Virus record (IMG/VR): IMGVR_UViG_3300043602_000067
Span: 1 to 58,324 of that record
Source of the DNA: a virus
Taxonomy: Duplodnaviria; Caudoviricetes
Reading direction: 5' to 3' (one strand)
Length of the DNA: 58,324 nucleotides
A model generated the notes under the pieces. The model had not been told where the DNA came from. It saw only the letters and a list, made by a program, of their open reading frames with translations, and searched no databases. This document shows positions 1 to 58,324 of the stretch, in pieces; positions within the stretch are counted from its first letter, which is position 1, and the number at the start of each line of letters is the position of its first letter. The translations under genes and the position numbers were made by a program.

Positions 1-405
1 CAGCCACAGCGCCTGCCAGTGATCCACCGTCTCGGTGACGCTCTCCAGTTGGCGCACGTCGGCCGTGCCTTCTCGGATGATCTGCCTGTGCAACCCCCCC
101 TGGGTAGTTTTCCAGGCTACGCTCGGGAGGAGGCGGCATTTACGCGGGTCCGCCTCGTCCAGATCCGCCCACAGCACGTGGGTGGGCAGCGCGTACTCGC
201 TCTGCCGCCGCGGTTCGCTGAACACGAGCGGGCAGAAGTAGTTGTCCACACCCCCTTCAGGCCGTACGAAAATAGCCTTCTGGTGTTGGGGCCACCTGAA
301 CGCCGCGCTCTCGCTCCACCCGCGCGCGGTCTTCGCCGGGAGAAAGACGTACCCCTCTGTGCCCTGCCATATCTCGGCCAGAACACGACCAACGCGATCG
401 TCCAT
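1..405 (-). CDS. RepB-type DNA primase domain protein (probable primase/helicase N-terminus), runs off the window start
   Basis: Not in the ORF track; my translation from ATG at 405 gives MDDRVGRVLAEIWQGTEGYVFLP...NYFCPLVFSEPRR...LWADLDEADP...PSVAWKTT...HWQALWL, matching the YFCP / WADLD / HxQALW pattern of phage RepB-like primases. Confidence 0.7.
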   Translation of the reverse strand, partial: MDDRVGRVLAEIWQGTEGYVFLPAKTARGWSESAAFRWPQHQKAIFVRPEGGVDNYFCPLVFSEPRRQSEYALPTHVLWADLDEADPRKCRLLPSVAWKTTQGGLHRQIIREGTADVRQLESVTETVDHWQALWL

Positions 406-409
406 CAGC

Positions 410-610
410 CTATGCCGCAGCCCTCGCTTGGATGGCCTTGTACCAGTCGGTCTTGGGCACCCGCTCCAGCTCGCTCTCGGGGATGATCCATGATCGGCCG
501 ACGCGCTCGTTCTTGATGTGGCCCTTGCGGCAGCGGTAGATCATCTGGTCGCGCCGCAGCCCGAGTGCTTCTCGGGCCTCGGTGGCGCTGATGTACGTCA
601 TTTTTGGCAT
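410..610 (-). CDS. Small helix-turn-helix DNA-binding protein (excisionase/Cro-like)
   Basis: YISATEAREALGL...IKNERVGRSWIIPESEL pattern; AGGAG RBS upstream. Confidence 0.7.
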   Translation of the reverse strand: MPKMTYISATEAREALGLRRDQMIYRCRKGHIKNERVGRSWIIPESELERVPKTDWYKAIQARAAA

Positions 611-655
611 TCGCTCTCCTTTTGCTCAGGATGGGAATTCCCTAAGAGCGACCAC

Positions 656-685
656 AGAGTAGCCTAAGAGCATAAGAGGCGTCAA
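656..685 (-). promoter_or_regulatory. Leftward sigma70-type promoter with (C)CTAAGAG boxes
   Basis: Minus strand TTGACG-N18-TACTCT; TAAGAG repeats at 643, 665 and 673 lie in and beside the spacer. Confidence 0.55.
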
Positions 686-789
686 CCACGGCGTGGGCGA
701 GGTCGAGCTTGGAAACTTGTCAGACAACCTTGCTACCTGACCCTCGCGCGCGTTCCATATACGCGGGGAGCGCTGACCGAGGCTGCCCC

Positions 790-848
790 GTCAACCGTCT
801 AGGTGGGCGAAATAGACAGTTGACATGGCTACGCCGTAGTGCTACCGT
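790..848 (+). promoter_or_regulatory. Rightward sigma70-type promoter with 12-bp inverted repeat over the -35
   Basis: TTGACA(820)-N17-TACCGT(843); GTCAACCGTCTA-N11-TAGACAGTTGAC at 790-824. Confidence 0.6.
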
Positions 849-889
849 TCGGTCAACGAATTCACTCCATAGCCGAAAGGAAGGTGCAC

Positions 890-1693
890 ATGACCGAGAC
901 ATTGGAAGAGCAGGCAGGCAAGGAAACGATCGACAGCCGCGAGTTGTACGACCGCCTGAACGAGTTGGAGGACATTGCCAACTCAGCTCGTCCTCCTCAT
1001 CGTCATCCCACGTGCGCTCGTTCGCCTCTACCGCTGATGAGGCTGCTCGACCTGTTCTGTGGTGGTGGTGGTGGGGCCGCAATGGGCTACCACCGCGCAG
1101 GCTGGGAGGTTGTCGGCGTGGACAACCAGAAGCAAGGTAACTACCCGTTCACGTTCGTCCGAGGTGACGCCTTGCAGTACCTCGCGGAGCACGGCCACGA
1201 GTACGACGCCATCCACGCAAGCCCACCCTGTCAGCTCTATACCCGCAAGGATGCCAATTGGGGCAGGAAGCGCACGCACTGGCTAGAGCACCCCGACTTG
1301 ATCGGACCGACCCGCGAAGGACTGGAAGAGACTGGCCTGCCCTACGTCATCGAGAACGTGCCCGGTGCGCCGATACGGACCGACTTGATGCTGTGCGGCA
1401 CTATGTTCGATGAAACGAATATCAAGAAGCACCGGCTATTCGAGGCCAACTGGCAACTGCCCCGAGCGCCACGTCCGTGCGGCGATCACTCGCAGTGCTA
1501 CAACCCGTGGTCGAGGCCGGGTCGTAACGCGGCAAAACTGCGCGCCGCGATGGGTATCGGCTGGTTGCCGATCAGCGGCGGAGCGTCACGCAAGGCTGGC
1601 TACACCGGGGACCTATTTAACGCCATCCCACCGGCCTACACCAACTACATCGGGCGAGCACTACTGGAAACGCTACGAAAGGAAGGTGACTGA
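890..1693 (+). CDS. C5-cytosine DNA methyltransferase (short phage type)
   Basis: LLDLFCGGGG SAM motif, HASPPCQ catalytic motif, VIENV; RBS before ATG 890; catalytic domain begins near ATG 1037. Confidence 0.8.
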   Translation: MTETLEEQAGKETIDSRELYDRLNELEDIANSARPPHRHPTCARSPLPLMRLLDLFCGGGGGAAMGYHRAGWEVVGVDNQKQGNYPFTFVRGDALQYLAEHGHEYDAIHASPPCQLYTRKDANWGRKRTHWLEHPDLIGPTREGLEETGLPYVIENVPGAPIRTDLMLCGTMFDETNIKKHRLFEANWQLPRAPRPCGDHSQCYNPWSRPGRNAAKLRAAMGIGWLPISGGASRKAGYTGDLFNAIPPAYTNYIGRALLETLRKEGD

Positions 1694-2160
1694 TGACCGA
1701 TATGACCGAGATTTACGAGGAAGGCAACGGCCCGCCGCGCTACGTCGCACGGCTGTCCCGTACCGCGCAGGGAGTGCGCACGTTCACCGTGGGCATGAGC
1801 CTGAACGGGGACGCCATCAGTGACGAGGCTGTGGGGCGACTGTTCGCTTTGGAGAATGCGATCACCAGGCAGATCGACGGCCCGCGCAAGAGCGCCAAGC
1901 TGTCGGGCCAGAGCGTCACCGCCCAGCTTCGCAAGAGCCTGGTGGTGGAACTGCTGCGCAAGCTATCGACGGCTGGAAAGCGTAGCGGCCAGTTTGTACC
2001 GCGCGAGTTGACCACGCAGGAGTTGCTAGCTGGCCTGCCCAATACCACGCGTAGCCAACTCGTGGCCGACCTGAGCGCACTGGTCCGCGAGGGCGTGCTG
2101 GATGTCGAGCAGAGCAAGGGTCGCAACCCGAGCAAGTACCGACTGGCGGCAGGCAAGTGA
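1693..2160 (+). CDS. Hypothetical protein with C-terminal winged-helix-like region
   Basis: LTTQELLAGL...TRSQLVADLSALVREGVLDVEQSKGRNPSKYRL; coupled to neighbours. Confidence 0.5.
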   Translation: MTDMTEIYEEGNGPPRYVARLSRTAQGVRTFTVGMSLNGDAISDEAVGRLFALENAITRQIDGPRKSAKLSGQSVTAQLRKSLVVELLRKLSTAGKRSGQFVPRELTTQELLAGLPNTTRSQLVADLSALVREGVLDVEQSKGRNPSKYRLAAGK

Positions 2161-2426
2161 AGGTCTATCAATCGATTGGTGACAAGCTGATCGAGCATGA
2201 GCTTTCCGAGATCCTAGGCAGCAGCCGCACCGTATGCGACCTGCTGGTGGAGAACGCGTACACGCCCGAGACAACCGAGGGGATTGCCAACGAGGTATGG
2301 CACGCGGACTACCAGGCTCCCGCTGAGGTCATTCCTTGCCGCTTCTGCGAAAACCCTACCGAACACCCCTCGTACGGACCTACGTTCTTTGACGAGGACG
2401 AGATCCGCCGAGTGAACGAGCTATGA
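2157..2426 (+). CDS. Hypothetical protein
   Basis: GTGA/ATGA overlaps with both neighbours. Confidence 0.5.
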   Translation: MKVYQSIGDKLIEHELSEILGSSRTVCDLLVENAYTPETTEGIANEVWHADYQAPAEVIPCRFCENPTEHPSYGPTFFDEDEIRRVNEL

Positions 2427-2641
2427 CCGACGAGTACATCAGTCCCTACCCCGACGATCGCATCAGCCGCGACGAGCTGGAGCGCTTGCTGCGGGGCAAC
2501 GTCTACATGCGTCGCCTGACGCTGGCGAAGCTCATCGCGGCCAACGCCACCGATAGAGCCGTGAAGGAAGCCGAGAACGCCCTGGCCGCTGCTGAGCAGC
2601 GAGCACGGGAGGAGGGAGTTGCACCATGGGCATCCAAGTAA
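2423..2641 (+). CDS. Hypothetical protein
   Basis: ATGA overlap, operon context. Confidence 0.5.
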   Translation: MTDEYISPYPDDRISRDELERLLRGNVYMRRLTLAKLIAANATDRAVKEAENALAAAEQRAREEGVAPWASK

Positions 2642-3021
2642 CTGACGAGCGCAACGTGGCGCTGTTCGACTCCGTGACCGGCGTCGCGTTCGGCCCGGTG
2701 TTCGATGACGTGCCCGAGGCCGAGGCTTTCGTGAGGTGGTGGAACGATCGTCATGTAGCCACTCAGCAAGTGGACTGGCTGAGCGGCATGAACGCCGACG
2801 CAATCACTCAGCGAGCAATCACCAGCGAGTGGCGTACCCACCTCACGGACCACGCGCAGGACGATTGCCCATGGGACCGCGACGTTGACTCGTACGGTCA
2901 GGGGTTCACAGGCGACAGCGACAAGAGCCACGGCGACTACACGGCGGCAACGCCGGACTCGTGCAGTTGTGAGTGCCACAAGCGGCCAGGCGGCGCATTC
3001 GTCGCAGAAGGGAGGCGGTAA
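2626..3021 (+). CDS. Hypothetical protein
   Basis: GGAGG RBS, operon context. Confidence 0.55.
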   Translation: MGIQVTDERNVALFDSVTGVAFGPVFDDVPEAEAFVRWWNDRHVATQQVDWLSGMNADAITQRAITSEWRTHLTDHAQDDCPWDRDVDSYGQGFTGDSDKSHGDYTAATPDSCSCECHKRPGGAFVAEGRR

Positions 3022-3452
3022 TGGACATACAGGTTCACGGCGTCAAGTACCACCGCAACGGCGTGAGCGGGCAGGGGTTTTTCCTCGTCGGCTTCACGTG
3101 GGTGCAAACCGATGTGTACGGACAGGAGCCGTACTCGCACGAGATGGTCGGGTGGGTCTACTCGCCGCTCACCGTGGGCGGCACCGACGAGCCGAACCCG
3201 ATCGACTGGCGGAGCCTGAAACTCGATATGGCCTACGGCGTGATCGACTTGGCCGAGCCGTGGAACACGTGGCGAGGCGATCATTTCTTCCCTGATCTGT
3301 GCGCGGCTATCGAGCAAGCCGACATCGACGGCTCGTCATTCAGCGAGCGCGGCACGTCATGGGATGACAAGCTCACACCGGGCGTGCCCCGACTCGTGCT
3401 GGAACCTGAGACTCGGCTGGTCGGTGAGGGCGTACGGATGGGTCGCATATGA
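3021..3452 (+). CDS. Hypothetical phage protein (YHRNGVSG motif)
   Basis: GGAGG RBS, TAATG overlap. Confidence 0.55.
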   Translation: MDIQVHGVKYHRNGVSGQGFFLVGFTWVQTDVYGQEPYSHEMVGWVYSPLTVGGTDEPNPIDWRSLKLDMAYGVIDLAEPWNTWRGDHFFPDLCAAIEQADIDGSSFSERGTSWDDKLTPGVPRLVLEPETRLVGEGVRMGRI

Positions 3453-4243
3453 CCACCGTGGTAGCCGACCCGCTGAGGCCCGCGTCACTCGATGACGTTA
3501 TCGGCCAGAGCGATGTGGTGGACGCCCTGCGCATCGCGCTCAACGGCGCTGCTGCCCGAGGCGAGCTGCCGGGGCATGTGCTGCTGGGAGGCCCGGCAGG
3601 CACCGGCAAGACCACGCTGGCACTGTGCATCGCAGCGGCGGTAGGCGGTCGCCTGGTGTCGCTCATAGGTCCCTCTGTGCGCCGACCCAGCGACCTGCTG
3701 AGTACGCTGATGGTGGCGCAGGACAGGGACGTGATCTTCATCGATGAGATACACCGCATGTGGCGCCCGGCACAGGAGTTTCTCTTTCCGGTCATGGAGG
3801 ACGGCAAGCTGACATTCGAGAACACGGGCAGGACGGTGGAGATGCCACCGCTGCTGTTCATAGGCGCCACCACGGAGCCTGAGCGGTTGCTGACGCCGAT
3901 GCTTGACCGCTTCGCCACGATCCTGAAGCTGAGGCTGTACCGCGTCGATGAGCTGATGCTCATTGCCGATCGAGCGGCAGGCAAGCTGGGCTGCGCGCTG
4001 GGCGCAGGCGCATCTCGGGCGATAGCCGAGGCTGCCGCTGGCGTCCCTCGCGTGACCATCCGCCTGGTGAAAGCGGCACGCGACTACGCGTACGCGGACA
4101 TCGACCCTGTGAGTGTGAAGCTCTACAAGGCAGTGGTGCCACCCGAGCAACAGCGAGCCATTCGCATCGATGCCGAGGACGTGCGCGAAGTGCTGGCGTC
4201 ACCGGCCTACCAGTGGCGCATGGAAGGGAGAGAGGCAGGGTGA
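3449..4243 (+). CDS. ruvB: RuvB-like AAA+ ATPase lacking the C-terminal winged-helix domain
   Basis: LRPxSLDDVIGQ, HVLLGGPAGTGKTTLA (Walker A), IFIDEIHR (Walker B), MED, IGATT, LxxPMLDRF, GVPR. Confidence 0.85.
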   Translation: MTTVVADPLRPASLDDVIGQSDVVDALRIALNGAAARGELPGHVLLGGPAGTGKTTLALCIAAAVGGRLVSLIGPSVRRPSDLLSTLMVAQDRDVIFIDEIHRMWRPAQEFLFPVMEDGKLTFENTGRTVEMPPLLFIGATTEPERLLTPMLDRFATILKLRLYRVDELMLIADRAAGKLGCALGAGASRAIAEAAAGVPRVTIRLVKAARDYAYADIDPVSVKLYKAVVPPEQQRAIRIDAEDVREVLASPAYQWRMEGREAG

Positions 4244-4464
4244 TAACCGTATATATCGGTCATACGATCATCGACGATCTGTACCGCCACGTGCGCGATG
4301 GACACGGCCTACCGCTCTCAGGGGAGTGGACGCTGGACTCGCTGCTGGATACGCACCGGACGCTGCACAGCGTGAACGGCGGGCTGCAACAGTGCATCCA
4401 CGCGCCCGCCCACACGAGCGTGTGGCAGTGCGACCAGTACGTCTATACGGACATGAAAACGTGA
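4240..4464 (+). CDS. Hypothetical protein
   Basis: GTGA overlap with ruvB-like gene. Confidence 0.4.
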   Translation: MITVYIGHTIIDDLYRHVRDGHGLPLSGEWTLDSLLDTHRTLHSVNGGLQQCIHAPAHTSVWQCDQYVYTDMKT

Positions 4465-4546
4465 CTTACAATCGACCGACGCGAGAGGCGGGTGGCTCTC
4501 CAGGCGCCCGCCTCCGCTACTTGGAGAGAGGACGCCACGATGATCC

Positions 4547-5797
4547 ATGAGTAGCCAACCCGCTCCCGACTACGAGGATGACCACGGCCCTGAGCCGCAG
4601 GCACCGCCAGATGATGTGCTCACCGCCGCTGCCGAGCGCATAGCGGCGCAACGAGAGGAACAGGACGCCGACCACCGGGCGTACGTGGACTGGCAGGCAG
4701 AGCGCTGGGTACGCGCCATGGAGGTGGTACCCGACGAGGACGCGGATGCGCTCAACGAGGTCATGCTCGATTTCACCAACGTACCCCCGCGCGAGCTGCG
4801 CCCCGACCTGGCGGCGATCATGGATCGTTACGGCATCACCGGGGAAATGGATGCCGCCGACCTGCTGGACCTGCACATAGATCCACCGCGCACGATCGTC
4901 GAGGGCATCATCGCCGCAGGCACCACCGTGCTCGCCTCGCTGCCCAAGCTGGGCAAGAGCTGGATGTGTCTCCAACTGGCCATAGAGTGCGTGCTGGGGG
5001 GCACTTTCCTTGATCGCGACGTGGAGCAGGGTGACGTGCTGTACCTGCCCTTGGAGGACGGCCGCGGCAGGACGCAGAGCCGCATGGTCAAGGTGCTGGA
5101 TGGCAGGACGCTGCCACGCGGCAAGCTGACGGTGCGCTGGGATGCACCCCCACTGGGCGATGGCATGGAGGGCTTGATCGAGGAATGGCTAGATGCCCAC
5201 CCCGACGCGGCGATGGTCATCGTTGACACGCTGGGCCGGGTACGCACGCCGGGCGATGGCAGGCGCAATGCCTACCAGGTGGACGTACAGGACGTGGGTC
5301 GTCTGCAAAGCCTCGTGCGGGACAGGGCCGTGGCGCTCATCCTTGTGCACCACACCAAGAAGGGCAAGGAGGACGATTTCGTTGCCCAGGTGAGCGGCAC
5401 GCTGGGCATCGCAGGCAGCGCCGACACGATCCTCATCGTCAACCGCAAGCGGCTGGTCGAGGTGGGCACAGTGGACATCACCTCGCGCGAGCTGCCAGAG
5501 GCAGAGGTAGCGGTGCGCTTCGCTGACTCCATATGGCATAGCGCGCCCGATGCGCTACCCGGCGCAAGCGCCGCGAAAATGGCCGTTTACGACACGATCT
5601 CACTCCATGGACCACTCTGGCCGGTGGGCATCGGAAGGTTTCTGAGGAGTGAGAGGACCGCTGTGCAGCATCACTGCTCCTCACTCTTGCAGGACGGTGC
5701 GATAGTGCGCACAGCGGCCGGTTACGTCACTGCGGAGAGCATTGGAATGCAGGCTGGCAGCGTGGATGAGGACGGAAATCCTCACTCCATTCACTGA
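4547..5797 (+). CDS. AAA_25 / RepA-like RecA-fold helicase
   Basis: LASLPKLGKSW Walker A, VLYLPLED, MVIVDTL Walker B, ILVHHTKK, SGTLGIAGSAD. Confidence 0.85.
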   Translation: MSSQPAPDYEDDHGPEPQAPPDDVLTAAAERIAAQREEQDADHRAYVDWQAERWVRAMEVVPDEDADALNEVMLDFTNVPPRELRPDLAAIMDRYGITGEMDAADLLDLHIDPPRTIVEGIIAAGTTVLASLPKLGKSWMCLQLAIECVLGGTFLDRDVEQGDVLYLPLEDGRGRTQSRMVKVLDGRTLPRGKLTVRWDAPPLGDGMEGLIEEWLDAHPDAAMVIVDTLGRVRTPGDGRRNAYQVDVQDVGRLQSLVRDRAVALILVHHTKKGKEDDFVAQVSGTLGIAGSADTILIVNRKRLVEVGTVDITSRELPEAEVAVRFADSIWHSAPDALPGASAAKMAVYDTISLHGPLWPVGIGRFLRSERTAVQHHCSSLLQDGAIVRTAAGYVTAESIGMQAGSVDEDGNPHSIH

Positions 5798-5970
5798 TCT
5801 CACTGTGAGTGAGCAGAGTGAGCGTAGTGAGAAAATGCCCATAAATGGGCTTGTGTGTGTATCTCTCACTGCCTCTGTCAAAAGGAAGGTCCATGGGGTG
5901 TGTATATGGCTGTCTTTATATGAGTGAGGAGAGAGAGGGGTACCCGCGTACGCGCGTACGCGCGCGCGAG
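5780..5970. repeat. Origin-like region: clustered CTCACT/AGTGAG repeats, AT-richer stretch and CGCGTA/CGCG run
   Basis: Several direct and inverted CTCACT/AGTGAG copies immediately after the helicase gene; TACCCGCGTACGCGCGTACGCGCGCGCGAG at 5941-5970. Confidence 0.5.
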
Positions 5971-6234
5971 GCGACGGATGAGCTGAACGATCTGGCCTTG
6001 TCAGCGCCACGCGTCAAGAGTCGCCAGGTAAAGCGTTGGCGGGTGGTAGGGATGCCGCGTATCGGTGGCGTGCTGGTACGTCATCGACAAAGCGGTGAGG
6101 TCGTGCTGGTTGACCCGCGATCAGAGCAAAGGCGTACGCCCGGCTATTGCGTGGCGCCTGACGAGCATCGGGTCAACGCCTGGTACACACGTAATGGCTG
6201 GACCGAGTGCAGCACGTGCGTGGGGCACCCATGA
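5920..6234 (+). CDS. Hypothetical protein
   Basis: ORF ends in an ATGA overlap; start uncertain. Confidence 0.35.
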   Translation: MSEEREGYPRTRVRAREATDELNDLALSAPRVKSRQVKRWRVVGMPRIGGVLVRHRQSGEVVLVDPRSEQRRTPGYCVAPDEHRVNAWYTRNGWTECSTCVGHP

Positions 6235-6461
6235 CCTGCTCAGTCTGCGCAACGCCCATCGACAGTTCTCTCCAATACGCCTCGTGTGCGATCGAGGGCA
6301 CGTGCCTGGCGCACTGCTCCGATTTCGTTGGTCACTGCTCACCGGTACCCGAGCAGGAGCGCGAGGACGCGGCGCGAGCGCTGGACCTGGAAAGGCAGAT
6401 GCGAGAGCTAGATGCGTTCGGTGATGGCTGGGCAGGCATGGATGACGGCGATGGTGGCTGA
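6231..6461 (+). CDS. Small Cys-rich hypothetical protein
   Basis: CxxC...C...CxxHC pattern; ATGA overlap. Confidence 0.45.
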   Translation: MTCSVCATPIDSSLQYASCAIEGTCLAHCSDFVGHCSPVPEQEREDAARALDLERQMRELDAFGDGWAGMDDGDGG

Positions 6462-6536
6462 CTGCGCTCCCATCTGCGGATGTGAACGCCAATACCCCCT
6501 GGGTACCCCCCTGGTTGATTTTCAGGACGTGGACGA

Positions 6537-7040
6537 ATGAGGCAGGGAATTACGACGCGGCAGGCGATCGTGGTCATCAGTGAAGCTCTCGGCTGGCCGG
6601 TGTCCATAGGCAAGCTGCAACGGGTCATGGGCGAGTTGGACAAGGACGGCAGGCTGTCTGACGATCACGCGAATACGGGCATGCTGTACCCCGAGGATGT
6701 GGATGAGCTGTCTGGTGAGCTGTGGAGGATGCGTGCGGGCTGGTACCAGCGCAGGAATGTGAAAGGGGATATGTCGGCGTGGGTCATGGCCAAGCTGGGC
6801 GTGTGGCGCCTGCTGCGCATCCCGTACGCACGCACGTGGCTGAGCCAGGCAGAGCGGGAGAAGGATGAGCTACCGGACGAGGTGGTGGTTTATGCCTGGC
6901 CTACAGGGGAGCCGGTGGGCAAGCTGCTGCGGGTAGAGGATCGAGATGGCGTGCTGGCCTACGTGGACGCAGCCCTCTACACGAGATCCAAGCTGAGGCT
7001 GCATCGGGCGGTAGAAAGTCCAGCGGCCGACGAAAACTAA
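6537..7040 (+). CDS. Hypothetical protein
   Basis: 167-aa ORF, no recognised motif. Confidence 0.55.
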   Translation: MRQGITTRQAIVVISEALGWPVSIGKLQRVMGELDKDGRLSDDHANTGMLYPEDVDELSGELWRMRAGWYQRRNVKGDMSAWVMAKLGVWRLLRIPYARTWLSQAEREKDELPDEVVVYAWPTGEPVGKLLRVEDRDGVLAYVDAALYTRSKLRLHRAVESPAADEN

Positions 7041-7257
7041 TAGGCGAGCTTGTAAAGGAAAGCCCTAAGAGGCGCCCTAAGAGCCACCCCTGGCCGATGT
7101 AAGAAACCCATGTCCATGGGAATGGTAGGGATTGTTGTCTGGTTGGTAACTACCCTGGTTATCAGGTTGTCAGACAGATCGGCGCGTAGGCTCCGCCCTT
7201 GCGAGTTCGGCGGGTAGGCCGGGTCCGTTCGGCACAGTAGGCGCCGTCCTGGTAGAT

Positions 7258-7318
7258 GTCAACCGTCTAGGCGCCACAATCTGGACAGTTGACAGGCTAC
7301 GGTGTAGGGGTTTACAGT
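7258..7318 (+). promoter_or_regulatory. Second copy of the inverted-repeat promoter cassette
   Basis: GTCAACCGTCTA-N12-TGGACAGTTGAC; TTGACA(7289)-N18-TACAGT(7313). Confidence 0.6.
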
Positions 7319-7375
7319 CCGCCTAGCAGCTCGGCCGAACGTGCCGGGCGCCCCGTACACCGGAGGTTACATAGG

Positions 7376-7633
7376 ATGTCACGGACCCACCACAATGCGC
7401 GAGATGCGCGACGCTCAGAACGGGCATTAGCTCGCCAGCGTCGCTATGCCGCAACGGAAACGGCCGAACGGATTATCTCGGCCGAGAGTCACACCGATGC
7501 GCGGTATCTCCCCTACTACGCGGCCGATGGCCGAGAATTACCCGTTATCGTGGCCGAAGATGCCGAGGGTATCCACGTCCGTTACGCATCGGGCGCAACG
7601 GCGATCGTGGCCGGAATTGGCGGCGCAAAGTGA
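7376..7633 (+). CDS. Hypothetical early protein
   Basis: GGAGG upstream, first ORF after the promoter. Confidence 0.5.
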   Translation: MSRTHHNARDARRSERALARQRRYAATETAERIISAESHTDARYLPYYAADGRELPVIVAEDAEGIHVRYASGATAIVAGIGGAK

Positions 7634-8541
7634 GTGAGGCGATAGAAACCCGTTTCTATGATGCAACGGGCACGTTACTGTCCGATGATGCGGCGCCCGC
7701 CATACGGATAACGGGTAGCGCACCGGATGCCGCACGGTATCGGGTAGAGATCCTGCCCGACTACTATCCCGAAAGTCCGCGCGATATGACGGATGTAGCG
7801 CTAACGGAAATTGTGACCTGGCGCCACGATCGGCACGGCCTAGGCGATCGCGGACTAACGGATGGGGAGTCGGCCGCGCTAGAGCATGGTGGATGGGAAG
7901 CGTTGCGGAAGCATCTACAGCGCGCTACGGACGGCCTAGCGCTATTGCTTCCCATCTCGGGTATAGATCACTCGGGTATCTCACTGTGGATTGCATCCGG
8001 CCTAAACGAGACATCGCCTATGGATACGGCCGGATGGGATAGCGGCCAATGGGGTTTTCTACTCGTCACGGCCGAGCGTGCCCGCGAAGTAGGTCTGGAC
8101 CCGGCCGGGTATGGCGCGGAAACGGCTGAGTCTCCCGTAAATGTACGCCTAGGGTTCAGCTCAGTACCCGTGACAGTCTCGCGCATTGAGGCTAGCGCAC
8201 GTGCCGAGTTTGCCGAGTATGCCGCCTATGTCGGCGGCGATGTATACGGGTACTCGATTGAGAAGTTAGAAACCTGGACAAAATCGCCATTTCCTTTGGG
8301 TACCCAATGGCGCGAAACGGAAACCCGTACGGAATGGGAAACCGTAGGCGGATGCTCGGGTTTCTACGGGTCAGAAACTGCGAACCTGGCCTATGTATGG
8401 GAGTCGGCCGAGAGTGAGCTACTCGGCATCATCTCGGCCGAGAATGCGCCGCCTATTGCCGCGCACGATCACATAGGCGGCATCTACCCGAACTATTGCC
8501 GCGTATGCGGCGCGAATTTCACGCCGGAACTAGTCCGATGA
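7630..8541 (+). CDS. Conserved-looking phage early hypothetical protein (DHSGI / WDSGQ / GDVYGY / CSGFYG motifs)
   Basis: Motif set recalled from uncharacterised phage early proteins; function unknown. Confidence 0.6.
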   Translation: MSEAIETRFYDATGTLLSDDAAPAIRITGSAPDAARYRVEILPDYYPESPRDMTDVALTEIVTWRHDRHGLGDRGLTDGESAALEHGGWEALRKHLQRATDGLALLLPISGIDHSGISLWIASGLNETSPMDTAGWDSGQWGFLLVTAERAREVGLDPAGYGAETAESPVNVRLGFSSVPVTVSRIEASARAEFAEYAAYVGGDVYGYSIEKLETWTKSPFPLGTQWRETETRTEWETVGGCSGFYGSETANLAYVWESAESELLGIISAENAPPIAAHDHIGGIYPNYCRVCGANFTPELVR

Positions 8542-8852
8542 CTACGCGCGATCGATTGGAGTATCTCCGCGCGGAGATCCGCGCCGAGCGTATTAGCTAT
8601 GGCGAGATTGCTGAACTGTCTGACCTGGCGGAATACATAAACCCGAGTGATACCGAACTATTGGAGTGGGCCGGTGTGCCCGAATTCGGACCCGAGCGCG
8701 AAGCACAGGCGGAAGCGTACGCGCGACATAGCGGCGCAGTGACAATCGAATTCGCGCGAGATGACACCGGAAATCTGCGGCCAGTGGATTTTAGTTCGGA
8801 TGGGGTCGCATGGCCAGATAGCGGCGCCAGCGCGCCAGAAAGTGAGGTTTAG
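8538..8852 (+). CDS. Hypothetical early protein
   Basis: RLEYLRAEIRAERISYGEIAEL...LLEWAGVPE; ATGA overlap. Confidence 0.6.
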   Translation: MTTRDRLEYLRAEIRAERISYGEIAELSDLAEYINPSDTELLEWAGVPEFGPEREAQAEAYARHSGAVTIEFARDDTGNLRPVDFSSDGVAWPDSGASAPESEV

Positions 8853-8855
8853 ATA

Positions 8856-9134
8856 ATGGCGGCATTGAGGGGCACAATCGAGGGTGATAGGACCCGTGCA
8901 AACAGTGACGCGGTTTCTACGCGTCTAGCAGATAGGCGCCTAACGGCTCGCGCTGACACATGGCGCACGTTTGCCACAATCGAACTGAACCGTGACGGTA
9001 GCGGCGCAGTGACAGTGAAACAGAATGGCGCGACGATATTGCATGCCGAGTTCAGCTCGGAAACGGCCGAGATGCCGCACGTAGCGGTGCGCACGGTGGG
9101 CGATCCTGATATGGCGCCCGGAGTGATCGAGTGA
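8856..9134 (+). CDS. Hypothetical early protein
   Basis: GAGG RBS, operon context. Confidence 0.55.
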   Translation: MAALRGTIEGDRTRANSDAVSTRLADRRLTARADTWRTFATIELNRDGSGAVTVKQNGATILHAEFSSETAEMPHVAVRTVGDPDMAPGVIE

Positions 9135-9292
9135 ACCGCTGTCGCGCCTATTTCTACGGCCGTGGGATTATCCAATATCGGCACGGGCACCGTTGCGAGC
9201 TATCGGCCGGGCACGCCGGTCAGCATCGTGCAATGGGTCACTTTCTGGACCCTAGAGCCGAGCACGTATGGGGCCGGGAGGTGCGCAAGTGA
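9131..9292 (+). CDS. Small Cys/His protein (C...CxLxxGHxGxH)
   Basis: 53 aa, below the ORF-track cutoff; GTGA overlaps on both sides. Confidence 0.5.
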   Translation: MNRCRAYFYGRGIIQYRHGHRCELSAGHAGQHRAMGHFLDPRAEHVWGREVRK

Positions 9293-9774
9293 CGTTAGAG
9301 CCTATGCCCGAACTGCGCGGTTCAGCGGCGCATAGCTTCGCCTACTACGGAAACCGTGAGGGTTGGCTTATAGCGCTATCAGTAAACCGTGACAGTGACG
9401 CGCTGGCGCGATCGAATTGGAGCGTCATCACTGCGGACCTATTCGGCCGCTATGGGGAGGGACCCGAAACAGAGCATGCCGAGGATATGGCCATTGAGCG
9501 CATGCACCATTGGGCGTGTGGGTGGGTGGATTATCTGTTAGTCCGTCCTGGTAGTGAGGCAGCACAGGCGGCTAACGTATGGCGCGAGAAGCTAGACGAG
9601 TACCCGGTCGCGGATGAGGCTAGCTTCTCAGAATTGGAGTTCAGCGAAGAATGGTGTACCCGTTGCGATCGGGGCACGCGTGCCGAGCATCCGTTGCACG
9701 GTTGCCCGTTCCGTTCGGCGGATGAGGCGGACGAGATTAGGTATCGCTGGACTCACCGGGAGGTGAGCGCGTGA
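9289..9774 (+). CDS. Hypothetical early protein
   Basis: RDSDALARSNW, HWACGWVDYL, LDEYPVADE motifs; GGAGG RBS. Confidence 0.6.
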   Translation: MTLEPMPELRGSAAHSFAYYGNREGWLIALSVNRDSDALARSNWSVITADLFGRYGEGPETEHAEDMAIERMHHWACGWVDYLLVRPGSEAAQAANVWREKLDEYPVADEASFSELEFSEEWCTRCDRGTRAEHPLHGCPFRSADEADEIRYRWTHREVSA

Positions 9775-10055
9775 CGGCCGTACGCTACGCGCGAGATGCG
9801 CAAGGGTTGGACACAGGGGCGAGTGACGCCACGCCCATAGACACCACTGTGACCAAACCGTCTAGCAACCAATTCCTGACGGTTGCGCGTATCGTAGGCG
9901 CCGTGCTGGACGCGTTGAGCGCTGGTGCGCGCAGTGCTGCACACGGGGATACTAGCGGCCTCACGTACGCTGATGGATGGACTAGCGCAGCTACCCTGGC
10001 GCGACTGGTGTCCGCCGACACCATGGCCGAGATCATCTCGCCCCGCGAGGTTTAG
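9771..10055 (+). CDS. Hypothetical protein
   Basis: GGAGGTG RBS, GTGA overlap. Confidence 0.5.
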   Translation: MTAVRYARDAQGLDTGASDATPIDTTVTKPSSNQFLTVARIVGAVLDALSAGARSAAHGDTSGLTYADGWTSAATLARLVSADTMAEIISPREV

Positions 10056-10173
10056 CCCCTCGGCAATTAGCCCCTGGACCGTTTCGAGAGAAATGGCCAG
10101 GATGTAAGGGGGCCTTCCTCACACGTTTGATGGCCTCCGCGGGAGTTGCCCACGTCGTAGCCTCCGTAGTCGC

Positions 10174-10202
10174 TTGACGCCCTCCGCGGCACCGGCTACA
10201 CT
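10174..10202 (+). promoter_or_regulatory. Sigma70-type promoter with CCTCCG repeats
   Basis: TTGACG-N17-TACACT; three CCTCCG copies between 10130 and 10190. Confidence 0.55.
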
Positions 10203-10412
10203 GTGGTCAATGCCAGCGGGGAAGGTTTGCTAGGTCGTCTAGAGCACGTGCACATCCGCTGGCAGTAAATACGCCGCGCAGGAGGGCCACGCCATGGACA
10301 ACATCTGGAAATGGGTCAGCGTCTGGTTGAAGAACGTCGATCCTTGGCCCGGCTCATGGGACTGCCCACCGCGGCCGCACTCGCACATCGTTGGGCCGAA
10401 GGCGGTCAAGCG

Positions 10413-10766
10413 ATGAGCAACTGGCACCCACAGCCCCGCATCCGCTTCAGGCTAGGTCGTGCCTGGCGCGTGGTGCGCGAGAAGATGCGCGACATGGAGC
10501 GCGCCGGTAAACCATTCCCGCCTAATGGTGGCACTCCGTTGTGGTTCATGGAGGTCAGCGGGCCGACCGGTAACCCACCACAGTGGGATGCCAAGGTGTG
10601 GCGGCACAAGCAGAAGACCTTCGATACGAACAACCCCACGATCGTGACCCTGCGTAGCAAGCATCGTTGGCCGCAGCCCACCAGCGAGGCCGAGGCGCTG
10701 GAGTCGCTGATCGAGGTCATCGACGAGTACGTGGCAGCGCGCAAGGCGAAGGGGAAGAAGCCATGA
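10413..10766 (+). CDS. Hypothetical protein
   Basis: ATGA-coupled ORF. Confidence 0.5.
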   Translation: MSNWHPQPRIRFRLGRAWRVVREKMRDMERAGKPFPPNGGTPLWFMEVSGPTGNPPQWDAKVWRHKQKTFDTNNPTIVTLRSKHRWPQPTSEAEALESLIEVIDEYVAARKAKGKKP

Positions 10767-11092
10767 GCAACCTGCGCGACCTGGAGAGAGCTGCGACACC
10801 TGCGCCGTGGTTTGCCGAGGATAAGCATCCCTACGGCGATGCTTTACGACCCAACACCATTGTCACGGAGACCGGTGGCGCGATCGCTGGTGTCTACTGG
10901 CGCGTTCGTGATGCAGGAGAGCCAGACGCCAGCTTCATCGCAGCCCTCCGCAACGCTGCGCCGCTGCTGCTGGATGTGGTGGACGCTGCGCGACCTGTCG
11001 AAGAAACGCTATCCCGCAAGGGCAGCGTTCAGATCGACCAATGGCGTCGGCTCCGTGATGCCCTCGCGGTACTGAATGAGGCCATGAAATGA
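10763..11092 (+). CDS. Ead/Ea22-like phage protein
   Basis: LERAATPAPW...DASFIAALRNAAPLLLD. Confidence 0.6.
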   Translation: MSNLRDLERAATPAPWFAEDKHPYGDALRPNTIVTETGGAIAGVYWRVRDAGEPDASFIAALRNAAPLLLDVVDAARPVEETLSRKGSVQIDQWRRLRDALAVLNEAMK

Positions 11093-11325
11093 CCGATCTG
11101 CTGCAGCGCCTCTACCACCACTTGGTCCACCGAGCCCCACTGCTGACCTGTAAGAAGTGCGATCGGGTGTGGGCCGCGTTGCTTGCCGACGATGGCTTTC
11201 GAGAGCGCCTCGATAAGAGCATCAAGGATGTGGACGAGGGCCGCTGGTACCACTACGACCGAGGTGTGATGACGCCCAACCCGGACTGGCCCGAGGACGG
11301 CGAGCAGCCTAGGGAGCCAAAGTGA
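11089..11325 (+). CDS. Hypothetical protein
   Basis: ATGA overlap. Confidence 0.45.
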   Translation: MTDLLQRLYHHLVHRAPLLTCKKCDRVWAALLADDGFRERLDKSIKDVDEGRWYHYDRGVMTPNPDWPEDGEQPREPK

Positions 11326-11585
11326 CCGGCGACGAGCGGCATGCGGAGACGTGTGGCTGCTGGGAATGCGAGGGCCGCGAGCCTGACGCGCGCAACGTGT
11401 ACGTGGATCTGCGCCAGTACTGCTCCTGCGCCCACTGTGGCAAGCGTGAACAGTTTGGCTTCGGTGACGTGTGGACGGTGCTGGCCGACCCCTACCCGCG
11501 CACTCCCGCGATGGCTGCGGGGATCAGCGATCATGTCTGGACATGCGCAATGGAGAAGGAGGTCGGAGGCGGGTCTGGCAGTTAA
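11322..11585 (+). CDS. Small Cys-rich hypothetical protein
   Basis: CGCWEC and CSCAHC; GTGA overlap. Confidence 0.45.
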   Translation: MTGDERHAETCGCWECEGREPDARNVYVDLRQYCSCAHCGKREQFGFGDVWTVLADPYPRTPAMAAGISDHVWTCAMEKEVGGGSGS

Positions 11586-11597
11586 CCGGAAATGAAC

Positions 11598-11636
11598 GAC
11601 GGCCGGGGGAGAGTTTGGCAACCAGCCCCGGCCGTC
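11598..11636. terminator. GC-rich hairpin (terminator or processing signal)
   Basis: GACGGCCGGGG / CCCCGGCCGTC perfect 11-bp stem. Confidence 0.5.
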
Positions 11637-11651
11637 AATTCGTCCGTCAGT

Positions 11652-11722
11652 GGGGCGCGACGTAGGTCCCCGTGTCCGTTGAGAGGTTCCCGGGATGGGG
11701 GCGGATCCCATGTGCTCCACCA
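11652..11722 (+). ncRNA. tRNA-like / tmRNA tRNA-like-domain mimic, 71 nt
   Basis: GGGGCGC/GTGCTCC 7-bp acceptor stem with G3:U, discriminator A, 3' CCA, 5-bp T-arm ATGGG/CCCAT with a non-canonical 7-nt loop GGCGGAT. Confidence 0.45.
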
Positions 11723-11735
11723 ACTCCGCACTTGA

Positions 11736-11764
11736 ATTATGGCCGATTCAGGCCGATTCGTCAA
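11736..11764 (-). promoter_or_regulatory. Leftward promoter with tandem GGCCGATTC repeat, antisense to the tRNA-like element
   Basis: Minus strand TTGACG-N17-CATAAT. Confidence 0.45.
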
Positions 11765-11862
11765 GATGAAACTGATTCCTATGCTTGACACAACGGCCGT
11801 ACTCAACCCGAGGGTGCTATCTGGGAGTTCTGCGCGAAATGCTTGGAGGCCGAGTCCGCCTC

Positions 11863-11891
11863 TTGACACCTCTCCGTAGGCACACTACTCT
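11863..11891 (+). promoter_or_regulatory. Sigma70-type promoter
   Basis: TTGACA-N17-TACTCT ahead of an AAGGAGG-led ORF. Confidence 0.6.
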
Positions 11892-11951
11892 GTAGTCGGT
11901 GTACACGTCCGCAGACGGGGGCACATTCACAGCACATAAGGAGGAACCATC

Positions 11952-12206
11952 ATGCGCGTTGTAGTTGACGGCACCACCCACCCCATTCACGACGACTCGC
12001 CCAGCCTGGGTGCTGTTGCCCGTGACCCCGAGGGACATCTGACCGAGGTGCAGGTGGCGGATCTGGGCAACGGCGAGTTGAACATCATCGTTTTCGGTAA
12101 CACCCGCGTGGACCACGACCACCGGGGAAACCTGCGCATCCACGTCGTCTCTACGGCCGTGATCCCCACCGCAGGCAAGCAGTGGCCATTTCCGAAGGAG
12201 CGCTGA
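11952..12206 (+). CDS. Hypothetical protein
   Basis: Strong TAAGGAGG RBS. Confidence 0.6.
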   Translation: MRVVVDGTTHPIHDDSPSLGAVARDPEGHLTEVQVADLGNGELNIIVFGNTRVDHDHRGNLRIHVVSTAVIPTAGKQWPFPKER

Positions 12207-12380
12207 CGTGGACGTAAACGGCAACGCCCAGGTTGGCACGGACGAGGAGTTCATGGCCGAGGTGCGCGACGCGCGTGAGAACGGCTACGACGTGCTGTGC
12301 GCCGAGTGCGGCACTGGCATGGCAGGCGACGGCATGGAGATGCACGTTCGCGGCTGCTCGCAGTTCGTGGAGCCGCGCTC

Positions 12381-13775
12381 ATGAGGAAGATACTGCTCCT
12401 GCTGATCCTCGCCTCGCTGGCGGCAGCTCTTGCGCCCGTGGGGGTCGATGCACGTAAAAGAGGAGTACACGTCGTGACAACTGCACCAGCCGACGCGCCG
12501 GACATCGTGGTCGTCATGGCCGACGACCTGGGCGCGCAGCCGATGGCCACGCGGTTGATGCCGCGCTTGGCCAACATGAACGACCTGTTCGTCCAGAACG
12601 GGCTGTGGCTGGCCGGTGCCTACAGCGAGACGCCGTTGTGCTGCCCCGGTAGGGCCAGCTTCCTGTCGGGACAGCACACGCGCAGGCACGGCATCGTGGA
12701 CAACCTCCATCCGGGCGTGTTCGACCCCAGCAACACGATCGCTACCGCGCTCCATGACGGCGGCTACCGGACGGCGCTCATCGGCAAGTACCTGAACCAC
12801 GCCGAGAAGCTGTATGACAAGACGCCTCCGGGCTGGGATCGAGTGGTCATGCACGCCGGGACGAATGCCGGATCGGGTGGCTACTGGTACGTCGATGGGG
12901 TGCGCGTCGAGAGCGCACAGATGGGCTATGCCGACCGCGCTACGGCCAACGAGAGCCAGGCTTTCGTCCAAGGCGCGCCGCTCGACAAGCCGCTCTTCCT
13001 GTATGCCAACCCACACGCTGGGCACGCCGACAGCGGTATGTCCAAGGCCGGTACGCCGTGGCTGCCCGCGGTCGAGCCGCAGTACGCCAACGACCCGCGC
13101 TGCGCCGGTATCGAGCCGTGGAAGATGCCCGGCTACGACTACGACGTGCGCCCTGATGGCTTCCCGCTCGACGCCATCTGCCGCTCGCTGCTGACGGTCG
13201 ATGACATGGTGGGCCAGCTCAGGACGGCCATGGCCATCCGCGAGCTGCAGACGGGACGACAGACGGTGTGGCTTTTCATGGCCGACAACGGCATGTCGTG
13301 GGGCGCCGACGGGGTGTCCGGCAAGGGCGTTCCACAGGCGGGGAAGCTGCCCCTCTGGTTCGCCTCCACGAGCGCCAGCGGAACGCCGCTGGTGATGCGC
13401 GGCAGCGCGGCCAACCTGATCAGCAACATCGACCTCGCGCCGACGCTGGCGGCACTGGCGGGAACGACCATGCCCCGCGCCGATGGCGTGTCGTTCGCTC
13501 CGATGCTGAACGGATCGTGCGCCGATGGTGGCGCGGGCTGCGGTCGTGAGTGGATGCTGGAGGACTTCCCTGTGCCCTTCATCACCAGCGGCCCGTGGGC
13601 GGGCGTGGCGTGGTGGGGCGTGCGTAAGCCCATCTGGCACCTCGTCCAGCGCGTGGGTCAGTCAGCACTGCTGTACGACCTGCGCGTGGACCCGTGGGAG
13701 CAGAACGACGTTCATGCCAGCCATCCGAACGTGACCAGGAACATGAAGGCCCTGGCCGACCCGTTGCTGCCATGA
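12381..13775 (+). CDS. Secreted formylglycine-dependent (S1) sulfatase
   Basis: Signal peptide MRKILLLLILASLAAALAP; PDIVVVMADD; CCPGRASFLSG (CxPxR); GYRTALIGKYLN; ADNG; NIDLAPT; LYDLRVDPWEQND. Confidence 0.92.
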   Translation: MRKILLLLILASLAAALAPVGVDARKRGVHVVTTAPADAPDIVVVMADDLGAQPMATRLMPRLANMNDLFVQNGLWLAGAYSETPLCCPGRASFLSGQHTRRHGIVDNLHPGVFDPSNTIATALHDGGYRTALIGKYLNHAEKLYDKTPPGWDRVVMHAGTNAGSGGYWYVDGVRVESAQMGYADRATANESQAFVQGAPLDKPLFLYANPHAGHADSGMSKAGTPWLPAVEPQYANDPRCAGIEPWKMPGYDYDVRPDGFPLDAICRSLLTVDDMVGQLRTAMAIRELQTGRQTVWLFMADNGMSWGADGVSGKGVPQAGKLPLWFASTSASGTPLVMRGSAANLISNIDLAPTLAALAGTTMPRADGVSFAPMLNGSCADGGAGCGREWMLEDFPVPFITSGPWAGVAWWGVRKPIWHLVQRVGQSALLYDLRVDPWEQNDVHASHPNVTRNMKALADPLLP

Positions 13776-13903
13776 ACGATGATAAGTTCGGCCGCTCCTG
13801 CCCGGTGTGCGCCAAGCGCTTCGAGCCGACGTTCCTGCGCCGCCACGTAGGGCTGAAACACCCCACATTCGACCTGAAGCTACTAAAGGAGGTAGGGAAA
13901 TGA
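13772..13903 (+). CDS. Small C2H2 zinc-finger-like protein
   Basis: CPVC...LRRHVGLKH; ATGA overlaps. Confidence 0.45.
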   Translation: MNDDKFGRSCPVCAKRFEPTFLRRHVGLKHPTFDLKLLKEVGK

Positions 13904-14172
13904 CAGAGAAGCACAATCCTTGGCGAGACGCCGCGGAAATGGCCAAGCCCATCGAGGAGATCGAGGCGCCCGGGCGGATAGAGCCTGACTACCAGGTATC
14001 CAAGGTCAGGCTGGTGCAGCACAAGACTGAGGCCCCCATGAGGGACACCTTCGAGCTGTGGGTCAACGACGTGCCGGTGATGACCTCGGGCGGTGTTGAC
14101 GTGGAGTTTCGGAAGGGCCAGCGCACCGTGGTGGTCGCCCGGCTGATCGTGGAAGACCTGGTGATCGAATGA
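13900..14172 (+). CDS. Hypothetical protein
   Basis: AAGGAGG RBS, ATGA overlap. Confidence 0.55.
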   Translation: MTEKHNPWRDAAEMAKPIEEIEAPGRIEPDYQVSKVRLVQHKTEAPMRDTFELWVNDVPVMTSGGVDVEFRKGQRTVVVARLIVEDLVIE

Positions 14173-14552
14173 CTGCTGACGAGATCCTGCGACTACTCGA
14201 CGAGCTGGGTGCGCGGCTGGAGGGACCGGGGCGCTACGTATTCGACCTGACTGTGCGCCAAGTCGTCGTTGGCGGCATCCTCGGGCTGGTGGTGGGCATC
14301 GCCCTGTGGGTGGTCGTACTGGCGATGGTCGTGATGATCATCGTTCTGATCCGCCGCTATGAGGAGACGGAAAATAAGAAGAGCTACTACGACTCCGACA
14401 ATGACGGGATAGCCGCTTCGCTGCTCGTGGTACTGGCGCTGGTGGTTGCCTTATTCGCCACGGCAGTCACGTTCACCTCGCTCATGTCGCTGCTCAACCC
14501 TGAGTACACGGCGCTTGCCAACTTGGTGAGCCTCATCCGAGGTCCGAAGTGA
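14169..14552 (+). CDS. Two-TM membrane protein
   Basis: Two long hydrophobic segments. Confidence 0.65.
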   Translation: MTADEILRLLDELGARLEGPGRYVFDLTVRQVVVGGILGLVVGIALWVVVLAMVVMIIVLIRRYEETENKKSYYDSDNDGIAASLLVVLALVVALFATAVTFTSLMSLLNPEYTALANLVSLIRGPK

Positions 14553-14755
14553 GTGCCTCGCATTCGACGCTATGGACCTGTGACCGTTGTGGGACTGAGA
14601 TACGGATGCCCGAGCGCGAGCAGCCCGTCCAGTGGACCCGCCTCACTAAGACATCACCGCCCCTCGCTAGTCCGCTGGAGGGTAAGAAGGACGGCGACTG
14701 GCAACTCTGTCGAGAGTGTTCCGAGGGTGTCCACGATTGGATGATCTCGAAGTGA
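14549..14755 (+). CDS. Small Zn-binding protein
   Basis: TCDRCG...LCREC. Confidence 0.55.
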   Translation: MSASHSTLWTCDRCGTEIRMPEREQPVQWTRLTKTSPPLASPLEGKKDGDWQLCRECSEGVHDWMISK

Positions 14756-15222
14756 ACATCGTGGAGCTGCCGCGGAGAGGCGGCAAGACGACTGCGGCGC
14801 TGAAGTGGCTGCACGAGCAGGGCCATGGGGCGCTGATGGTCGTGTCGGGCTACGACACGGCGCCCATGGTGTGGACGCTGGCTCAGCGACTGGAATTGAC
14901 CGAGCAGCGCAAGGAGGACGGCACGATCACGCGCGAGGGCATCCAGCGACGGCAGATCGTCTCCACGTTCGACGCTCAGAACAATCGGATCGTTCTGCAG
15001 GGCGCCACGGGCATCGTCATCGACGACGCCGAGCAGGTGCTGTACGACTTCTTCCACGCGCCAGTGCACATGATGACGGTGACGGCGGATCACGTGGGCG
15101 GGTCGCTAACGGGGTTCCCCGACGAGATGACTGTACCGGATGCACCTGACATATACGGTCCCTACGTCGGACAGACAGACGAGGTGATCGTGGGCACCGA
15201 CGAGAAGGTCGAGCCGCTGTAA
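14752..15222 (+). CDS. Small P-loop protein
   Basis: LPRRGGKTT and IVIDDAE resemble Walker A/B. Confidence 0.5.
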   Translation: MNIVELPRRGGKTTAALKWLHEQGHGALMVVSGYDTAPMVWTLAQRLELTEQRKEDGTITREGIQRRQIVSTFDAQNNRIVLQGATGIVIDDAEQVLYDFFHAPVHMMTVTADHVGGSLTGFPDEMTVPDAPDIYGPYVGQTDEVIVGTDEKVEPL

Positions 15223-15331
15223 TGGGCGACTGGCTGATGAACAACGTAGTGCCGCTTCTAGTAGTTATCGCCTTGGGGCTTGTTCTTCTTCTGCTAGCCC
15301 AACTCGTCCTGAAGTCGTACGGACTCTGGGT

Positions 15332-15733
15332 ATGAGCGTCCTTGAAGAGATCCGCGCCAGGGACGCCGAGGTACACCGCTGCCTGACGTGCGGCGGCTAC
15401 CCAGGTGGCGCCCACGACTCCACGGTGGAGGAGTGCGAGGCGAACCTGATAGCGCAATCCGAAGCCAACGGCAGCGACTGGCACAAGCGCCAGTACGTGT
15501 TCTACCCCGTGCAATCAACCGAGGAGATGGCAGAGCGTGCCAAGACCCTCGGTCCGAAGTGGCTGTGCTGGGGCGCGGAGGATCACCACCCGTACGTCGA
15601 GGACGTGGAGCTGAAGACCGTGTACGAGGACGCCGAGCGCGATCGCCGCACGCTGTTGCGCATCATTGATAGGTTCTTCACCTCGCACAACCTGCCGAGG
15701 TCGTCTTTCCAAGTGCCAGAGGAGGAGCTGTGA
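15332..15733 (+). CDS. Hypothetical protein
   Basis: LEEIRARD...AERDRRTLLRIID pattern. Confidence 0.5.
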   Translation: MSVLEEIRARDAEVHRCLTCGGYPGGAHDSTVEECEANLIAQSEANGSDWHKRQYVFYPVQSTEEMAERAKTLGPKWLCWGAEDHHPYVEDVELKTVYEDAERDRRTLLRIIDRFFTSHNLPRSSFQVPEEEL

Positions 15734-15979
15734 GCACCATCGACCACCCAGACCCGATATGCGGTCACTGCCAGCAACCCGTCCTCAATAGCCAAGGCCG
15801 TAGGAACAAGGACGGCACCATGTGCCACATCTCGTGCCACGACGGGCGACTGCCGTACTACCCACGCACGCCCCTCCCTGTGCCCAAGGCTCAGCCATGA
15901 TGGATGAAGTCAACAACCGCCTGTTGCTCATCGCAGCGATCGTGATCCTGATCGTGCTGGCGATCGTGTACGTGCCCAA

Positions 15980-16402
15980 GTGAGTTACGCCCGCCTGTAC
16001 TTCAAGCTCGGCTACTACGTCGTTTCGACGTTCATCATCGCCTATACGGCATGGAGTGTTGCCTGGTTGGCCGTCGAGGGCTGGCATGGCGACATCGGCA
16101 CCTCGATGCAGCTCATTTTGGCTGTCGGAGCGCTGGTTTTGTTCATGCTACGACTGATCAACGACGGGGTGCTGAAGTACGTCGATAAGATCCGCTTGAA
16201 GCGAGTTCTGGACAAAATATCGGCTGCACCGACCTCGCTGGCAGCGGAGTGGGGCTATATGGACATCAGTCGGTGGCGTCAACGCATGGATGAGGTCGAT
16301 TACGACGAGCTACGACTACGAGCGCTGGAAAGTGCCGCTGTAGCGGCTAAGATTGCCCGTGATGAGCGCCAATCCCACCCGAGCGATCTATCGACCCGGT
16401 AA
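15980..16402 (+). CDS. Membrane protein
   Basis: Two N-terminal hydrophobic segments. Confidence 0.5.
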   Translation: MSYARLYFKLGYYVVSTFIIAYTAWSVAWLAVEGWHGDIGTSMQLILAVGALVLFMLRLINDGVLKYVDKIRLKRVLDKISAAPTSLAAEWGYMDISRWRQRMDEVDYDELRLRALESAAVAAKIARDERQSHPSDLSTR

Positions 16403-17186
16403 GCGCGCCAAGAAGGTCCTCCAGCCGAGGAGCGCGCGACACCTTGGCCATCCGCACCTCGTGGCTGGGGCAAAGGACCTCCACCGCCATCCGATGCCCG
16501 AAACCGACGCTACAAGGCAGCCGCGGCCGTCTCATATCACCAAAGAGCACGATGCGATGGTCCAGCGGAACCTAGAGATCCTGGCAGCCGAAAATCCGGC
16601 TTCCGTGCGCTCCGAAGTCGAGATTTACAAGGAAAAGCTGGCCGAGACGCCGCCATCGAGCAAGCGCGAGCAGTACGCCGCTCTGGCGACGCACAGGGAG
16701 ATGGCCACGACCATTCTTGCCGCGGGAGGCACTTTCGACGAGGCTGCCGACTGGGCAGGCGTAACCCGTAGCACGGTGTCGGGCTGGTACGCCGACGCGG
16801 ACTTCCGCAAGCGCGTAGAAGAGCAGCGCTCGGTTGTGCAGTCCAAGATCCGGGGTAGGATTGAGTCATGGATGGACAGGCGCACAGCCGACCCGCAGGC
16901 GCTCGACAACGCCGACCCGCGCACCACGCTGGCCATCTATGACCGCATCAGCGGACCTTCTGGCGGACGAGCTGGACAGGGCACTCAGCAGCCGGTCACT
17001 GTCAACGTCGCTCTCTCATACAGCGAACTCATGGAACGAGCTATTAGCACTGCCGGATCGGCAGAAACCGCGAAGCGTGTGGATGACGCCAGCCAGGAAG
17101 GCAGCGATTTTCCGCTCCTTGAACGAGAAACTGCCGGAGGGCTTCCTGGTCCTACCGTGGCAGGCGGAGGCCCATCGAGCGACTGA
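16362..17186 (+). CDS. terS: Probable terminase small subunit (HTH)
   Basis: LAAGGTFDEAADWAGVTRSTVSGW HTH; directly upstream of and overlapping terL; start uncertain. Confidence 0.65.
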   Translation: MSANPTRAIYRPGKRAKKVLQPRSARHLGHPHLVAGAKDLHRHPMPETDATRQPRPSHITKEHDAMVQRNLEILAAENPASVRSEVEIYKEKLAETPPSSKREQYAALATHREMATTILAAGGTFDEAADWAGVTRSTVSGWYADADFRKRVEEQRSVVQSKIRGRIESWMDRRTADPQALDNADPRTTLAIYDRISGPSGGRAGQGTQQPVTVNVALSYSELMERAISTAGSAETAKRVDDASQEGSDFPLLERETAGGLPGPTVAGGGPSSD

Positions 17187-18564
17187 CCGCTTCCAAGTCT
17201 GGAATTGCGGCAGGCGTGTAGGTAAGACGACAGCAGGCGGGCGCGAGGCGTTCCTGCAGTGCATGGTTCCCGAGAGCTACGTGTGGATCGTGGCGCCCGA
17301 GATGAACCTGGCCGAGAAGGAATTCCGCATCGTCTGGAACTTGGCCGTGCGCAAGGGCCTGATCCCGGTCACAGGGAAGAGCAAGCGCGAGCGCTGGATC
17401 GAGTTCGAGAACGGCAGCAAGATCGAGTGTCGCTCGGCCGAGAACCCGGACCAGCTCATCGGTGAGGGCGTTGACCTGATGATCATTGCCGAGGCTGCGC
17501 GCCTGTCCCCGGCCATCTGGGAGGAGCTGCTGCGACCGACCCTTGCCGACCGTCCGGGGCGGGCCATCATGTCGTCCACGCCACGCGGCAAGAACTGGTT
17601 CTTCAATCGCTTCAACGATGGGCTGATCCACCTCGACGACGAGTGGACGGCGTTCCATGTTCCCAGCTCTGCTAATCCCCTGATTTTGAGGAGTGAGATC
17701 GAGCGCATCGATCGGCTGATCGAGCAGGACCCCATTGCCAACGCGGTGCTCGACCAGGAGTGGCGGGCCAACTTCATCACCTACAAGGGCGTCGTCTTCC
17801 CCGAGTTCCAGCGCGAGGTGCACGTGCGCCGCGAGCCATATATCCCCGGTCAGAAGACGATGCTCTGGGTGGACCCCGGCTCGACCAACCCGTACGCCTG
17901 CCTGCTGGTGCAGATCACCGGTGACGAGACGGTGCGCGTGATCAGCGAGATCTACCGCACCCAGAAGATCACCGACGAGATCATCAAGCTGGCGCAGGCT
18001 GCGTGGCCGTACGCCATGTTCGACGGTGGCGTGCCGGGCAACCCACCCAACCCCGAGCTGGAGGTCGTGGTGGACGAGGCCGCGGCCGAGGCAATCGCCG
18101 CGTGGCGCCTCGCCGGTTACCGTGCCTGGGGAGCTAAGCCCCCCTTGAAGACGGGCATCGACGTGTACCACCGCATGCTGCGCGACCCATTCCGCGTGGC
18201 CGACAAGACGCACGAGAACCCAGTGGGCATCTGGCCGCGCATCACGTTCGACCCGAGCTGCGAATACTCGATCCTCGAACACAACCTGTATCACTACCCC
18301 GATGAGGCCCGCCAGCGCTCGGAAGGCGGTCCGACCGAGGTACCGGTGGACGCTGACAACCACTCGATCAGCGCCATTCGCTACGGCCTGTACGCGCTGT
18401 GGCCCGAGCTGTTCAACGAATACCACCCACAAACCGAGATGGTGGTCACGACGCTGGAGGAGATGGGTATCGAGGAGCAACTCGACCGCATGCGCATCGA
18501 GGCGGGCTACGCCCCGCGTGAGTACGCCAGTTCGGACGACCAGTGGAGCCTGGGAGATTACTAG
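17083..18564 (+). CDS. terL: Terminase large subunit
   Basis: CGRRVGKT Walker A, LIGEGVDLMIIAEAA, SSTPRGKNWF, nuclease-domain VDPG and DADNHSISAIRY. Confidence 0.92.
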   Translation: MTPARKAAIFRSLNEKLPEGFLVLPWQAEAHRATDRFQVWNCGRRVGKTTAGGREAFLQCMVPESYVWIVAPEMNLAEKEFRIVWNLAVRKGLIPVTGKSKRERWIEFENGSKIECRSAENPDQLIGEGVDLMIIAEAARLSPAIWEELLRPTLADRPGRAIMSSTPRGKNWFFNRFNDGLIHLDDEWTAFHVPSSANPLILRSEIERIDRLIEQDPIANAVLDQEWRANFITYKGVVFPEFQREVHVRREPYIPGQKTMLWVDPGSTNPYACLLVQITGDETVRVISEIYRTQKITDEIIKLAQAAWPYAMFDGGVPGNPPNPELEVVVDEAAAEAIAAWRLAGYRAWGAKPPLKTGIDVYHRMLRDPFRVADKTHENPVGIWPRITFDPSCEYSILEHNLYHYPDEARQRSEGGPTEVPVDADNHSISAIRYGLYALWPELFNEYHPQTEMVVTTLEEMGIEEQLDRMRIEAGYAPREYASSDDQWSLGDY

Positions 18565-18731
18565 GAAGGGGGTGATGCCCATGCCACCGTTGGTGGAACC
18601 CTTCATAAGAGAACGCCTGCCCGCTTATCGGACCTCGCCGGGATACCGAGTCGAACGGACTCCCCGCCACATAAGCCCTGTGAGCGAGTTGTGCTCCGCT
18701 GCACTCAGCGGGCAGGCGCAGAAATTGTACC

Positions 18732-18761
18732 TTGACACCCCCACGGCGTAGCGTTTAGAGT
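18732..18761 (+). promoter_or_regulatory. Sigma70-type promoter in front of the structured RNA
   Basis: TTGACA-N18-TAGAGT. Confidence 0.55.
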
Positions 18762-18764
18762 CGG

Positions 18765-19129
18765 CGCCTGTCCTGCTGCGGAAGTGGTCGGCATGCAACG
18801 GCCCGCAGTACACCGAGGATGTTCGTCGCGAGAACACTGATCGGTGGGAGGCAGACTTAGACCGGAGGAGCCGCCTTTCAGGTCATGCCGTACTGTTCGA
18901 TCGGCAGCATTCGGGTAGGCACGGGGCGGCTTCTTGGTCCACTAGATGAACCGCTGGCGGATGTTTCCCATACTCCCAGCCCAGCGGCGAAATTGAATAC
19001 CCGGACCCTCGGTAGCAATTTTCAGTTAGCTGAACTCGCTCGCGCGAGCTTTGGCCCTGGCGATCGCCGTATCAGATCGAGGGTCCGGTCTTTTTGTTAC
19101 TCTGATCCCGCTACGAAACGAGACAGGTG
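18765..19129 (+). ncRNA. Candidate large structured non-coding RNA
   Basis: Five consecutive helical domains closed by CGCCTGTC(18765)/GACAGGTG(19122); G:U pairs favour the + strand; no convincing ORF. Confidence 0.6.
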
Positions 19130-19216
19130 AAGGAGGCCCAATGAACTGGACCATCTAGGGACGCACTGCGAGGACGCAGATGCCGTCCGTAGCCGCGTCC
19201 CGAAAGGGACAGTTCA

Positions 19217-19393
19217 TTGGGCAAGGGTGCAAACCGCGCGAGCGGTAATCCAGAGCACCGTCATAAGACGCACAAGCGCGGCGTGATGAAGCACGGGCGC
19301 AACTACCGCTGGGGCGGAACGACGCACAGCGTTACCAAGTACCGCAGCCGACATAACCTGCCGCCAGGCAAGCACGGCGGGAAAGGTGGCTGA
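19217..19393 (+). CDS. Small very basic protein (58 aa, TTG start)
   Basis: MGKGANRASGNPEHRHKTHKRGVMKHGRNYRWGG...KHGGKGG; AAAGGGA upstream; not in the ORF track. Confidence 0.4.
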   Translation: MGKGANRASGNPEHRHKTHKRGVMKHGRNYRWGGTTHSVTKYRSRHNLPPGKHGGKGG

Positions 19394-19500
19394 TACCCTG
19401 ACAGGCGTCGGGATTTTCATGTGGCGCCGTGTTCCACAGTCTTACCGCGGCGCCACGCCCGGCTTCCCCTGTGCCCGACCGATGGAGTAGAGTCCCGCTG

Positions 19501-21240
19501 ATGGCTCGAACCCCGATGCGCGATCAGATCGCGGCGCAGGAAGCTCAGATACAGGAACTGCTCAAGGCCAACGAGCAGGTCTACTCCGAGTACACGCTGC
19601 TCAGTCGGCGCGTCGAAGAGCTGGCCTACATCGACCTCAACAACATCACCGGGGCTGAGGAGGACATCCTCCCGCAAGCCAAGCGCGTGCAGACGATCCA
19701 GCGCATCCGTCGTCTGCGCAGCGAGAACCCGATGGCCAAGCAGGCGATCAAGCTGGCCCTGCGCTTTGTGCTTGGCAAGGGCGTCACCTACGAGATCCGC
19801 GACTCCAACACGAAACGGATCATCGACGACTTCTGGAACGATCCGGTCAACCAGGGCGTGTGGACGAGCCACTTCAACCAGGTTCTCAACTTCGACGACA
19901 ACCTGACCGATGGTGAGCAGTTCGTGGCCCTCTTCACGACGCCTGGTGAGTCGCCCTACGTGCGCCTCGGCATCGTGCCCATGGAAGAGATCACCAACAT
20001 CCTGTACGACCCCGACAACGGGCGCATGCCGATCTGGTACCGGCGCGTGTATCGGGTCAAGAAGTGGGACGCCAAGCTCAATAACAACGAGGGTGGCTGG
20101 GCGCCTGACGTAGCCACCAAGCCGATCGTCAGGTATTACCGCGACTTCCGCGTCAGCGACGAGTACCTGGCCGACGTAGAAGAGCGCGGGTTGAAGATCC
20201 CCGCGGACCTACAGGCCGAGGGCAAGATCAAGCACCGCATGGTCAACCCGGTGCGCATGCGCTCGGGCCTGCGCGGCATCAGCGAGCTGTTCGCCAGCCG
20301 CGAGTGGTTCCGCGTGATCAAGGAGTTCATGGAGGACCGCGGCGCGGTCAACGCACAGGCCAACGCGTTGACCATGCAGCGCAAGGTCACCGGTGGGCCG
20401 ATCGCCGTGGCAGGCATGTCGGGCAAGATCGGCGGCATCCAGATGGGCGTCAACGACCAGCCGCTGTTGCCCAGCACGTTCGGTCGTAGGCCACTGGCTG
20501 GCTCGATGCTCGATACCAACCAGAACGTCGAGTACAAGGGCATCCGCGCCGATACCGGAGCACCGAGCGCCGACAAGGACGCCGAGCGGCTGATGACCAT
20601 CGCAGGCTCGGGTACGGCTACGCCTAACCACTACTTCGGTGGCACCAATGCGGCTCTGGCCGGTGCTCAGTCGGTCGAGGTGGCGGTCATCAAGGCGTTC
20701 GAGGACTTCCAGACCTACCTGCGCAACGACGACCGCGAGCTGGCCGAATTCGTGATCGCTATGGCGCTCGATAAGCCGGTGGCCGAGGTCGAGGCCGACG
20801 AGAAGGAGATCGTCTGGAACTTCCCACCGATTATGACCCAGGACATCGTGAAGTGGGTGACCGGCTTCGCCCAGTGGGCACAGCAGGTGGCGCCCAAGAA
20901 CCGCGTCGTCCGACGCGAGGCCATCCGCCTCGTGGCTGGTGTACTCGGCGTGCACAACATCGAGATGATCTGGGACGAGGTGGAGGCCGAGGAAACGCGC
21001 TTGGCCAAGGAAGAGGACGAGACGCGCAAGATGCAGATGGAGCAGCAGCAGAAGGCGCTCGATGCGCCGACTGTCATCGCTGGTGGTCCTCCAAGCGCGA
21101 ACGGAAATGGTGCCAAACCACCTGGTCAGAAGGCTACAACCGGGCCTACCGCACAGGGCCAAAGCCCGCAGATCTCGCGCCTCCAGGCGGGTCGTCCGCC
21201 CAATGAAGGTGCGACTGGACCACGCACCCACCGACAATGA
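19501..21240 (+). CDS. Portal protein
   Basis: Position after terL; size; NPMAKQAIKL...VLGKG, IDDFWNDPVN, DGEQF, RGISEL, FPPI. Confidence 0.85.
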   Translation: MARTPMRDQIAAQEAQIQELLKANEQVYSEYTLLSRRVEELAYIDLNNITGAEEDILPQAKRVQTIQRIRRLRSENPMAKQAIKLALRFVLGKGVTYEIRDSNTKRIIDDFWNDPVNQGVWTSHFNQVLNFDDNLTDGEQFVALFTTPGESPYVRLGIVPMEEITNILYDPDNGRMPIWYRRVYRVKKWDAKLNNNEGGWAPDVATKPIVRYYRDFRVSDEYLADVEERGLKIPADLQAEGKIKHRMVNPVRMRSGLRGISELFASREWFRVIKEFMEDRGAVNAQANALTMQRKVTGGPIAVAGMSGKIGGIQMGVNDQPLLPSTFGRRPLAGSMLDTNQNVEYKGIRADTGAPSADKDAERLMTIAGSGTATPNHYFGGTNAALAGAQSVEVAVIKAFEDFQTYLRNDDRELAEFVIAMALDKPVAEVEADEKEIVWNFPPIMTQDIVKWVTGFAQWAQQVAPKNRVVRREAIRLVAGVLGVHNIEMIWDEVEAEETRLAKEEDETRKMQMEQQQKALDAPTVIAGGPPSANGNGAKPPGQKATTGPTAQGQSPQISRLQAGRPPNEGATGPRTHRQ

Positions 21241-21299
21241 CGTTGTATCTTGTATGACAACCTTGCGAGGGACGCCCTCTTCACCACCGATAGGAGCAC

Positions 21300-21638
21300 A
21301 TGAAAATGGCTGAAGACGAGAAGACTCAGGAAGAGAAGGACGCCGAGGCAGAGGCAGCGAAGCAGCCGAAGGCCAAGCCAGCAGCCAAGGCCAAGACGAC
21401 GCCCCCGGCCGTAGATGCCAAGGCTGGCGCTGGCGACAGCACCAAGGCCAAGATGCTGAAGGCAATTGGCGCCAAGGCCGAGGACGTGCTGGCCTACAAC
21501 GCAGAGGCCAAGATCCTCGTCACCAAGCAGGGCGGCAAGTACCAGCTCACTGCCGATGGCAATAAGCTGAAGCACCTGGCCGGTCCCGCGCCGACCGGTG
21601 GCAAGAAGGCGGCTGCAGACGAGGACGACGAGGAATAA
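21300..21638 (+). CDS. Small K/A-rich head-region protein
   Basis: AGGAG RBS; position. Confidence 0.6.
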   Translation: MKMAEDEKTQEEKDAEAEAAKQPKAKPAAKAKTTPPAVDAKAGAGDSTKAKMLKAIGAKAEDVLAYNAEAKILVTKQGGKYQLTADGNKLKHLAGPAPTGGKKAAADEDDEE

Positions 21639-21642
21639 CCCC

Positions 21643-22815
21643 ATGAAGAACCAGAAGCCCGAAGCACCACAGGACATCAAGACCGTCGTTCAGGAAAGCC
21701 TGGGCGCGGTTGAGGCCGTGTGGGCGGAGAACGCCGAAGGTCTACCGCAGGCGGACGTGGTGATCATCCGGCCGGGCGAGAGCATGAACCGGCGCGAGTA
21801 CCCGCGCGAGGCCATCGAGGCGGCAGTCAAGTCGGGCTTCTGGGACGACACCCCGATGTTCGTCAATCACGGCGATGCGAAGATGCCGCGCAAGCGCGAC
21901 GTGCGCGATCTACGGGCGCGGATCGACAAGGGTTCGACCTATATCGGTACTGAAGGCGAAGCGCGCGGGAAGGTGACGTTCATCGATCCCGAGTTCGCAA
22001 AGTTCGCCAAGAATGCTGGTCCAAGCATCGGTTTGAGCGCGGTGCACGAATTTCAGGGCCAGCGCTACCGCGGTAATGACGGGCACTATCACGAGCGCGT
22101 GAACCAGTTCCTTGTCAACCACACCGTGGATTTTGTAGCATTCCCAGCGGCGGGCGGTGGGATCGCTCAGTTCCTACCGGCACAGGAAAGTGAGGACGAC
22201 GTGGATTACAACAGCCCGCTGCTGACGCTCGAAGCGCTCAAGCAGCACCGGCCGGATCTCATCGACGCGCTCGCCGCAGAGGCGGACGACGGCGGTGATG
22301 ACGGCGACGACAAGGACAAGAAGCCCGAGGTGCCGTTACCGGCCCCTGTGCCCCAGCCGACGCCAGAGCCTCCCGAGGGCTTCGTGACGCTGGCGCAGGC
22401 GAAGGCGTTCGCAGAGGAGTCGGCGCAGCGCGTGGTCGAGTCCTTCCAGACGACCGAGAAGAAGAAGGCCGAGGCGAAGGCTTCGATCTCCGCGCACATG
22501 GCCAAGTCGGGTCTTCCTGACAAGACCAAGATGCGTCTGCTCTCGGCTTTCGAGGGCCAGGAGGAGTACGACCAGAAGGCCGTGCAGGAGGCCATCGAGG
22601 TCGCTGCCGAGGAGCTGAAGGAGACCGGTTGGCATGGGCCGCGGGTCATCGGCCTCGGTGACTCGTCTGCGCGCGAGGGCGAGGACAAGGGCGCCGATCC
22701 TGTTACGCTCGGTAAGCTCTACCCGACCATGACGGCCGTGGAAGAGCAACTGGCGTTCCGACCGGGGTCCGGCCGCAAGCTGGCCCAGGACGCTGAAGCA
22801 GGAAAGGCGAACTAG
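21643..22815 (+). CDS. Capsid maturation protease / scaffold fusion
   Basis: IIRPGESMNRREYP, FVNH, IGLS, VDFVAFPAAGG, followed by a helical charged C-terminus. Confidence 0.8.
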   Translation: MKNQKPEAPQDIKTVVQESLGAVEAVWAENAEGLPQADVVIIRPGESMNRREYPREAIEAAVKSGFWDDTPMFVNHGDAKMPRKRDVRDLRARIDKGSTYIGTEGEARGKVTFIDPEFAKFAKNAGPSIGLSAVHEFQGQRYRGNDGHYHERVNQFLVNHTVDFVAFPAAGGGIAQFLPAQESEDDVDYNSPLLTLEALKQHRPDLIDALAAEADDGGDDGDDKDKKPEVPLPAPVPQPTPEPPEGFVTLAQAKAFAEESAQRVVESFQTTEKKKAEAKASISAHMAKSGLPDKTKMRLLSAFEGQEEYDQKAVQEAIEVAAEELKETGWHGPRVIGLGDSSAREGEDKGADPVTLGKLYPTMTAVEEQLAFRPGSGRKLAQDAEAGKAN

Positions 22816-22818
22816 GCC

Positions 22819-23208
22819 ATGAGTTCCAACATCGTTCACCAGCACGGCACCGATCACATGAAGATCGCTGCCGCGGTTGCTGCTCACCGGGCTGGTGATC
22901 TCGTCTGCGAGCAGGGTTATTTCGGAACGGTGCAGGATGACGTGGCCGCGGGTGACCCGTTCACGCTCTTGCTCAACCCGACCGTCAACTTCCCCCGTGT
23001 CCCATCGACGCTGGCATCGGGCGTGGTCGTGGCTGCACCGGCAACGGCGCAGGCAACGACACTGCCCATCGGCGCGGCATCGCCAACGATTGGCTTCCTG
23101 GCCACGGCTGGCTGGTTCCCCTTCGGCAAGACGATTGCCACGGGGACGGCGAGCACGGCCAAGATCCAGCTCATCCATCCCAACCTCACACGCGTGATCA
23201 TGCCGTAA
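22819..23208 (+). CDS. Capsid decoration/cement protein (DUF2190-like)
   Basis: AGDLV...FGTVQDDVAAGD; lies between protease and MCP. Confidence 0.6.
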   Translation: MSSNIVHQHGTDHMKIAAAVAAHRAGDLVCEQGYFGTVQDDVAAGDPFTLLLNPTVNFPRVPSTLASGVVVAAPATAQATTLPIGAASPTIGFLATAGWFPFGKTIATGTASTAKIQLIHPNLTRVIMP

Positions 23209-23273
23209 GGCACTAACCAAGGGCACTAGCCTCTCGTAAGAGGGGGCCGAGACACATAGAGGAGAACGAGAAG

Positions 23274-24338
23274 ATGGACTACCCACAAGGGTCGTTCGGA
23301 GCTGACCTTGGCGGTCGGCGCATTCGTCTCCTCGATGCGTTCGCAGAGAAGCAACGTGCTGCGGCTGAGTCGCAGCTAAGTGCCGAGGAAGCGATGTCGG
23401 TGGATGACTTCCCCACCTACATCCTGAGCTTCTCTCGGACGACATTTCTCGGCACGTACGAGGAGATCCAGGGCAACTGGCCCGCTTACACCCACGAGAT
23501 GCGCCTCGAAGATTTCGAGGACTACACCTCGTTCCGGTGGGGCCGCTTCCCCAACTGGCCAGAGCGCCCGCTGAATGCGGACGTTGAGCAGGCCGCGATC
23601 CGAGAGTTCCCCGGCCCAGCCGTCAAGCTGAAGGAATGGGCCTTGGGCTACTCGGTTACTCGCCAGCTCATCCTGGCCGACCGACTGAACAAGATCACCG
23701 AGCTTCCAGCCGCGCTGGGTGCTGCAGGTGCGCGAACCGTCTCGACGCGAGCGGTCTCTCGGCTGGAAGCCAACCCGGTGATGTTCGATAGCAACGCGCT
23801 CTTCAGCGCCGCGCACAACAACATCGGCTCTACCGCTCTCACCGCCGATCAGGCAGGGGCGAACGCGTTGAAGGCAGCCTTCGATGCGATCGATCTGCAG
23901 ACCGACGACGAGGGCTACAAGCTCGCCGTGGCCGGTGGCACGTACGTGCTCATCGTCCCGCGACAGCTTCGGTACATCGCTCGCGCTCTGCGCGATCGAA
24001 CCGAGCTGCCGGTGAGCAGCGGTGCGACCGACCTGTCTCGCCCCAACGAGGTGGCAGGCATGTTCGAGATCGCTGAGGAGCGTTTCCTCACCGACGCGAC
24101 GAACTGGTATCTGGCGCTCAACCCGACAGGTCCGCAGGGCTTCCTCGCGGCGCTGAACCTGAATGGCAACACGCAGCCCTACCTCGGCCAGAAGGATGAC
24201 AAGAAGATTGGCATCCTCGGTCGCGGCGAGGACCCGTACACCTTCCGGTTCGATGAGTTGGAGTACATGGGTCGCCATGACTTCGACTTCTCGCCAACGG
24301 AATTCCGTTCGGTCTTCGGAGCGATCGTCGCAGGCTAA
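23274..24338 (+). CDS. Major capsid protein (Mu gpT-like HK97 fold)
   Basis: DFPxxI, VTRQLILADRL...LPAALGAAGART, LFSAAHNN, LIVPRQL, WYL. Confidence 0.85.
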   Translation: MDYPQGSFGADLGGRRIRLLDAFAEKQRAAAESQLSAEEAMSVDDFPTYILSFSRTTFLGTYEEIQGNWPAYTHEMRLEDFEDYTSFRWGRFPNWPERPLNADVEQAAIREFPGPAVKLKEWALGYSVTRQLILADRLNKITELPAALGAAGARTVSTRAVSRLEANPVMFDSNALFSAAHNNIGSTALTADQAGANALKAAFDAIDLQTDDEGYKLAVAGGTYVLIVPRQLRYIARALRDRTELPVSSGATDLSRPNEVAGMFEIAEERFLTDATNWYLALNPTGPQGFLAALNLNGNTQPYLGQKDDKKIGILGRGEDPYTFRFDELEYMGRHDFDFSPTEFRSVFGAIVAG

Positions 24339-24360
24339 GCACACCTCCTCCCTAGCGCCG

Positions 24361-24403
24361 GGAAAGCCGTCTGGAGACTCCCCTCTGCCAGACGGCTTTT
24401 CCT
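24361..24403 (+). terminator. Rho-independent terminator after the MCP gene
   Basis: AAAGCCGTCTGG / CCAGACGGCTTT stem followed by T-rich bases. Confidence 0.7.
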
Positions 24404-24626
24404 TGCCCCTATGCTGTAGCCAGCAGCCGCTAGGGACTATTGGGATGCGGGTTCCTTTTACAACCCCCTAACGGCTGCTACGATGTAGGTAAGTCGTACC
24501 GGCGAAATCCGGGCGACCCGAAAGTTGGCACGACGAGCCTTGCGCTCGCGACGTGGGTTAGTCCAGAAGCCCGAGCTTCAATCACACCCTGACGAGCCGA
24601 CTACCCAAACTGAAGAAAGGCGGCAC

Positions 24627-27600
24627 ATGGCGGCAAAGATCACCCTCGGTATCATCGCGCGCAATGCAGCGGCGACACTCGACCAGTGTCTGACCAGCGC
24701 AGCGCCCTACGTGGACGAGATCATCGTCGGGCTGGGCGGCGAGTCCACCGACGAGACCGAGGAGATGGCCAAGGACTTCCTCGGGGAGTGGGCTGAAATG
24801 GCCCGAGTAGGGGAGCGTACCTGGGCGGTGTTCCCCATCGATTGGCGAGATGACTTTTCCTACGCCCGCAACGAGGTTTTGACTCAGGCCACCGGCGAGT
24901 GGTTCCTGTGGCTCGACGCCGATGACATCCTGCTCGGTGGTGAGCACATGCAGGAGTGGATAGCCCGCGTACCAGAGGGCAACTGCTTCTGGGCGCCCTA
25001 CCGCTACGACGCCGACGAGCATGGCAACGTGTCCACGACGCTATGGCGCGAGCGCTTGGTCAAGAACCCGAGTGAGTGGCACTGGGAAGATCCCATCCAT
25101 GAGTTCCTGATGCTCGATCCCGAGGTGCCCCTAGCCCTCGTCCAGATGGACGACGTGGCGGTGGTGCACAACCCCAAGCGCAACAAGGTCAAGGGCACGC
25201 GCAACCTGGAGATCCTGTACCGCGAGCTGGCGCGCACCGAGCCTGAGCCGACGCAGCGGACGCTGTTCTACCTGTTCCGCGAGAACGCCTCACGAGGCAA
25301 TCTGCACGAGGCGCTGCTGCACGCCAATCGCTACATCAGCCGCGCCCAGTTCAACGACGAGGCGTACCAGATGGCTATCGGCGTGTCCAACACGCTGCGC
25401 GTACAGGGTCGCTTGGACGAGGCTCGGGTGGCCGCGCACAAGGCGATCGAGATGGACGCCACGTGGCCCGACGCGTACTTCCTCTTGGCGCGCATCGCGT
25501 ACGAGCAGGGCCAGTTCGTCGAGGCCATCGAGTGGACCAAGAACGGGGCCACCAAGCAGCCACCGCAGACGAGCGTAATCATCGAGCCACGTATCTACGA
25601 CTACTGGCCGTACTACATCCTTGGGCTGGCCTACCGCGGCCTGAACGACTGGGAGATGGCGCTGCCCAACTTCCAGCGCGCCGCGTCGGTGGTGCCTGAC
25701 CCACAGCTCATGGCGCTGATGGAAGAGGCTTCTCGGGCACAGGAGGGCAAGAAGGTGCTCGACGCCTTCCTGACGCTGCACGAGCACTTGGGCCGCAACG
25801 ACGAGTGGCTCAAGGCGCGGCGCATCTTCACGTACATTCCGAAGCTGATCGAGCAGCATCCCGAGGTACGCCGCCGTCACATCAACACGCGGCTGTCCAC
25901 GGCGCACGTGGATGACCCCCAGATCATGGTGGACTTCTACCGCAACAACCCCGGCTGGGCGCCCATGGACGAGGAGATGATCTGGTCGCAGGGCTGGCGC
26001 GAGCACCCGCGCATGGCCTTCGCTCGTAAGAGCGTCACCTGTGATCCACCGGCGACGATCCTCGACATCGGCTCCAGCGACGGCTTCATCAGCCTGCCGC
26101 TGGCCAAGGAAGGCCATATCGTCGAGGGCTACGACCTGGACCCGCGGTGTGTTGACCTGGCCAACGAGAGGGCGGCAAAATGGGACCTGCGGGCGCATTA
26201 CAACGTCGGCTCGATAGACGATGCAAAGGGGAAGTACGATGTGGCGTTTGCGTTCGAGATACTCGAACATCTCGTTGATCCGAGCGCGTTCCTCGACAAG
26301 ATCGACGAGCACGCGCGCAAGGTCGTCATCACGACGCCATTCCTGGCTTGGGAGGGTGGTCGTGTTGCTGACTGGCAGAAGGTCGAGCCGAAAGGCCACC
26401 TCCGTGTCTTCGACCTCACCGACATGGAGCACGAAATCGCTCATCGAGGACGGGTTTTTGACCTCCACCGAGAACCGCACGGCTCTACTGCGTGGATATT
26501 CGCCTCCTACCGACCCCGCCAAACCTACGCCGGAACCGTCGAGTTCCTCGCCCCAAACACTCTCGAAGAGTGGTCGCCTCGGAAACTACAGGCAGAGGGC
26601 CTGGGCGGCTCGGAAACGGCGCTCATCCGACTAGCCGAGGAGTTGTTCTATGCAGGAGGAGACGACACCCAAAGCCGACTCTGTACGGTCTATGGGCGGA
26701 TCGACGACCCTGGCTACTACAACGGTGTCCGCTATCGGACAATGCAGTCTTTCGACCCTCGCGTTGGTAGCGACGTGCTCGTTGCATGGCGCTACCCGGA
26801 GGCTGCGGATCTACCCGTCAGGGCTGGTCGAATGGTCCTGTGGATGCACGATACTGATGCAGGAGAACGACTTACTCCCGTTCGAGCTGCCCGCTTCGAT
26901 GCGATCGTTGTTCTCTCGGAGTGGCATAAGAGCCACATGCTGAAGACCTACCCGTGGCTCGATGTTGAGAAGCTCGTGGTCATCGGCAACGGCGTGGATC
27001 GAGAGAGGTTCGCGCTTCGGAAAGATACCCCGTCGGGACGGGCTGCAGTTCGTGAAAACGCGCCCAAGCGTGAACCTCTGCGGGTAGCGTACACGTCTAG
27101 TCCAGACCGCGGTCTCGATGTCGTGCTCGAACACGTCTGGCCCAAGGTGATCGAGCAGGTGCCTGACGCCGAGCTGCACGTCTACTACGGCTGGAACAAC
27201 TTCGATGCGCTGGGTGCTGCCTACCCACACCTGGCCGAGTTCAGGCAGAAAGTAGCAACATTGCTTATTGACACCAAGAACGTGGTTCAGCACGGTCGAG
27301 TCGCGCCGGACCAACTGGCTACCGAGCTGCTGAAGTCATCCGTTTGGCTCTACCCATCGCATAACTTCGATGAGACCTATTGCATCAGCGCCGTGGAGGC
27401 TCAACTGGCAGGTGCCATCCCTGTGACCACCACTCGCGGTGCGCTGGCCGAGACGGTTGCTGGTGGAGTCTTTATTGAAGGTACGATTGGTGATGAAGGC
27501 GTGGCCGAGCAGTATGCAAAGGCGGTGGTTGACCTGCTCACTATTGATGCCAAAGACATCGGTACCATGCGCAAAATGATCAAGAAGGCGGCTCCAGCAG

Positions 27601-27656
27601 TGGGGTGGCCCGAGGTGGCCGCTCGATGGTCAGAGGTACTACAAGGAGATCAGTAA
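24627..27656 (+). CDS. Multi-domain GT2 glycosyltransferase - TPR - SAM methyltransferase - GT4 glycosyltransferase
   Basis: IIARN...DFSYARN...WLDADD (GT2/SpsA-like); TPR helices; ILDIGSSDG...FEILEHL (class I MTase); GLGGSE, WMHD, YTSSPDRGL, ETYCISAVEAQLAG (GT-B/GT4). Confidence 0.88.
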   Translation: MAAKITLGIIARNAAATLDQCLTSAAPYVDEIIVGLGGESTDETEEMAKDFLGEWAEMARVGERTWAVFPIDWRDDFSYARNEVLTQATGEWFLWLDADDILLGGEHMQEWIARVPEGNCFWAPYRYDADEHGNVSTTLWRERLVKNPSEWHWEDPIHEFLMLDPEVPLALVQMDDVAVVHNPKRNKVKGTRNLEILYRELARTEPEPTQRTLFYLFRENASRGNLHEALLHANRYISRAQFNDEAYQMAIGVSNTLRVQGRLDEARVAAHKAIEMDATWPDAYFLLARIAYEQGQFVEAIEWTKNGATKQPPQTSVIIEPRIYDYWPYYILGLAYRGLNDWEMALPNFQRAASVVPDPQLMALMEEASRAQEGKKVLDAFLTLHEHLGRNDEWLKARRIFTYIPKLIEQHPEVRRRHINTRLSTAHVDDPQIMVDFYRNNPGWAPMDEEMIWSQGWREHPRMAFARKSVTCDPPATILDIGSSDGFISLPLAKEGHIVEGYDLDPRCVDLANERAAKWDLRAHYNVGSIDDAKGKYDVAFAFEILEHLVDPSAFLDKIDEHARKVVITTPFLAWEGGRVADWQKVEPKGHLRVFDLTDMEHEIAHRGRVFDLHREPHGSTAWIFASYRPRQTYAGTVEFLAPNTLEEWSPRKLQAEGLGGSETALIRLAEELFYAGGDDTQSRLCTVYGRIDDPGYYNGVRYRTMQSFDPRVGSDVLVAWRYPEAADLPVRAGRMVLWMHDTDAGERLTPVRAARFDAIVVLSEWHKSHMLKTYPWLDVEKLVVIGNGVDRERFALRKDTPSGRAAVRENAPKREPLRVAYTSSPDRGLDVVLEHVWPKVIEQVPDAELHVYYGWNNFDALGAAYPHLAEFRQKVATLLIDTKNVVQHGRVAPDQLATELLKSSVWLYPSHNFDETYCISAVEAQLAGAIPVTTTRGALAETVAGGVFIEGTIGDEGVAEQYAKAVVDLLTIDAKDIGTMRKMIKKAAPAVGWPEVAARWSEVLQGDQ

Positions 27657-28325
27657 GTGGCTGAAGGTGCTGGCCCCGAGGCATTAGCTAAAACTCTCCC
27701 CGCCAATGGCGGTTCGCGCCCCGTTCCTGACCCCACCGAACTCACCGATCGGGCCATTGCCCGGCTTGAGAAGTCGCTGACGATATTCATCGAAGGCAAG
27801 ATCGAGGTGGTTGAACAGCGACTCGAAGGTATGGACACGGCGGTCAAACTCGCCCAAGGCGGCGTGGAGCGGATGCCTGCCCGCGTCGATGAAAAGAGCA
27901 GTTCGCTCAAAGAGTTGCTTATCACCAAGATTGATGCGCTCAATGAGTTGTCGGAGGAACGGTTCGCGGCTGCTGAACGCCAGCGAGTTGAGCAGAAGTC
28001 CGACACCAAGGCGGCGGTTGACGCTGCCCTCTCCGCTGCGAAGGAGGCCGTGAAGGAGCAGACCACGGCCAGTGAGCGGTCGATCGATAAGAGTGAGAAG
28101 GCGACCGGCGAGACGATCAAGACCAACCAGGAACTGAACCAATCCAAGACGGATGCGCTGACCAAGGAAATCGACGGTGTGAAGGAACGTATCGGGCGCA
28201 TCGAGAACATCAAGGTCGGAGCGACCGAGAACCGTACAGGCACGTACGCCGTCATCGGCGCGATTAGCACCATTCTTGGGATATTGCTCACGGCAGCGGC
28301 GATCCTTGCACTAGTGAGGCCGTAA
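27657..28325 (+). CDS. Coiled-coil protein with C-terminal membrane anchor
   Basis: Heptad-like charged helix ending in VIGAISTILGILLTAAAILALV. Confidence 0.65.
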   Translation: MAEGAGPEALAKTLPANGGSRPVPDPTELTDRAIARLEKSLTIFIEGKIEVVEQRLEGMDTAVKLAQGGVERMPARVDEKSSSLKELLITKIDALNELSEERFAAAERQRVEQKSDTKAAVDAALSAAKEAVKEQTTASERSIDKSEKATGETIKTNQELNQSKTDALTKEIDGVKERIGRIENIKVGATENRTGTYAVIGAISTILGILLTAAAILALVRP

Positions 28326-28375
28326 GCCTTACTCGAACGTGTAGTATCGAGCCGACGCGGCCCTACGAGGATGAC

Positions 28376-28696
28376 ATGAGCAGAAAAGTAGCCTTCCGTT
28401 GTAAGAACTGTGGCTTTCTGGAGTCGCCGGGCAACGCGGGCGAGAGCGACGTTCCCCACGCTTGTCGAGCGTGCGGTCACGGCGTGCGCTTCGATCCGAT
28501 CACGGGCGTCAAGAGCCTGGACGTGGAGAACTGGGAAGTCCTCGCTGAAGCGTCCGCCAGTCGCCTCGATGAACTCGGCATCGAGAAGAGTGATGTCGTC
28601 AAGCACAAGCCGACACCAGCGGAAGATCCCGATCGTCAGCCCAAAGTCTATGAGCGCAGCGTGGTCGATACGCTGACCTTGGAGGATCACGCATGA
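28376..28696 (+). CDS. Zn-ribbon protein ending in one DTxTxxD repeat unit
   Basis: CKNCG...CRACG; C-terminal YERSVVDTLTLED. Confidence 0.6.
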   Translation: MSRKVAFRCKNCGFLESPGNAGESDVPHACRACGHGVRFDPITGVKSLDVENWEVLAEASASRLDELGIEKSDVVKHKPTPAEDPDRQPKVYERSVVDTLTLEDHA

Positions 28697-29490
28697 GCCA
28701 ACTGTGGACGCCCACGCGGGCAGCCCTCTCAGGTATGCCGCGTGACCAGCTTGAAGCAATCCTCCGCGAGAACGCCACCCGTGAAGCCGAGAAGATCGGC
28801 CACAACGTGGCGCACATCCTCGTCCAGCGGGCCAACGGCAAGGTAGAGGATCTCGGCTACCACCCCAACCTGTTGACCAACACGGGCCGCGACCTGATCG
28901 CTGCTGCCCAGGGACACGCGACGGGCAAGGGCGGCGCCCTCACGGCCAGCTCGGCAACGTCAGCCACGCCATCGGGCGGCGGTATGACGACCGACCAGTA
29001 CAAGGGCTGGCGTGTCTACTGCCCGATCACGGGCATCACCACCGAGCCTGTCTACGGCAACATCGGCTCGAACAGCACCACTGTGCTGACTGTTGACCAG
29101 TGGTGGAACGCCATTGACGGTTCACCAGGCACGCCTGCCGCGACAAACGGCTACAGCATTCTGCCCGCGGCCGACTTCCGTTTCATGGCGCTGACTACCG
29201 ACGCTGGTGCGGCTTCCGCAGCAGATGCCACCCTTACCTCTGAGATCACCACCAACGGTGGCTCACGAGCGCTGGCGACCTACGCCCATACGGGCGGCAC
29301 CAACACCTACACGCTGGTCAAGGCGTTCTCGTTCACGGGCACGCTGACCTCGATCCAGAAGATCGGCCTGTTCAACGTGCTGACACTGACGGCTGCTGGT
29401 GTGATGGGCTACGAGGTTGTCTTCACGCCCGTGCTGACAGTCGGCAACGGCGACACTGGCACGATCACCTGGACCGGCACCCTAGCGTAA
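28693..29490 (+). CDS. Accessory virion (fibre-associated) protein
   Basis: NLLTNTGRD...AASAADATLTSEI...IGLFN; T/G-rich; resembles 43512..44198. Confidence 0.6.
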   Translation: MSQLWTPTRAALSGMPRDQLEAILRENATREAEKIGHNVAHILVQRANGKVEDLGYHPNLLTNTGRDLIAAAQGHATGKGGALTASSATSATPSGGGMTTDQYKGWRVYCPITGITTEPVYGNIGSNSTTVLTVDQWWNAIDGSPGTPAATNGYSILPAADFRFMALTTDAGAASAADATLTSEITTNGGSRALATYAHTGGTNTYTLVKAFSFTGTLTSIQKIGLFNVLTLTAAGVMGYEVVFTPVLTVGNGDTGTITWTGTLA

Positions 29491-29507
29491 TCCGGTAGGA
29501 CGACTAC

Positions 29508-29852
29508 ATGGCCTACACCCGAGAGCCGCTGTCGGGCTCAACGCACGGACGCGGCATCAAGGTTGCTGCTACTGCTACGCCAGGAACGACGATCCACACC
29601 GGGCAGGCGTCCACGACGCTGACCGACGTGGTGACGCTCTACGCCTGCAACACGGATACCGTGACGCGCCGCCTCACGCTTGAATGGGGCGGCACCACGG
29701 CGGTCGATGACAACCTGATCTATGACCTGCCGCCGAAGACCGTTGTGCCCATCGTGCCCGATCTCATCATCCGCAACTCGCTGATAATCAAGGCGTTCGC
29801 GGATGCCGCCAACGTCGTGTCGATCTTCGGCTTCGTCAACGTCGAGGCGTAG
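29508..29852 (+). CDS. Small accessory virion protein
   Basis: Beta-rich composition in the structural cluster. Confidence 0.55.
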   Translation: MAYTREPLSGSTHGRGIKVAATATPGTTIHTGQASTTLTDVVTLYACNTDTVTRRLTLEWGGTTAVDDNLIYDLPPKTVVPIVPDLIIRNSLIIKAFADAANVVSIFGFVNVEA

Positions 29853-30440
29853 ATGCCTTCGACCGTGATCCGCCACGGCCTCGGGCAGACGCCGATGGTG
29901 AGCTACCGTTCGGCGTCAGGATTTCCGCAGGAGACCATCATCGCTCCTACGTCGCTTTGCGCGGTGGGAGTGGATTTAGTTGCGGCGGCCAGCGGTAACT
30001 TCGTATCTGCAACGTATCCAGCTACGAACCGAGCGCTTGGCTTCATGTTCTGCTTGGGCGACTACTTCCTCGTTCGCAAGGTCTGGTGGTCCAACGGGAC
30101 CACGGCCACAACTGACAACGCCGACGTGGCTGTCTACACCGAGGATGGCGCGACTCGACTAGTGGCGGCTGGCGCGACGCTCATTGCCACGGCCAATGTT
30201 CTCCAGGAAGTGGACGTTACCGACACCCTGCTTGCGCCCGGTCGCTACTGGTGCGTCTACAACCAGAACGGCGTAACGGCCACTCCAATCATGTCACCCG
30301 CCGTAGCGGCCACCCTGCGCGCTATCGGTTGCGCGCAGTTTGCCGGAGCTGTGCCGTTGGGTACAGCGTTCACTCCCGCTGCGGTCGCAGCCGCCAACTT
30401 CCCATATTTCGGCATCGCGTCGCGGACACAGGTGGCGTAG
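29853..30440 (+). CDS. Accessory virion protein
   Basis: Paralogue-like to next gene (TDTLLAPGRYW vs TDTTLPAGLYY; FPYFGI vs FPLFGL). Confidence 0.55.
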   Translation: MPSTVIRHGLGQTPMVSYRSASGFPQETIIAPTSLCAVGVDLVAAASGNFVSATYPATNRALGFMFCLGDYFLVRKVWWSNGTTATTDNADVAVYTEDGATRLVAAGATLIATANVLQEVDVTDTLLAPGRYWCVYNQNGVTATPIMSPAVAATLRAIGCAQFAGAVPLGTAFTPAAVAAANFPYFGIASRTQVA

Positions 30441-31006
30441 TGGCCCGTCCACAGGGTTTCGCATGGCCCTCGCCACCAACGATCACCTTCATGTCGCGCT
30501 GCGCCATAGGCATTAAAAAATGTGCCCTTAAAGCATCTATTACCACGGTCACGGGCGCGAGCCCCTGGTCTGACGCGGCTAACACCTTGCTCGCGTTCCC
30601 GTTCGTGATTGAGGCGCAAACGACCTTTTACAAGGGCTTCGCCGTAACCGGGACCTCGCCGGGTTCCAACTTCGAGGTCGGCATCCTCGATGAGAACTAC
30701 AACAAGATCGTGTCATCGGGCACGATCTCAGGCGGCGCGGTTGCCAGCGTTCCGGTCATGGCTGACTTTACCGACACGACGCTGCCGGCCGGTCTGTACT
30801 ACGCGGGGATGTCCTGCGATGCCACCACGACCGGCAGATGGTTTCGGTGCTCGCTGACGAACGCTGCGGACTTTCAGTCGTTTGGCTGTTGGAAGCAAGC
30901 TGCTGCCGGTCCCGGTTCGTTCCCTACAACCGCCACGCCCGCCGACCTGACCAACGTCGCCTTCCCGCTGTTCGGTCTGATAACCCGCTCTGTCTTTGAC
31001 GTGTAG
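30440..31006 (+). CDS. Accessory virion protein
   Basis: TAGTG overlap; similarity to preceding gene. Confidence 0.55.
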   Translation: MARPQGFAWPSPPTITFMSRCAIGIKKCALKASITTVTGASPWSDAANTLLAFPFVIEAQTTFYKGFAVTGTSPGSNFEVGILDENYNKIVSSGTISGGAVASVPVMADFTDTTLPAGLYYAGMSCDATTTGRWFRCSLTNAADFQSFGCWKQAAAGPGSFPTTATPADLTNVAFPLFGLITRSVFDV

Positions 31007-31014
31007 GTAGCCCA

Positions 31015-32250
31015 ATGGCTACTGACCTCGATCTCGACCTACAGATCGTAGATGACGGCGCCGTTGCCTTCGACGACCTAGACAACCCATCCTCTGGTGG
31101 TGGTCCACAGAACTACAACCGTTCTGCTGGCGATACGCTCACCCTGACCGACTCGGCAGCACGAGCACTTACTGCTACGCGAGTCGCCGCCGACACGACG
31201 ACTAGGACTGACGCAGGCTCGCGCACTGGCGCATTCGTCCGATCGAACGCCGACACGATCACTGACACCGATGCTGCCGTCTCGCTGAAATCGGCTAATC
31301 GCGCTGCTGCGGACATCATCACTGATACGGATGCGGCCAGTCGTCAGCTCATCGGCGTGAGAGCGGCAGCCGACTCGACGACCAGGACTGACGCAGCCAG
31401 CAGGACTACCGCTGCTCAACGCATTGCGGCCGACACCACCACTCGTACCGATGTCGCCAGCCGGTTGCTGGCTGCCCTGCGAGCAGCAGCGGACACGATC
31501 ACTGATACCGACGCGGCGAGTAGGCTGCTCTCCTCTGTGCGCAGCGCCTCGAACACACTGACCGAGACTGACTCGGCTACGCGTCAACTGGCCGCTGTAC
31601 GTGGTGCCGCGGATACGATCACCGACACCGACAGCGCGGTATCGAGCGGTGGCGGCAGCAACAACCGCTCGGCAGCCGACACATTGACTCTCACGGATGC
31701 CGCTAGCCGTGTCCTTGCGGCGTTACGCTCCGCAGTGGATACCGTGACCCGTACAGACTCAGCGACCCGTACAGCGGCTCAGAGCCGCTCTGTAGCCGAT
31801 ACCACGACACGTACGGACGCTGCCAGCAGGCTTCTAGCGGCCGTACGCGCTGTGACTGACACATTGACCCTCACCGATGCAGCGTCACGCGTGGGCGCCT
31901 TCCTGCGTGCCGTAGCGGACACGGTGACCCGTACCGATACGGGAGCGGCAACCAAGACAGCAACGCGCGCAGCGGCCGACACGACTACTCGAACCGACGC
32001 TGCCGTGCGCCAACTGGCAGCCGTGCGCAGTGCGCTGAATACGATCACTTGGACTGATACCGCTACGCGTGGTGGAGTGTTCCTGCGTGGAGCACAGGAC
32101 ACGATCACTTGGACTGATAGCGCAGCGAGCGTTATGACCGCTTTCCGCACGATCACCCTGCTGGGCGAAACTATTCCCGCTGACAACACCGGGCAGAGTA
32201 TTCTTGGGTCTGCCCGCAGAGAAGTGGGGCGTACTAGGAGACTTCTGTGA
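31015..32250 (+). CDS. 20-aa tandem-repeat Thr/Ala-rich fibre-like protein
   Basis: About 17 copies of xRxAADTxTxTDxAxRxxAA. Confidence 0.7.
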   Translation: MATDLDLDLQIVDDGAVAFDDLDNPSSGGGPQNYNRSAGDTLTLTDSAARALTATRVAADTTTRTDAGSRTGAFVRSNADTITDTDAAVSLKSANRAAADIITDTDAASRQLIGVRAAADSTTRTDAASRTTAAQRIAADTTTRTDVASRLLAALRAAADTITDTDAASRLLSSVRSASNTLTETDSATRQLAAVRGAADTITDTDSAVSSGGGSNNRSAADTLTLTDAASRVLAALRSAVDTVTRTDSATRTAAQSRSVADTTTRTDAASRLLAAVRAVTDTLTLTDAASRVGAFLRAVADTVTRTDTGAATKTATRAAADTTTRTDAAVRQLAAVRSALNTITWTDTATRGGVFLRGAQDTITWTDSAASVMTAFRTITLLGETIPADNTGQSILGSARREVGRTRRLL

Positions 32251-32837
32251 GCCTGACCGACACACAGGCCGTGCGACTCAAGGCGTCCGACCAGCCCATG
32301 TTCCACCGTGAGGGTTGGACGGGCGATGGCATCACGTCAGATGTGAAGCTGGAGTTCTACCCGATCCTCAGTACGCCCACGCCGAAGGTCTATAAGAACG
32401 ACACGCTGCTCGTGTCCCCAATCAACTACACGATCGATCTCGACAACGGCATCGTCGCGTTTACTGTTATGCCCGTGCTCGACGACGATGTGGTCTTCGA
32501 GTATTCCAGCATCGTCTTTACGGACGAGGAGATCGACTGGTTCCTGACCAACGCGGGTAGCGTCACGCTGGCTACGGTGAACCTCCTGCTGGCATGGTCA
32601 GCCGACGCGGCTAAGGGTGCGCGCAAAGAGTCTCTGGCGGGTGGCGGTGGCATGGGCAGCATGACCATCTCGACCGACATGCGCTCGCGCGAGCTGCGCG
32701 AGACGGCCAAGGCGTACTTCACCCAGTATCAGGCAGCCGAGAACCTGGGCGTGGCTGCCGAGTACATCACCGAGATCGCGTGGAATGACTTCATGGCTGA
32801 GCGTGCCATCTACAACGGCCTGATCGAGAACCTGTAG
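32247..32837 (+). CDS. Probable head-tail adaptor
   Basis: VRLKASD...FTDEEIDWFL...; position. Confidence 0.55.
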   Translation: MSLTDTQAVRLKASDQPMFHREGWTGDGITSDVKLEFYPILSTPTPKVYKNDTLLVSPINYTIDLDNGIVAFTVMPVLDDDVVFEYSSIVFTDEEIDWFLTNAGSVTLATVNLLLAWSADAAKGARKESLAGGGGMGSMTISTDMRSRELRETAKAYFTQYQAAENLGVAAEYITEIAWNDFMAERAIYNGLIENL

Positions 32838-33026
32838 GTGGGCGTCTATATGTGCTCAACCGGTAAGCACATTGCCTTCATCAGCGTGTCTCCGATGCAA
32901 GCGTTCAAGTGCGACTGCCCACCTCGCCCAGCGGTTGAACGGGATGCGGTTGGATACCGCCCAGCCTTAGTGCGAAGTGCGGCGGCTCCGTCAACTCGGG
33001 GCCGCAAGCCCTCTCAGACACGCTAG

Positions 33027-33587
33027 ATGTACTACCGCCTCGTGGCTACGACTACGCGTGATCACATGCGCGAGCACTTGGTCGAATATCTGGAGCGTGC
33101 CGAGGCCGACATGGACTCGGACATCGTGCTGCCCAAGCCGAAGATGTTCGAGGTGGCCTCGTTCGTTGGTGGCGTAGTCGGTCTCAAGGGCAAGACGGAC
33201 TTCCCAGCGTTGTCGATTGACGCCTACAACAAGATCCAGTCACCGAGCAACAAGGGACTGTACGAGTTTCGCTACGACGGCCATGTAACGGGTATGGTGG
33301 CGGGTACCAATCCGAAGGTCGTCGAGCAGCAGGCCAAGGGCTATGGCGCCGCGATAGAGATGTTCATCAAGGAGCACACCTACCAGCCCTACGACGACAG
33401 CTTCGATGCCTCTGGCCTGCCGTTCGCGTTCCTAGAGTTCGGGTTCATCCGATCGGAGTTCTTCGGTGCGGCCAATACCGAGGTGGGTGACCAGAAAGGT
33501 CGGCCTACCCAGTTGTGGGTGGATGGCTTCAGGATCGAGATCGCGTGGATCACCAGTGAGGCTGGTCCGGGGCAGCCGCACGGATGA
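33027..33587 (+). CDS. Probable tail terminator/neck protein
   Basis: Position and DFPALSI pattern. Confidence 0.45.
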   Translation: MYYRLVATTTRDHMREHLVEYLERAEADMDSDIVLPKPKMFEVASFVGGVVGLKGKTDFPALSIDAYNKIQSPSNKGLYEFRYDGHVTGMVAGTNPKVVEQQAKGYGAAIEMFIKEHTYQPYDDSFDASGLPFAFLEFGFIRSEFFGAANTEVGDQKGRPTQLWVDGFRIEIAWITSEAGPGQPHG

Positions 33588-34192
33588 TTAACTTCGGTGG
33601 ATCGCTCGGACGTTGGGAGGTGCTGGCGCCCCCCGGCTTGACCGACACCGGTCGCATCAGGCGCTTTCAGGACCGCACGGTGGCCCGCCTGAAGGCCACG
33701 GCCGAACAGATCAGCGATGACACCCTGCAGTCGTTGCTACAGGGCATCGCGGCTACGTACCGTGAGGGCGAGGGCACACTGCTTAGAACCGTCCAGAAGC
33801 GGGTCATCGCGGGTCGCGATGGCGTGAGCGTGGAGTTCTTGGCGGGGGGACGGCACCTCGTCTACCTGACCGCTCTGGCCGGTGAACCGTTCCCCTCGCC
33901 GGGCCATTTCATTCCTCACAACGGTAGGTCGCGCTTCTACTGGAAGCATCCACTGCACGGTCTGCCACCTGGTATGTATTCATTCAACGCTCAAAAGCCA
34001 GCATTCTGGAAGACTCGCCAAGGTCGTGACGTGATCGCAGAGCGCCTGGGGGCTGGCGCGCAGCAGTTCACAAACGCTATGATCAGAGAACATGAGGCGG
34101 CATTGGTGGAGTTTGTACAGAATGACCTGGCACCAGTCACGAGGTCACCGAGGGTGAACGTGGCATCGGGAAGCGGCATAGCACCGCAGTAG
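33584..34192 (+). CDS. Probable neck/tail completion protein
   Basis: Position before the major tail gene. Confidence 0.4.
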   Translation: MINFGGSLGRWEVLAPPGLTDTGRIRRFQDRTVARLKATAEQISDDTLQSLLQGIAATYREGEGTLLRTVQKRVIAGRDGVSVEFLAGGRHLVYLTALAGEPFPSPGHFIPHNGRSRFYWKHPLHGLPPGMYSFNAQKPAFWKTRQGRDVIAERLGAGAQQFTNAMIREHEAALVEFVQNDLAPVTRSPRVNVASGSGIAPQ

Positions 34193-34204
34193 GAGTAAGA
34201 GACG

Positions 34205-34840
34205 ATGGCACAGCGGAACATCCTCGAAAACAACCTCAACCTGTTGAACCAGATGAGAGGGCCAGCGAAGATCCTCCTCAGCGTCGTACCGGCACCTTCC
34301 CTGCCGATGCCGGTGAACATCGGGCAGGTGCTCGATGTGACCGGTGGCGCTCCAGCATCAGGCTGGTTCTCATACGGCATTACGCGTGGCGGCATCAACG
34401 TCACCAAGCGCATCGACAAGCAGGTCTATGACGACATCGACCAGCTCGTGGGCGAGTGGGGCCAGAGGACCACCAACCGTGGCTACCGCATCACCACGCA
34501 GGTCGGTGAGGTACTCAGCCCCACTCAGATGGCGCAGGTCATGGAGACCGGCACGCCGACGTTCGTGTCCACTCAGGCACCGACGCAGGTGATGATCCCG
34601 CTCGATGCGGGTTCGTATCAGGCGGTTGCCCGACGTGCAGCAGTGGTGTTCCCCAAGGATACGGATGGCAAGGTCTTCGCCTTCGTATTCCGCAGCGTCG
34701 AGCCAGCGGGCGGCGATCGCACGTGGCGCTTCGACAAGAGCGACCCCGTTTCTCCAGGGCTGGAGCTGGTGGCCTTCCCCGAGATCGCAACCAGCATCCC
34801 GACCGAGGATGCCTACGGACGGTCGTTCGACATCGTTTAG
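34205..34840 (+). CDS. Major tail tube protein
   Basis: GPAKIL, WFSYGITRGGINVT, IDQL; precedes chaperone and tape measure. Confidence 0.75.
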   Translation: MAQRNILENNLNLLNQMRGPAKILLSVVPAPSLPMPVNIGQVLDVTGGAPASGWFSYGITRGGINVTKRIDKQVYDDIDQLVGEWGQRTTNRGYRITTQVGEVLSPTQMAQVMETGTPTFVSTQAPTQVMIPLDAGSYQAVARRAAVVFPKDTDGKVFAFVFRSVEPAGGDRTWRFDKSDPVSPGLELVAFPEIATSIPTEDAYGRSFDIV

Positions 34841-34932
34841 CACTCACCCTACGGCAGGCTATGTGGCCGAGGTCCAGGGCAAGCGCCTCGGTCACATAGT
34901 TTCGACAGACTCGTAATCGAAAGGCGGCAGTA

Positions 34933-35478
34933 ATGGCGGCAACAGAAGAGGCGCGCGAGCGCCGGGTGACGCGGCGCGAGCCGATAACGGTCACCGTCGA
35001 GCTGAACAACGGCAAGGAAGCCGTCTTCGAGGCCAAACCTCTCCCATGGCGCAAGCGCCTCGATCTGGGCGACATGCTGGCGAAGATGTATACGGCAGGC
35101 TTCACTGCCGAGTTGCAGCCACTGCGTGATCCAGAGAGCGGTGCCTTCCTCGGTGTGACCGGTGGTCTGTTCGAGGCGGCGATGGACTACCCCGCGTTAT
35201 TCGAGATCTGCTACACCGAGTGGGAGATCACCGACGACGGTGAGATCGTTGTCAAGAACCCACCAGCTAAGGACGTACAGCGCAACTTCAATAGCCTCGA
35301 CTTCGATCAGATCGTCGAGGTGCTCAGCGCCAACCTGGTCGTCAACGGTCTCGATCGCATCATCCACCTCCTCGATCCAGACCGAAAAACGCCCCCGCTG
35401 ACTGGGGCCAGCGCGTCAGCGAACGAGGAGACGACAAACGCTGGCGAGAAGACGGACTCAGCTACCGACTCTGGTTAG
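34933..35478 (+). CDS. Tail assembly chaperone (gpG-like)
   Basis: Between the tail tube and tape measure genes; contains slippery CCGAAAAAC. Confidence 0.7.
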   Translation: MAATEEARERRVTRREPITVTVELNNGKEAVFEAKPLPWRKRLDLGDMLAKMYTAGFTAELQPLRDPESGAFLGVTGGLFEAAMDYPALFEICYTEWEITDDGEIVVKNPPAKDVQRNFNSLDFDQIVEVLSANLVVNGLDRIIHLLDPDRKTPPLTGASASANEETTNAGEKTDSATDSG

Positions 35479-35708
35479 CGCTCACCGGCTGGACACAGAG
35501 GCAGATAGAAGGACTAACCTATTACGAGGTGGTCGGCGTACTCAACGAGTACGAGTGGCAGGAACAGGACCAAAGGAACTGGGCCTACGCTCTGAGTCGG
35601 ACCGGCGAGCCGTTCGAGACGTATCGTGAAATACGAGAGCGGTTAGAGGACGCCATGGCGCCAGCCGAACCTATCAGCCCAGAACGTCGCCCGTGGTACC
35701 AGAGCTGA
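34933..35708 (+). CDS. Tail assembly chaperone -1 frameshift product (gpGT-like)
   Basis: The -1 frame is open from CCGAAAAAC (35382-35390) to TGA 35708 and reads LALTGWTQRQIEGLTYYEV. Confidence 0.65.
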
Positions 35709-35709
35709 C

Positions 35710-38613
35710 ATGAGCTTCCACGGCACCCTGACGCCGCCGACCAACAACAGCAGCATCGTCGTTGGTGCTGCTGGTGGGCCTAGAGGCTTCGCCGCTGGCG
35801 TCACTCAGGTACTCGTCAACTTCCTGCTCAACTACGAGCGTGGCAACCTGGAGCGGATGTCCTCGGACATCAAGAAGTTCGAGCAGGAACGTGCAGAGGC
35901 CAATCAAGCCCTAGTCCAACAGAACAACAAGCTGGTTGCGCTCGACCAGCGCGTCACCGCGGCACAGAAGGCCAAGAGCGACCTGGGCAAAGGTCAGGTC
36001 GCAACGCTCAACGCCATCGCCGCCAGTCAGACGCGCATCAACTCGCTGACCCAACTGGCGGCGCGCAATCAGGCACAGTACGGCGCCGCCCTGACGCGCG
36101 AGAAGGGCATACGCGATCGGTTGATCGCCAACGCATCTGCTGCCAGTGGCCTGTCCTCCAAGCAGGTACGTGACGCAGCCAACCTGGCTTCGCTGGAGCG
36201 TCAGCTCCTAGGCACAACGCTGGACCGCAAGGCAGCAGCGGAGGCGCTCGCTATCGCGGAAAACAAGGTTGCCGCTGCCCAGAGGGCGCAGGCCGCGACC
36301 TCACAGTTCGGCTCTAAGGCAGCCGGGCGCCTGAGCGGCTTGGCTCTCGGCCTGATCGGCGGCACTATCGGCGGGCTGGCTGTCTCCGCGTTGATCACGC
36401 CGGTACAGGACGCCATCACCAACATTGGTGAGCAGCTCAGCGACTTGGCTAACCCGGCTAACAAGGCCAAGGAAGCGGCCGATGGCGTAGCCGAGGCCAT
36501 CGCGCAGATCGGCAGCCAGCAGAACCTGAGCGGGTTGCAGGCCGCAGCCACACTGTTGAAGCAACTCAATTTCCCGCAGGAGCAGGCGGGCGCACTGCTC
36601 CGCGCATCAGACGTGCAGGTAGCCCAGGACTTCCTCACCAAGCAGCAGCAGGTCACCGACTTCCTCCGCGGCGAGCAGCAACTGCGTTCGCAGATAGGCG
36701 CCCAGCTCAACTTCAACAACCGCCTCAACGCCATCAACGTGGAGTTGACACGAAAGGGCGCCGACAACGTAGAGGCGTCGCTCAGCGCAATCAACTTCCT
36801 GCAGCAGATCGGTGCCATCCCTGTCTTCGACCAGTTGGCGCATCTGGCGGGTGGGCCAGGCTTTGCTGACATCTTAGGGTTGAATGAGGAGAACGCTGCC
36901 GCCGCCTATGACGCTGCAGTAACCGAGGGTCGTGCCGCCGACGCAGCAGCCATCCTCGCCTCCAACCTGGAAAACGCCAGGGCGGCAGCGTCCAGTTTGG
37001 CCGACGAGCTTGCCGAGGCTGCTGTCGAGGCCATCAGCGCGGCCAACATCAGTAATCTCGAAGCCGGTCTTAAGAACACGGTCGATGGCATCAACAGGAT
37101 CACCTCCACGGCCATCGACAACATACGCGCTCGGGCTGACAGAGCCTCGGAGTCCGTTAGCAACTCGGCTGAACGGCGCATCAATGCCCTGCAGAAGCAG
37201 ATCCAAGGGTTGGACTCGGGGCCGTCCAACCGCACACAGGCACTACAGCGCCAGCTCGAAGCGCTGAAGGATGTCGGTCCTTCGCGTCAGACCAAGGCGC
37301 TGGCTGACCAGATCGAGCGCCTCAACAAGCTGCAGGATCAGGCTGCCTACCGCCAGTCCCTGCAGGACGTGGCCGAACAGCGTCACGCGGTGCTGCTGGC
37401 CGAGCGGTTGCGTCTGACCAAGCACCAGATCGATCTCGACGACTACCACGGCAAGGATCGGCTCATCGCCATCGATGCCCTGCTGGCCAAGCAGCAGAAG
37501 GCCAACGAGGCACAGGACCGCTTCAACAAGCTGCTCGACATCCAGTACCAGATCCAGCAGGGCGTCCACCGCGAGCAGGGCGAGACGATCCAAGACTTCA
37601 TCCAGCGCCGTGCGCAGTATTACCGCGGGCTGCTGCAGCAGGCAGCAGAACTCAATCGCACCGGCCCACAGGCAGAGCTTGAAGCCGAGCGCGCTCGTGT
37701 GGAGGCGTCGGTCCAACTCAAGGACCTGGAGGAGAAGCGGCGCAAGCTCATCGAGGACCGCGCCCGAGAGCTGCACATGCGCTCGCTGCAGGCGCAGCTA
37801 CAGGCCAGCCAGGAACGCGATCGCAAGGAGCTGGAGTCTCGCAAGGAGGCTCTCCAGAAGCAGATCGAAGCCTCGCGCAAGGCCGATCAGGCTGCCCTCG
37901 AAAGCCGCCGCCAGGCACTGCAGGCGCAGATCGAGGCCGTCCGTAAGAACAGCCAGCAGCAGATAGAGAGCATCCAGAAGCAGCGTGACGCTGACATCGC
38001 GGCGCGTGAGTTGGCGCGCGACAAGGCCATAGCCGCCGTGCAGCGAGTCACTGAGATGGCTATCGCCTCCGAGAAGAAGCGCGCCGAGGACATCAAGCGT
38101 ATAGCCAGCCAGTCCGAGACAGCACGACTCGTGCAAGCATTCCAAGGCGCCCAAAGCCTGGCTCAACTGCAGTTGTTCGCGGGGCAGCTCTCAGGCTCCC
38201 TGTACGCCGTGGGTTACCTCCAGCAGACGGGTCAGTATCTCGGCCTAGATATAGCCACCCGCAATCAGATTGCCGCCAATGCTGCACAAGCGGTGCTGGC
38301 GTACACGAGGAAGTTGAACGAGTTCTACCGCAACACCAGAACGACGACGCCCGCCTTTGCCGAGGGCGGTGTCTTCCGCCTCAACAACATGAACACCCCG
38401 CTCGGCAAGGACGTACGCTGGGGCGATGGCCAAGGCGACGAGATCGGCGTGGTGCTCAGCAACAAGGTCACCCAGGCGTTGCGCGACAACGGCGGTGCCG
38501 GTGGTGGCCCGCTCATCGGTGGTGACGTGATCTTCCAGGCACAGGACCCATGGCGCGACAGCTATCGTTTCAGGCGCATGGCTCGTGACGTGCAGCGCGA
38601 CGAGTTCAACTGA
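35710..38613 (+). CDS. Tape measure protein
   Basis: 967 aa, A/Q/L-rich helical, hydrophobic Gly-rich segment, FAEGG near C-terminus. Confidence 0.88.
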   Translation: MSFHGTLTPPTNNSSIVVGAAGGPRGFAAGVTQVLVNFLLNYERGNLERMSSDIKKFEQERAEANQALVQQNNKLVALDQRVTAAQKAKSDLGKGQVATLNAIAASQTRINSLTQLAARNQAQYGAALTREKGIRDRLIANASAASGLSSKQVRDAANLASLERQLLGTTLDRKAAAEALAIAENKVAAAQRAQAATSQFGSKAAGRLSGLALGLIGGTIGGLAVSALITPVQDAITNIGEQLSDLANPANKAKEAADGVAEAIAQIGSQQNLSGLQAAATLLKQLNFPQEQAGALLRASDVQVAQDFLTKQQQVTDFLRGEQQLRSQIGAQLNFNNRLNAINVELTRKGADNVEASLSAINFLQQIGAIPVFDQLAHLAGGPGFADILGLNEENAAAAYDAAVTEGRAADAAAILASNLENARAAASSLADELAEAAVEAISAANISNLEAGLKNTVDGINRITSTAIDNIRARADRASESVSNSAERRINALQKQIQGLDSGPSNRTQALQRQLEALKDVGPSRQTKALADQIERLNKLQDQAAYRQSLQDVAEQRHAVLLAERLRLTKHQIDLDDYHGKDRLIAIDALLAKQQKANEAQDRFNKLLDIQYQIQQGVHREQGETIQDFIQRRAQYYRGLLQQAAELNRTGPQAELEAERARVEASVQLKDLEEKRRKLIEDRARELHMRSLQAQLQASQERDRKELESRKEALQKQIEASRKADQAALESRRQALQAQIEAVRKNSQQQIESIQKQRDADIAARELARDKAIAAVQRVTEMAIASEKKRAEDIKRIASQSETARLVQAFQGAQSLAQLQLFAGQLSGSLYAVGYLQQTGQYLGLDIATRNQIAANAAQAVLAYTRKLNEFYRNTRTTTPAFAEGGVFRLNNMNTPLGKDVRWGDGQGDEIGVVLSNKVTQALRDNGGAGGGPLIGGDVIFQAQDPWRDSYRFRRMARDVQRDEFN

Positions 38614-39068
38614 TGGCCCAGCGCATCCCGTTGATCCTCTCTGTGCCCACCTCAGCAGGTGGCGATACGGCCGCTGCCACGTTCGCCTTCTTCTCGGGCG
38701 ACTACAGACCGCCTCGGCAGGGGCGCTCGACAGCCTCGGACACCGTGCACAACCAGAACGGCCTCTTCAAGTACCGCTACGACAACGGGCCGAACGTATT
38801 CGAGTGGCAGACCTTCCGCATCATCGTCAGTGATCGCTTTATGAATGACGGCGTAGGCAATACGGCCATCGGTTCGGCTACCCAGCAACTGTCGCACCTG
38901 GACTTCCTGTGGAACTACGTGGAGGGGCCACTGGGCTTCGCTGCGCCCGAGGGCGTATACAGCGTTGATTGGGCAGAGGCGCCGCTGGAGAAGGTGTTCC
39001 GCGGCTTCCCAGGTGCTGCCGGTGACAAGATCGATTGGGACGTGAGCATCAACTTCGAGGAAGGCTGA
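38613..39068 (+). CDS. Probable distal tail protein
   Basis: Size and position after the tape measure; ends INFEEG. Confidence 0.55.
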   Translation: MAQRIPLILSVPTSAGGDTAAATFAFFSGDYRPPRQGRSTASDTVHNQNGLFKYRYDNGPNVFEWQTFRIIVSDRFMNDGVGNTAIGSATQQLSHLDFLWNYVEGPLGFAAPEGVYSVDWAEAPLEKVFRGFPGAAGDKIDWDVSINFEEG

Positions 39069-41234
39069 GTGGTCAGCAGCACCACGCGAAGGACGGGCAC
39101 GATCGTCCGCGTCCACAACGACAACCTGAACGCGTGGCAGGATTACGCTGGTACCGACATCAACATCGACGTGGCTTATCAGTTCCTTGGTGCTATCCAC
39201 GAGGATTACGAGAAGGAACATTGGCAATACCGTGGCCAGGCAGCGATGTGCGCGGATGGTGACGACAGCAAGATCACCAGGTTGCGCATCGGTGATGGCA
39301 CATCCGCGGATCGCAAGATCTACAGCCAGACGATCACCGACCCCGAGGACCCCACCCAGTGGGAGAGCTGGTCGGTCCTGTATACCGGCGACCACTATGC
39401 AGTGGCGATCGAGCCGATAACCGGTGGCGGGCACCGCGTCTACAGTGCCAAGGCCGATGGCATCTACGTGGACAACGTGCTGAAGGTAGCGGCCACCAAC
39501 GTGGTGCGCATCAAGCCTGTCGCGTTCGACCAGAAGCGGCTGTACGTGCAGACGGTAGAGCAGGACACGGACGGCAACCGCGAGCTGCTGTGGTGGTTCG
39601 TGCCCGACGTGCTGGCGGGCGGGGCGGTGCTCATCGAGGACTGCGCCAGCTATCGCTGGTACCGCCACGACATGGTGGCGCTGAAGGGACCCTCGACCTT
39701 CTACTACCGCTTCCGCGCTATGGCTCACGAGGCTGCCTCGCGCAACGCCAAGGCCAGCCAGATCCTGACCTGCGAGACGGCCAACAACCTGTCCAACGAT
39801 GAGTTCAACGAGTGGGACACGATCCGCTACCTGAAAGGCCCGTCCGAGCAGGCTGGCTTCAAGGCCATCGACAACATGTACGTCACCGCGCTCAGCTCTG
39901 CTCGCTGGCCAGGTGGCGCCTACTTCCTGTTCTACAACGAACGCCACTTCGACGATAACGGCAACGTGCTGTCGAACCTCAAGAACCCATTGTTCTGGCA
40001 GCGCAGCGTTGGCTTCCCGTACTACCTCTCTGCCCCTGTGCCCGTGGGCTTCTCTATCTGGGGCTTTGCCGGTGCGGTCCAGTGGGAGGACTACATCTGG
40101 GCGGCGGGTAACGGACGCGTCCTGCGCAGGCCGCAGATGGAAACGACCTTGGAGTTGACCGATTACGTTATCGAGGGCAACTACGAGACCCCGCGTGACA
40201 ACCAGAAGAGCACCGGCACCATGGTCTGCGCCAACGCAGGTAACGCTGTGGGGGCCATGCTTGGCCTCGCTGACACGGATGAGGCGGGGTACACAGAGAG
40301 GCGTGTTGACCTAGCTATCGGCCAGAAGGGCGCATCCGACGAGGACTACACGTGGAAGGTTGACGACTCGTGGTGGATCAGCCGTCTACGCAAGGTCAAG
40401 GGCGAGGATGGGCGCGAGCAGGTGATGGTCAGCATCGGTAACTTCTGGCATCGTCTGGAGGTTCCCTTCCGCGACACGATCATGCTGCCTGGCCACTTCG
40501 AGTGGAGCGACTGGCAACCCGACTCCCCCAACCAGCTCTTCAACTATACGAACGCTTACGACGAGTTCGTGAGCTACAACCCGGTGGGCGCCGACCCCCA
40601 GTACGTGCCACGCCTGAAGACGGTCATCTCGGGCAACCCCGACGTTCCCGCGGGTCTGGATACGATCACTCTCTTTGCAGGTTGGCGTGGCGAGAACGGG
40701 ATGGTGCGCGCCCTGCTATGGGCAGATGGTGGCTTGGTCTTCCGCTACCAGGACGCCGATAACTTCTTCGTGGCGCAGGCAACCTCGTCAGGCACACTCA
40801 CCTTGAAGCGTTTTCAGGATGGCGTGGTCTCAACACTGGCTTCGGTAGCACTGGGGGCAGGGGTTGCGTTCTGGCTGACCGTTGACTATCGCTGGGCGCG
40901 TATCCGTATCGATGTGAACTTCGACGATCTGGTGTTGGAGCACACGCTCGTTGACCCCACACCATTCAGTGGCTTCGTTGGCACGACCAGTCGGGAGATC
41001 AGCAACTTCGAGGTCAGCGACTGGAACGCGGACCTGCGTACCAAGGAACTGCTGCGCATCCTGCTGTCGCATGCGGACGAGCACGAGGTGGAGTTGGAGA
41101 TAGATGAGGAGACTGCCTCGGCTGGCCAGCTAGACCTGCTCTATGGCCCGCAGTCGGATCTCGACGCCCCAGAAAAGGCTTTCCGGCAGGTACTCGAAGC
41201 GAGTAACCTGCAGACTGTTTTCTTGGAGGATTAG
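39069..41234 (+). CDS. Tail-tip hub (Tal-like) protein, N-terminal part
   Basis: Position; LELTDYVI; ends abruptly at FRQVLEASNLQTVFLED. Confidence 0.65.
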   Translation: MVSSTTRRTGTIVRVHNDNLNAWQDYAGTDINIDVAYQFLGAIHEDYEKEHWQYRGQAAMCADGDDSKITRLRIGDGTSADRKIYSQTITDPEDPTQWESWSVLYTGDHYAVAIEPITGGGHRVYSAKADGIYVDNVLKVAATNVVRIKPVAFDQKRLYVQTVEQDTDGNRELLWWFVPDVLAGGAVLIEDCASYRWYRHDMVALKGPSTFYYRFRAMAHEAASRNAKASQILTCETANNLSNDEFNEWDTIRYLKGPSEQAGFKAIDNMYVTALSSARWPGGAYFLFYNERHFDDNGNVLSNLKNPLFWQRSVGFPYYLSAPVPVGFSIWGFAGAVQWEDYIWAAGNGRVLRRPQMETTLELTDYVIEGNYETPRDNQKSTGTMVCANAGNAVGAMLGLADTDEAGYTERRVDLAIGQKGASDEDYTWKVDDSWWISRLRKVKGEDGREQVMVSIGNFWHRLEVPFRDTIMLPGHFEWSDWQPDSPNQLFNYTNAYDEFVSYNPVGADPQYVPRLKTVISGNPDVPAGLDTITLFAGWRGENGMVRALLWADGGLVFRYQDADNFFVAQATSSGTLTLKRFQDGVVSTLASVALGAGVAFWLTVDYRWARIRIDVNFDDLVLEHTLVDPTPFSGFVGTTSREISNFEVSDWNADLRTKELLRILLSHADEHEVELEIDEETASAGQLDLLYGPQSDLDAPEKAFRQVLEASNLQTVFLED

Positions 41235-42203
41235 ATGGGTATCAAGCACGCCCACCAGACGGTCATCGTTGATGATCCGCTGGCTGACGTAAGCGCCGAC
41301 GAGTGGAATGCAGCGCACTCTATCGACGCGCCTATTGCTGTCGCTGATGGTGGGACAGGAGCCGCCACTGCTGCTGCCGCGGCTACTGCTTTGGGAGTGG
41401 GCACCGGTGACTCGCCGCAGCACGCCGGGATAAACCTGGGGCATGCGTCTGACACGACGCTGGGGCGCACCAGTGCGGGGGTGATGAACGTCGAAGGCAA
41501 AGACGTTTACATGGTTGGCGGCGCTGACGTAGCTGTTGCAGACGGTGGAACAGGTGCTGGTACTGCAGGTGGAGCAGCGACCAATCTTGGCCTCGGTACC
41601 GGTGACACGCCGACCTTTACTGGCGTCAATGTAGGCAACGCAGATACCACGGTTACTCGTCTCGCTGCTGGCAGCCTCGCAGTGGAGGGTGTGCCTATCA
41701 AACTCGGCTCGATGTTCGTCCCTGCGGCAGCTATGACGCCCTCGACGACCAGCGGCTGCAAGGCGCCGACACTCCATGAGTCAGCGACCAACAAGCAGAA
41801 CAAGTGGTTCCTTGACTTCATCGACGGCTCGACCACCTTTGCCGAGTGGCTGTCGGCTATGCCTGCCGACTACGACGGTGGCACATTCACCGCGGTGTTC
41901 TACTGGAGCAACGCCAATACCACCGGCAACGTGGTGCGCTGGCAGATAGAGGCCCGCTCGTACGGTGACTTGGAGACCTACGACCAGGCGTTCGGCACCG
42001 CTCAGACCGTTGACGACACCTACAGCACTACGGCCCACCAGGTGGCCATCAGCGCAGCCACAGGAGCCTGTACGCCCTCGGGTACCCCTGCCGCCAATGA
42101 GTTGATGCACTTTCGAGCAGCTCGCGTTGGAGGCAACGCCGCAGACACGCTAACGACCGACGCTCGGCTGATCGGCGTGCGCATCAACTACACGAGAACC
42201 TAG
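41235..42203 (+). CDS. Tail fibre-like protein
   Basis: IKH...DEWNAAH N-terminus; two AVADGGTGA...LGxGTGD repeats. Confidence 0.65.
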   Translation: MGIKHAHQTVIVDDPLADVSADEWNAAHSIDAPIAVADGGTGAATAAAAATALGVGTGDSPQHAGINLGHASDTTLGRTSAGVMNVEGKDVYMVGGADVAVADGGTGAGTAGGAATNLGLGTGDTPTFTGVNVGNADTTVTRLAAGSLAVEGVPIKLGSMFVPAAAMTPSTTSGCKAPTLHESATNKQNKWFLDFIDGSTTFAEWLSAMPADYDGGTFTAVFYWSNANTTGNVVRWQIEARSYGDLETYDQAFGTAQTVDDTYSTTAHQVAISAATGACTPSGTPAANELMHFRAARVGGNAADTLTTDARLIGVRINYTRT

Positions 42204-42871
42204 TGCCTGCCGAGCGGTTCTTCCTACCGGACGTTGCCAACACGATAACGCCTATCTCCCCTGCCTTTGCGGCCTGGGACGTAACCACCTCGGCCACCCG
42301 TGGGCCTGGCCTAGCTGCCAAGGAAGCGGGGGGCACGTCCACTATCCTGGCGGGGACGGGCACGGCCAACCAGAACCGACTGCACCGCCAGATCATCCTG
42401 GGTCCGTTCGCAGCACAGGACGTTAACGTTCTGTTCAAGGGCATTATCCGTACGCGCGAGGACAACGCCTTAGTCGATGCCCGCGCCCAGTGCGTACTGC
42501 GCGCTATCGCCCTAGACGGGAGTACCGTGCTAGCGACGCCAATTAACTTCGATAACAGCGCACTAGCCCAAGAGTTCGGGATAGCCTTCGCGGTACACCG
42601 CTTCCCGCTCGCCTATCCGAGTGGCGGTGCAGCGGTAGTGGCATCCCTTAAACAGCCGTTCTACTGGGCAATCGAGTTAGGCCACCGTAACCACGCCACC
42701 GATGTGAATACCGTGCGCTTGGTATGGCAGGGCGGCATCGGTACGGACCTCTCAGAGACTGAAGGAGATGTAACTGCCGGTGACGGCTGGTTAGAGTTCA
42801 GCGAGACGCTGCCGCGTTACTCTCCCAAGGTCAAGCCCATCCACATGGATGTGGGGATAGGTCTCGCATGA
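42203..42871 (+). CDS. Accessory tail protein
   Basis: TAGTG overlap; structural cluster. Confidence 0.55.
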   Translation: MPAERFFLPDVANTITPISPAFAAWDVTTSATRGPGLAAKEAGGTSTILAGTGTANQNRLHRQIILGPFAAQDVNVLFKGIIRTREDNALVDARAQCVLRAIALDGSTVLATPINFDNSALAQEFGIAFAVHRFPLAYPSGGAAVVASLKQPFYWAIELGHRNHATDVNTVRLVWQGGIGTDLSETEGDVTAGDGWLEFSETLPRYSPKVKPIHMDVGIGLA

Positions 42872-43515
42872 CTCGACTCTTCGACCCAGCCATCTTCGAC
42901 CCGGCGATCTTCGACACGTCCGCCGCAGTCGAGCCTGTCGTATTGCCTACCGGTCACCTGCACATCGGCAAGTTCATCACCGCCGTGCCGCTCTACACGC
43001 TGGAGAACGAGATCATCAATCAGGATGAGATCGACGACGGCAGGCTGCGCGCCAACGTGGTGGTGGTCGATGGACTGCAAGACTCGTGGACGGAGTACGA
43101 CCGCGACGACCTGATAGCTCGCGATACAGCGATCACGGCTTATCTGGACCTACCCGAGCTGAAGACTCCTGGCGACGTGCGTCAGCGTGCGGTGGAGGAG
43201 GTCCAGACTGCGCGTGGGGTGACCAGTCCTGGTGGTGATGTAGCAGGCCCGGTGGTGCTGAGCATCACGCGCATGGACCCGATCTTCTGGATCGATGAGC
43301 ACGGTAACAAGTACCAGACGCGTATCGAGGGTAAGTCGGTAGAGTGGAACCAGAGCCTGACACCTTTCCAACGCGCCTCTATCGATACGGGAGCCATCAT
43401 CTTCTGCCCACCCGAGGGCGATGAGTTGACCTATATTGCTCGTGACCTGTTCGACCGTGACACGGCCATCGGTCTGGGCAGCGCACTGACCGGAGGAGAC
43501 TGGGTAATCACATGA
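42868..43515 (+). CDS. Tail-tip hub, apparent C-terminal part, with FDPAIFDPAIFD leader
   Basis: GHLHIGKF, ANVVVVDG, MDPIFWID...RIEG resemble later hub domains. Confidence 0.55.
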   Translation: MTRLFDPAIFDPAIFDTSAAVEPVVLPTGHLHIGKFITAVPLYTLENEIINQDEIDDGRLRANVVVVDGLQDSWTEYDRDDLIARDTAITAYLDLPELKTPGDVRQRAVEEVQTARGVTSPGGDVAGPVVLSITRMDPIFWIDEHGNKYQTRIEGKSVEWNQSLTPFQRASIDTGAIIFCPPEGDELTYIARDLFDRDTAIGLGSALTGGDWVIT

Positions 43516-44198
43516 TCGATCGCATCATCGACCTGCTGCGCTCCAAGGGCATCCTCCATCACGAGGTGGACCTGTGCGTTGACTGCCCGCCAAAGGAGCA
43601 GAAGTTCATCATCTCCCATCAACCAAGTGAGTTCACTGAGAACGATCCACACGTAACCGACCAGATAGTCGAGGACGTACCGAAGCCCGGTAACTGGGGT
43701 GTCGAGACGATCGTCGAAAAGTACGACGGTGACTACACGGCCGAGGAGATCCAGCGGCTGGGGATCAAGCCGGTGGAGGTCGTACGTTCCACGGGAAACC
43801 TTTTGATGAACGCCGGTGCCCAACGGCTCATCGACCAGCTCATCGGCGCCACCACGTTGCCCTTCGATAACACTCACGCCCGCCTCGGGGTGGGTAACTC
43901 ATCGACTGCCGCAGTAGCTACCCACACCGACCTGCAGGCAGCCGCAGGAGCCGGTAATCGCCAGTTCAAGATGGTGGATGCCACCTTCCCGTCACGAGCC
44001 AGCCAGACCGTCACCTTCAAGGCCACCTTCGCTGCCGGTGAGGCACAGTTCGCCTGGTTGGAGTGGTGCATAGATCGCGGTACCGCGGATGGCACGACGG
44101 TCACTGCGCCGATGTTCAACCGCAAGGTGCCGGTCGGCGGGCTGGGCACCAAGGGCGCCGTCTCCTGGGCTTTGACGGTAACGATCACCCCGGCCTGA
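43512..44198 (+). CDS. Accessory virion (fibre-associated) protein
   Basis: NLLMNAG, LGVGNSSTAA..T.TDLQ, ATFAAGEAQFAWLEW, MFNRKV..LGTK. Confidence 0.65.
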   Translation: MIDRIIDLLRSKGILHHEVDLCVDCPPKEQKFIISHQPSEFTENDPHVTDQIVEDVPKPGNWGVETIVEKYDGDYTAEEIQRLGIKPVEVVRSTGNLLMNAGAQRLIDQLIGATTLPFDNTHARLGVGNSSTAAVATHTDLQAAAGAGNRQFKMVDATFPSRASQTVTFKATFAAGEAQFAWLEWCIDRGTADGTTVTAPMFNRKVPVGGLGTKGAVSWALTVTITPA

Positions 44199-44199
44199 C

Positions 44200-45537
44200 A
44201 TGGCCGATCAAGTAGTCTCCAAGGACGCCTACCTAGTCCAGAAGATAGGCGGCAGCACCAAGTACGGCAACGGCGATGGGACCCTGACCATCGTCGGCCG
44301 CGTGCCCTCTGGTGATGGCACCAACGACTGGAAGACGCGCAGCGTCTACGAGATCCCATTGCGCGGTGGTGGAGTGGGCATCCTCGATGGCCTGTCCACG
44401 GTAAGCGCATCCGACTTCGAGTTGACGGTAGCTGGTGCAACCTGCCTGATAGGTGGTCGCGGAGCGCAGTTCTACGCCTTCCTCGAAGAGATCACCACCG
44501 ACTTCGTTGAGAAGGCAGCAGCCGGTGACTGTGCCTTCGGCTCGGGCACAGGGAACGGTGTGTGGGGCGCCGACTCGGGTGCCATCACGACCAATCGGGT
44601 GTTCAAGTCGTCGCCTGGCCTGAATACTGGCGACAAGGTTTCGTTCAACAACACGGCCATGATGCAGGCGTGGTTGGCGGACACCAGCAAGACGGTCGCC
44701 CGAGTGCGCGTCATCTTCGCCAACAGCGCGGGTACAACCTACGACGAGACGGCCGGGGCCGTGCGTGGCACAGCGTTCTACTCGCTCCAACATGCGACGG
44801 CAGGCAACCGCCCTGTGCAGCACGTCACAGGCTCTGGTGGCGCAGTGGCCAAGGGCGACAGCGACACGATCACCATCGACGAGCAGCAAACCAAGACCGA
44901 GTTGTCCACCACGCCCTCGGACAGCGACACGATCACCATCATTGAGTCCGAGGCCGCTGGCCCTGTGCCCACGTGGTACACCGAAGCTGATGAGACCGGT
45001 GCTGGTGTAGGGAAGGTAGTGCTCCCGGCGTCCAACCTATTCACCTCGGCGTTGCTCACTGGGGTGAGCGAGGAGGACGTGGTGATCCAATCCAAGTTCT
45101 CGATCAACAAGATCCCATCCACGCAGAGCGTTATCTGGTGGCACGTCGCTCGCGTGCAGGAACCAACGCTCAGTAACTTCTACGGCCTGCTGGCCTCGTG
45201 CAAGAACATCGGCGGCAACGCTGGCATATCGATCAACATGGTCAAAGAGGTGGGCGGGATCATCACCATCATCGGTACCATCATCAGCCTGCGGGCGCTA
45301 CTGGTGGGCACCGACTACTGGTTGAAGTTCATCGTCTTCGGCACCTCCCCGACCACCATCGCAGGCAAGCTGTGGCGCGACGATGAGAACGAACCGGATG
45401 GCTATCAGGTTACCGGGCAGGACTCCGAGGCTGTGTTGCAGGTCGCTGGGCAGGTAGGATTGCGAGCGTCCACGGCTAACGTGGGCAATCTACCCATCAC
45501 GTTCACCTTCGACGACTTCACGGTGGTAGCACCATGA
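44200..45537 (+). CDS. Tail protein with DSDTITI repeats and C-terminal beta-sandwich (lectin-like) domain
   Basis: GTSPTTIAGKLW...EP...DSEAVLQVAGQVGLR...FDDFTV. Confidence 0.6.
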   Translation: MADQVVSKDAYLVQKIGGSTKYGNGDGTLTIVGRVPSGDGTNDWKTRSVYEIPLRGGGVGILDGLSTVSASDFELTVAGATCLIGGRGAQFYAFLEEITTDFVEKAAAGDCAFGSGTGNGVWGADSGAITTNRVFKSSPGLNTGDKVSFNNTAMMQAWLADTSKTVARVRVIFANSAGTTYDETAGAVRGTAFYSLQHATAGNRPVQHVTGSGGAVAKGDSDTITIDEQQTKTELSTTPSDSDTITIIESEAAGPVPTWYTEADETGAGVGKVVLPASNLFTSALLTGVSEEDVVIQSKFSINKIPSTQSVIWWHVARVQEPTLSNFYGLLASCKNIGGNAGISINMVKEVGGIITIIGTIISLRALLVGTDYWLKFIVFGTSPTTIAGKLWRDDENEPDGYQVTGQDSEAVLQVAGQVGLRASTANVGNLPITFTFDDFTVVAP

Positions 45538-45866
45538 GAGACGGGCAGCGCTACGGGCCTACCAAGCGCACCAGCAACTCCAGCCTGCGCCAGTTGCGCA
45601 CGGTCGAGACCAACGTGCGCCGTACGGCCAACCAGCGCCCGCAGCCCAAGACGCGTACGGCCTTCCTGCTCGATACCTACTCGGGCTATGCCCTGCAGGC
45701 TCTGGTGCAGCTCAGCGACCCACGTACGTCGGTGCGGGGAACGATCATCCGCGCCTCCATCCGGCCAGGCATCGGGTTGCCCAACGCGGTGGCCGCTGGC
45801 ACCCCTGTGACCATCGTCATCCGCCACGGACAGGTCGAGATCATCGGCCTCTCGTCGAGCTTGTAG
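45534..45866 (+). CDS. Small tail-region protein
   Basis: ATGA/TAGTG overlaps; OB-like GTPVTIVIRHGQVEIIG ending. Confidence 0.5.
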   Translation: MRDGQRYGPTKRTSNSSLRQLRTVETNVRRTANQRPQPKTRTAFLLDTYSGYALQALVQLSDPRTSVRGTIIRASIRPGIGLPNAVAAGTPVTIVIRHGQVEIIGLSSSL

Positions 45867-47041
45867 TGGCCTGCAACGAGGGCGTTGACCCTGCTGACTT
45901 CGCGCCTGGAGCGATAGATCCGGTTGACGATCCGACTACGCCGGACCCGGAGGTATCGATCCTCGACGGTGAGGTGATCGTCAGCGGTGGCAGCCGCACC
46001 GCCAAGTTCGTAGTCGAGATGAGCAACGTCAACGCTATAGACGTGTCGATGCGTTACGACACATCGAACGGTGCGGCACAGGCAGGCATCCACTACACCG
46101 CCAAGATCAATCAGACGCTCATCATCAGCGCGGGTAACACGCGCGGCATCATCACCGTCAATATCCTCGAACCGAGCAACTACATCGGCAACTACAACTT
46201 CCGCGTTACCCTGTCAGCACCGGTTGACTGCACGATCGACGATGCGCTTGGCGACATCTTCGTCCACTTTCCCTACGGTGATGGTGGTGATCCGCCGCCA
46301 CCGCCGCCACCGCCGCCAGACGACAGCTCGTTCACCGGCTTCCAGAAGCCCGGTACGGTGTATGACCAGTTCGTGGGCTGCGACTACACCTATTCCTGTA
46401 CAGCGGCGGCGACCGGAGCGGCAATGTCCGGCCTGGTCCAGAAGGCCACTGGGCGAGACATCGCCTTCGATTGGAAGAAGCTCTATCGAGATGCTGGTGG
46501 CTGCCTCTCGTGCGGGCACTCGTGCAACGGCGAGAACTGGCTGACTATGCTGCGTCACCTGAAGAACACCGGCATCAAGGAGGAGGACAGCTCGACCTTC
46601 CGCAAGATCGCATCGTTCTCGGAGTTGAACCGGTCACAAGGTAAGTCGGGGCTGATCGCGGACATCAAACAGGCCATCAAAGCACACGGTGTCGTGTACC
46701 TCGCCTCGCCGTGGTACTCGGACCTGTCGGCGGGGCAACCTGGCTGGAACCGCTGCTACTCGTGCAACGACTTCGTGCTCCAGAACCCGGACGCCAACGG
46801 GCCATACGGCAAGAACACCTCGCCGCGCTGCCTGAACATGAAAGGCATGACCGCGGCCGCGTTCGGCCACGCCTGGATATTGACCGGTTGGAACAACAAC
46901 AAGGCCAACGGGGCATTCGAGATCCAATCGAGCCACGGTCGTGATTGGGGCAACGACGGCCGCGGTTGGATGCCATACTCGTACCTGGGGATCACCGGGA
47001 AGTGGCATTACTTCAAGGTGATCTACGGCGGCGTAGTTTAG
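45866..47041 (+). CDS. Calx-beta domain + papain-like (C1) cysteine peptidase
   Basis: Calx-beta pattern (FVVEMS, YDTSNGAAQAGIHY, FRVTLSAP); poly-Pro linker; DQ...SCTA, GHAWILTGW, QSSHGRDWGNDGRGWMPY. Confidence 0.78.
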   Translation: MACNEGVDPADFAPGAIDPVDDPTTPDPEVSILDGEVIVSGGSRTAKFVVEMSNVNAIDVSMRYDTSNGAAQAGIHYTAKINQTLIISAGNTRGIITVNILEPSNYIGNYNFRVTLSAPVDCTIDDALGDIFVHFPYGDGGDPPPPPPPPPDDSSFTGFQKPGTVYDQFVGCDYTYSCTAAATGAAMSGLVQKATGRDIAFDWKKLYRDAGGCLSCGHSCNGENWLTMLRHLKNTGIKEEDSSTFRKIASFSELNRSQGKSGLIADIKQAIKAHGVVYLASPWYSDLSAGQPGWNRCYSCNDFVLQNPDANGPYGKNTSPRCLNMKGMTAAAFGHAWILTGWNNNKANGAFEIQSSHGRDWGNDGRGWMPYSYLGITGKWHYFKVIYGGVV

Positions 47042-47055
47042 GAAAGGCGGCAAAA

Positions 47056-47805
47056 ATGGTAGCGACACCGGTTAGCCCTGAGTTATCGGTCGAGGTTGTG
47101 GCGGGTGAGGCGACCACACCCATTCTCTACACCGAGCAGATGCTGCGCAGCTTCGACTCGGACGTGACCATCACCGACATCGTGAAAGGCCACTGGCTGC
47201 ACAGCTTCCAGCCGGTGGGCAACGTACCGGGAACCAACTCCCCGGCCTTCGGCTTCTTCCTGGCCAAGCAGAAGGAGCTGCAGATCCGCCATGGCATGAA
47301 CGTGAGCACCGGCCCATGGCCGAGGGCGCGCGATCTCTCCAAGAAGGAGACCCAGTACACAGAGGTTCACGAGTGGGGTGGACACGGTAGTGACTACACC
47401 ACCCTGACCAACGTCAAGCGCGAGAAGATCCTGCACGAGATGGGCCTGGACGCCGCTATCGCGGCACAGGAGCTGGTCAACGGCGGCGACCACGACAAGG
47501 CGATCATCTACGTCTGGAACCGCGGCGACTTCGTTGGCCCGGCCAGCCGCGTGAAGTATTGGAACCGGCCGTACGAGGCGTACGCGGACATGCTGGTGAG
47601 CGCTATCACGAGCCTGCCGTCGATCTTCGAGTCACGCTACATCTGGGACATCGGAGCCGACAAGTTGAAGGAGATCGTCCTCTCGACCGATCCGGTGCTC
47701 CCTGTGCCCGGACCAACTCCTGAGCCACTGCCTGAGCCGATCCCTCCGCAGATCATCATGCTGGAGCACGGCCAGTCAGTGCTGGTATCGATCAAGGAAG
47801 CCTAG
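47056..47805 (+). CDS. Possible zinc metallopeptidase-like protein
   Basis: VHEWGGH (HExxxH) with downstream PYEAYAD; Pro-rich tail. Confidence 0.4.
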   Translation: MVATPVSPELSVEVVAGEATTPILYTEQMLRSFDSDVTITDIVKGHWLHSFQPVGNVPGTNSPAFGFFLAKQKELQIRHGMNVSTGPWPRARDLSKKETQYTEVHEWGGHGSDYTTLTNVKREKILHEMGLDAAIAAQELVNGGDHDKAIIYVWNRGDFVGPASRVKYWNRPYEAYADMLVSAITSLPSIFESRYIWDIGADKLKEIVLSTDPVLPVPGPTPEPLPEPIPPQIIMLEHGQSVLVSIKEA

Positions 47806-47858
47806 AAAGTACGTCCATGACCATGCAAGAATGGTATTGGCGGCTCAGAACAAGGAGA

Positions 47859-48062
47859 ATGACCGTGAGTGAGGAACTGGAGATCGAGCAGGGTCCAGCG
47901 GTGAAGCCACCGGACGAGAACCTGCAGATTGTCCCGGCACCGGATGCGCCACGCGGGCCGTTGGTTGGCTCAGTGCTGCCAACGCCCAACCCAGGGCGTG
48001 TGTTCAACGTCCCAGAAGAGGACATCGAGGCCGCGCGCAAGCTCGACCCGAACGGCGAATAA
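47859..48062 (+). CDS. Hypothetical protein
   Basis: AAGGAG RBS. Confidence 0.5.
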   Translation: MTVSEELEIEQGPAVKPPDENLQIVPAPDAPRGPLVGSVLPTPNPGRVFNVPEEDIEAARKLDPNGE

Positions 48063-48159
48063 GCAACCCGCTACCTGAATAGGCGCGGCGGGTAACAGGC
48101 TCGGTCGGAGCATGCTTGTGGCGGGCGGCTCCGACCAGCCGCACACATAAGGAGATGAG

Positions 48160-48525
48160 ATGACCTTTACCGACTCGATAGCGGCGTTCTTCAGCGCCCC
48201 TGCCGGTCAGGCTGCGTTGGCAGTGCTGATCGTCGCAATCGTCGATCTAGTGCTGGGGGTAGCCGCAGCGTTCCGCGACGACACCTTCCAGCTCGACAGC
48301 GTGGGCGCATGGCTGCGCAAGCACATCGCAGGACGGGTGATCCCCATCTGGGTGTTGCTCTTCGTCGGGCACTTTACTGCTGGGATCTCGTTCGGAGACG
48401 TGCCCGTGCTACTCGGCGTAGGACTTGCCGCGGCTGGCCTGTACGTGGCCGAAACCATCGGCTCGATCATGTCCTTGTGGGGACCCGCCAAGAACCGCGA
48501 AGTGCAGGCCGTCCCACAGGACTAG
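48160..48525 (+). CDS. Holin-like membrane protein
   Basis: Three hydrophobic segments, IVDLVLGVAAA...F, last gene of the late operon. Confidence 0.7.
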   Translation: MTFTDSIAAFFSAPAGQAALAVLIVAIVDLVLGVAAAFRDDTFQLDSVGAWLRKHIAGRVIPIWVLLFVGHFTAGISFGDVPVLLGVGLAAAGLYVAETIGSIMSLWGPAKNREVQAVPQD

Positions 48526-48541
48526 AGGAGCGCGCAAGCGC

Positions 48542-48889
48542 TTACGCATCGAGCAAGGCTTCGGCCTCCTCGTAAGAGGTGATCACACCGGCTACGCCGC
48601 CTGCACGGATGATCTGCTTGATCGTGTGGGCCTGGGATGGAGATACCTGCCCATCAGGCATCTTCACTTCCAGGCCCACGTACCGCCCTTGATAGCAGCC
48701 TAGGATGTCCGGTAGCCCACGCCTCTGCATGGAGCTACCGTGGATCACCTCCCAGAAACCAGAACGCTCCTCTCGTAGCCGCTTGATGATGCGGGTACGG
48801 AGGAGCGTTTCGGCTTTGCTAGGCAGGGCGCCTTGCCCGTGTGAGTGCTCTGCTAGCGCGTCGGCGCTGTCGAGCGCGGTTCTTCTCAC
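48542..48889 (-). CDS. VRR-NUC domain nuclease
   Basis: GLPDILGCYQGRYVGLEVK...SPSQ...I..AGG; true start may be near 48826. Confidence 0.85.
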   Translation of the reverse strand: MRRTALDSADALAEHSHGQGALPSKAETLLRTRIIKRLREERSGFWEVIHGSSMQRRGLPDILGCYQGRYVGLEVKMPDGQVSPSQAHTIKQIIRAGGVAGVITSYEEAEALLDA

Positions 48890-48991
48890 GCACCTTACGC
48901 GAGCGTAGTTTCAAGGACCCGCGGCTCTGCCGACCTTGCGCCAGCAGAACGCCACGGATGATGTCATCGAGAGAGCCTACGAGGCCCATAG

Positions 48992-49654
48992 CTAGATGTT
49001 CTCCAGCTCCTCGACTTCGATCTCGTCCTCGTCGTCCGACGACGCGACCTCTTCCGCTGCCGCTTCGACAGCCTTCTTGGCAGCACGCCCGTTGCTTGCG
49101 GCCTTCGGCGCTGGTGCCTCTTCCTCCTCCGAGTCGTCCTCAGCGGCGCCACCCTCTGCTGGGTTGTAGCCGATGAAGCGCGAGGCCGGGAACGTGCCCT
49201 TGATCTCGGAGCGAACCTGCTCTTCGTAGTTCTTGTCGGTGTACGGCTTGCCGTCCGCCAACGTCCCACCGATGAGCATCCCGATCTTGTCATCGAGACG
49301 CAGGGCGAACGCCTTGCCGGTCGTCTCCTTCCCCGTCAGGTCATCCACGAAGTTGCGGGTGAACCACAGGCCACCGCTGTCGGGCATGATCTGCAGGTTC
49401 TGGTAGACGGTTTCTCCCATACCGGCCTTCGCTGCGGCAAAGTTGGGCGTGCCAACGATGCGTAGCTGAGCTGCGATCTGACGACGCCCTGCCTGGTTGT
49501 TGATCGGCACGTTCTTGGCTGCCGTCAACTGGAGCAGGTAGTCGCCTGCAGGTACCTGCGCGGCTTTCCCGCCGCCTCGTGGATCGAGCTTGGTGAAGTC
49601 GAGGTTGACGACGTTCTCGTCTGTACCTGGACCCTTCTTGACCGCTGTTGGCAC
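48992..49654 (-). CDS. Probable ssDNA-binding protein (DUF669-like)
   Basis: VPAGDY motif, acidic C-terminal tail, follows the Sak4-like gene. Confidence 0.65.
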   Translation of the reverse strand: MPTAVKKGPGTDENVVNLDFTKLDPRGGGKAAQVPAGDYLLQLTAAKNVPINNQAGRRQIAAQLRIVGTPNFAAAKAGMGETVYQNLQIMPDSGGLWFTRNFVDDLTGKETTGKAFALRLDDKIGMLIGGTLADGKPYTDKNYEEQVRSEIKGTFPASRFIGYNPAEGGAAEDDSEEEEAPAPKAASNGRAAKKAVEAAAEEVASSDDEDEIEVEELENI

Positions 49655-49671
49655 TGACTTCCTCCTTAGCG

Positions 49672-50571
49672 CTAGATGGTTTCGAGGACCATGCCGCCTT
49701 CTTCGGCGGTGTCCTCCTCATCCTCGTCCACTGCCGTGGCGGCAAACAGATCGAGGTCTTCCGGTGGCAGCTCACCCGTCTTGGCTCGTATGTCCATGAT
49801 CGCGGCGAGCGTCGGATTAGCCATTATCGCAGGCAAACCACGCACGCGTGTGCCTACGGCGTAACGCGGATTGTCCCGCAGGTGCATCCGCCGTTGCTTC
49901 ACTTTTGATCCGTCAGGCATCACCTCCGTGTGGTCTGGATCTGCGTATAGATGGCCGATCGTTCCCACGGCGCCCTGCAGGACACCGAGCGACGATGGGT
50001 TGAGGTCAGCAACGATCTGGTTCTCGCCAGTCTTGTTGCCGTCGTCGTCGCGCACCTGGACAGTGCGCTCCTGTGCCGTGAACACGACATTGATGGGTAG
50101 GTTGACCCAGCGCAGGATCTCGTTGTTGAAAATCTGCGCCCGCTTCTGCTGGTGATCCATGGTCGGCATGAGCGGATCGAGCCTGTGCTCCTGGCCCATC
50201 ACGTAGCGCAGGCACAGGTTGGTCCACATGGTGGCCGTATCGATCACGACCATCTCGTGCGGGTGATCCTGCGTAGCCAAGAACCAGAACAACCCTTCGG
50301 TCTGCTCCCAACGAGTCAACGGGAACACCGTGATGTCCTTATGGCCACGACCTGCCAGCACCTCTGTACCCGCGGGGTCGATCGATACGATAAGTGTGTT
50401 CAGGCCACTGGACGCACCTAGTGTGGTCTTACCGATCTTCTGACGAGCGAAGAACAGACCACGGAAGGGTCCGAGTGTCTCGTCGAGTGGCTTGATCAAC
50501 TTGACTACCTCGGCCATCGCGGTCTGACGCTCCTTTACGTCAGGTTGGTCCTGTTTGATTGGTGTAGCCAT
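49672..50571 (-). CDS. AAA_24 / Sak4-like ATPase
   Basis: FARQKIGKTT, VVIDT, VVFTAQE. Confidence 0.8.
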   Translation of the reverse strand: MATPIKQDQPDVKERQTAMAEVVKLIKPLDETLGPFRGLFFARQKIGKTTLGASSGLNTLIVSIDPAGTEVLAGRGHKDITVFPLTRWEQTEGLFWFLATQDHPHEMVVIDTATMWTNLCLRYVMGQEHRLDPLMPTMDHQQKRAQIFNNEILRWVNLPINVVFTAQERTVQVRDDDGNKTGENQIVADLNPSSLGVLQGAVGTIGHLYADPDHTEVMPDGSKVKQRRMHLRDNPRYAVGTRVRGLPAIMANPTLAAIMDIRAKTGELPPEDLDLFAATAVDEDEEDTAEEGGMVLETI

Positions 50572-50590
50572 CGCTCCTCCTATATGACCT

Positions 50591-51145
50591 CTAACTCTTC
50601 CTCGATTTCAATAGCCGTCTCGGCTGGCGCTTCATCACCCCACGAGTCCCAGCCTTCGCGGCACGCCGGGCGAACAACTCGATGCGTGGCGCTGGGCTGA
50701 CCTTCTCGGCTATCTCGTAGAGCACGTCGGGCTTGATCGAGTGCCCGGTCTTCTTAGCCTCGAACCAGTTACGCACTCGATCGGCGGGTGGGATAGGCGC
50801 CTTGCCTTTGACGCCAAACATGACGTGCTCGGTGTCACCCCGGAAGTAGTAGCCAAGGCCCAACGTGCCCAGTTTGCGCCAAGTCAACATGGTGACGTAG
50901 CGGAAGCCCCATGCGTCCATCAGGTCTATGCCGTAGGGGATCATTGGGTTGGTGATCCACAGATACAGATGGGCGTCTGCTGCTGACAGTTCACGGATAC
51001 CGCGCAACGACTGGATCTCACTCGGGGAGAGTGTTGGGTATTGCTTGATCGCAGCGGGCAGCGTGTGTGGTTTATTGCTAGTCGAGGTGGGCTTGTCCGT
51101 CTTATATGCCCACGGCGGATCAGCAACGATGGTGCCGTACTTCAT
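50591..51145 (-). CDS. MT-A70 family adenine methyltransferase with frameshifted C-terminus
   Basis: IVADPPW, HLYLW, WGFRY, HSIKP, IELFAR; the conserved GWDSWG lies in another frame. Confidence 0.85.
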   Translation of the reverse strand: MKYGTIVADPPWAYKTDKPTSTSNKPHTLPAAIKQYPTLSPSEIQSLRGIRELSAADAHLYLWITNPMIPYGIDLMDAWGFRYVTMLTWRKLGTLGLGYYFRGDTEHVMFGVKGKAPIPPADRVRNWFEAKKTGHSIKPDVLYEIAEKVSPAPRIELFARRAAKAGTRGVMKRQPRRLLKSRKS

Positions 51146-52149
51146 GCCGCTCTCTTCGGGCGTTTGCCCTCGATCGTGAAATTGTTTTCACGCAGGTATG
51201 CCATGTCGAGGCCGAACAGCTCGCCCCGACAGAGCTGCTGGTAGGGGCACCAGTCGCAGTCCCTGGTGATGTTGCGCACGTTGGTGTTGAGAGTGCTATT
51301 GAATATCTCGCGCGCCGTCCTGTCGGCGTCCTCCATGATCTTCTCAACCACGCCCTCCGAGCGCGGCAGTCGGTACTTGCGGAGGAACGGGCTGGACGCT
51401 GCCAGCGGCGCGAGCGTGTCCCTGTACTCCTTCGGGTCGAAGCCGTTCTTCTTCAGGAAGGTGAACACGGTCGGGTAGTCGGTACTGATCTCCTGCTTGC
51501 TGATGCTGCCATCCTTGTTGAGCTTGGGCAGCGTGGGCGCGACCGACTTGATGTAGCTGTACTCGATGCCAGCCGCCTCGATGCCCATGGCTTCCTTGGC
51601 GCCATGGATGTAGATCGTGAGTTGCGGGTCCATGGTGTGGAACGCGCCCTCGTTGGGGATCTCGCCCCACACCTTGTGGTCGCGTATCCAGATCAGGCCG
51701 TCCTCATCCTCGTACACCAGGTCGAGCACGCCGACGAGGATGTACTCCAGCCCGTCCTCATCCACGACCCTCAGCTCGAAGCGCACCTCGACGCCGAGCA
51801 CCTTGATCTTCTCGTTGCGGTAGTACCACAGGTACGACGCCATGATCCGCTCTACCTGCTTGGGCAGCGGCTCCAGGTCATCGTCACTCTTCTTCTTGCT
51901 GGTGCCCCGATCGAGCTGGCGCTGCTCCTCGTCGAAGAGCTTGTTGTACTGCTTGACGTACGACGCGTGGGCCGTCTTCCAGTCCTTACCCTCGTAGTGC
52001 GCCTGCAGGCAGGAGTGCACCCAGCTACCGAGGTGCAGTGGCCTCTCCAGCCGCTTGGGCACCAGCCGCTGCGTATAGCGGTAGCCGTAGCGCTGCTGAC
52101 ACTGCCGCCACAGGCTGATCTGGGAGTGGCTGACTTTAGGCAGGGTCAT
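51142..52149 (-). CDS. PD-(D/E)XK exonuclease (Cas4/RecB-like)
   Basis: SHSQISLWRQC, GSWVH, GVLDLV...IRDHK, QLTIY, CDWCPYQQLC. Confidence 0.85.
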   Translation of the reverse strand: MTLPKVSHSQISLWRQCQQRYGYRYTQRLVPKRLERPLHLGSWVHSCLQAHYEGKDWKTAHASYVKQYNKLFDEEQRQLDRGTSKKKSDDDLEPLPKQVERIMASYLWYYRNEKIKVLGVEVRFELRVVDEDGLEYILVGVLDLVYEDEDGLIWIRDHKVWGEIPNEGAFHTMDPQLTIYIHGAKEAMGIEAAGIEYSYIKSVAPTLPKLNKDGSISKQEISTDYPTVFTFLKKNGFDPKEYRDTLAPLAASSPFLRKYRLPRSEGVVEKIMEDADRTAREIFNSTLNTNVRNITRDCDWCPYQQLCRGELFGLDMAYLRENNFTIEGKRPKRAA

Positions 52150-52589
52150 TCCCCACCCCAATGCTTGACGAGGTATGACGCAGCCTCAGCCAGCAAAGTA
52201 GGATCGTCCTTGAACCAGCCAAGGCCACTATTGCAGTGTTGGCACAGAACACCTCTCACCAAACCAGTTGAGTGGTCATGGTCTACATAGCCCGTCGTCG
52301 CAGTCAAAGGGCTAGAACAGATTGCACAAACACCGTGCTGGCGTTCAAGTAAAGCAGCAACCTGCGCCTCATCGACACCATACTTCCGTATCCGGTGGCT
52401 AATCCTGGCGCACGTGGGGCAGAACCCGTAACCATCGCGCCTAAGAGTTTTGAGATGGCCGTACTTACAAGTGGTTGTGCGTGGACGCGAGTAGTAGCAC
52501 TGACGAGATGAGTAACGACGCCAACGCTGACCCCTATGCCTAGACCGACTAACTGATCGCCCACAACCACACGCGCACACCGGAGACAC
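52146..52589 (-). CDS. Endonuclease VII-family (HNH-like) nuclease
   Basis: QHGVCAIC, VDHDHSTGLVRGVLCQHCNSGLG. Confidence 0.88.
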   Translation of the reverse strand: MSPVCACGCGRSVSRSRHRGQRWRRYSSRQCYYSRPRTTTCKYGHLKTLRRDGYGFCPTCARISHRIRKYGVDEAQVAALLERQHGVCAICSSPLTATTGYVDHDHSTGLVRGVLCQHCNSGLGWFKDDPTLLAEAASYLVKHWGGE

Positions 52590-52590
52590 G

Positions 52591-55020
52591 CTACTTACCT
52601 CCCCACCAGCGAGTCAGAGTAACGTCCGCGATAATGGGCACAGGAGGGTCGAAGCCGAACATCTCCTCGATCGGTAGGCTCTCCATGACGCTTTTGATGT
52701 GCTCGGAGGATTGCTCAGCCGTGTCCTCGGGGGACTCGAACAGGATGCTGTCGTGGACCTGGCCGATCATCTCGGTACCTTGGCGGGATAGGAACTCGTC
52801 GTGTTCCAGCGCCACCATGGCCATCAGCGTCAGGTCGCTGGCGAAGCCCTGCACTGGTGAGTTGATCGCCTGGCGCTCCGCCATCTCACGCATCTCCTTG
52901 TCGCCTGAGCGCACGGCTGGTAGCCGACGACGCCTGCCGATGGGTGAGTCCACGTAGCCCAGCACCTGTACCTGGCGGCGCTGGCTGGCGTGCCAGTTCA
53001 CGAGTTGCGGGAAGCGCAGGAAGAACGAGGCGCGATAGTGCTGGGCCTCCTCATCACTGACGTTGATGCCGAAGGTCTTGCGGGCGTAGGGGATGAACCC
53101 GCGCCAGCCCATGCCGTAGATGAAACCGAAGCTCACAGGCTTGGCCCTGCTGCGCTCCTCCTTCGTTACGTACTGCGCAGGCTTGCCGGTGATCGAGCTG
53201 GCCATCTCCATGTGCAGGTCGAGACCATCCTGATAGACCTTCATCATCGCCGGGTCGTGGCTGACCATGGCAGCGATGCGCAGCTCGATCTGGCTGAAGT
53301 CCGCCTCGATCAGCATGTAGCCCGGTGGCGCCGTGATGATGCCGCGGATGAAGTGGTCGCGTGGCACCTGCTGGAGATTGCTCGACAGCCTGCCGGTGAC
53401 GGTGCCGGTCACGTTGTAGTTCGGATAGATGCGCCGCTCTCGCGTGACCAGTATCTGGTCCTTCCAGTTGCGGGTGTACGTGCCCTCCTGCTTGACCAGT
53501 CCCCTGTGCTCCAACAGCAGGGGCACCATGGGATGCTTATCCCACAGGTCGAGCAGCACCTCCTCGTCAACAGCCGCGTCCTTCCAAGCCACCTCGCCCT
53601 TGGCTTTGGGCGTCTCCTTGACGATGGGCAGGCCGAGCGTCTCGAACATGAACTGCAGCAGGAAGTGCGAGCGGTTCCAGTTGGCATGGACCTGCTTGTC
53701 AGCAGGGACATACGACAGCATCTGCTCTTCGAGCGCGGCCATCTGCTGCTTCAACGCCACGTGTCGGTCGCGCAGGCGTCGGATGGACACCGGAAAGCCG
53801 CGCAGTTCCACGTCCACCAGCAGGTTCTGGGCAGGCATCGTGATGTGCTTGTAGATGCGCGCCAACCGCGGCTGCTTGATCAGCTTCTCGCGGAAGATGT
53901 GGTAGAGCTGCAGCGTGTAGTCCGCGTCCTTGGCGTTGTAGAGGGCCAGCTTGTCGAGGGGATCATGGCCGTCGTGCTTCAGCCCCTCGGCCCACGGTGT
54001 TGCACCCAAGTACTGCACCGCCAGTGGCTTCAGCTTTTTGCTCAGCGTGTTCTCGTTGAGCAGGTGGATCATCAGCAGCGTATCGAAGAACGCCTGCAGC
54101 GGGCCTGAGCCACGCACACGCAGGCCCTGCAGGTCGAACTTGACGTTGTGCCCGCCGAGCTTCTTACCCTGCAGAGCCTCGTGCATCCCCTTGTAGAACG
54201 AACCGATTGATCGTTCGAGCACCGAGTCTGGCGCCCACTCCGCCTCCCGATGCTCTAGTGGCACCACCCACGCCGTGCCGGGTTCCCATGAGAAGCCGAT
54301 AGTCTCCACTTTGTAGTCCGGTGCCCACGGCTGCAATCCGGCCCCCTCGCGATCGTCGGTAGGCGCCGTCTCGATGTCGAACGCGATAGGTGTATCGACG
54401 CGTCGTAGCTCACGCAGGAACTCGAACCTAAGACCATCGTTATCGACGAGGTTCATCTGCGTCTCGGGCGGGCCGGTGGTATTGCCGTCGAGGAAGCGCT
54501 TGGCTACCTGCAGGCCGGTGCGGAACGAGTCGGTGTGTCCAGGATCACGCAGCACGTAGGCGGGGTGCAGGATAGGCAGCACGGTGCGGCCGTCCTTCTC
54601 GTAGATGGCGTTGGCCTTGCTGGTGATGCCGCTCGTCTTCAGCACGCCCTGCATGGCGGTGTTGCCCATGACGATGACCAGCTCAGGGGCAACCAGCTTC
54701 AACTCCGCGTCGAGGTACGGGCGACACGCCTCCATCTCCTTGCGCGTGGGCTGTCGATCGTCTGGCGGGTAGCACTTCGCCGTGTTGGTGACGAACACTG
54801 TTTCACGTGGAATGCCTGCGCGCTCCAGCTCCTCATCGAGTAGCTGACCAGCCTTGCCAACGAACGGGATGCCCTGCTGGTCCTCGTTGTAGCCGGGCGC
54901 CTGACCGATGATCATCACCCGCGCATCCGTAGGTCCGTTGCCCATGATGCACACCTCAGTGGCGTTCTCGTGGAGCGGGCACAGCGTGCAGGACTCATTG
55001 CGTATCTCGGCAAGGGTCAT
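52591..55020 (-). CDS. polA: Family A DNA polymerase with N-terminal family-4 uracil-DNA glycosylase domain and 3'-5' exonuclease
   Basis: CTLCPL, IGQAPG..ED..G.PFVG.AG, HPAYVLR (UDG4); FDIET, HNVKFD, YNAKDAD (exo); TGRLSS, ADFSQIELR, RAKPVSFGFIYG, VHDS. Confidence 0.93.
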   Translation of the reverse strand: MTLAEIRNESCTLCPLHENATEVCIMGNGPTDARVMIIGQAPGYNEDQQGIPFVGKAGQLLDEELERAGIPRETVFVTNTAKCYPPDDRQPTRKEMEACRPYLDAELKLVAPELVIVMGNTAMQGVLKTSGITSKANAIYEKDGRTVLPILHPAYVLRDPGHTDSFRTGLQVAKRFLDGNTTGPPETQMNLVDNDGLRFEFLRELRRVDTPIAFDIETAPTDDREGAGLQPWAPDYKVETIGFSWEPGTAWVVPLEHREAEWAPDSVLERSIGSFYKGMHEALQGKKLGGHNVKFDLQGLRVRGSGPLQAFFDTLLMIHLLNENTLSKKLKPLAVQYLGATPWAEGLKHDGHDPLDKLALYNAKDADYTLQLYHIFREKLIKQPRLARIYKHITMPAQNLLVDVELRGFPVSIRRLRDRHVALKQQMAALEEQMLSYVPADKQVHANWNRSHFLLQFMFETLGLPIVKETPKAKGEVAWKDAAVDEEVLLDLWDKHPMVPLLLEHRGLVKQEGTYTRNWKDQILVTRERRIYPNYNVTGTVTGRLSSNLQQVPRDHFIRGIITAPPGYMLIEADFSQIELRIAAMVSHDPAMMKVYQDGLDLHMEMASSITGKPAQYVTKEERSRAKPVSFGFIYGMGWRGFIPYARKTFGINVSDEEAQHYRASFFLRFPQLVNWHASQRRQVQVLGYVDSPIGRRRRLPAVRSGDKEMREMAERQAINSPVQGFASDLTLMAMVALEHDEFLSRQGTEMIGQVHDSILFESPEDTAEQSSEHIKSVMESLPIEEMFGFDPPVPIIADVTLTRWWGGK

Positions 55021-55283
55021 ACGGCTCGGCGCTTGTACCACTCGCCCACTTTCAAGCAGAGCCAGCCGAACCCACAGATAGGTATCCAGAGGGGGGCTAG
55101 CAGAATGACCAACGCGCTGCCCAACGCGACACCCATCCCAACCAATCCGTACCACATCAACCGATCGACGATGTTGTCCTCGTCTCCCAACGTACCGATC
55201 AGGTCGGGGTCATACTCGGGGATCGTTGGCCTACGATTGGGTTCCGGGGGTGGGGGCTGGTACGTGTCGCCGCCTGTAACCAT
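55017..55283 (-). CDS. Small membrane protein
   Basis: Long hydrophobic segment; ATGA overlap with polA. Confidence 0.55.
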   Translation of the reverse strand: MVTGGDTYQPPPPEPNRRPTIPEYDPDLIGTLGDEDNIVDRLMWYGLVGMGVALGSALVILLAPLWIPICGFGWLCLKVGEWYKRRAV

Positions 55284-55537
55284 CAGGTAGTCCCCGAGAA
55301 CTTGCCGGTACGTGACGGTGACATCTGATCGAGGTCGGCGGGATCAGTATGCACGTAGCCTGCGAGTTTATTAGCAACCTCGAAGTCGAGCGTCTTGACG
55401 GTGACCCAAAAGGTCATGTCGTCGTACTTCTGGAGAAGCCAAACACCATCTCTACTCTGCTCGAAGTCGAGAGGCCCATGAACTATTGGGTTAGGCGCAA
55501 GCAATCGCGCTAGCCGCCACCGCAGTCGTCTAATCAT
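55283..55537 (-). CDS. Hypothetical protein
   Basis: TGATG overlaps. Confidence 0.5.
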   Translation of the reverse strand: MIRRLRWRLARLLAPNPIVHGPLDFEQSRDGVWLLQKYDDMTFWVTVKTLDFEVANKLAGYVHTDPADLDQMSPSRTGKFSGTT

Positions 55538-55761
55538 CAGTCGCGGAACCCCGCGGCGACCTTGCGGATGTCGTCCTCGGCACGCAGTGCTGCCTCGACC
55601 TTCTCGAAGAACTCGTCCTTGGACATGCCCGTGGCAGCCAGCATCAGCCCGACCAGCGTGTCGAATTCCATCTGGCGGGCGAGCGGTGGGCCGTACTCGT
55701 TGTAGTACGCCTGGCGCCTGTTCTTGATACGTGGTTGTGGAAGTACGAGGTCGTCCATCAC
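55537..55761 (-). CDS. Hypothetical protein
   Basis: GAGGAG RBS, overlaps. Confidence 0.5.
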   Translation of the reverse strand: MMDDLVLPQPRIKNRRQAYYNEYGPPLARQMEFDTLVGLMLAATGMSKDEFFEKVEAALRAEDDIRKVAAGFRD

Positions 55762-56030
55762 TCCTCTTTCTGGGAGATCATCTTCTCGTTCAACCAGTCC
55801 CGCAGCAGGCAGGCCGTGTAGTTGTCGAGGACGGTCTTCTTGCCGTTGATGCTTATCTGCAGGCGGTGGTACGGGTGTTCCGTCAGGATGCCTATTGGCT
55901 GCAGCTCTAACTTGATCTCCGGGTATCCGTTCTCGCGGTCGATCATCGCCCCTTCGAGGTCCAGATGCTCGGTCGTGTATGAGATACCGGCATCTGCTGT
56001 TGGAATGGTCATAGGCATACCTCCTTTCAC
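55758..56030 (-). CDS. Hypothetical protein
   Basis: AAGGAGG RBS suggests start at the internal ATG near 56018. Confidence 0.55.
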   Translation of the reverse strand: MKGGMPMTIPTADAGISYTTEHLDLEGAMIDRENGYPEIKLELQPIGILTEHPYHRLQISINGKKTVLDNYTACLLRDWLNEKMISQKEE

Positions 56031-56068
56031 CTGATCTGAGTGGCGCTCAGAACCTACAGTGTAGCGCT

Positions 56069-57640
56069 TCAGTCGGTGGCGTCAAGTAGCGATCTGGGGT
56101 TGTGGATGATGGCCTCGGCCATCTCGCTGCGCTCGTCCATGACGCGCCGCTGGATGATGTCGATCGTCCTCGTGGCGAGTAACCGGTAGATGCCCAGTGG
56201 CCGATGCAGCCGCGGGTTCAGGGTGCGCTCGCATGCTTGGATGTACTCGGCCCAGTTGTATCCCAGCGAGTAGAAGATGGACAGTCGAGCTGCACTGAGA
56301 TCGATGCCCAGCGAGCCGCTCTGCATCTGGGCGATGAACACGGGCACAGAGGGGGAGGTCTGGAACCGGGCGATGTTCGCCGTCCTGTCCTTGGGCTTCG
56401 TCTCGCCGGTTAGCATGGCGTGGTCTAGCTTGCGCGTAGCCAGCGCCTCACTCAGCCGGTGGTAGTCGTGGACGAAACGACAGAACAGCACGACCTTCTC
56501 GTCCTGCTCGACGATGTTCTCGATCAACTCCATGCACGCCCGCAGCTTGCTGTCGTCAATGTCTACCTCGACGCCCAGCTCATCCTTGATGAAGCCGCTG
56601 GTGATCTGGCTGAGGCGCACCAGCTTGGTGAGCACGTTGGTTGCCAGCGCTGTCTTGGTGCCGCTCAGGTGCTCGAACTCGACGATCAGCTCCTTCGCCA
56701 TCTCGTCATAGATACGCCTGGCTTTGGGGGATAGCGTGACCTTGATGTCCTGCGGCGGCATGCGCTCGGGCAGGTCGGGGAACGCATCCGCGAGGGTGAT
56801 GGCGTACGAGTGGGCACGTATGCGCTCGGTCAGCTCGGGCATGTTCCTGTAGTGGCTGACCTCGTACAAATCCGGTGCGTGTCTCGACGGCACCCACGTG
56901 GCGTAGTGGTCAGCGAAGCCCTCACACGTCTCGTCGTGCTCGTGGATGCGCCCGGTGCCTGAGTCCTTCTTCCAGCAGCGCCACTTGGTCTGCTCGAATA
57001 CCTCGCTGTCAGCGAAGCGGAACAGGCCGTAGGCATCTAGCGGCCACTTGGTTATCGGCGTGCCGGTCAGTGCCAGCCGCATCGGTGCTGCCTTGCCCAG
57101 CCTGTTCAGTGCCATGCTCTGGCGGCTGGTGTACTGCTTGATCTTGTGCGCCTCGTCGGCCACCACCAGGTCCGGCTTCCAGTGGGCGATGATCTCGTCG
57201 AGTGGCACCTTGCGCTCGCCACCTCGTGGACCATGCTCCACGACCGGGCGCCACACCATCTCGTAGTTGACCAGCACCCAGTGGATGCCCTCGCCGGGAA
57301 AGCTATCATCCTGACCAGCTTCCACCATCTCGCGCATGAACTCCGCGTTCTTCACCGTGGAGTTACGCAACTGGCTGACCACGTAAGAGACAGGTGAGTG
57401 CTTGCCTATCTCGCTCTGCCACACGTCGAGCGCCACTATCGGCGCGACGATCAGCACTCGGCGCAGGCCAAGGTTGTGGTAGGCGATGCCTGCCCAGTCC
57501 ACGATCACCTTCGTCTTGCCGGTGCGCATGGGCATGAACAGCCCACCCTTGCCACCGAGCTTGGCCAACTTCCCGAGCGCTCGCTTCTGGTGGCTGTACG
57601 GCTCCGTCTTGTACGTGTAGCGGAGCGGGCTACTCGTCAC
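56069..57640 (-). CDS. SNF2-family helicase
   Basis: PYSHQ, MRTGKT, DEAHKIK, LTGTP, KVVLFCRF, GSLGIDL. Confidence 0.9.
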   Translation of the reverse strand: MTSSPLRYTYKTEPYSHQKRALGKLAKLGGKGGLFMPMRTGKTKVIVDWAGIAYHNLGLRRVLIVAPIVALDVWQSEIGKHSPVSYVVSQLRNSTVKNAEFMREMVEAGQDDSFPGEGIHWVLVNYEMVWRPVVEHGPRGGERKVPLDEIIAHWKPDLVVADEAHKIKQYTSRQSMALNRLGKAAPMRLALTGTPITKWPLDAYGLFRFADSEVFEQTKWRCWKKDSGTGRIHEHDETCEGFADHYATWVPSRHAPDLYEVSHYRNMPELTERIRAHSYAITLADAFPDLPERMPPQDIKVTLSPKARRIYDEMAKELIVEFEHLSGTKTALATNVLTKLVRLSQITSGFIKDELGVEVDIDDSKLRACMELIENIVEQDEKVVLFCRFVHDYHRLSEALATRKLDHAMLTGETKPKDRTANIARFQTSPSVPVFIAQMQSGSLGIDLSAARLSIFYSLGYNWAEYIQACERTLNPRLHRPLGIYRLLATRTIDIIQRRVMDERSEMAEAIIHNPRSLLDATD

Positions 57641-57929
57641 CCAGCATCTCCTCTATCTCCCTCGCCTTCCACCACTGCTGGCCGTCAGGCTCGTGCGTGC
57701 GCTCAGTCCAGCGCTCCCTCTTGGCGATGAGCCGAATGGCCTCGGGCGTCACGTTGTACTGCTCGGCCAGCTCCGCTGTCGTCCAAGGCACCGTCATGGA
57801 GTCCACGCGGCGCCGTATCTCCTTGATCTGATCGTCGGTCAGCTTGCGTGTATGCGGCAGCCTGCCCTGCGTCTGTTCGATCAGCTCCCGCTCGCGCGGT
57901 GTCCAGTCTCTAGGCAGGCGCGATACCAA
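57630..57929 (-). CDS. HTH protein
   Basis: KLTDDQIKEIRRR...ELAEQYNVTPEAIRLIAKRERW; start uncertain. Confidence 0.6.
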   Translation of the reverse strand: MVSRLPRDWTPRERELIEQTQGRLPHTRKLTDDQIKEIRRRVDSMTVPWTTAELAEQYNVTPEAIRLIAKRERWTERTHEPDGQQWWKAREIEEMLGDE

Positions 57930-58324
57930 GGACTGCGCGCTCCAATGGGGTGAGATCCCAGACCGCCAGCACTGCGTACAGGTCACCACCGAGAGGCTTC
58001 AGCAAGGCCGGATCACCAACTCGCCGGGTAGTGCGTGGCTGGCGCCACGTTGCCTCGAAGAGCGTGGCGTAGTTAGACAGGTCGTGCCCCGGTCGGAGGT
58101 GGGCGGGCACAGAGGGCACGTCTGCGATCAGCCCAGTCCAGTCCTGCTCGATCCTTGTGCGCGCCCAGCCGTTCGGTCCACGTACGGTAAACCGCTTCGA
58201 CGCAGCGCGATTGTTGTCGCGCCAGTTGCCTTCGGGGCCGTAGACAGCCTGTGCGCCTTCCCATGTGATGTGCACCAGCGTCTGGTCGGCGCGTGCAACG
58301 GCCAGTCGCGGTTGTCGATCGACG
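57910..58324 (-). CDS. Conserved phage hypothetical protein, 5' end outside the window
   Basis: DPALLK.LGGDLYAVLAVWDLTPLERAVL C-terminus; frame open to the window edge. Confidence 0.65.
   Translation of the reverse strand, partial: VDRQPRLAVARADQTLVHITWEGAQAVYGPEGNWRDNNRAASKRFTVRGPNGWARTRIEQDWTGLIADVPSVPAHLRPGHDLSNYATLFEATWRQPRTTRRVGDPALLKPLGGDLYAVLAVWDLTPLERAVLGIAPA

What the first reader, a model, noticed from the sequence alone, without database searches (positions are those of the whole stretch)
18732..19129. Promoter-driven ~360-nt multi-domain structured RNA between terminase and portal genes
Seen: terL and portal are separated by ~930 nt. After TTGACA-N18-TAGAGT almost every segment pairs: closing helix 18765-72/19122-29; TGCTGCGG/CCGCAGTA (18774-18810); CACCGA/TCGGTG with a GGAT...CTGA kink-turn-like internal loop (18811-46); a 15-bp bulged stem (18860-75/18925-39); CCGCTGG/CCAGCGG (18951-87), whose loop CTCCCA is complementary to TGGGAG at 18845-50; and a 13-bp stem (19001-13/19076-88) enclosing three mini-hairpins and followed by a T-run. 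Established: phages encode large structured RNAs (phi29 pRNA, GOLLD, ROOL), but I cannot match this one to a known family. Inference: a new ncRNA class, possibly linked to packaging or late-gene control given its position.
Basis: partly seen in the sequence, partly recalled or inferred. Interest (0 to 1): 0.85.

Follow-up and report, generated by a model that had tools for sequence, protein, structure and literature searches.

The report
Conserved phage RNA beside portal gene
A roughly 330-base stretch between the terminase and portal genes of an uncultured soil phage is kept as folded RNA in its one available relative, matches no known RNA family, and its job is still unknown.

Summary
The window is a whole 58-kb soil phage record. 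terL ends at 18564 and portal starts at 19501, leaving a 936-nt gap.

The only close relative I could fetch is L002 (terL 71% and portal 73% amino-acid identity). Its 500-nt gap holds the same element:
- Identical blocks of 18, 14, 8, 16, 9 and 7 nt.
- Four helices that still pair: 27 pairs unchanged, 8 changed on one side, 8 changed on both sides and 2 broken, of 45 compared.

Two hairpins are far more stable than shuffles in both phages: 18860-18939 (z -3.1/-3.4) and 19001-19088 (z -4.0/-4.2). The whole-region fold is not (z -1.1 to -1.7).

Not conserved in L002: the closing helix, the pseudoknot, the kink-turn-like loop, the three mini-hairpins and the T-run.

There is no Rfam match, no tRNA or tmRNA, no shared ORF and no further copy in IMG/VR.

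The terL-portal junction carries different cargo in distant relatives. I therefore read this as an independently transcribed accessory ncRNA cassette (0.4). The main rival is a cis-acting antitermination leader for the structural genes (0.27). With effectively two sequences, function stays open.

The parts
18732..18761 (+). Sigma-70-type promoter-like site, TTGACA-N18-TAGAGT, with GTAG in the spacer.
   Evidence: 10 of 12 matches, the only such site in 16000-22000; same build (TTGACA, GTAG in spacer, TAnnnT) at 820, 7289 and 11863 on the + strand. L002 keeps TTGACA and GTAGCG, but its -10 is GACACT and the scan does not flag it.
18764..18781 (+). Block A, GCGCCTGTCCTGCTGCGG, the probable 5' end of the RNA. 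Its 3' half is the 5' strand of P2.
   Evidence: 18 of 18 nt identical in L002 5772-5789. No other true copy in IMG/VR: 45 16-mer hits, of which only L003 (the same contig as L002) is related.
18774..18810 (+). P2 hairpin, TGCTGCGG/CCGCAGTA.
   Evidence: 8 pairs, 6 unchanged and 2 changed on one side in L002, where a 2-nt bulge is needed. Present in the MFE.
18811..18846 (+). P3 hairpin, CACCGA/TCGGTG. Its inner helix and internal loop are specific to the window.
   Evidence: 6 pairs, 3 unchanged, 1 changed on one side, 1 changed on both sides (A-T to C-G), 1 broken in L002. L002 has only an 8-nt loop in place of the window's inner helix.
18843..18855 (+). Block B, GGTGGGAGGCAGA, an invariant purine-rich stretch. 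It may close the 5' domain by pairing with block A (P1).
   Evidence: Identical in L002 5830-5842. The separate MFE folds of both 5' domains pair GCC(U) of block A with (A)GGC of block B. All these positions are invariant, so the pairing cannot be tested by covariation.
18860..18939 (+). P4, a long bulged hairpin with an invariant 3' strand GGGCGGCTTCTTGGTC.
   Evidence: z -3.07 in the window and -3.38 in L002, 0 of 200 shuffles each. 34 of 34 cells paired against 38-59% in slid controls, with 4 one-sided and 1 two-sided change. Five G-U pairs in the window make it + strand specific. The CM scores 109.5 bits on the + strand of L044 and 20.2 on the - strand.
18940..18995 (+). Variable linker holding the window's P5 hairpin (18951-57/18981-87).
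   Evidence: z -1.91 in the window and -0.41 in L002. The sequences cannot be aligned, and the loop-to-block-B pseudoknot is absent from L002.
18996..19096 (+). Block D (AATACCCGG), P6 stem 19001-13/19076-88, block E (TCCGGTC), then a T-run in the window only.
   Evidence: z -4.04 and -4.19, 0 of 200 shuffles each. Of the 13 aligned stem pairs, 6 change on both sides and 1 on one side. Stem extension next to the conserved CCGG is reached by 51 of 20000 shuffles (window) and 14 of 20000 (L002). The T-run is flagged as terminator-like in the window and is absent in L002.
19397..19412 (+). Second terminator-like hairpin with a T-rich tail, after the window-specific 58-aa ORF.
   Evidence: With 19074-19091 and a weak site at 25461, it is one of only three + strand terminator-like sites on the + strand upstream of the minus-strand gene block that starts near 48.5 kb.
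19464..19503 (+). Conserved portal-proximal block, TTCCCCTGTGCCC-N11-TAGAGT-N7-ATG.
   Evidence: Seen directly: L002 has TTCCCCTGTGCCC-N11-TAAAGT-N7-ATGGCT. The N-terminal extension of P0002 translates to a similar block. The 13-mer occurs exactly once in the window. That it is a weak promoter for a leaderless start is my inference.

Best explanation
I read this as an accessory, independently transcribed non-coding RNA cassette (an 'RNA moron') lodged in the terL-portal junction.

Proposed mechanism:
- Host RNA polymerase starts at the sigma-70-type promoter at 18732-18761.
- The transcript begins near 18764-18768 and runs about 330 nt.
- In this phage it ends at the P6 hairpin and U-run (about 19095), or at the next terminator-like hairpin (19397-19412).
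- The RNA folds into a 5' domain (P2 and P3, probably closed by pairing of invariant blocks A and B), a long bulged hairpin P4, a variable linker and a long hairpin P6.
- The invariant unpaired or junction stretches (GCGCCUGUCC, GGGAGGCAGA, GAAAAUAC) are the likely contact surface for a protein or RNA partner. The RNA would act in trans on the host or on infection, not as part of the virion assembly line.

Shown: conservation, RNA-level pairing, strand, absence of an ORF, absence from known families, and the variable cargo at this junction.

Inferred: transcription from this promoter, the RNA ends, trans action and the partner.
For: - The flanking genes are well diverged: terL 71% and portal 73% amino-acid identity, third-codon identity 0.55 and 0.64. 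The spacer nevertheless keeps identical blocks of 18, 14, 8, 16, 9 and 7 nt.
- Of 45 helix pairs compared, 27 are unchanged, 8 changed on one side, 8 changed on both sides and 2 broken.
- P4 and P6 fold better than all 200 shuffles in both phages.
- G-U pairs and the CM scores point to the + strand.
- There is no shared reading frame. tblastx matches hop between frames. The one frame open from block A has no start codon in the window, and the two sequences fall out of frame after P4. Protein searches with two translations found nothing.
- The promoter-like site belongs to a family of four on the + strand.
- Terminator-like hairpins follow the RNA in the window.
- The junction is a cargo site. 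Of 34 related loci that hold both genes, 7 have under 60 nt between them and 27 have 175-1587 nt of unrelated content. That content includes a C-5 DNA methylase gene in L045 (E 4.8e-7).
- The P4 covariance model found nothing in 5 near-complete genomes (92-100% complete) of distant relatives.
- A conserved block with a -10-like hexamer 7 nt before the ATG lies at the portal start. This suggests portal need not depend on this promoter.
Against: - Only two full sequences and one 151-nt fragment exist, so the covariation has no real statistics. The shuffle control is uninformative (257 of 500).
- I aligned the helices by hand, with bulges placed to fit.
- The -10 of L002 is poor (GACACT), and no promoter or terminator is flagged there. 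The 'own promoter, own terminator' picture therefore holds cleanly only in the window.
- No consensus promoter lies between 19.1 and 47 kb on the + strand; three 9-of-12 sites match the number expected by chance. The promoter at 18732 may thus be the real promoter of the structural genes, which favours the leader reading.
- No expression data exist.
- No partner or target was found. Blocks A and B have no antisense match elsewhere in the phage.
Confidence: 0.4

Rival explanations
1. Cis-acting leader that controls read-through into the structural genes. The promoter at 18732 is the promoter of the 28-kb portal-to-tail gene array. The nascent structured RNA modifies RNA polymerase so that it passes the terminators at 19074-19095 and 19397-19412. 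The logic is that of HK022 put, EAR or conAn2.
For: - 18732 is the only 10-of-12 promoter-like site ahead of the + strand genes 19.5-47 kb.
- The + strand terminator-like sites of that stretch cluster right behind the RNA.
- Large RNA antiterminators of 260-600 bp at the head of very long operons of mobile elements are documented (PMC8191782, abstract and passages).
- put acts without any protein (PMC9378689, passages).
- The window has a small basic ORF just downstream (19217-19393).
Against: - Relatives manage with terL and portal adjacent, or with unrelated genes at this place. The element is therefore not a core part of late control in this phage group.
- L002 has no U-run after P6 and no flagged terminator.
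- L002 lacks the small ORF.
- The portal start carries its own conserved promoter-like block.
Confidence: 0.27
2. Lambda-type late control. A constitutive promoter is followed by a terminated short transcript, and an unidentified phage protein antiterminator loads at the promoter and early transcribed region. The RNA fold would be largely incidental.
For: - Promoter, invariant first 18 transcribed nt and a terminator about 330 nt downstream in the window.
- The Q logic as described in the abstracts of PMC7171158 and 10.1101/2022.03.25.485794 (listing).
Against: - Compensatory changes in P6, P3 and P4 show selection on RNA pairing far from the promoter.
- No Q-like, sigma or antiterminator family was found in the ORFs scanned with Pfam: 6, 10, 10, 10 and 10 ORFs.
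- terL, not a regulator gene, lies upstream.
- The terminator is not conserved in L002.
Confidence: 0.08
3. DNA-level element: protein-binding sites or cruciforms for packaging, replication or recombination.
For: Short invariant blocks separated by variable spacers look like protein-binding sites. The CCGG-based stems are palindromic.
Against: - P4 relies on G-U pairs, five of them in the window, which would be A-C mismatches in a DNA cruciform or on the other strand.
- The one-sided changes are all wobble-compatible.
- The - strand scores 20.2 bits against 109.5.
Confidence: 0.07
4. Packaging RNA that bridges portal and terminase, as phi29 pRNA does.
For: Only its position between terL and portal.
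Against: - No match to any Rfam model at E<=10.
- The large terminase is a full-length 576-aa Terminase_6N protein.
- Relatives with the same terL and portal families lack the RNA.
Confidence: 0.04
5. Relic or neutral spacer whose similarity reflects shared descent only.
For: Only two sequences. The whole-region z-scores in the window are ordinary. Long identical runs also occur in the coding flanks.
Against: - Six two-sided compensatory changes sit in one 13-bp stem flanked by invariant blocks.
- The stem extension is significant in each phage separately.
- P4 and P6 beat every one of 200 shuffles in both.
Confidence: 0.08

Closest known systems
conAn2 RNA of conjugative plasmids (pLS20 family; PMC8191782, abstract and passages read)
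   Same: A large (260-600 bp), poorly conserved RNA region behind a promoter at the head of a very long gene array of a mobile element, with terminators downstream. A small protein gene lies nearby, but here only in the window.
   Different: conAn2 follows the conAn1 gene and needs it for long-range action. Here the small ORF follows the RNA and is missing in L002. There is no sequence relation. Antitermination is untested here.
HK022 put RNA (PMC9378689, passages read)
   Same: A phage-encoded cis-acting RNA just downstream of a sigma-70 promoter that could let polymerase pass terminators without a protein.
   Different: put is about 70 nt with two stem-loops and serves early operons. This element is about 330 nt with at least four helices and lies inside the structural module.
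GOLLD and ROOL large phage-associated RNAs (PMC12286853 and PMC5737381: search listing and start of abstracts only)
   Same: Large structured RNAs carried by phages or prophages with unknown function, found by comparative analysis.
   Different: No covariance-model match. This element is much smaller, has no tRNA neighbours, and is known from two or three sequences only.
phi29 prohead RNA (PMC5066667: search listing and start of abstract only)
   Different: No model match. A different type of packaging ATPase (Terminase_6N). Relatives with the same motor proteins lack the RNA.
Actino-pnp motif (RF01688)
   Same: The lower stem of P6 with CCUCGGUAG...AUCGAG resembles the model consensus.
   Different: 20.9 bits against a gathering score of 47.7, E 0.15. 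The resemblance is absent from L002, where these very positions have changed. There is no pnp gene.

Membership tests
Any Rfam 15 family (4227 models) | Covariance-model score at or above the family's gathering score | tested here: not met
   0 matches in the whole window. At E<=10 only Actino-pnp (20.9 of 47.7 bits) and MIR1031 (12 of 100) in 18500-19560, and only Ms_IGR-5 (11.2 of 45) in L002 5700-6260.
Actino-pnp (RF01688) | Conserved hairpin sequence kept in homologues | tested here: not met
   L002 has a different stem sequence at the same place and no hit. That this family sits upstream of pnp genes is recalled, not checked here. No pnp gene is present: the flanks are terL and portal.
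tRNA / tmRNA | ARAGORN-detectable cloverleaf or tmRNA | tested here: not met
   0 genes in the window.
phi29-type prohead RNA | Match to the pRNA model. That Rfam holds such a model is recalled. | tested here: not met
   No such match at E<=10.
phi29-type prohead RNA | RNA bound to proheads and required for packaging | not testable with these tools
   Needs purified proheads.
HK022 put | About 70 nt, two stem-loops, directly downstream of an early promoter (PMC9378689 passages) | tested here: not met
   The element is about 330 nt with at least four helices and lies between terL and portal.
HK022 put | Protein-free suppression of termination in cis | not testable with these tools
   Needs transcription assays.
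conAn bipartite antitermination | 260-600 bp RNA region at the start of a long operon that contains terminators (PMC8191782 passages) | tested here: inconclusive
   Size and position fit in the window. In L002 no terminator is flagged.
conAn bipartite antitermination | ConAn1 protein gene immediately upstream of the RNA | tested here: not met
   terL lies upstream. The only small ORF lies downstream, has no Pfam family and is absent from L002.
Lambda-type Q / late promoter / tR' | Q-family antiterminator gene next to the promoter | tested here: not met
   No such Pfam family in the ORFs scanned. Unknown small proteins are not excluded.
Moron-type accessory cassette (concept recalled, no call) | Own promoter and terminator between genes of a late operon | tested here: inconclusive
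   Both are flagged in the window. In L002 the -35 is kept, but neither promoter nor terminator is flagged.
Moron-type accessory cassette (concept recalled, no call) | Present in some relatives and absent or replaced in others at the same junction | tested here: met
   Of 34 loci, 7 have under 60 nt and 27 have 175-1587 nt of unrelated content. The P4 model found nothing in the distant relatives.

The most novel reading that the evidence does not exclude
It is a new class of large, RNA-only (or RNA plus small basic protein) processive antiterminator. The nascent 330-nt RNA rides on host RNA polymerase and carries it through the terminators at 19095 and 19412 into the 28-kb structural gene array. 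That would make it a fourth kind of RNA antiterminator beside put, EAR and conAn2, and the first for a phage late operon.
Probability: 0.25. Interest if true: 0.7.

Novelty: new variant of a known kind. Interest (0 to 1): 0.45.

Why it matters
Few large structured RNAs are known from phages, and none of unknown function has yet been explained mechanistically in a soil phage. If this one acts in trans, it is a new accessory RNA that a phage carries at a cargo site where relatives carry a DNA methylase or small proteins. That placement would point to a role in host takeover or counter-defence. If it acts in cis, it adds a new RNA solution to the problem of expressing a very long late operon. Either way it is a compact, testable object: a promoter, about 330 nt and a terminator. 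Its weakness is that it is known from only two full sequences.

Tried and rejected
SEARCHES FOR MORE COPIES
- DNA search of GenBank phages with the whole gap: no match.
- Portal protein against the same phages: only 8 distant hits at 24-28% identity.
- IMG/VR scans:
  - terL protein gave 1 relative.
  - A block B plus P4 pattern gave 2 hits. One is L003; the other (L004) shows no flanking similarity.
  - Block C 16-mer gave 37 hits and block A 16-mer 45 hits. Only L003 carries the other blocks.
  - The portal alignment gave 37 loci, of which only L044 is close.
- Metagenome scan with terL: 2 loci at 31-35%.
- Genome scan with portal: 1 locus at 34%.

PORTAL HOMOLOGUES I COULD NOT FOLLOW UP
- The protein search found portal homologues at 61-71% identity (P0002-P0008).

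SEQUENCING RUNS
- No RNA holder was listed.
- Contigs laid from 4 runs: X1 holds the whole stretch and may be its source.
- X2 gave a 151-nt contig at depth 2 over 18986-19107, with 13 substitutions and 8 indels.
  - Most listed changes lie inside the P6 interior.
  - 19077 T>C turns the G-U pair 19012-19077 into G-C.

ALIGNMENT AND STRUCTURE TOOLS
- Structure-aware aligners (mafft-qinsi and xinsi) are not installed.
- A plain MAFFT alignment misplaces the helices and gives an SCI of 0.37, which I do not use.

CODING ALTERNATIVE
- Rejected.

OTHER NEGATIVE RESULTS
- Antisense targets of blocks A and B in the phage: none.
- Earlier notes of this scan: no look-alike in other windows.
- Three literature searches named no RNA at a terL-portal junction.

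LIMITS ON THE NOVELTY CLAIM
- 'Not described' therefore rests on Rfam and these three searches only.
Full report
WHAT THE WINDOW IS
The window is a whole IMG/VR virus record of 58,324 nt, estimated 97% complete, with about 62% G+C. Near-identical DNA stands in a soil metagenome run. Genes are tightly packed:
- The + strand carries genes from 839 to 47041.
- The - strand carries a replication block at 48.5-58.3 kb with family A DNA polymerase, a PD-(D/E)XK nuclease and MT-A70.
- terL is 16834-18564 (Terminase_6N, E 1.1e-7).
- Portal starts at 19501. Its homologues include proteins carrying PF05136.
- The gap between them is 936 nt, one of the largest non-coding spaces in the genome.

THE OBSERVATION
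The promoter-like site TTGACA-N18-TAGAGT at 18732-18761 is real. It is the only such site in 16000-22000.

The fold of the whole region is no better than shuffles: z -1.68 for 18765-19129 (7 of 100 shuffles as good) and z -1.07 for 18764-19095 (19 of 100). In 62% G+C sequence, 'almost every segment pairs' is what one expects.

By domain the picture changes:
- 18860-18939: z -3.07, 0 of 200 shuffles.
- 18996-19095: z -4.04, 0 of 200 shuffles.
- 5' domain 18764-18859: z -0.55.
- 18940-18995: z -1.91.

RELATIVES
Only one close relative could be fetched: IMG/VR contig IMGVR_UViG_3300034155_000024, held as L002, L003 and L044. Its terL is 71% and its portal 73% identical in protein. Third codon positions are 0.55 and 0.64 identical.

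Its terL-portal gap is 500 nt and holds the same element. Identical blocks:
- GCGCCTGTCCTGCTGCGG, 18 nt.
- CGGTGGGAGGCAGA, 14 nt.
- GACCGGAG, 8 nt.
- GGGCGGCTTCTTGGTC, 16 nt.
- AATACCCGG, 9 nt.
- TCCGGTC, 7 nt.

These blocks are separated by stretches that differ in sequence and length. tblastx matches hop between frames and contain stops. The one frame that is open in both from block A has no start codon in the window, and the two sequences leave the common frame after P4. Two translations found no protein among 5.8 billion. It is not a gene for a protein.

PAIRING IN THE TWO SEQUENCES
I used the identical blocks as anchors and placed a 2-nt bulge in P2 and a 1-nt bulge in P6 of L002. This is a hand alignment that leans towards the structure.

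| Helix | Pairs | Unchanged | One side changed | Both sides changed | Broken |
|---|---|---|---|---|---|
| P2 | 8 | 6 | 2 | 0 | 0 |
| P3 | 6 | 3 | 1 | 1 | 1 (in L002) |
| P4 | 18 | 12 | 4 | 1 | 1 (in the window) |
| P6 | 13 | 6 | 1 | 6 | 0 |
| Total | 45 | 27 | 8 | 8 | 2 |

L002 has one extra pair in P6.

Further checks:
- On the unedited MAFFT alignment of P4, 34 of 34 cells pair, against 38-59% when the partner is slid by 1-3 columns. With two rows the shuffle control says nothing (257 of 500).
- For P6, the stem extension next to the conserved CCGG is reached by 51 of 20000 shuffles of the window's interior and 14 of 20000 of L002's.
- L002's P4 and P6 also beat all 200 shuffles (z -3.38 and -4.19). 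Its whole element gives z -3.57.

The one-sided changes all pass through G-U, and P4 has five G-U pairs in the window. A covariance model of block B plus P4 scores 109.5 bits on the + strand of L044 and 20.2 on the - strand. The structure is therefore RNA, on the + strand.

WHAT IS NOT CONSERVED
- Closing helix. 18765-72/19122-29 has 6 contiguous Watson-Crick pairs, and 849 of 5000 shuffles do as well. L002 has a 10-bp helix between the other half of block A and the sequence right after P6 (6 of 5000), but in another register. The two do not support each other by covariation.
- Pseudoknot. L002 has no CTCCCA partner for TGGGAG.
- P3 interior. L002's P3 has a plain 8-nt loop where the window has the inner helix and the 'kink-turn-like' loop.
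- P6 interior. It is three mini-hairpins in the window and one long hairpin in L002.
- T-run. L002 has CCCCGC after P6, and no terminator is flagged there.
- Promoter. L002 keeps TTGACA and GTAGCG, but its -10 is GACACT and is not flagged.

A THIRD, PARTIAL SEQUENCE
A 151-nt contig at depth 2 from another soil run (X2) covers 18986-19107 with 13 substitutions and 8 indels. The listed changes lie mostly in the P6 interior. 19077 T>C turns the G-U pair 19012-19077 into G-C. This agrees with the stem but is weak evidence.

KNOWN FAMILIES
- No Rfam family reaches its gathering score in the window.
- At E<=10 the only hits are Actino-pnp on P6 (20.9 bits against 47.7, E 0.15), a microRNA model, and in L002 a different sRNA model at 11.2 bits.
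- The Actino-pnp resemblance sits exactly on the positions that L002 has changed, so it is chance.
- ARAGORN finds no tRNA or tmRNA.

HOW WIDE THE FAMILY IS
- Scans of IMG/VR with blocks A and C gave 45 and 37 hits, all unrelated except L003.
- The P4 model finds only the window and L044 among 41 sources.
- It finds nothing in 5 near-complete genomes (92-100% complete) of distant portal relatives.
- Portal homologues at 61-71% identity exist in Logan, JGI and ENA assemblies (P0002-P0008).

SURROUNDINGS
1. The promoter belongs to a family. TTGACA, a spacer holding GTAG, then TAnnnT occurs at 820, 7289, 11863 and 18732 on the + strand.
2. From 19 kb to the end of the + strand genes near 47 kb, the only + strand terminator-like sites are 19074-19091, 19397-19412 and a weak one at 25461. 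No further consensus promoter stands there beyond chance.
3. The portal start carries a conserved block, TTCCCCTGTGCCC-N11-TA(G/A)AGT-N7-ATGGCT, in both phages. It is also visible in the N-terminal extension of P0002. Its geometry would fit a weak promoter for a leaderless start. That is my inference.
4. The window has extra material that L002 lacks: 167 nt before the promoter with a 12-bp inverted repeat, and after the RNA a 13-bp hairpin and a 58-aa basic ORF.
5. The junction is variable in the wider family.
   - Of 37 related IMG/VR loci, 34 hold both genes.
   - 7 of these have under 60 nt between them and 27 have 175-1587 nt.
   - Most of the longer gaps are filled by open frames unrelated to this element.
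   - One is a C-5 cytosine methylase (E 4.8e-7), and two carry weak helix-turn-helix matches below Pfam's cut-off.
   - Several of the 34 are duplicates of one another.

HOW IT MOST LIKELY WORKS
Selection on RNA pairing, a promoter of the phage's own type in front, terminator-like hairpins behind, and a junction that holds alternative cargo in relatives together fit an accessory cassette that makes a free RNA of about 330 nt. The 'moron' concept is recalled, not from a call. The invariant unpaired stretches would be the contact surface for a partner. I give this 0.4.

The main rival, at 0.27, is a cis-acting leader. 18732 is the only strong promoter ahead of 28 kb of structural genes, the terminators sit right behind the RNA, and large RNA antiterminators at the head of long operons of mobile elements are known:
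- conAn2, 260-600 bp (PMC8191782).
- put, about 70 nt and protein-free (PMC9378689).

Against the rival: relatives do without the element, L002 lacks the U-run and the small ORF, and portal has its own conserved upstream block.

A lambda-type protein antiterminator (0.08) does not explain the compensatory changes far from the promoter, and no Q-like family was found in the 46 ORFs scanned with Pfam. A DNA-level site (0.07) is at odds with the G-U pairs. A packaging RNA (0.04) rests on position alone. A neutral relic (0.08) is at odds.

VERDICT
This is a real, strand-specific, conserved RNA structure of about 330 nt with no known family, restricted as far as can be seen to one lineage of soil phages. 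Two long hairpins and two short ones are supported. The function is open, and the evidence base is two sequences and a fragment.

Noticed in passing
window 820, 7289, 11863, 18732 (+) and 7262 (-): A family of promoter-like sites: TTGACA, a 17-18-nt spacer that always holds GTAG on the + strand, then TAnnnT. L002 keeps TTGACA and GTAG at its copy. The GTAG may be a regulator site.
   Followed up: partly
window 19464-19503; L002 6160-6200: Conserved block TTCCCCTGTGCCC-N11-TA(G/A)AGT-N7-ATGGCT at the portal start. In L002 this ATG opens a 10-codon mini-ORF whose stop overlaps the real portal ATG (TGATG). It looks like a weak promoter for a leaderless start.
   Followed up: partly
L045 3260-3943 (same in L078); L057 671-1222; L058 1354-1791: In distant relatives the terL-portal junction carries other cargo. 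One is a C-5 cytosine DNA methylase (Pfam E 4.8e-7). Others are small proteins with weak helix-turn-helix matches below Pfam's cut-off.
   Followed up: partly
window 18614-18625 / 18707-18718: A perfect 12-nt inverted repeat (CGCCTGCCCGCT / AGCGGGCAGGCG) in the 167 nt between terL and the promoter. This stretch is absent from L002. Its 3' arm is also 85% complementary to the start of block A (18710-22 with 18761-73).
   Followed up: no
window 19131-19393: A 13-bp hairpin (19136-48/19210-22) and a 58-aa Lys/Arg/His/Gly-rich ORF with no Pfam family follow the RNA. Both are absent from L002. Short contigs of two other soil runs cover them (X2 19154-19304 with 2 differences; X3 19112-19262 with 9).
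   Followed up: partly
window 19418-19568: A 151-nt contig of a freshwater-sediment run (X4) is identical to the portal-proximal block and portal start. Near-identical phage DNA therefore occurs outside the source sample.
   Followed up: no
window 18859-18866 / 19084-19091: The base of P4's 5' strand (AGACCGGA) is perfectly complementary to the base of P6's 3' strand (TCCGGTCT). Seven of these pairs are kept in L002 because both blocks are invariant. This could be an alternative long-range pairing or a side effect of the CCGG palindrome.
   Followed up: no

Follow-up and report, generated by a model that had tools for sequence, protein, structure and literature searches.

Chaperone–usher pili are held together by donor-strand complementation, in which the beta-sandwich of one subunit is incomplete and receives the strand it lacks from another polypeptide. 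The pilins are Ig-like domains that lack their last strand, which is supplied by the N-terminal extension of the next subunit after a periplasmic chaperone has first stood in for it. The locus described here, in a 58,324-nucleotide stretch of tailed-phage DNA analysed as a whole (the window), resembles these systems in that a sandwich would be completed in trans, which in this case is a prediction only (ipSAE 0.87). It differs in that the acceptor, carried by a protein designated gpC, is ConA/CBM66-like and lacks its first two strands, the donor is the C-terminal tail of a second protein, gpA, the setting is a phage tail, and an unsplit, ancestor-like form can still be seen. No chaperone or usher family was found among the neighbouring genes with Pfam or PHROG, and the gpA/gpC pair is an analogue of chaperone–usher donor-strand complementation, not a member of that system.

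In phages, the 'arm and hand' of p2-type Dit is a two-stranded beta extension of the baseplate protein that holds the receptor-binding protein (PMC9692632). The Dit hairpin clasps a complete domain, whereas the gpA hairpin would be integral to its partner's fold and would derive from gene splitting. In the literature searched, which covers subscription journals thinly, no account was found of a phage-tail domain divided in this way.

The domain itself is found intact elsewhere. The earlier note named a lectin-like domain of actinobacterial surface proteins, and the same sequence family does occur there as one chain rather than two, for example in an Arthrobacter PKD-domain protein (P0034). The N-terminal motif and the domain are likewise collinear in one giant protein following the tape measure in two Streptomyces phages, Dubu (gp16) and Zuko (gp24). 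In structure, the domain is matched best by CBM66 from Bacillus subtilis (4azz, 4b1m) and also by legume lectins, to which there is no membership at the sequence level and relative to which the phage domain lacks its N-terminal strands in cis.

One beta-sandwich encoded in two genes

The sandwich family comprises 1402 library proteins at E ≤ 0.001 (phmmer) and carries an N-terminal D-x-F-x-R ... GG-x-W/Y signature; its last strand, at the C-terminus, is of the FDDF type. From 117 intact-domain representatives, with the split phage forms all left out, a 218-position profile was made and run against the complete set of 1530 six-frame ORFs in the window. The 445-residue gpC (44200–45537, + strand) matches profile positions 39–215 with E 8.3e-40 and has no match to positions 1–38. 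The C-terminal 26 residues of gpA (215 residues, 42868–43515, + strand) match positions 5–30 with E 0.001–0.0018, the second best score of the 1530 and placed exactly at the end of the protein, where the stop codon (43513–43515) follows directly. No third ORF among the 1530 matches the profile, the next best lying at E ~1, and gpC is the only sandwich-family member besides the gpA tail in this 97%-complete genome. On this evidence from sequence, it is confirmed that the gpA end and the gpC C-terminal domain are two complementary pieces of a single ConA/CBM66-like beta-sandwich; gpC fits the intact family by profile, yet its b1–b2 motif lies in trans. The earlier note had proposed a single domain shared between two genes, quoting a peptide that is the C-terminus of 42868–43515 and sequence blocks that fall within the last ~190 residues of 44200–45537, and in this it was right. 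The peptide is also the N-terminal part of the sandwich, as proposed, although it is not the first strand only: gpA residues 189–215 (43432–43512) would form a donor hairpin of two strands, b1 and b2.

It might be objected that so short a peptide could resemble a common motif by chance, and alone it is indeed weak in pairwise BLAST (E 0.32 against Dubu gp16; against Zuko gp24, 17 residues at E 22). However, its rank among the ORFs, its position exactly at a protein end, its recurrence in all 28 members of the gpA family (profile E from 1.1e-6 to 0.014), and the direct passage from peptide into full domain in an unsplit relative (contig L003, below) refute this reading, and we give coincidence almost no credence.

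An intact domain is what is usually seen. A D.[FYW].[RP] motif lies upstream in the same chain in 117 of 133 representative domains, and the 16 without it consist of 12 gpC orthologues, three truncated ORFs and one degenerate motif. Two proteins considered as an independent second split family (P0179 and P0187) proved to be distant gpC orthologues. The suggestion that strand complementation is a general route for grafting fibres is not supported, since all non-truncated domains without both strands are gpC orthologues of a single lineage (12 of the 16) and only this lineage, among the 133 representatives, has divided the domain.

The acceptor, gpC residues 257–445 (44968–45534), runs from b3 to the last strand without b1 and b2. 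Its AF2 model is confident in the absence of the gpA peptide (blocks of ~80–94) and places it in the ConA-like lectin/glucanase fold, CBM66-like, with sugar binding putative. It superposes on CBM66 4azz_A (Z 18.4, rmsd 2.0, 149 aligned, chain range 17–165), on 4b1m_C (Z 18.6, rmsd 2.0, 148 aligned) and on many legume lectins (Z 14.5–15), with a Foldseek match at E 2.7e-6. These structural homologues align to the domain only from about residue 17–22, and their N-terminal strand or strands are left unmatched. By sequence, no Pfam family covers the intact domain, none matches gpC at E ≤ 0.1, and the unsplit L003 ORF, whose only Pfam match (GH43_C2, E 0.18) misses the cut-off, matched no chain among PDB sequences.

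Two features of gpC were considered as replacements for the missing strands. Residues 216–253 (44845–44958) form a linker containing two DSDTITI units, which correspond in the DNA to an exact 21-nt direct repeat (44857–44877 and 44920–44940); as an in-cis substitute for b1 this linker was rejected. It is modelled as disordered (pLDDT <50 throughout) and is poorly conserved in orthologues, so that a replacement strand in cis is not expected. The tryptophan W259, invariant in 13 orthologues, was likewise rejected as a second b2 tryptophan, because a manual register extending the profile alignment from its start at position 39 would pair it with the aromatic residue of b3.

The probable insert and the unsplit form

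There is reason to think that the two parts were once contiguous. A single metagenome contig of 1605 bases (L003) carries an ORF that aligns to gpA residues 89–214 (38% identity, E 4e-25), matches profile positions 4–217 in one piece (E 1.1e-49) and aligns to gpC residues 375–442 (49% identity, E 4e-14); the contig has a single frameshift, inside its gpA module. The check named beforehand, that a single protein should cover both parts, is answered by this chain. The ORF that follows it is homologous (E 2e-5) to the next gene of the window, a 110-residue ORF at 45534–45866 (+ strand) that would represent the ancestral gene's conserved 3' flank. As judged by its alignments, L003 represents the unsplit form, and it is the only relative found in the metagenome contigs searched. 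The viral contigs and genome contigs searched gave no relative, and the cultured-phage collection gave no DNA match and no protein match for gpA or for the 721-residue protein encoded upstream of it; for gpC, the C-domain alone was matched there, to Dubu and Zuko.

The explanation that we consider probable is that an insertion into a loop split the domain and that gpA now anchors gpC by two-strand complementation. The ancestor would have been a long tail-tip protein ending in a ConA/CBM66-like beta-sandwich, and in this phage lineage ~1.45 kb, comprising gpB plus the 5' portion of a new gene, would have entered the loop between b2 and b3. The gpA reading frame would thereby have come to stop three residues past the conserved tryptophan of b2, and the segment from b3 to the last strand would have become the C-terminal domain of gpC, joined through a flexible linker to a new CBM-like head in front of it, with both halves retained after the split. 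No flanking direct repeats were found at the ends of the cassette.

The earlier note described the insert as an accessory gene followed by a fibre N-terminus. The first gene, gpB (228 residues, 43512–44198, + strand), does contain NLLMNAG, and the DSDTITI units are present as described. The gpB product matches phrog_23653 (E 8.7e-37), a family without functional annotation, and more weakly phrog_4176, a tail fibre family (E 0.0018); it has no match to the sandwich profile in the search of the window ORFs and no significant PDB relative by sequence (one match at E 0.79). The 'fibre N-terminus' did not hold up: gpC residues 1–215 (44200–44844) are modelled as a globular CBM-like beta-sandwich (blocks of pLDDT mostly 78–93, with dips to 62–70 at residues 21–30 and 101–130) that gives a VIA match to 8wab_A, a CBM which binds chondroitin sulfate (Z 17.1, rmsd 3.2, 171 aligned, model range 1–212), and would likely serve as a glycan-binding head.

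Given the clean break within a loop, it was also considered whether the 1.45-kb insert is removed by RNA splicing, protein splicing or ribosomal bypass, leaving one chain after all, a possibility for which there is no positive evidence and which we hold to be extremely improbable. The insert encodes gpB and the confidently modelled N-domain of gpC, which is conserved among orthologues, and gpA closes with a stop codon in all 28 relatives. Neither an intron family nor a ribozyme family was detected (three Rfam matches lie far below gathering scores), and gpA, gpB and gpC contain no intein or homing-endonuclease Pfam family.

Constraint on the gpA tail and its predicted seat in gpC

The gpA family comprises the window's own protein, 14 homologues near it in length and 13 longer forms, in every one of which the gpA module is C-terminal; the tail sits behind at least three different N-terminal architectures. 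The module itself, assigned to the tail tip or baseplate, has no Pfam or PHROG family match, and its profile found no match among PDB sequences. A protein-atlas look-up of gpA gives only leads to baseplate families, all scoring below 0.9.

In all 28 family proteins, the tail ends at profile position 29–31, and R192, D193, F195, G204, G209, G210 and W212 are invariant at positions that are also conserved in intact domains. The tail has a mean pairwise identity of 0.585, versus 0.558 for the body. From the shared end point, the seven invariant residues and this identity, it follows that the tail is under constraint and that the split is no decaying scar. This bears on an alternative in which the tail is a leftover of recombination with no present role, the truncated gpC sandwich folding and working alone and gpC being attached by other contacts. 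As such an account would have it, fusions and fissions have visibly rearranged this lineage's tail genes, and the AF2 model, confident without the peptide, gives by itself no sign that the gpC C-domain would be unstable on its own. However, at the 48–72% overall identity of the gpA family a useless tail would be decayed or trimmed, and here it is conserved at least as well as the folded body, invariant at the very positions that intact domains conserve; the leftover account is accordingly judged unlikely.

Complex prediction placed the gpA tail with gpC at an ipSAE of 0.87 (0.86, 0.89 and 0.87 in three runs, which agree in at least 90% of contacts, with a partner pLDDT of 65), as against 0.00 for the best of three control pairs. 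Of 157 solved complexes, 116 attained the mark used, as did 2 of 215 mismatched pairs; this calibration is only rough here because split-domain halves tend to pass and the authors' own alignments were used. The predicted contacts join gpA 190–195 with gpC 438–443 and gpA 211–214 with gpC 283–286, the interface that b1 and b2 would be expected to make in an intact domain. Modelling the peptide together with the domain had been proposed in the earlier note, and the model does set the gpA tail in the position of the missing strands, which may reflect the likeness to intact domains; the score itself may stem from what the model knows of ConA-like domains in their intact form.

A further alternative is that the tail has been put to another use, packing on gpA, on a gpA oligomer or on another tail protein, so that its descent from a sandwich is history only. 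The AF2 model of gpA is poor (pLDDT 39.1), so a role for the tail within gpA is possible, and in the data at hand a gpC-type partner is identified for only 6 of the 27 non-window gpA-family proteins. Set against this, gpC-type proteins without b1–b2 are present in relatives, and six relatives appear to retain both halves, as inferred not from DNA but from gpA-family and gpC-type proteins whose longest contigs are equally long (7258, 35023, 13140, 56398, 28018 and 10921 bases); the other 21 gpA-family proteins include longest contigs of 53757, 62481, 54392 and 47840 bases. The genome also offers no sandwich-family member other than gpC, and the predicted interface is the one that b1 and b2 would form. 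Re-use of the tail elsewhere thus seems to us a doubtful explanation.

Under the favoured reading, complementation of gpC by gpA, the hairpin at the gpA C-terminus would most likely enter the incomplete gpC sandwich in the virion, b1 pairing with the last strand, b2 with strand 283–286. The domain would be rebuilt non-covalently, and gpC with its N-terminal glycan-binding head would be tethered to the tail tip. If the halves do reassemble, this would be a natural protein-fragment complementation used in virion building, in which a gene cassette has cut a loop and the cut has come to serve as the joint for a new receptor-binding head. Such a case would constitute one concrete way for phages to gain tail appendages without a new docking interface, and would provide a compact, evolution-tested peptide-and-socket pair of ~27 and ~190 residues; the unsplit form, of the L003 type, and the split forms allow a direct before-and-after comparison. 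A stronger version is more speculative, and we offer it tentatively as a rather unlikely extension: gpC would complete its folding only on capture of the gpA hairpin, so that the head matures at the tail tip as an assembly checkpoint, the gpA plug would act as a universal socket-filler for cargo swaps, and gpB would perhaps stand in transiently, as the chaperone does in donor-strand exchange.

The upstream split

The earlier note held that the same insertion had happened twice in one ancestral gene. An earlier split is indeed found upstream, where a 721-residue tail-tip protein (39069–41234, + strand) is separated from gpA by a two-gene cassette (41235–42871, + strand; 322 and 222 residues). 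In the relative P0025, residues 1–741 align to all 721 residues of this protein (45% identity, E 0), and the chain runs on past residue 741 into the gpA module, the two being fused. The break at this site falls at a domain boundary, and strand complementation is therefore not implied there. The 322-residue cassette protein matches tail-fibre PHROGs (phrog_37013, E 7e-10). By eye, the gpA module of P0018, P0024, P0026 and P0028 is preceded in the same chain by N-terminal parts like the 222-residue protein.

A beta-sandwich divided between two tail genes

The split lies in the tail module of the window (the full length of an IMG/VR virus record, 58,324 bases, an estimated 97% complete, ~62% G+C). 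A 967-aa ORF ending at 38613, whose size, place and coiled repetitive sequence suggest the tape measure, is followed on the + strand by ORFs of 151 aa (38613–39068, the first after it), 721 aa (39069–41234, a tail-tip protein), 322 aa (41235–42203, matching tail-fibre PHROGs) and 222 aa (42203–42871), the last directly before gpA (42868–43515, 215 aa). Then come gpB (43512–44198, 228 aa; phrog_23653, E 8.7e-37), gpC (44200–45537, 445 aa) and, directly after it, a 110-aa ORF (45534–45866), all on the + strand. Neither gpA nor gpC matched a Pfam or PHROG family, and in the cultured-phage collection nothing matched the region as DNA, nor gpA or the 721-aa protein as protein sequence.

In the ORF translations, gpA ends exactly in the peptide that the earlier note took for the first strand of a lectin-like domain, and the blocks quoted with it fall within the last ~190 residues of gpC. 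The peptide does belong to the same domain, but it comprises two strands (b1 and b2) rather than one, and the split is therefore located more precisely than before. Residues 245–445 of gpC, used as a phmmer query against 1.84 billion representatives, matched 1402 proteins, most of them large and multi-domain, at E<=0.001; 331 of these reached E<=1e-10. Among the matches listed (150 of the 1402, re-aligned), 133 carry the domain over the greater part of the query, and in 117 of them the motif D.[FYW].[RP] precedes it in cis by at most 45 residues. The other 16 of these listed domains comprise 12 in proteins of 207–446 aa with gpC's own architecture (10 close orthologues and the distant orthologues P0179 and P0187), three in proteins whose N-terminus falls within the domain, encoded on ~2-kb contigs (P0098, P0130, P0153), and one with a degenerate motif (P0079). 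Only this lineage is split among the 133 representative domains in the matches listed, which does not bear out the suggestion of a general route for grafting fibres.

A 218-position profile built from the 117 intact domains was searched against all 1530 six-frame window ORFs, and matched gpC at positions 39–215 (E 8.3e-40) and the last 26 residues of gpA at positions 5–30 (E 0.001), with E about 1 for the third-best ORF. The b2–b3 loop is therefore where the two pieces meet, with no overlap and no strand missing, and their match to one domain is more than chance.

Single proteins covering both parts also exist. In gp16 of Streptomyces phage Dubu (1273 aa) and gp24 of Streptomyces phage Zuko (1249 aa) motif and domain are collinear in one chain; the former lies directly downstream of the tape measure and the latter downstream with one small 142-aa gene between. 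P0034, an Arthrobacter PKD-domain protein, has motif and domain twice. The strongest unsplit case is L003, a single short metagenome contig (1605 bases) with one frameshift inside the gpA module, whose ORF aligns to gpA 89–214 (38% identity, E 4e-25), continues unbroken through profile positions 4–217 (E 1.1e-49), matches gpC 375–442 (49% identity, E 4e-14) and has a homologue of the 110-aa window gene next to it downstream (E 2e-5). Farther upstream, the L003 reading frame matches P0029, a longer gpA homologue, in its junction region (E 7e-10), which suggests that the unsplit gene is longer still. The frameshift (L003:150–230, with frame 2 closing at 208 and frame 1 reopening at 223) reflects either a misassembly or gene decay.

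The gpA family and the upstream break

The gpA family (n=28) consists of the window's gpA, 14 near-length homologues and 13 longer ones (441–935 aa). In every longer protein the gpA module is C-terminal, preceded by a 721-aa-protein homologue in P0025, P0029 and P0030, by an apparent homologue (by eye) of the 222-aa protein in P0018, P0024, P0026 and P0028, and by other N-terminal parts in the remainder. All 28 proteins stop at profile position 29–31, and this common end, together with the profile search in the window and the continuity of L003, excludes a chance resemblance of the peptide to the motif. Mean pairwise identity is 0.585 for the tail vs 0.558 for the body, with R192, D193, F195, G204, G209, G210 and W212 invariant, and the tail is thus as conserved as the body. 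The gpC orthologues in turn keep the domain without b1–b2, with W259 invariant. That the split is a functionless scar is contradicted by this conservation on both sides, and several lines point instead to a working arrangement. The tail may also be re-used elsewhere, a reading left room by the AF2 model of gpA, which is of low confidence (pLDDT 39.1). Splicing or bypass that rejoins the parts has no support, nothing in its favor having appeared in the Pfam and Rfam searches.

An earlier split in the same ancestral gene is borne out by P0025, whose residues 1–741 align to the whole 721-aa protein and run on into the gpA module; the window has two genes where P0025 is one chain. This upstream break falls at a domain boundary, and so has no bearing on strand complementation. 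In P0017 (256 aa, a gpA relative) the first ~60 residues match the C-terminal end of a 721-aa-type protein (by eye; cf. P0029 ~660–725), and the upstream break in that phage therefore seems to lie at a different point. The gpA module occurs free or fused to either partner, and this tail module shows frequent fusion and fission of genes. At the gpA N-terminus a tandem 15-nt repeat (42878–42907) encodes FDPAI-FDPAI, where relatives have AFQ-DAFQ-type repeats.

gpC and its predicted assembly with the gpA tail

AF2 models gpC as two beta-sandwiches (mean pLDDT 80.1). Modelled residues 1–212 are closest to a chondroitin-sulfate-binding CBM (8wab_A; Z 17.1, rmsd 3.2, 171 aligned), and this N-domain (44200–44844) is also like central-fibre/baseplate chains of mycobacteriophage Douge (8zdo_a; Z 14.8, rmsd 3.8, 167 aligned). 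Modelled residues 257–445 resemble CBM66 entries 4b1m_C (Z 18.6, rmsd 2.0, 148 aligned) and 4azz_A (Z 18.4, rmsd 2.0, 149 aligned); the 4azz_A chain range of 17–165, and aligned ranges in legume lectins that begin at about residue 20–22, would fit the absent N-terminal strands, softly, as entry numbering and tags may shift such starts. The linker between the sandwiches (216–253) is variable in sequence among orthologues and modelled as disordered (AF2 pLDDT below 50), so no strand in cis replaces b1–b2. An exact 21-nt direct repeat in it (44857–44877 and 44920–44940) encodes DSDTITI twice; orthologue linkers, though variable, are similarly acidic and Thr-rich.

When gpC 246–445 was folded with gpA 161–215, ipSAE was 0.87 vs 0.00 for the best of three controls, and 116 of 157 solved complexes reach this mark, as do 2 of 215 mismatched pairs; contact agreement across runs was at least 90% and partner pLDDT 65. 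The predicted contacts are those expected of the intact fold, with gpA 190–195 on the last strand (gpC 438–443), gpA 211–214 on gpC 283–286 and F195 directed at core residues 261, 270 and 271. A sequence search of the PDB gave no similar complex. Since a predictor that has learned ConA-like folds can reconstitute a divided domain from what it has learned, the prediction speaks for likeness and plausibility, not binding. Six gpA-family/gpC-type pairs have longest contigs of equal size (7258, 35023, 13140, 56398, 28018, 10921), which we read as the same contigs carrying both types, for six of the 27 non-window gpA-family proteins.

Probable origin and neighboring genes

Most probably, the ancestor was a tail-tip protein like Dubu gp16 that ended in this sandwich, and a cassette with gpB as its 5' gene was inserted into the b2–b3 loop. 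A new head-plus-linker would have captured the remaining strands in one reading frame, giving gpC, and gpA would have gained a stop codon just after b2. The gpA hairpin would then complete the gpC sandwich and tether a CBM-like head through a ~40-residue flexible linker, with gpA as the anchored partner and gpC as cargo because the gpA module is covalently joined to a large tail-tip protein in some relatives. We infer the direction of these events, as we do gpA–gpC binding and the role of gpB. The latter has no PDB relative by sequence and its tail-fibre PHROG match is weak; in the cassette it may be a second fibre or a chaperone.

That a donated strand can complete a sandwich is already known from chaperone-usher pili. 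Hairpins that hold receptor-binding proteins are likewise described, in lactococcal phage baseplates (PMC9692632). In the literature covered, mainly titles and abstracts, we found no ConA-like domain cut in a loop and kept in two tail genes clade-wide with the unsplit form extant, and the searched passages of the Douge paper (PMC13033339) mention no such split domain.

Beyond the 110-aa ORF, a 391-aa Calx-beta/peptidase-like protein (45866–47041, + strand; Pfam and PHROG) combines a Calx-beta domain (E 1.8e-6) and a Pro-rich linker with a faint resemblance to papain-like peptidases (PF00112, E 0.031; phrog_16701, E 0.0014), and is possibly an unusual endolysin or a tail-associated peptidase.
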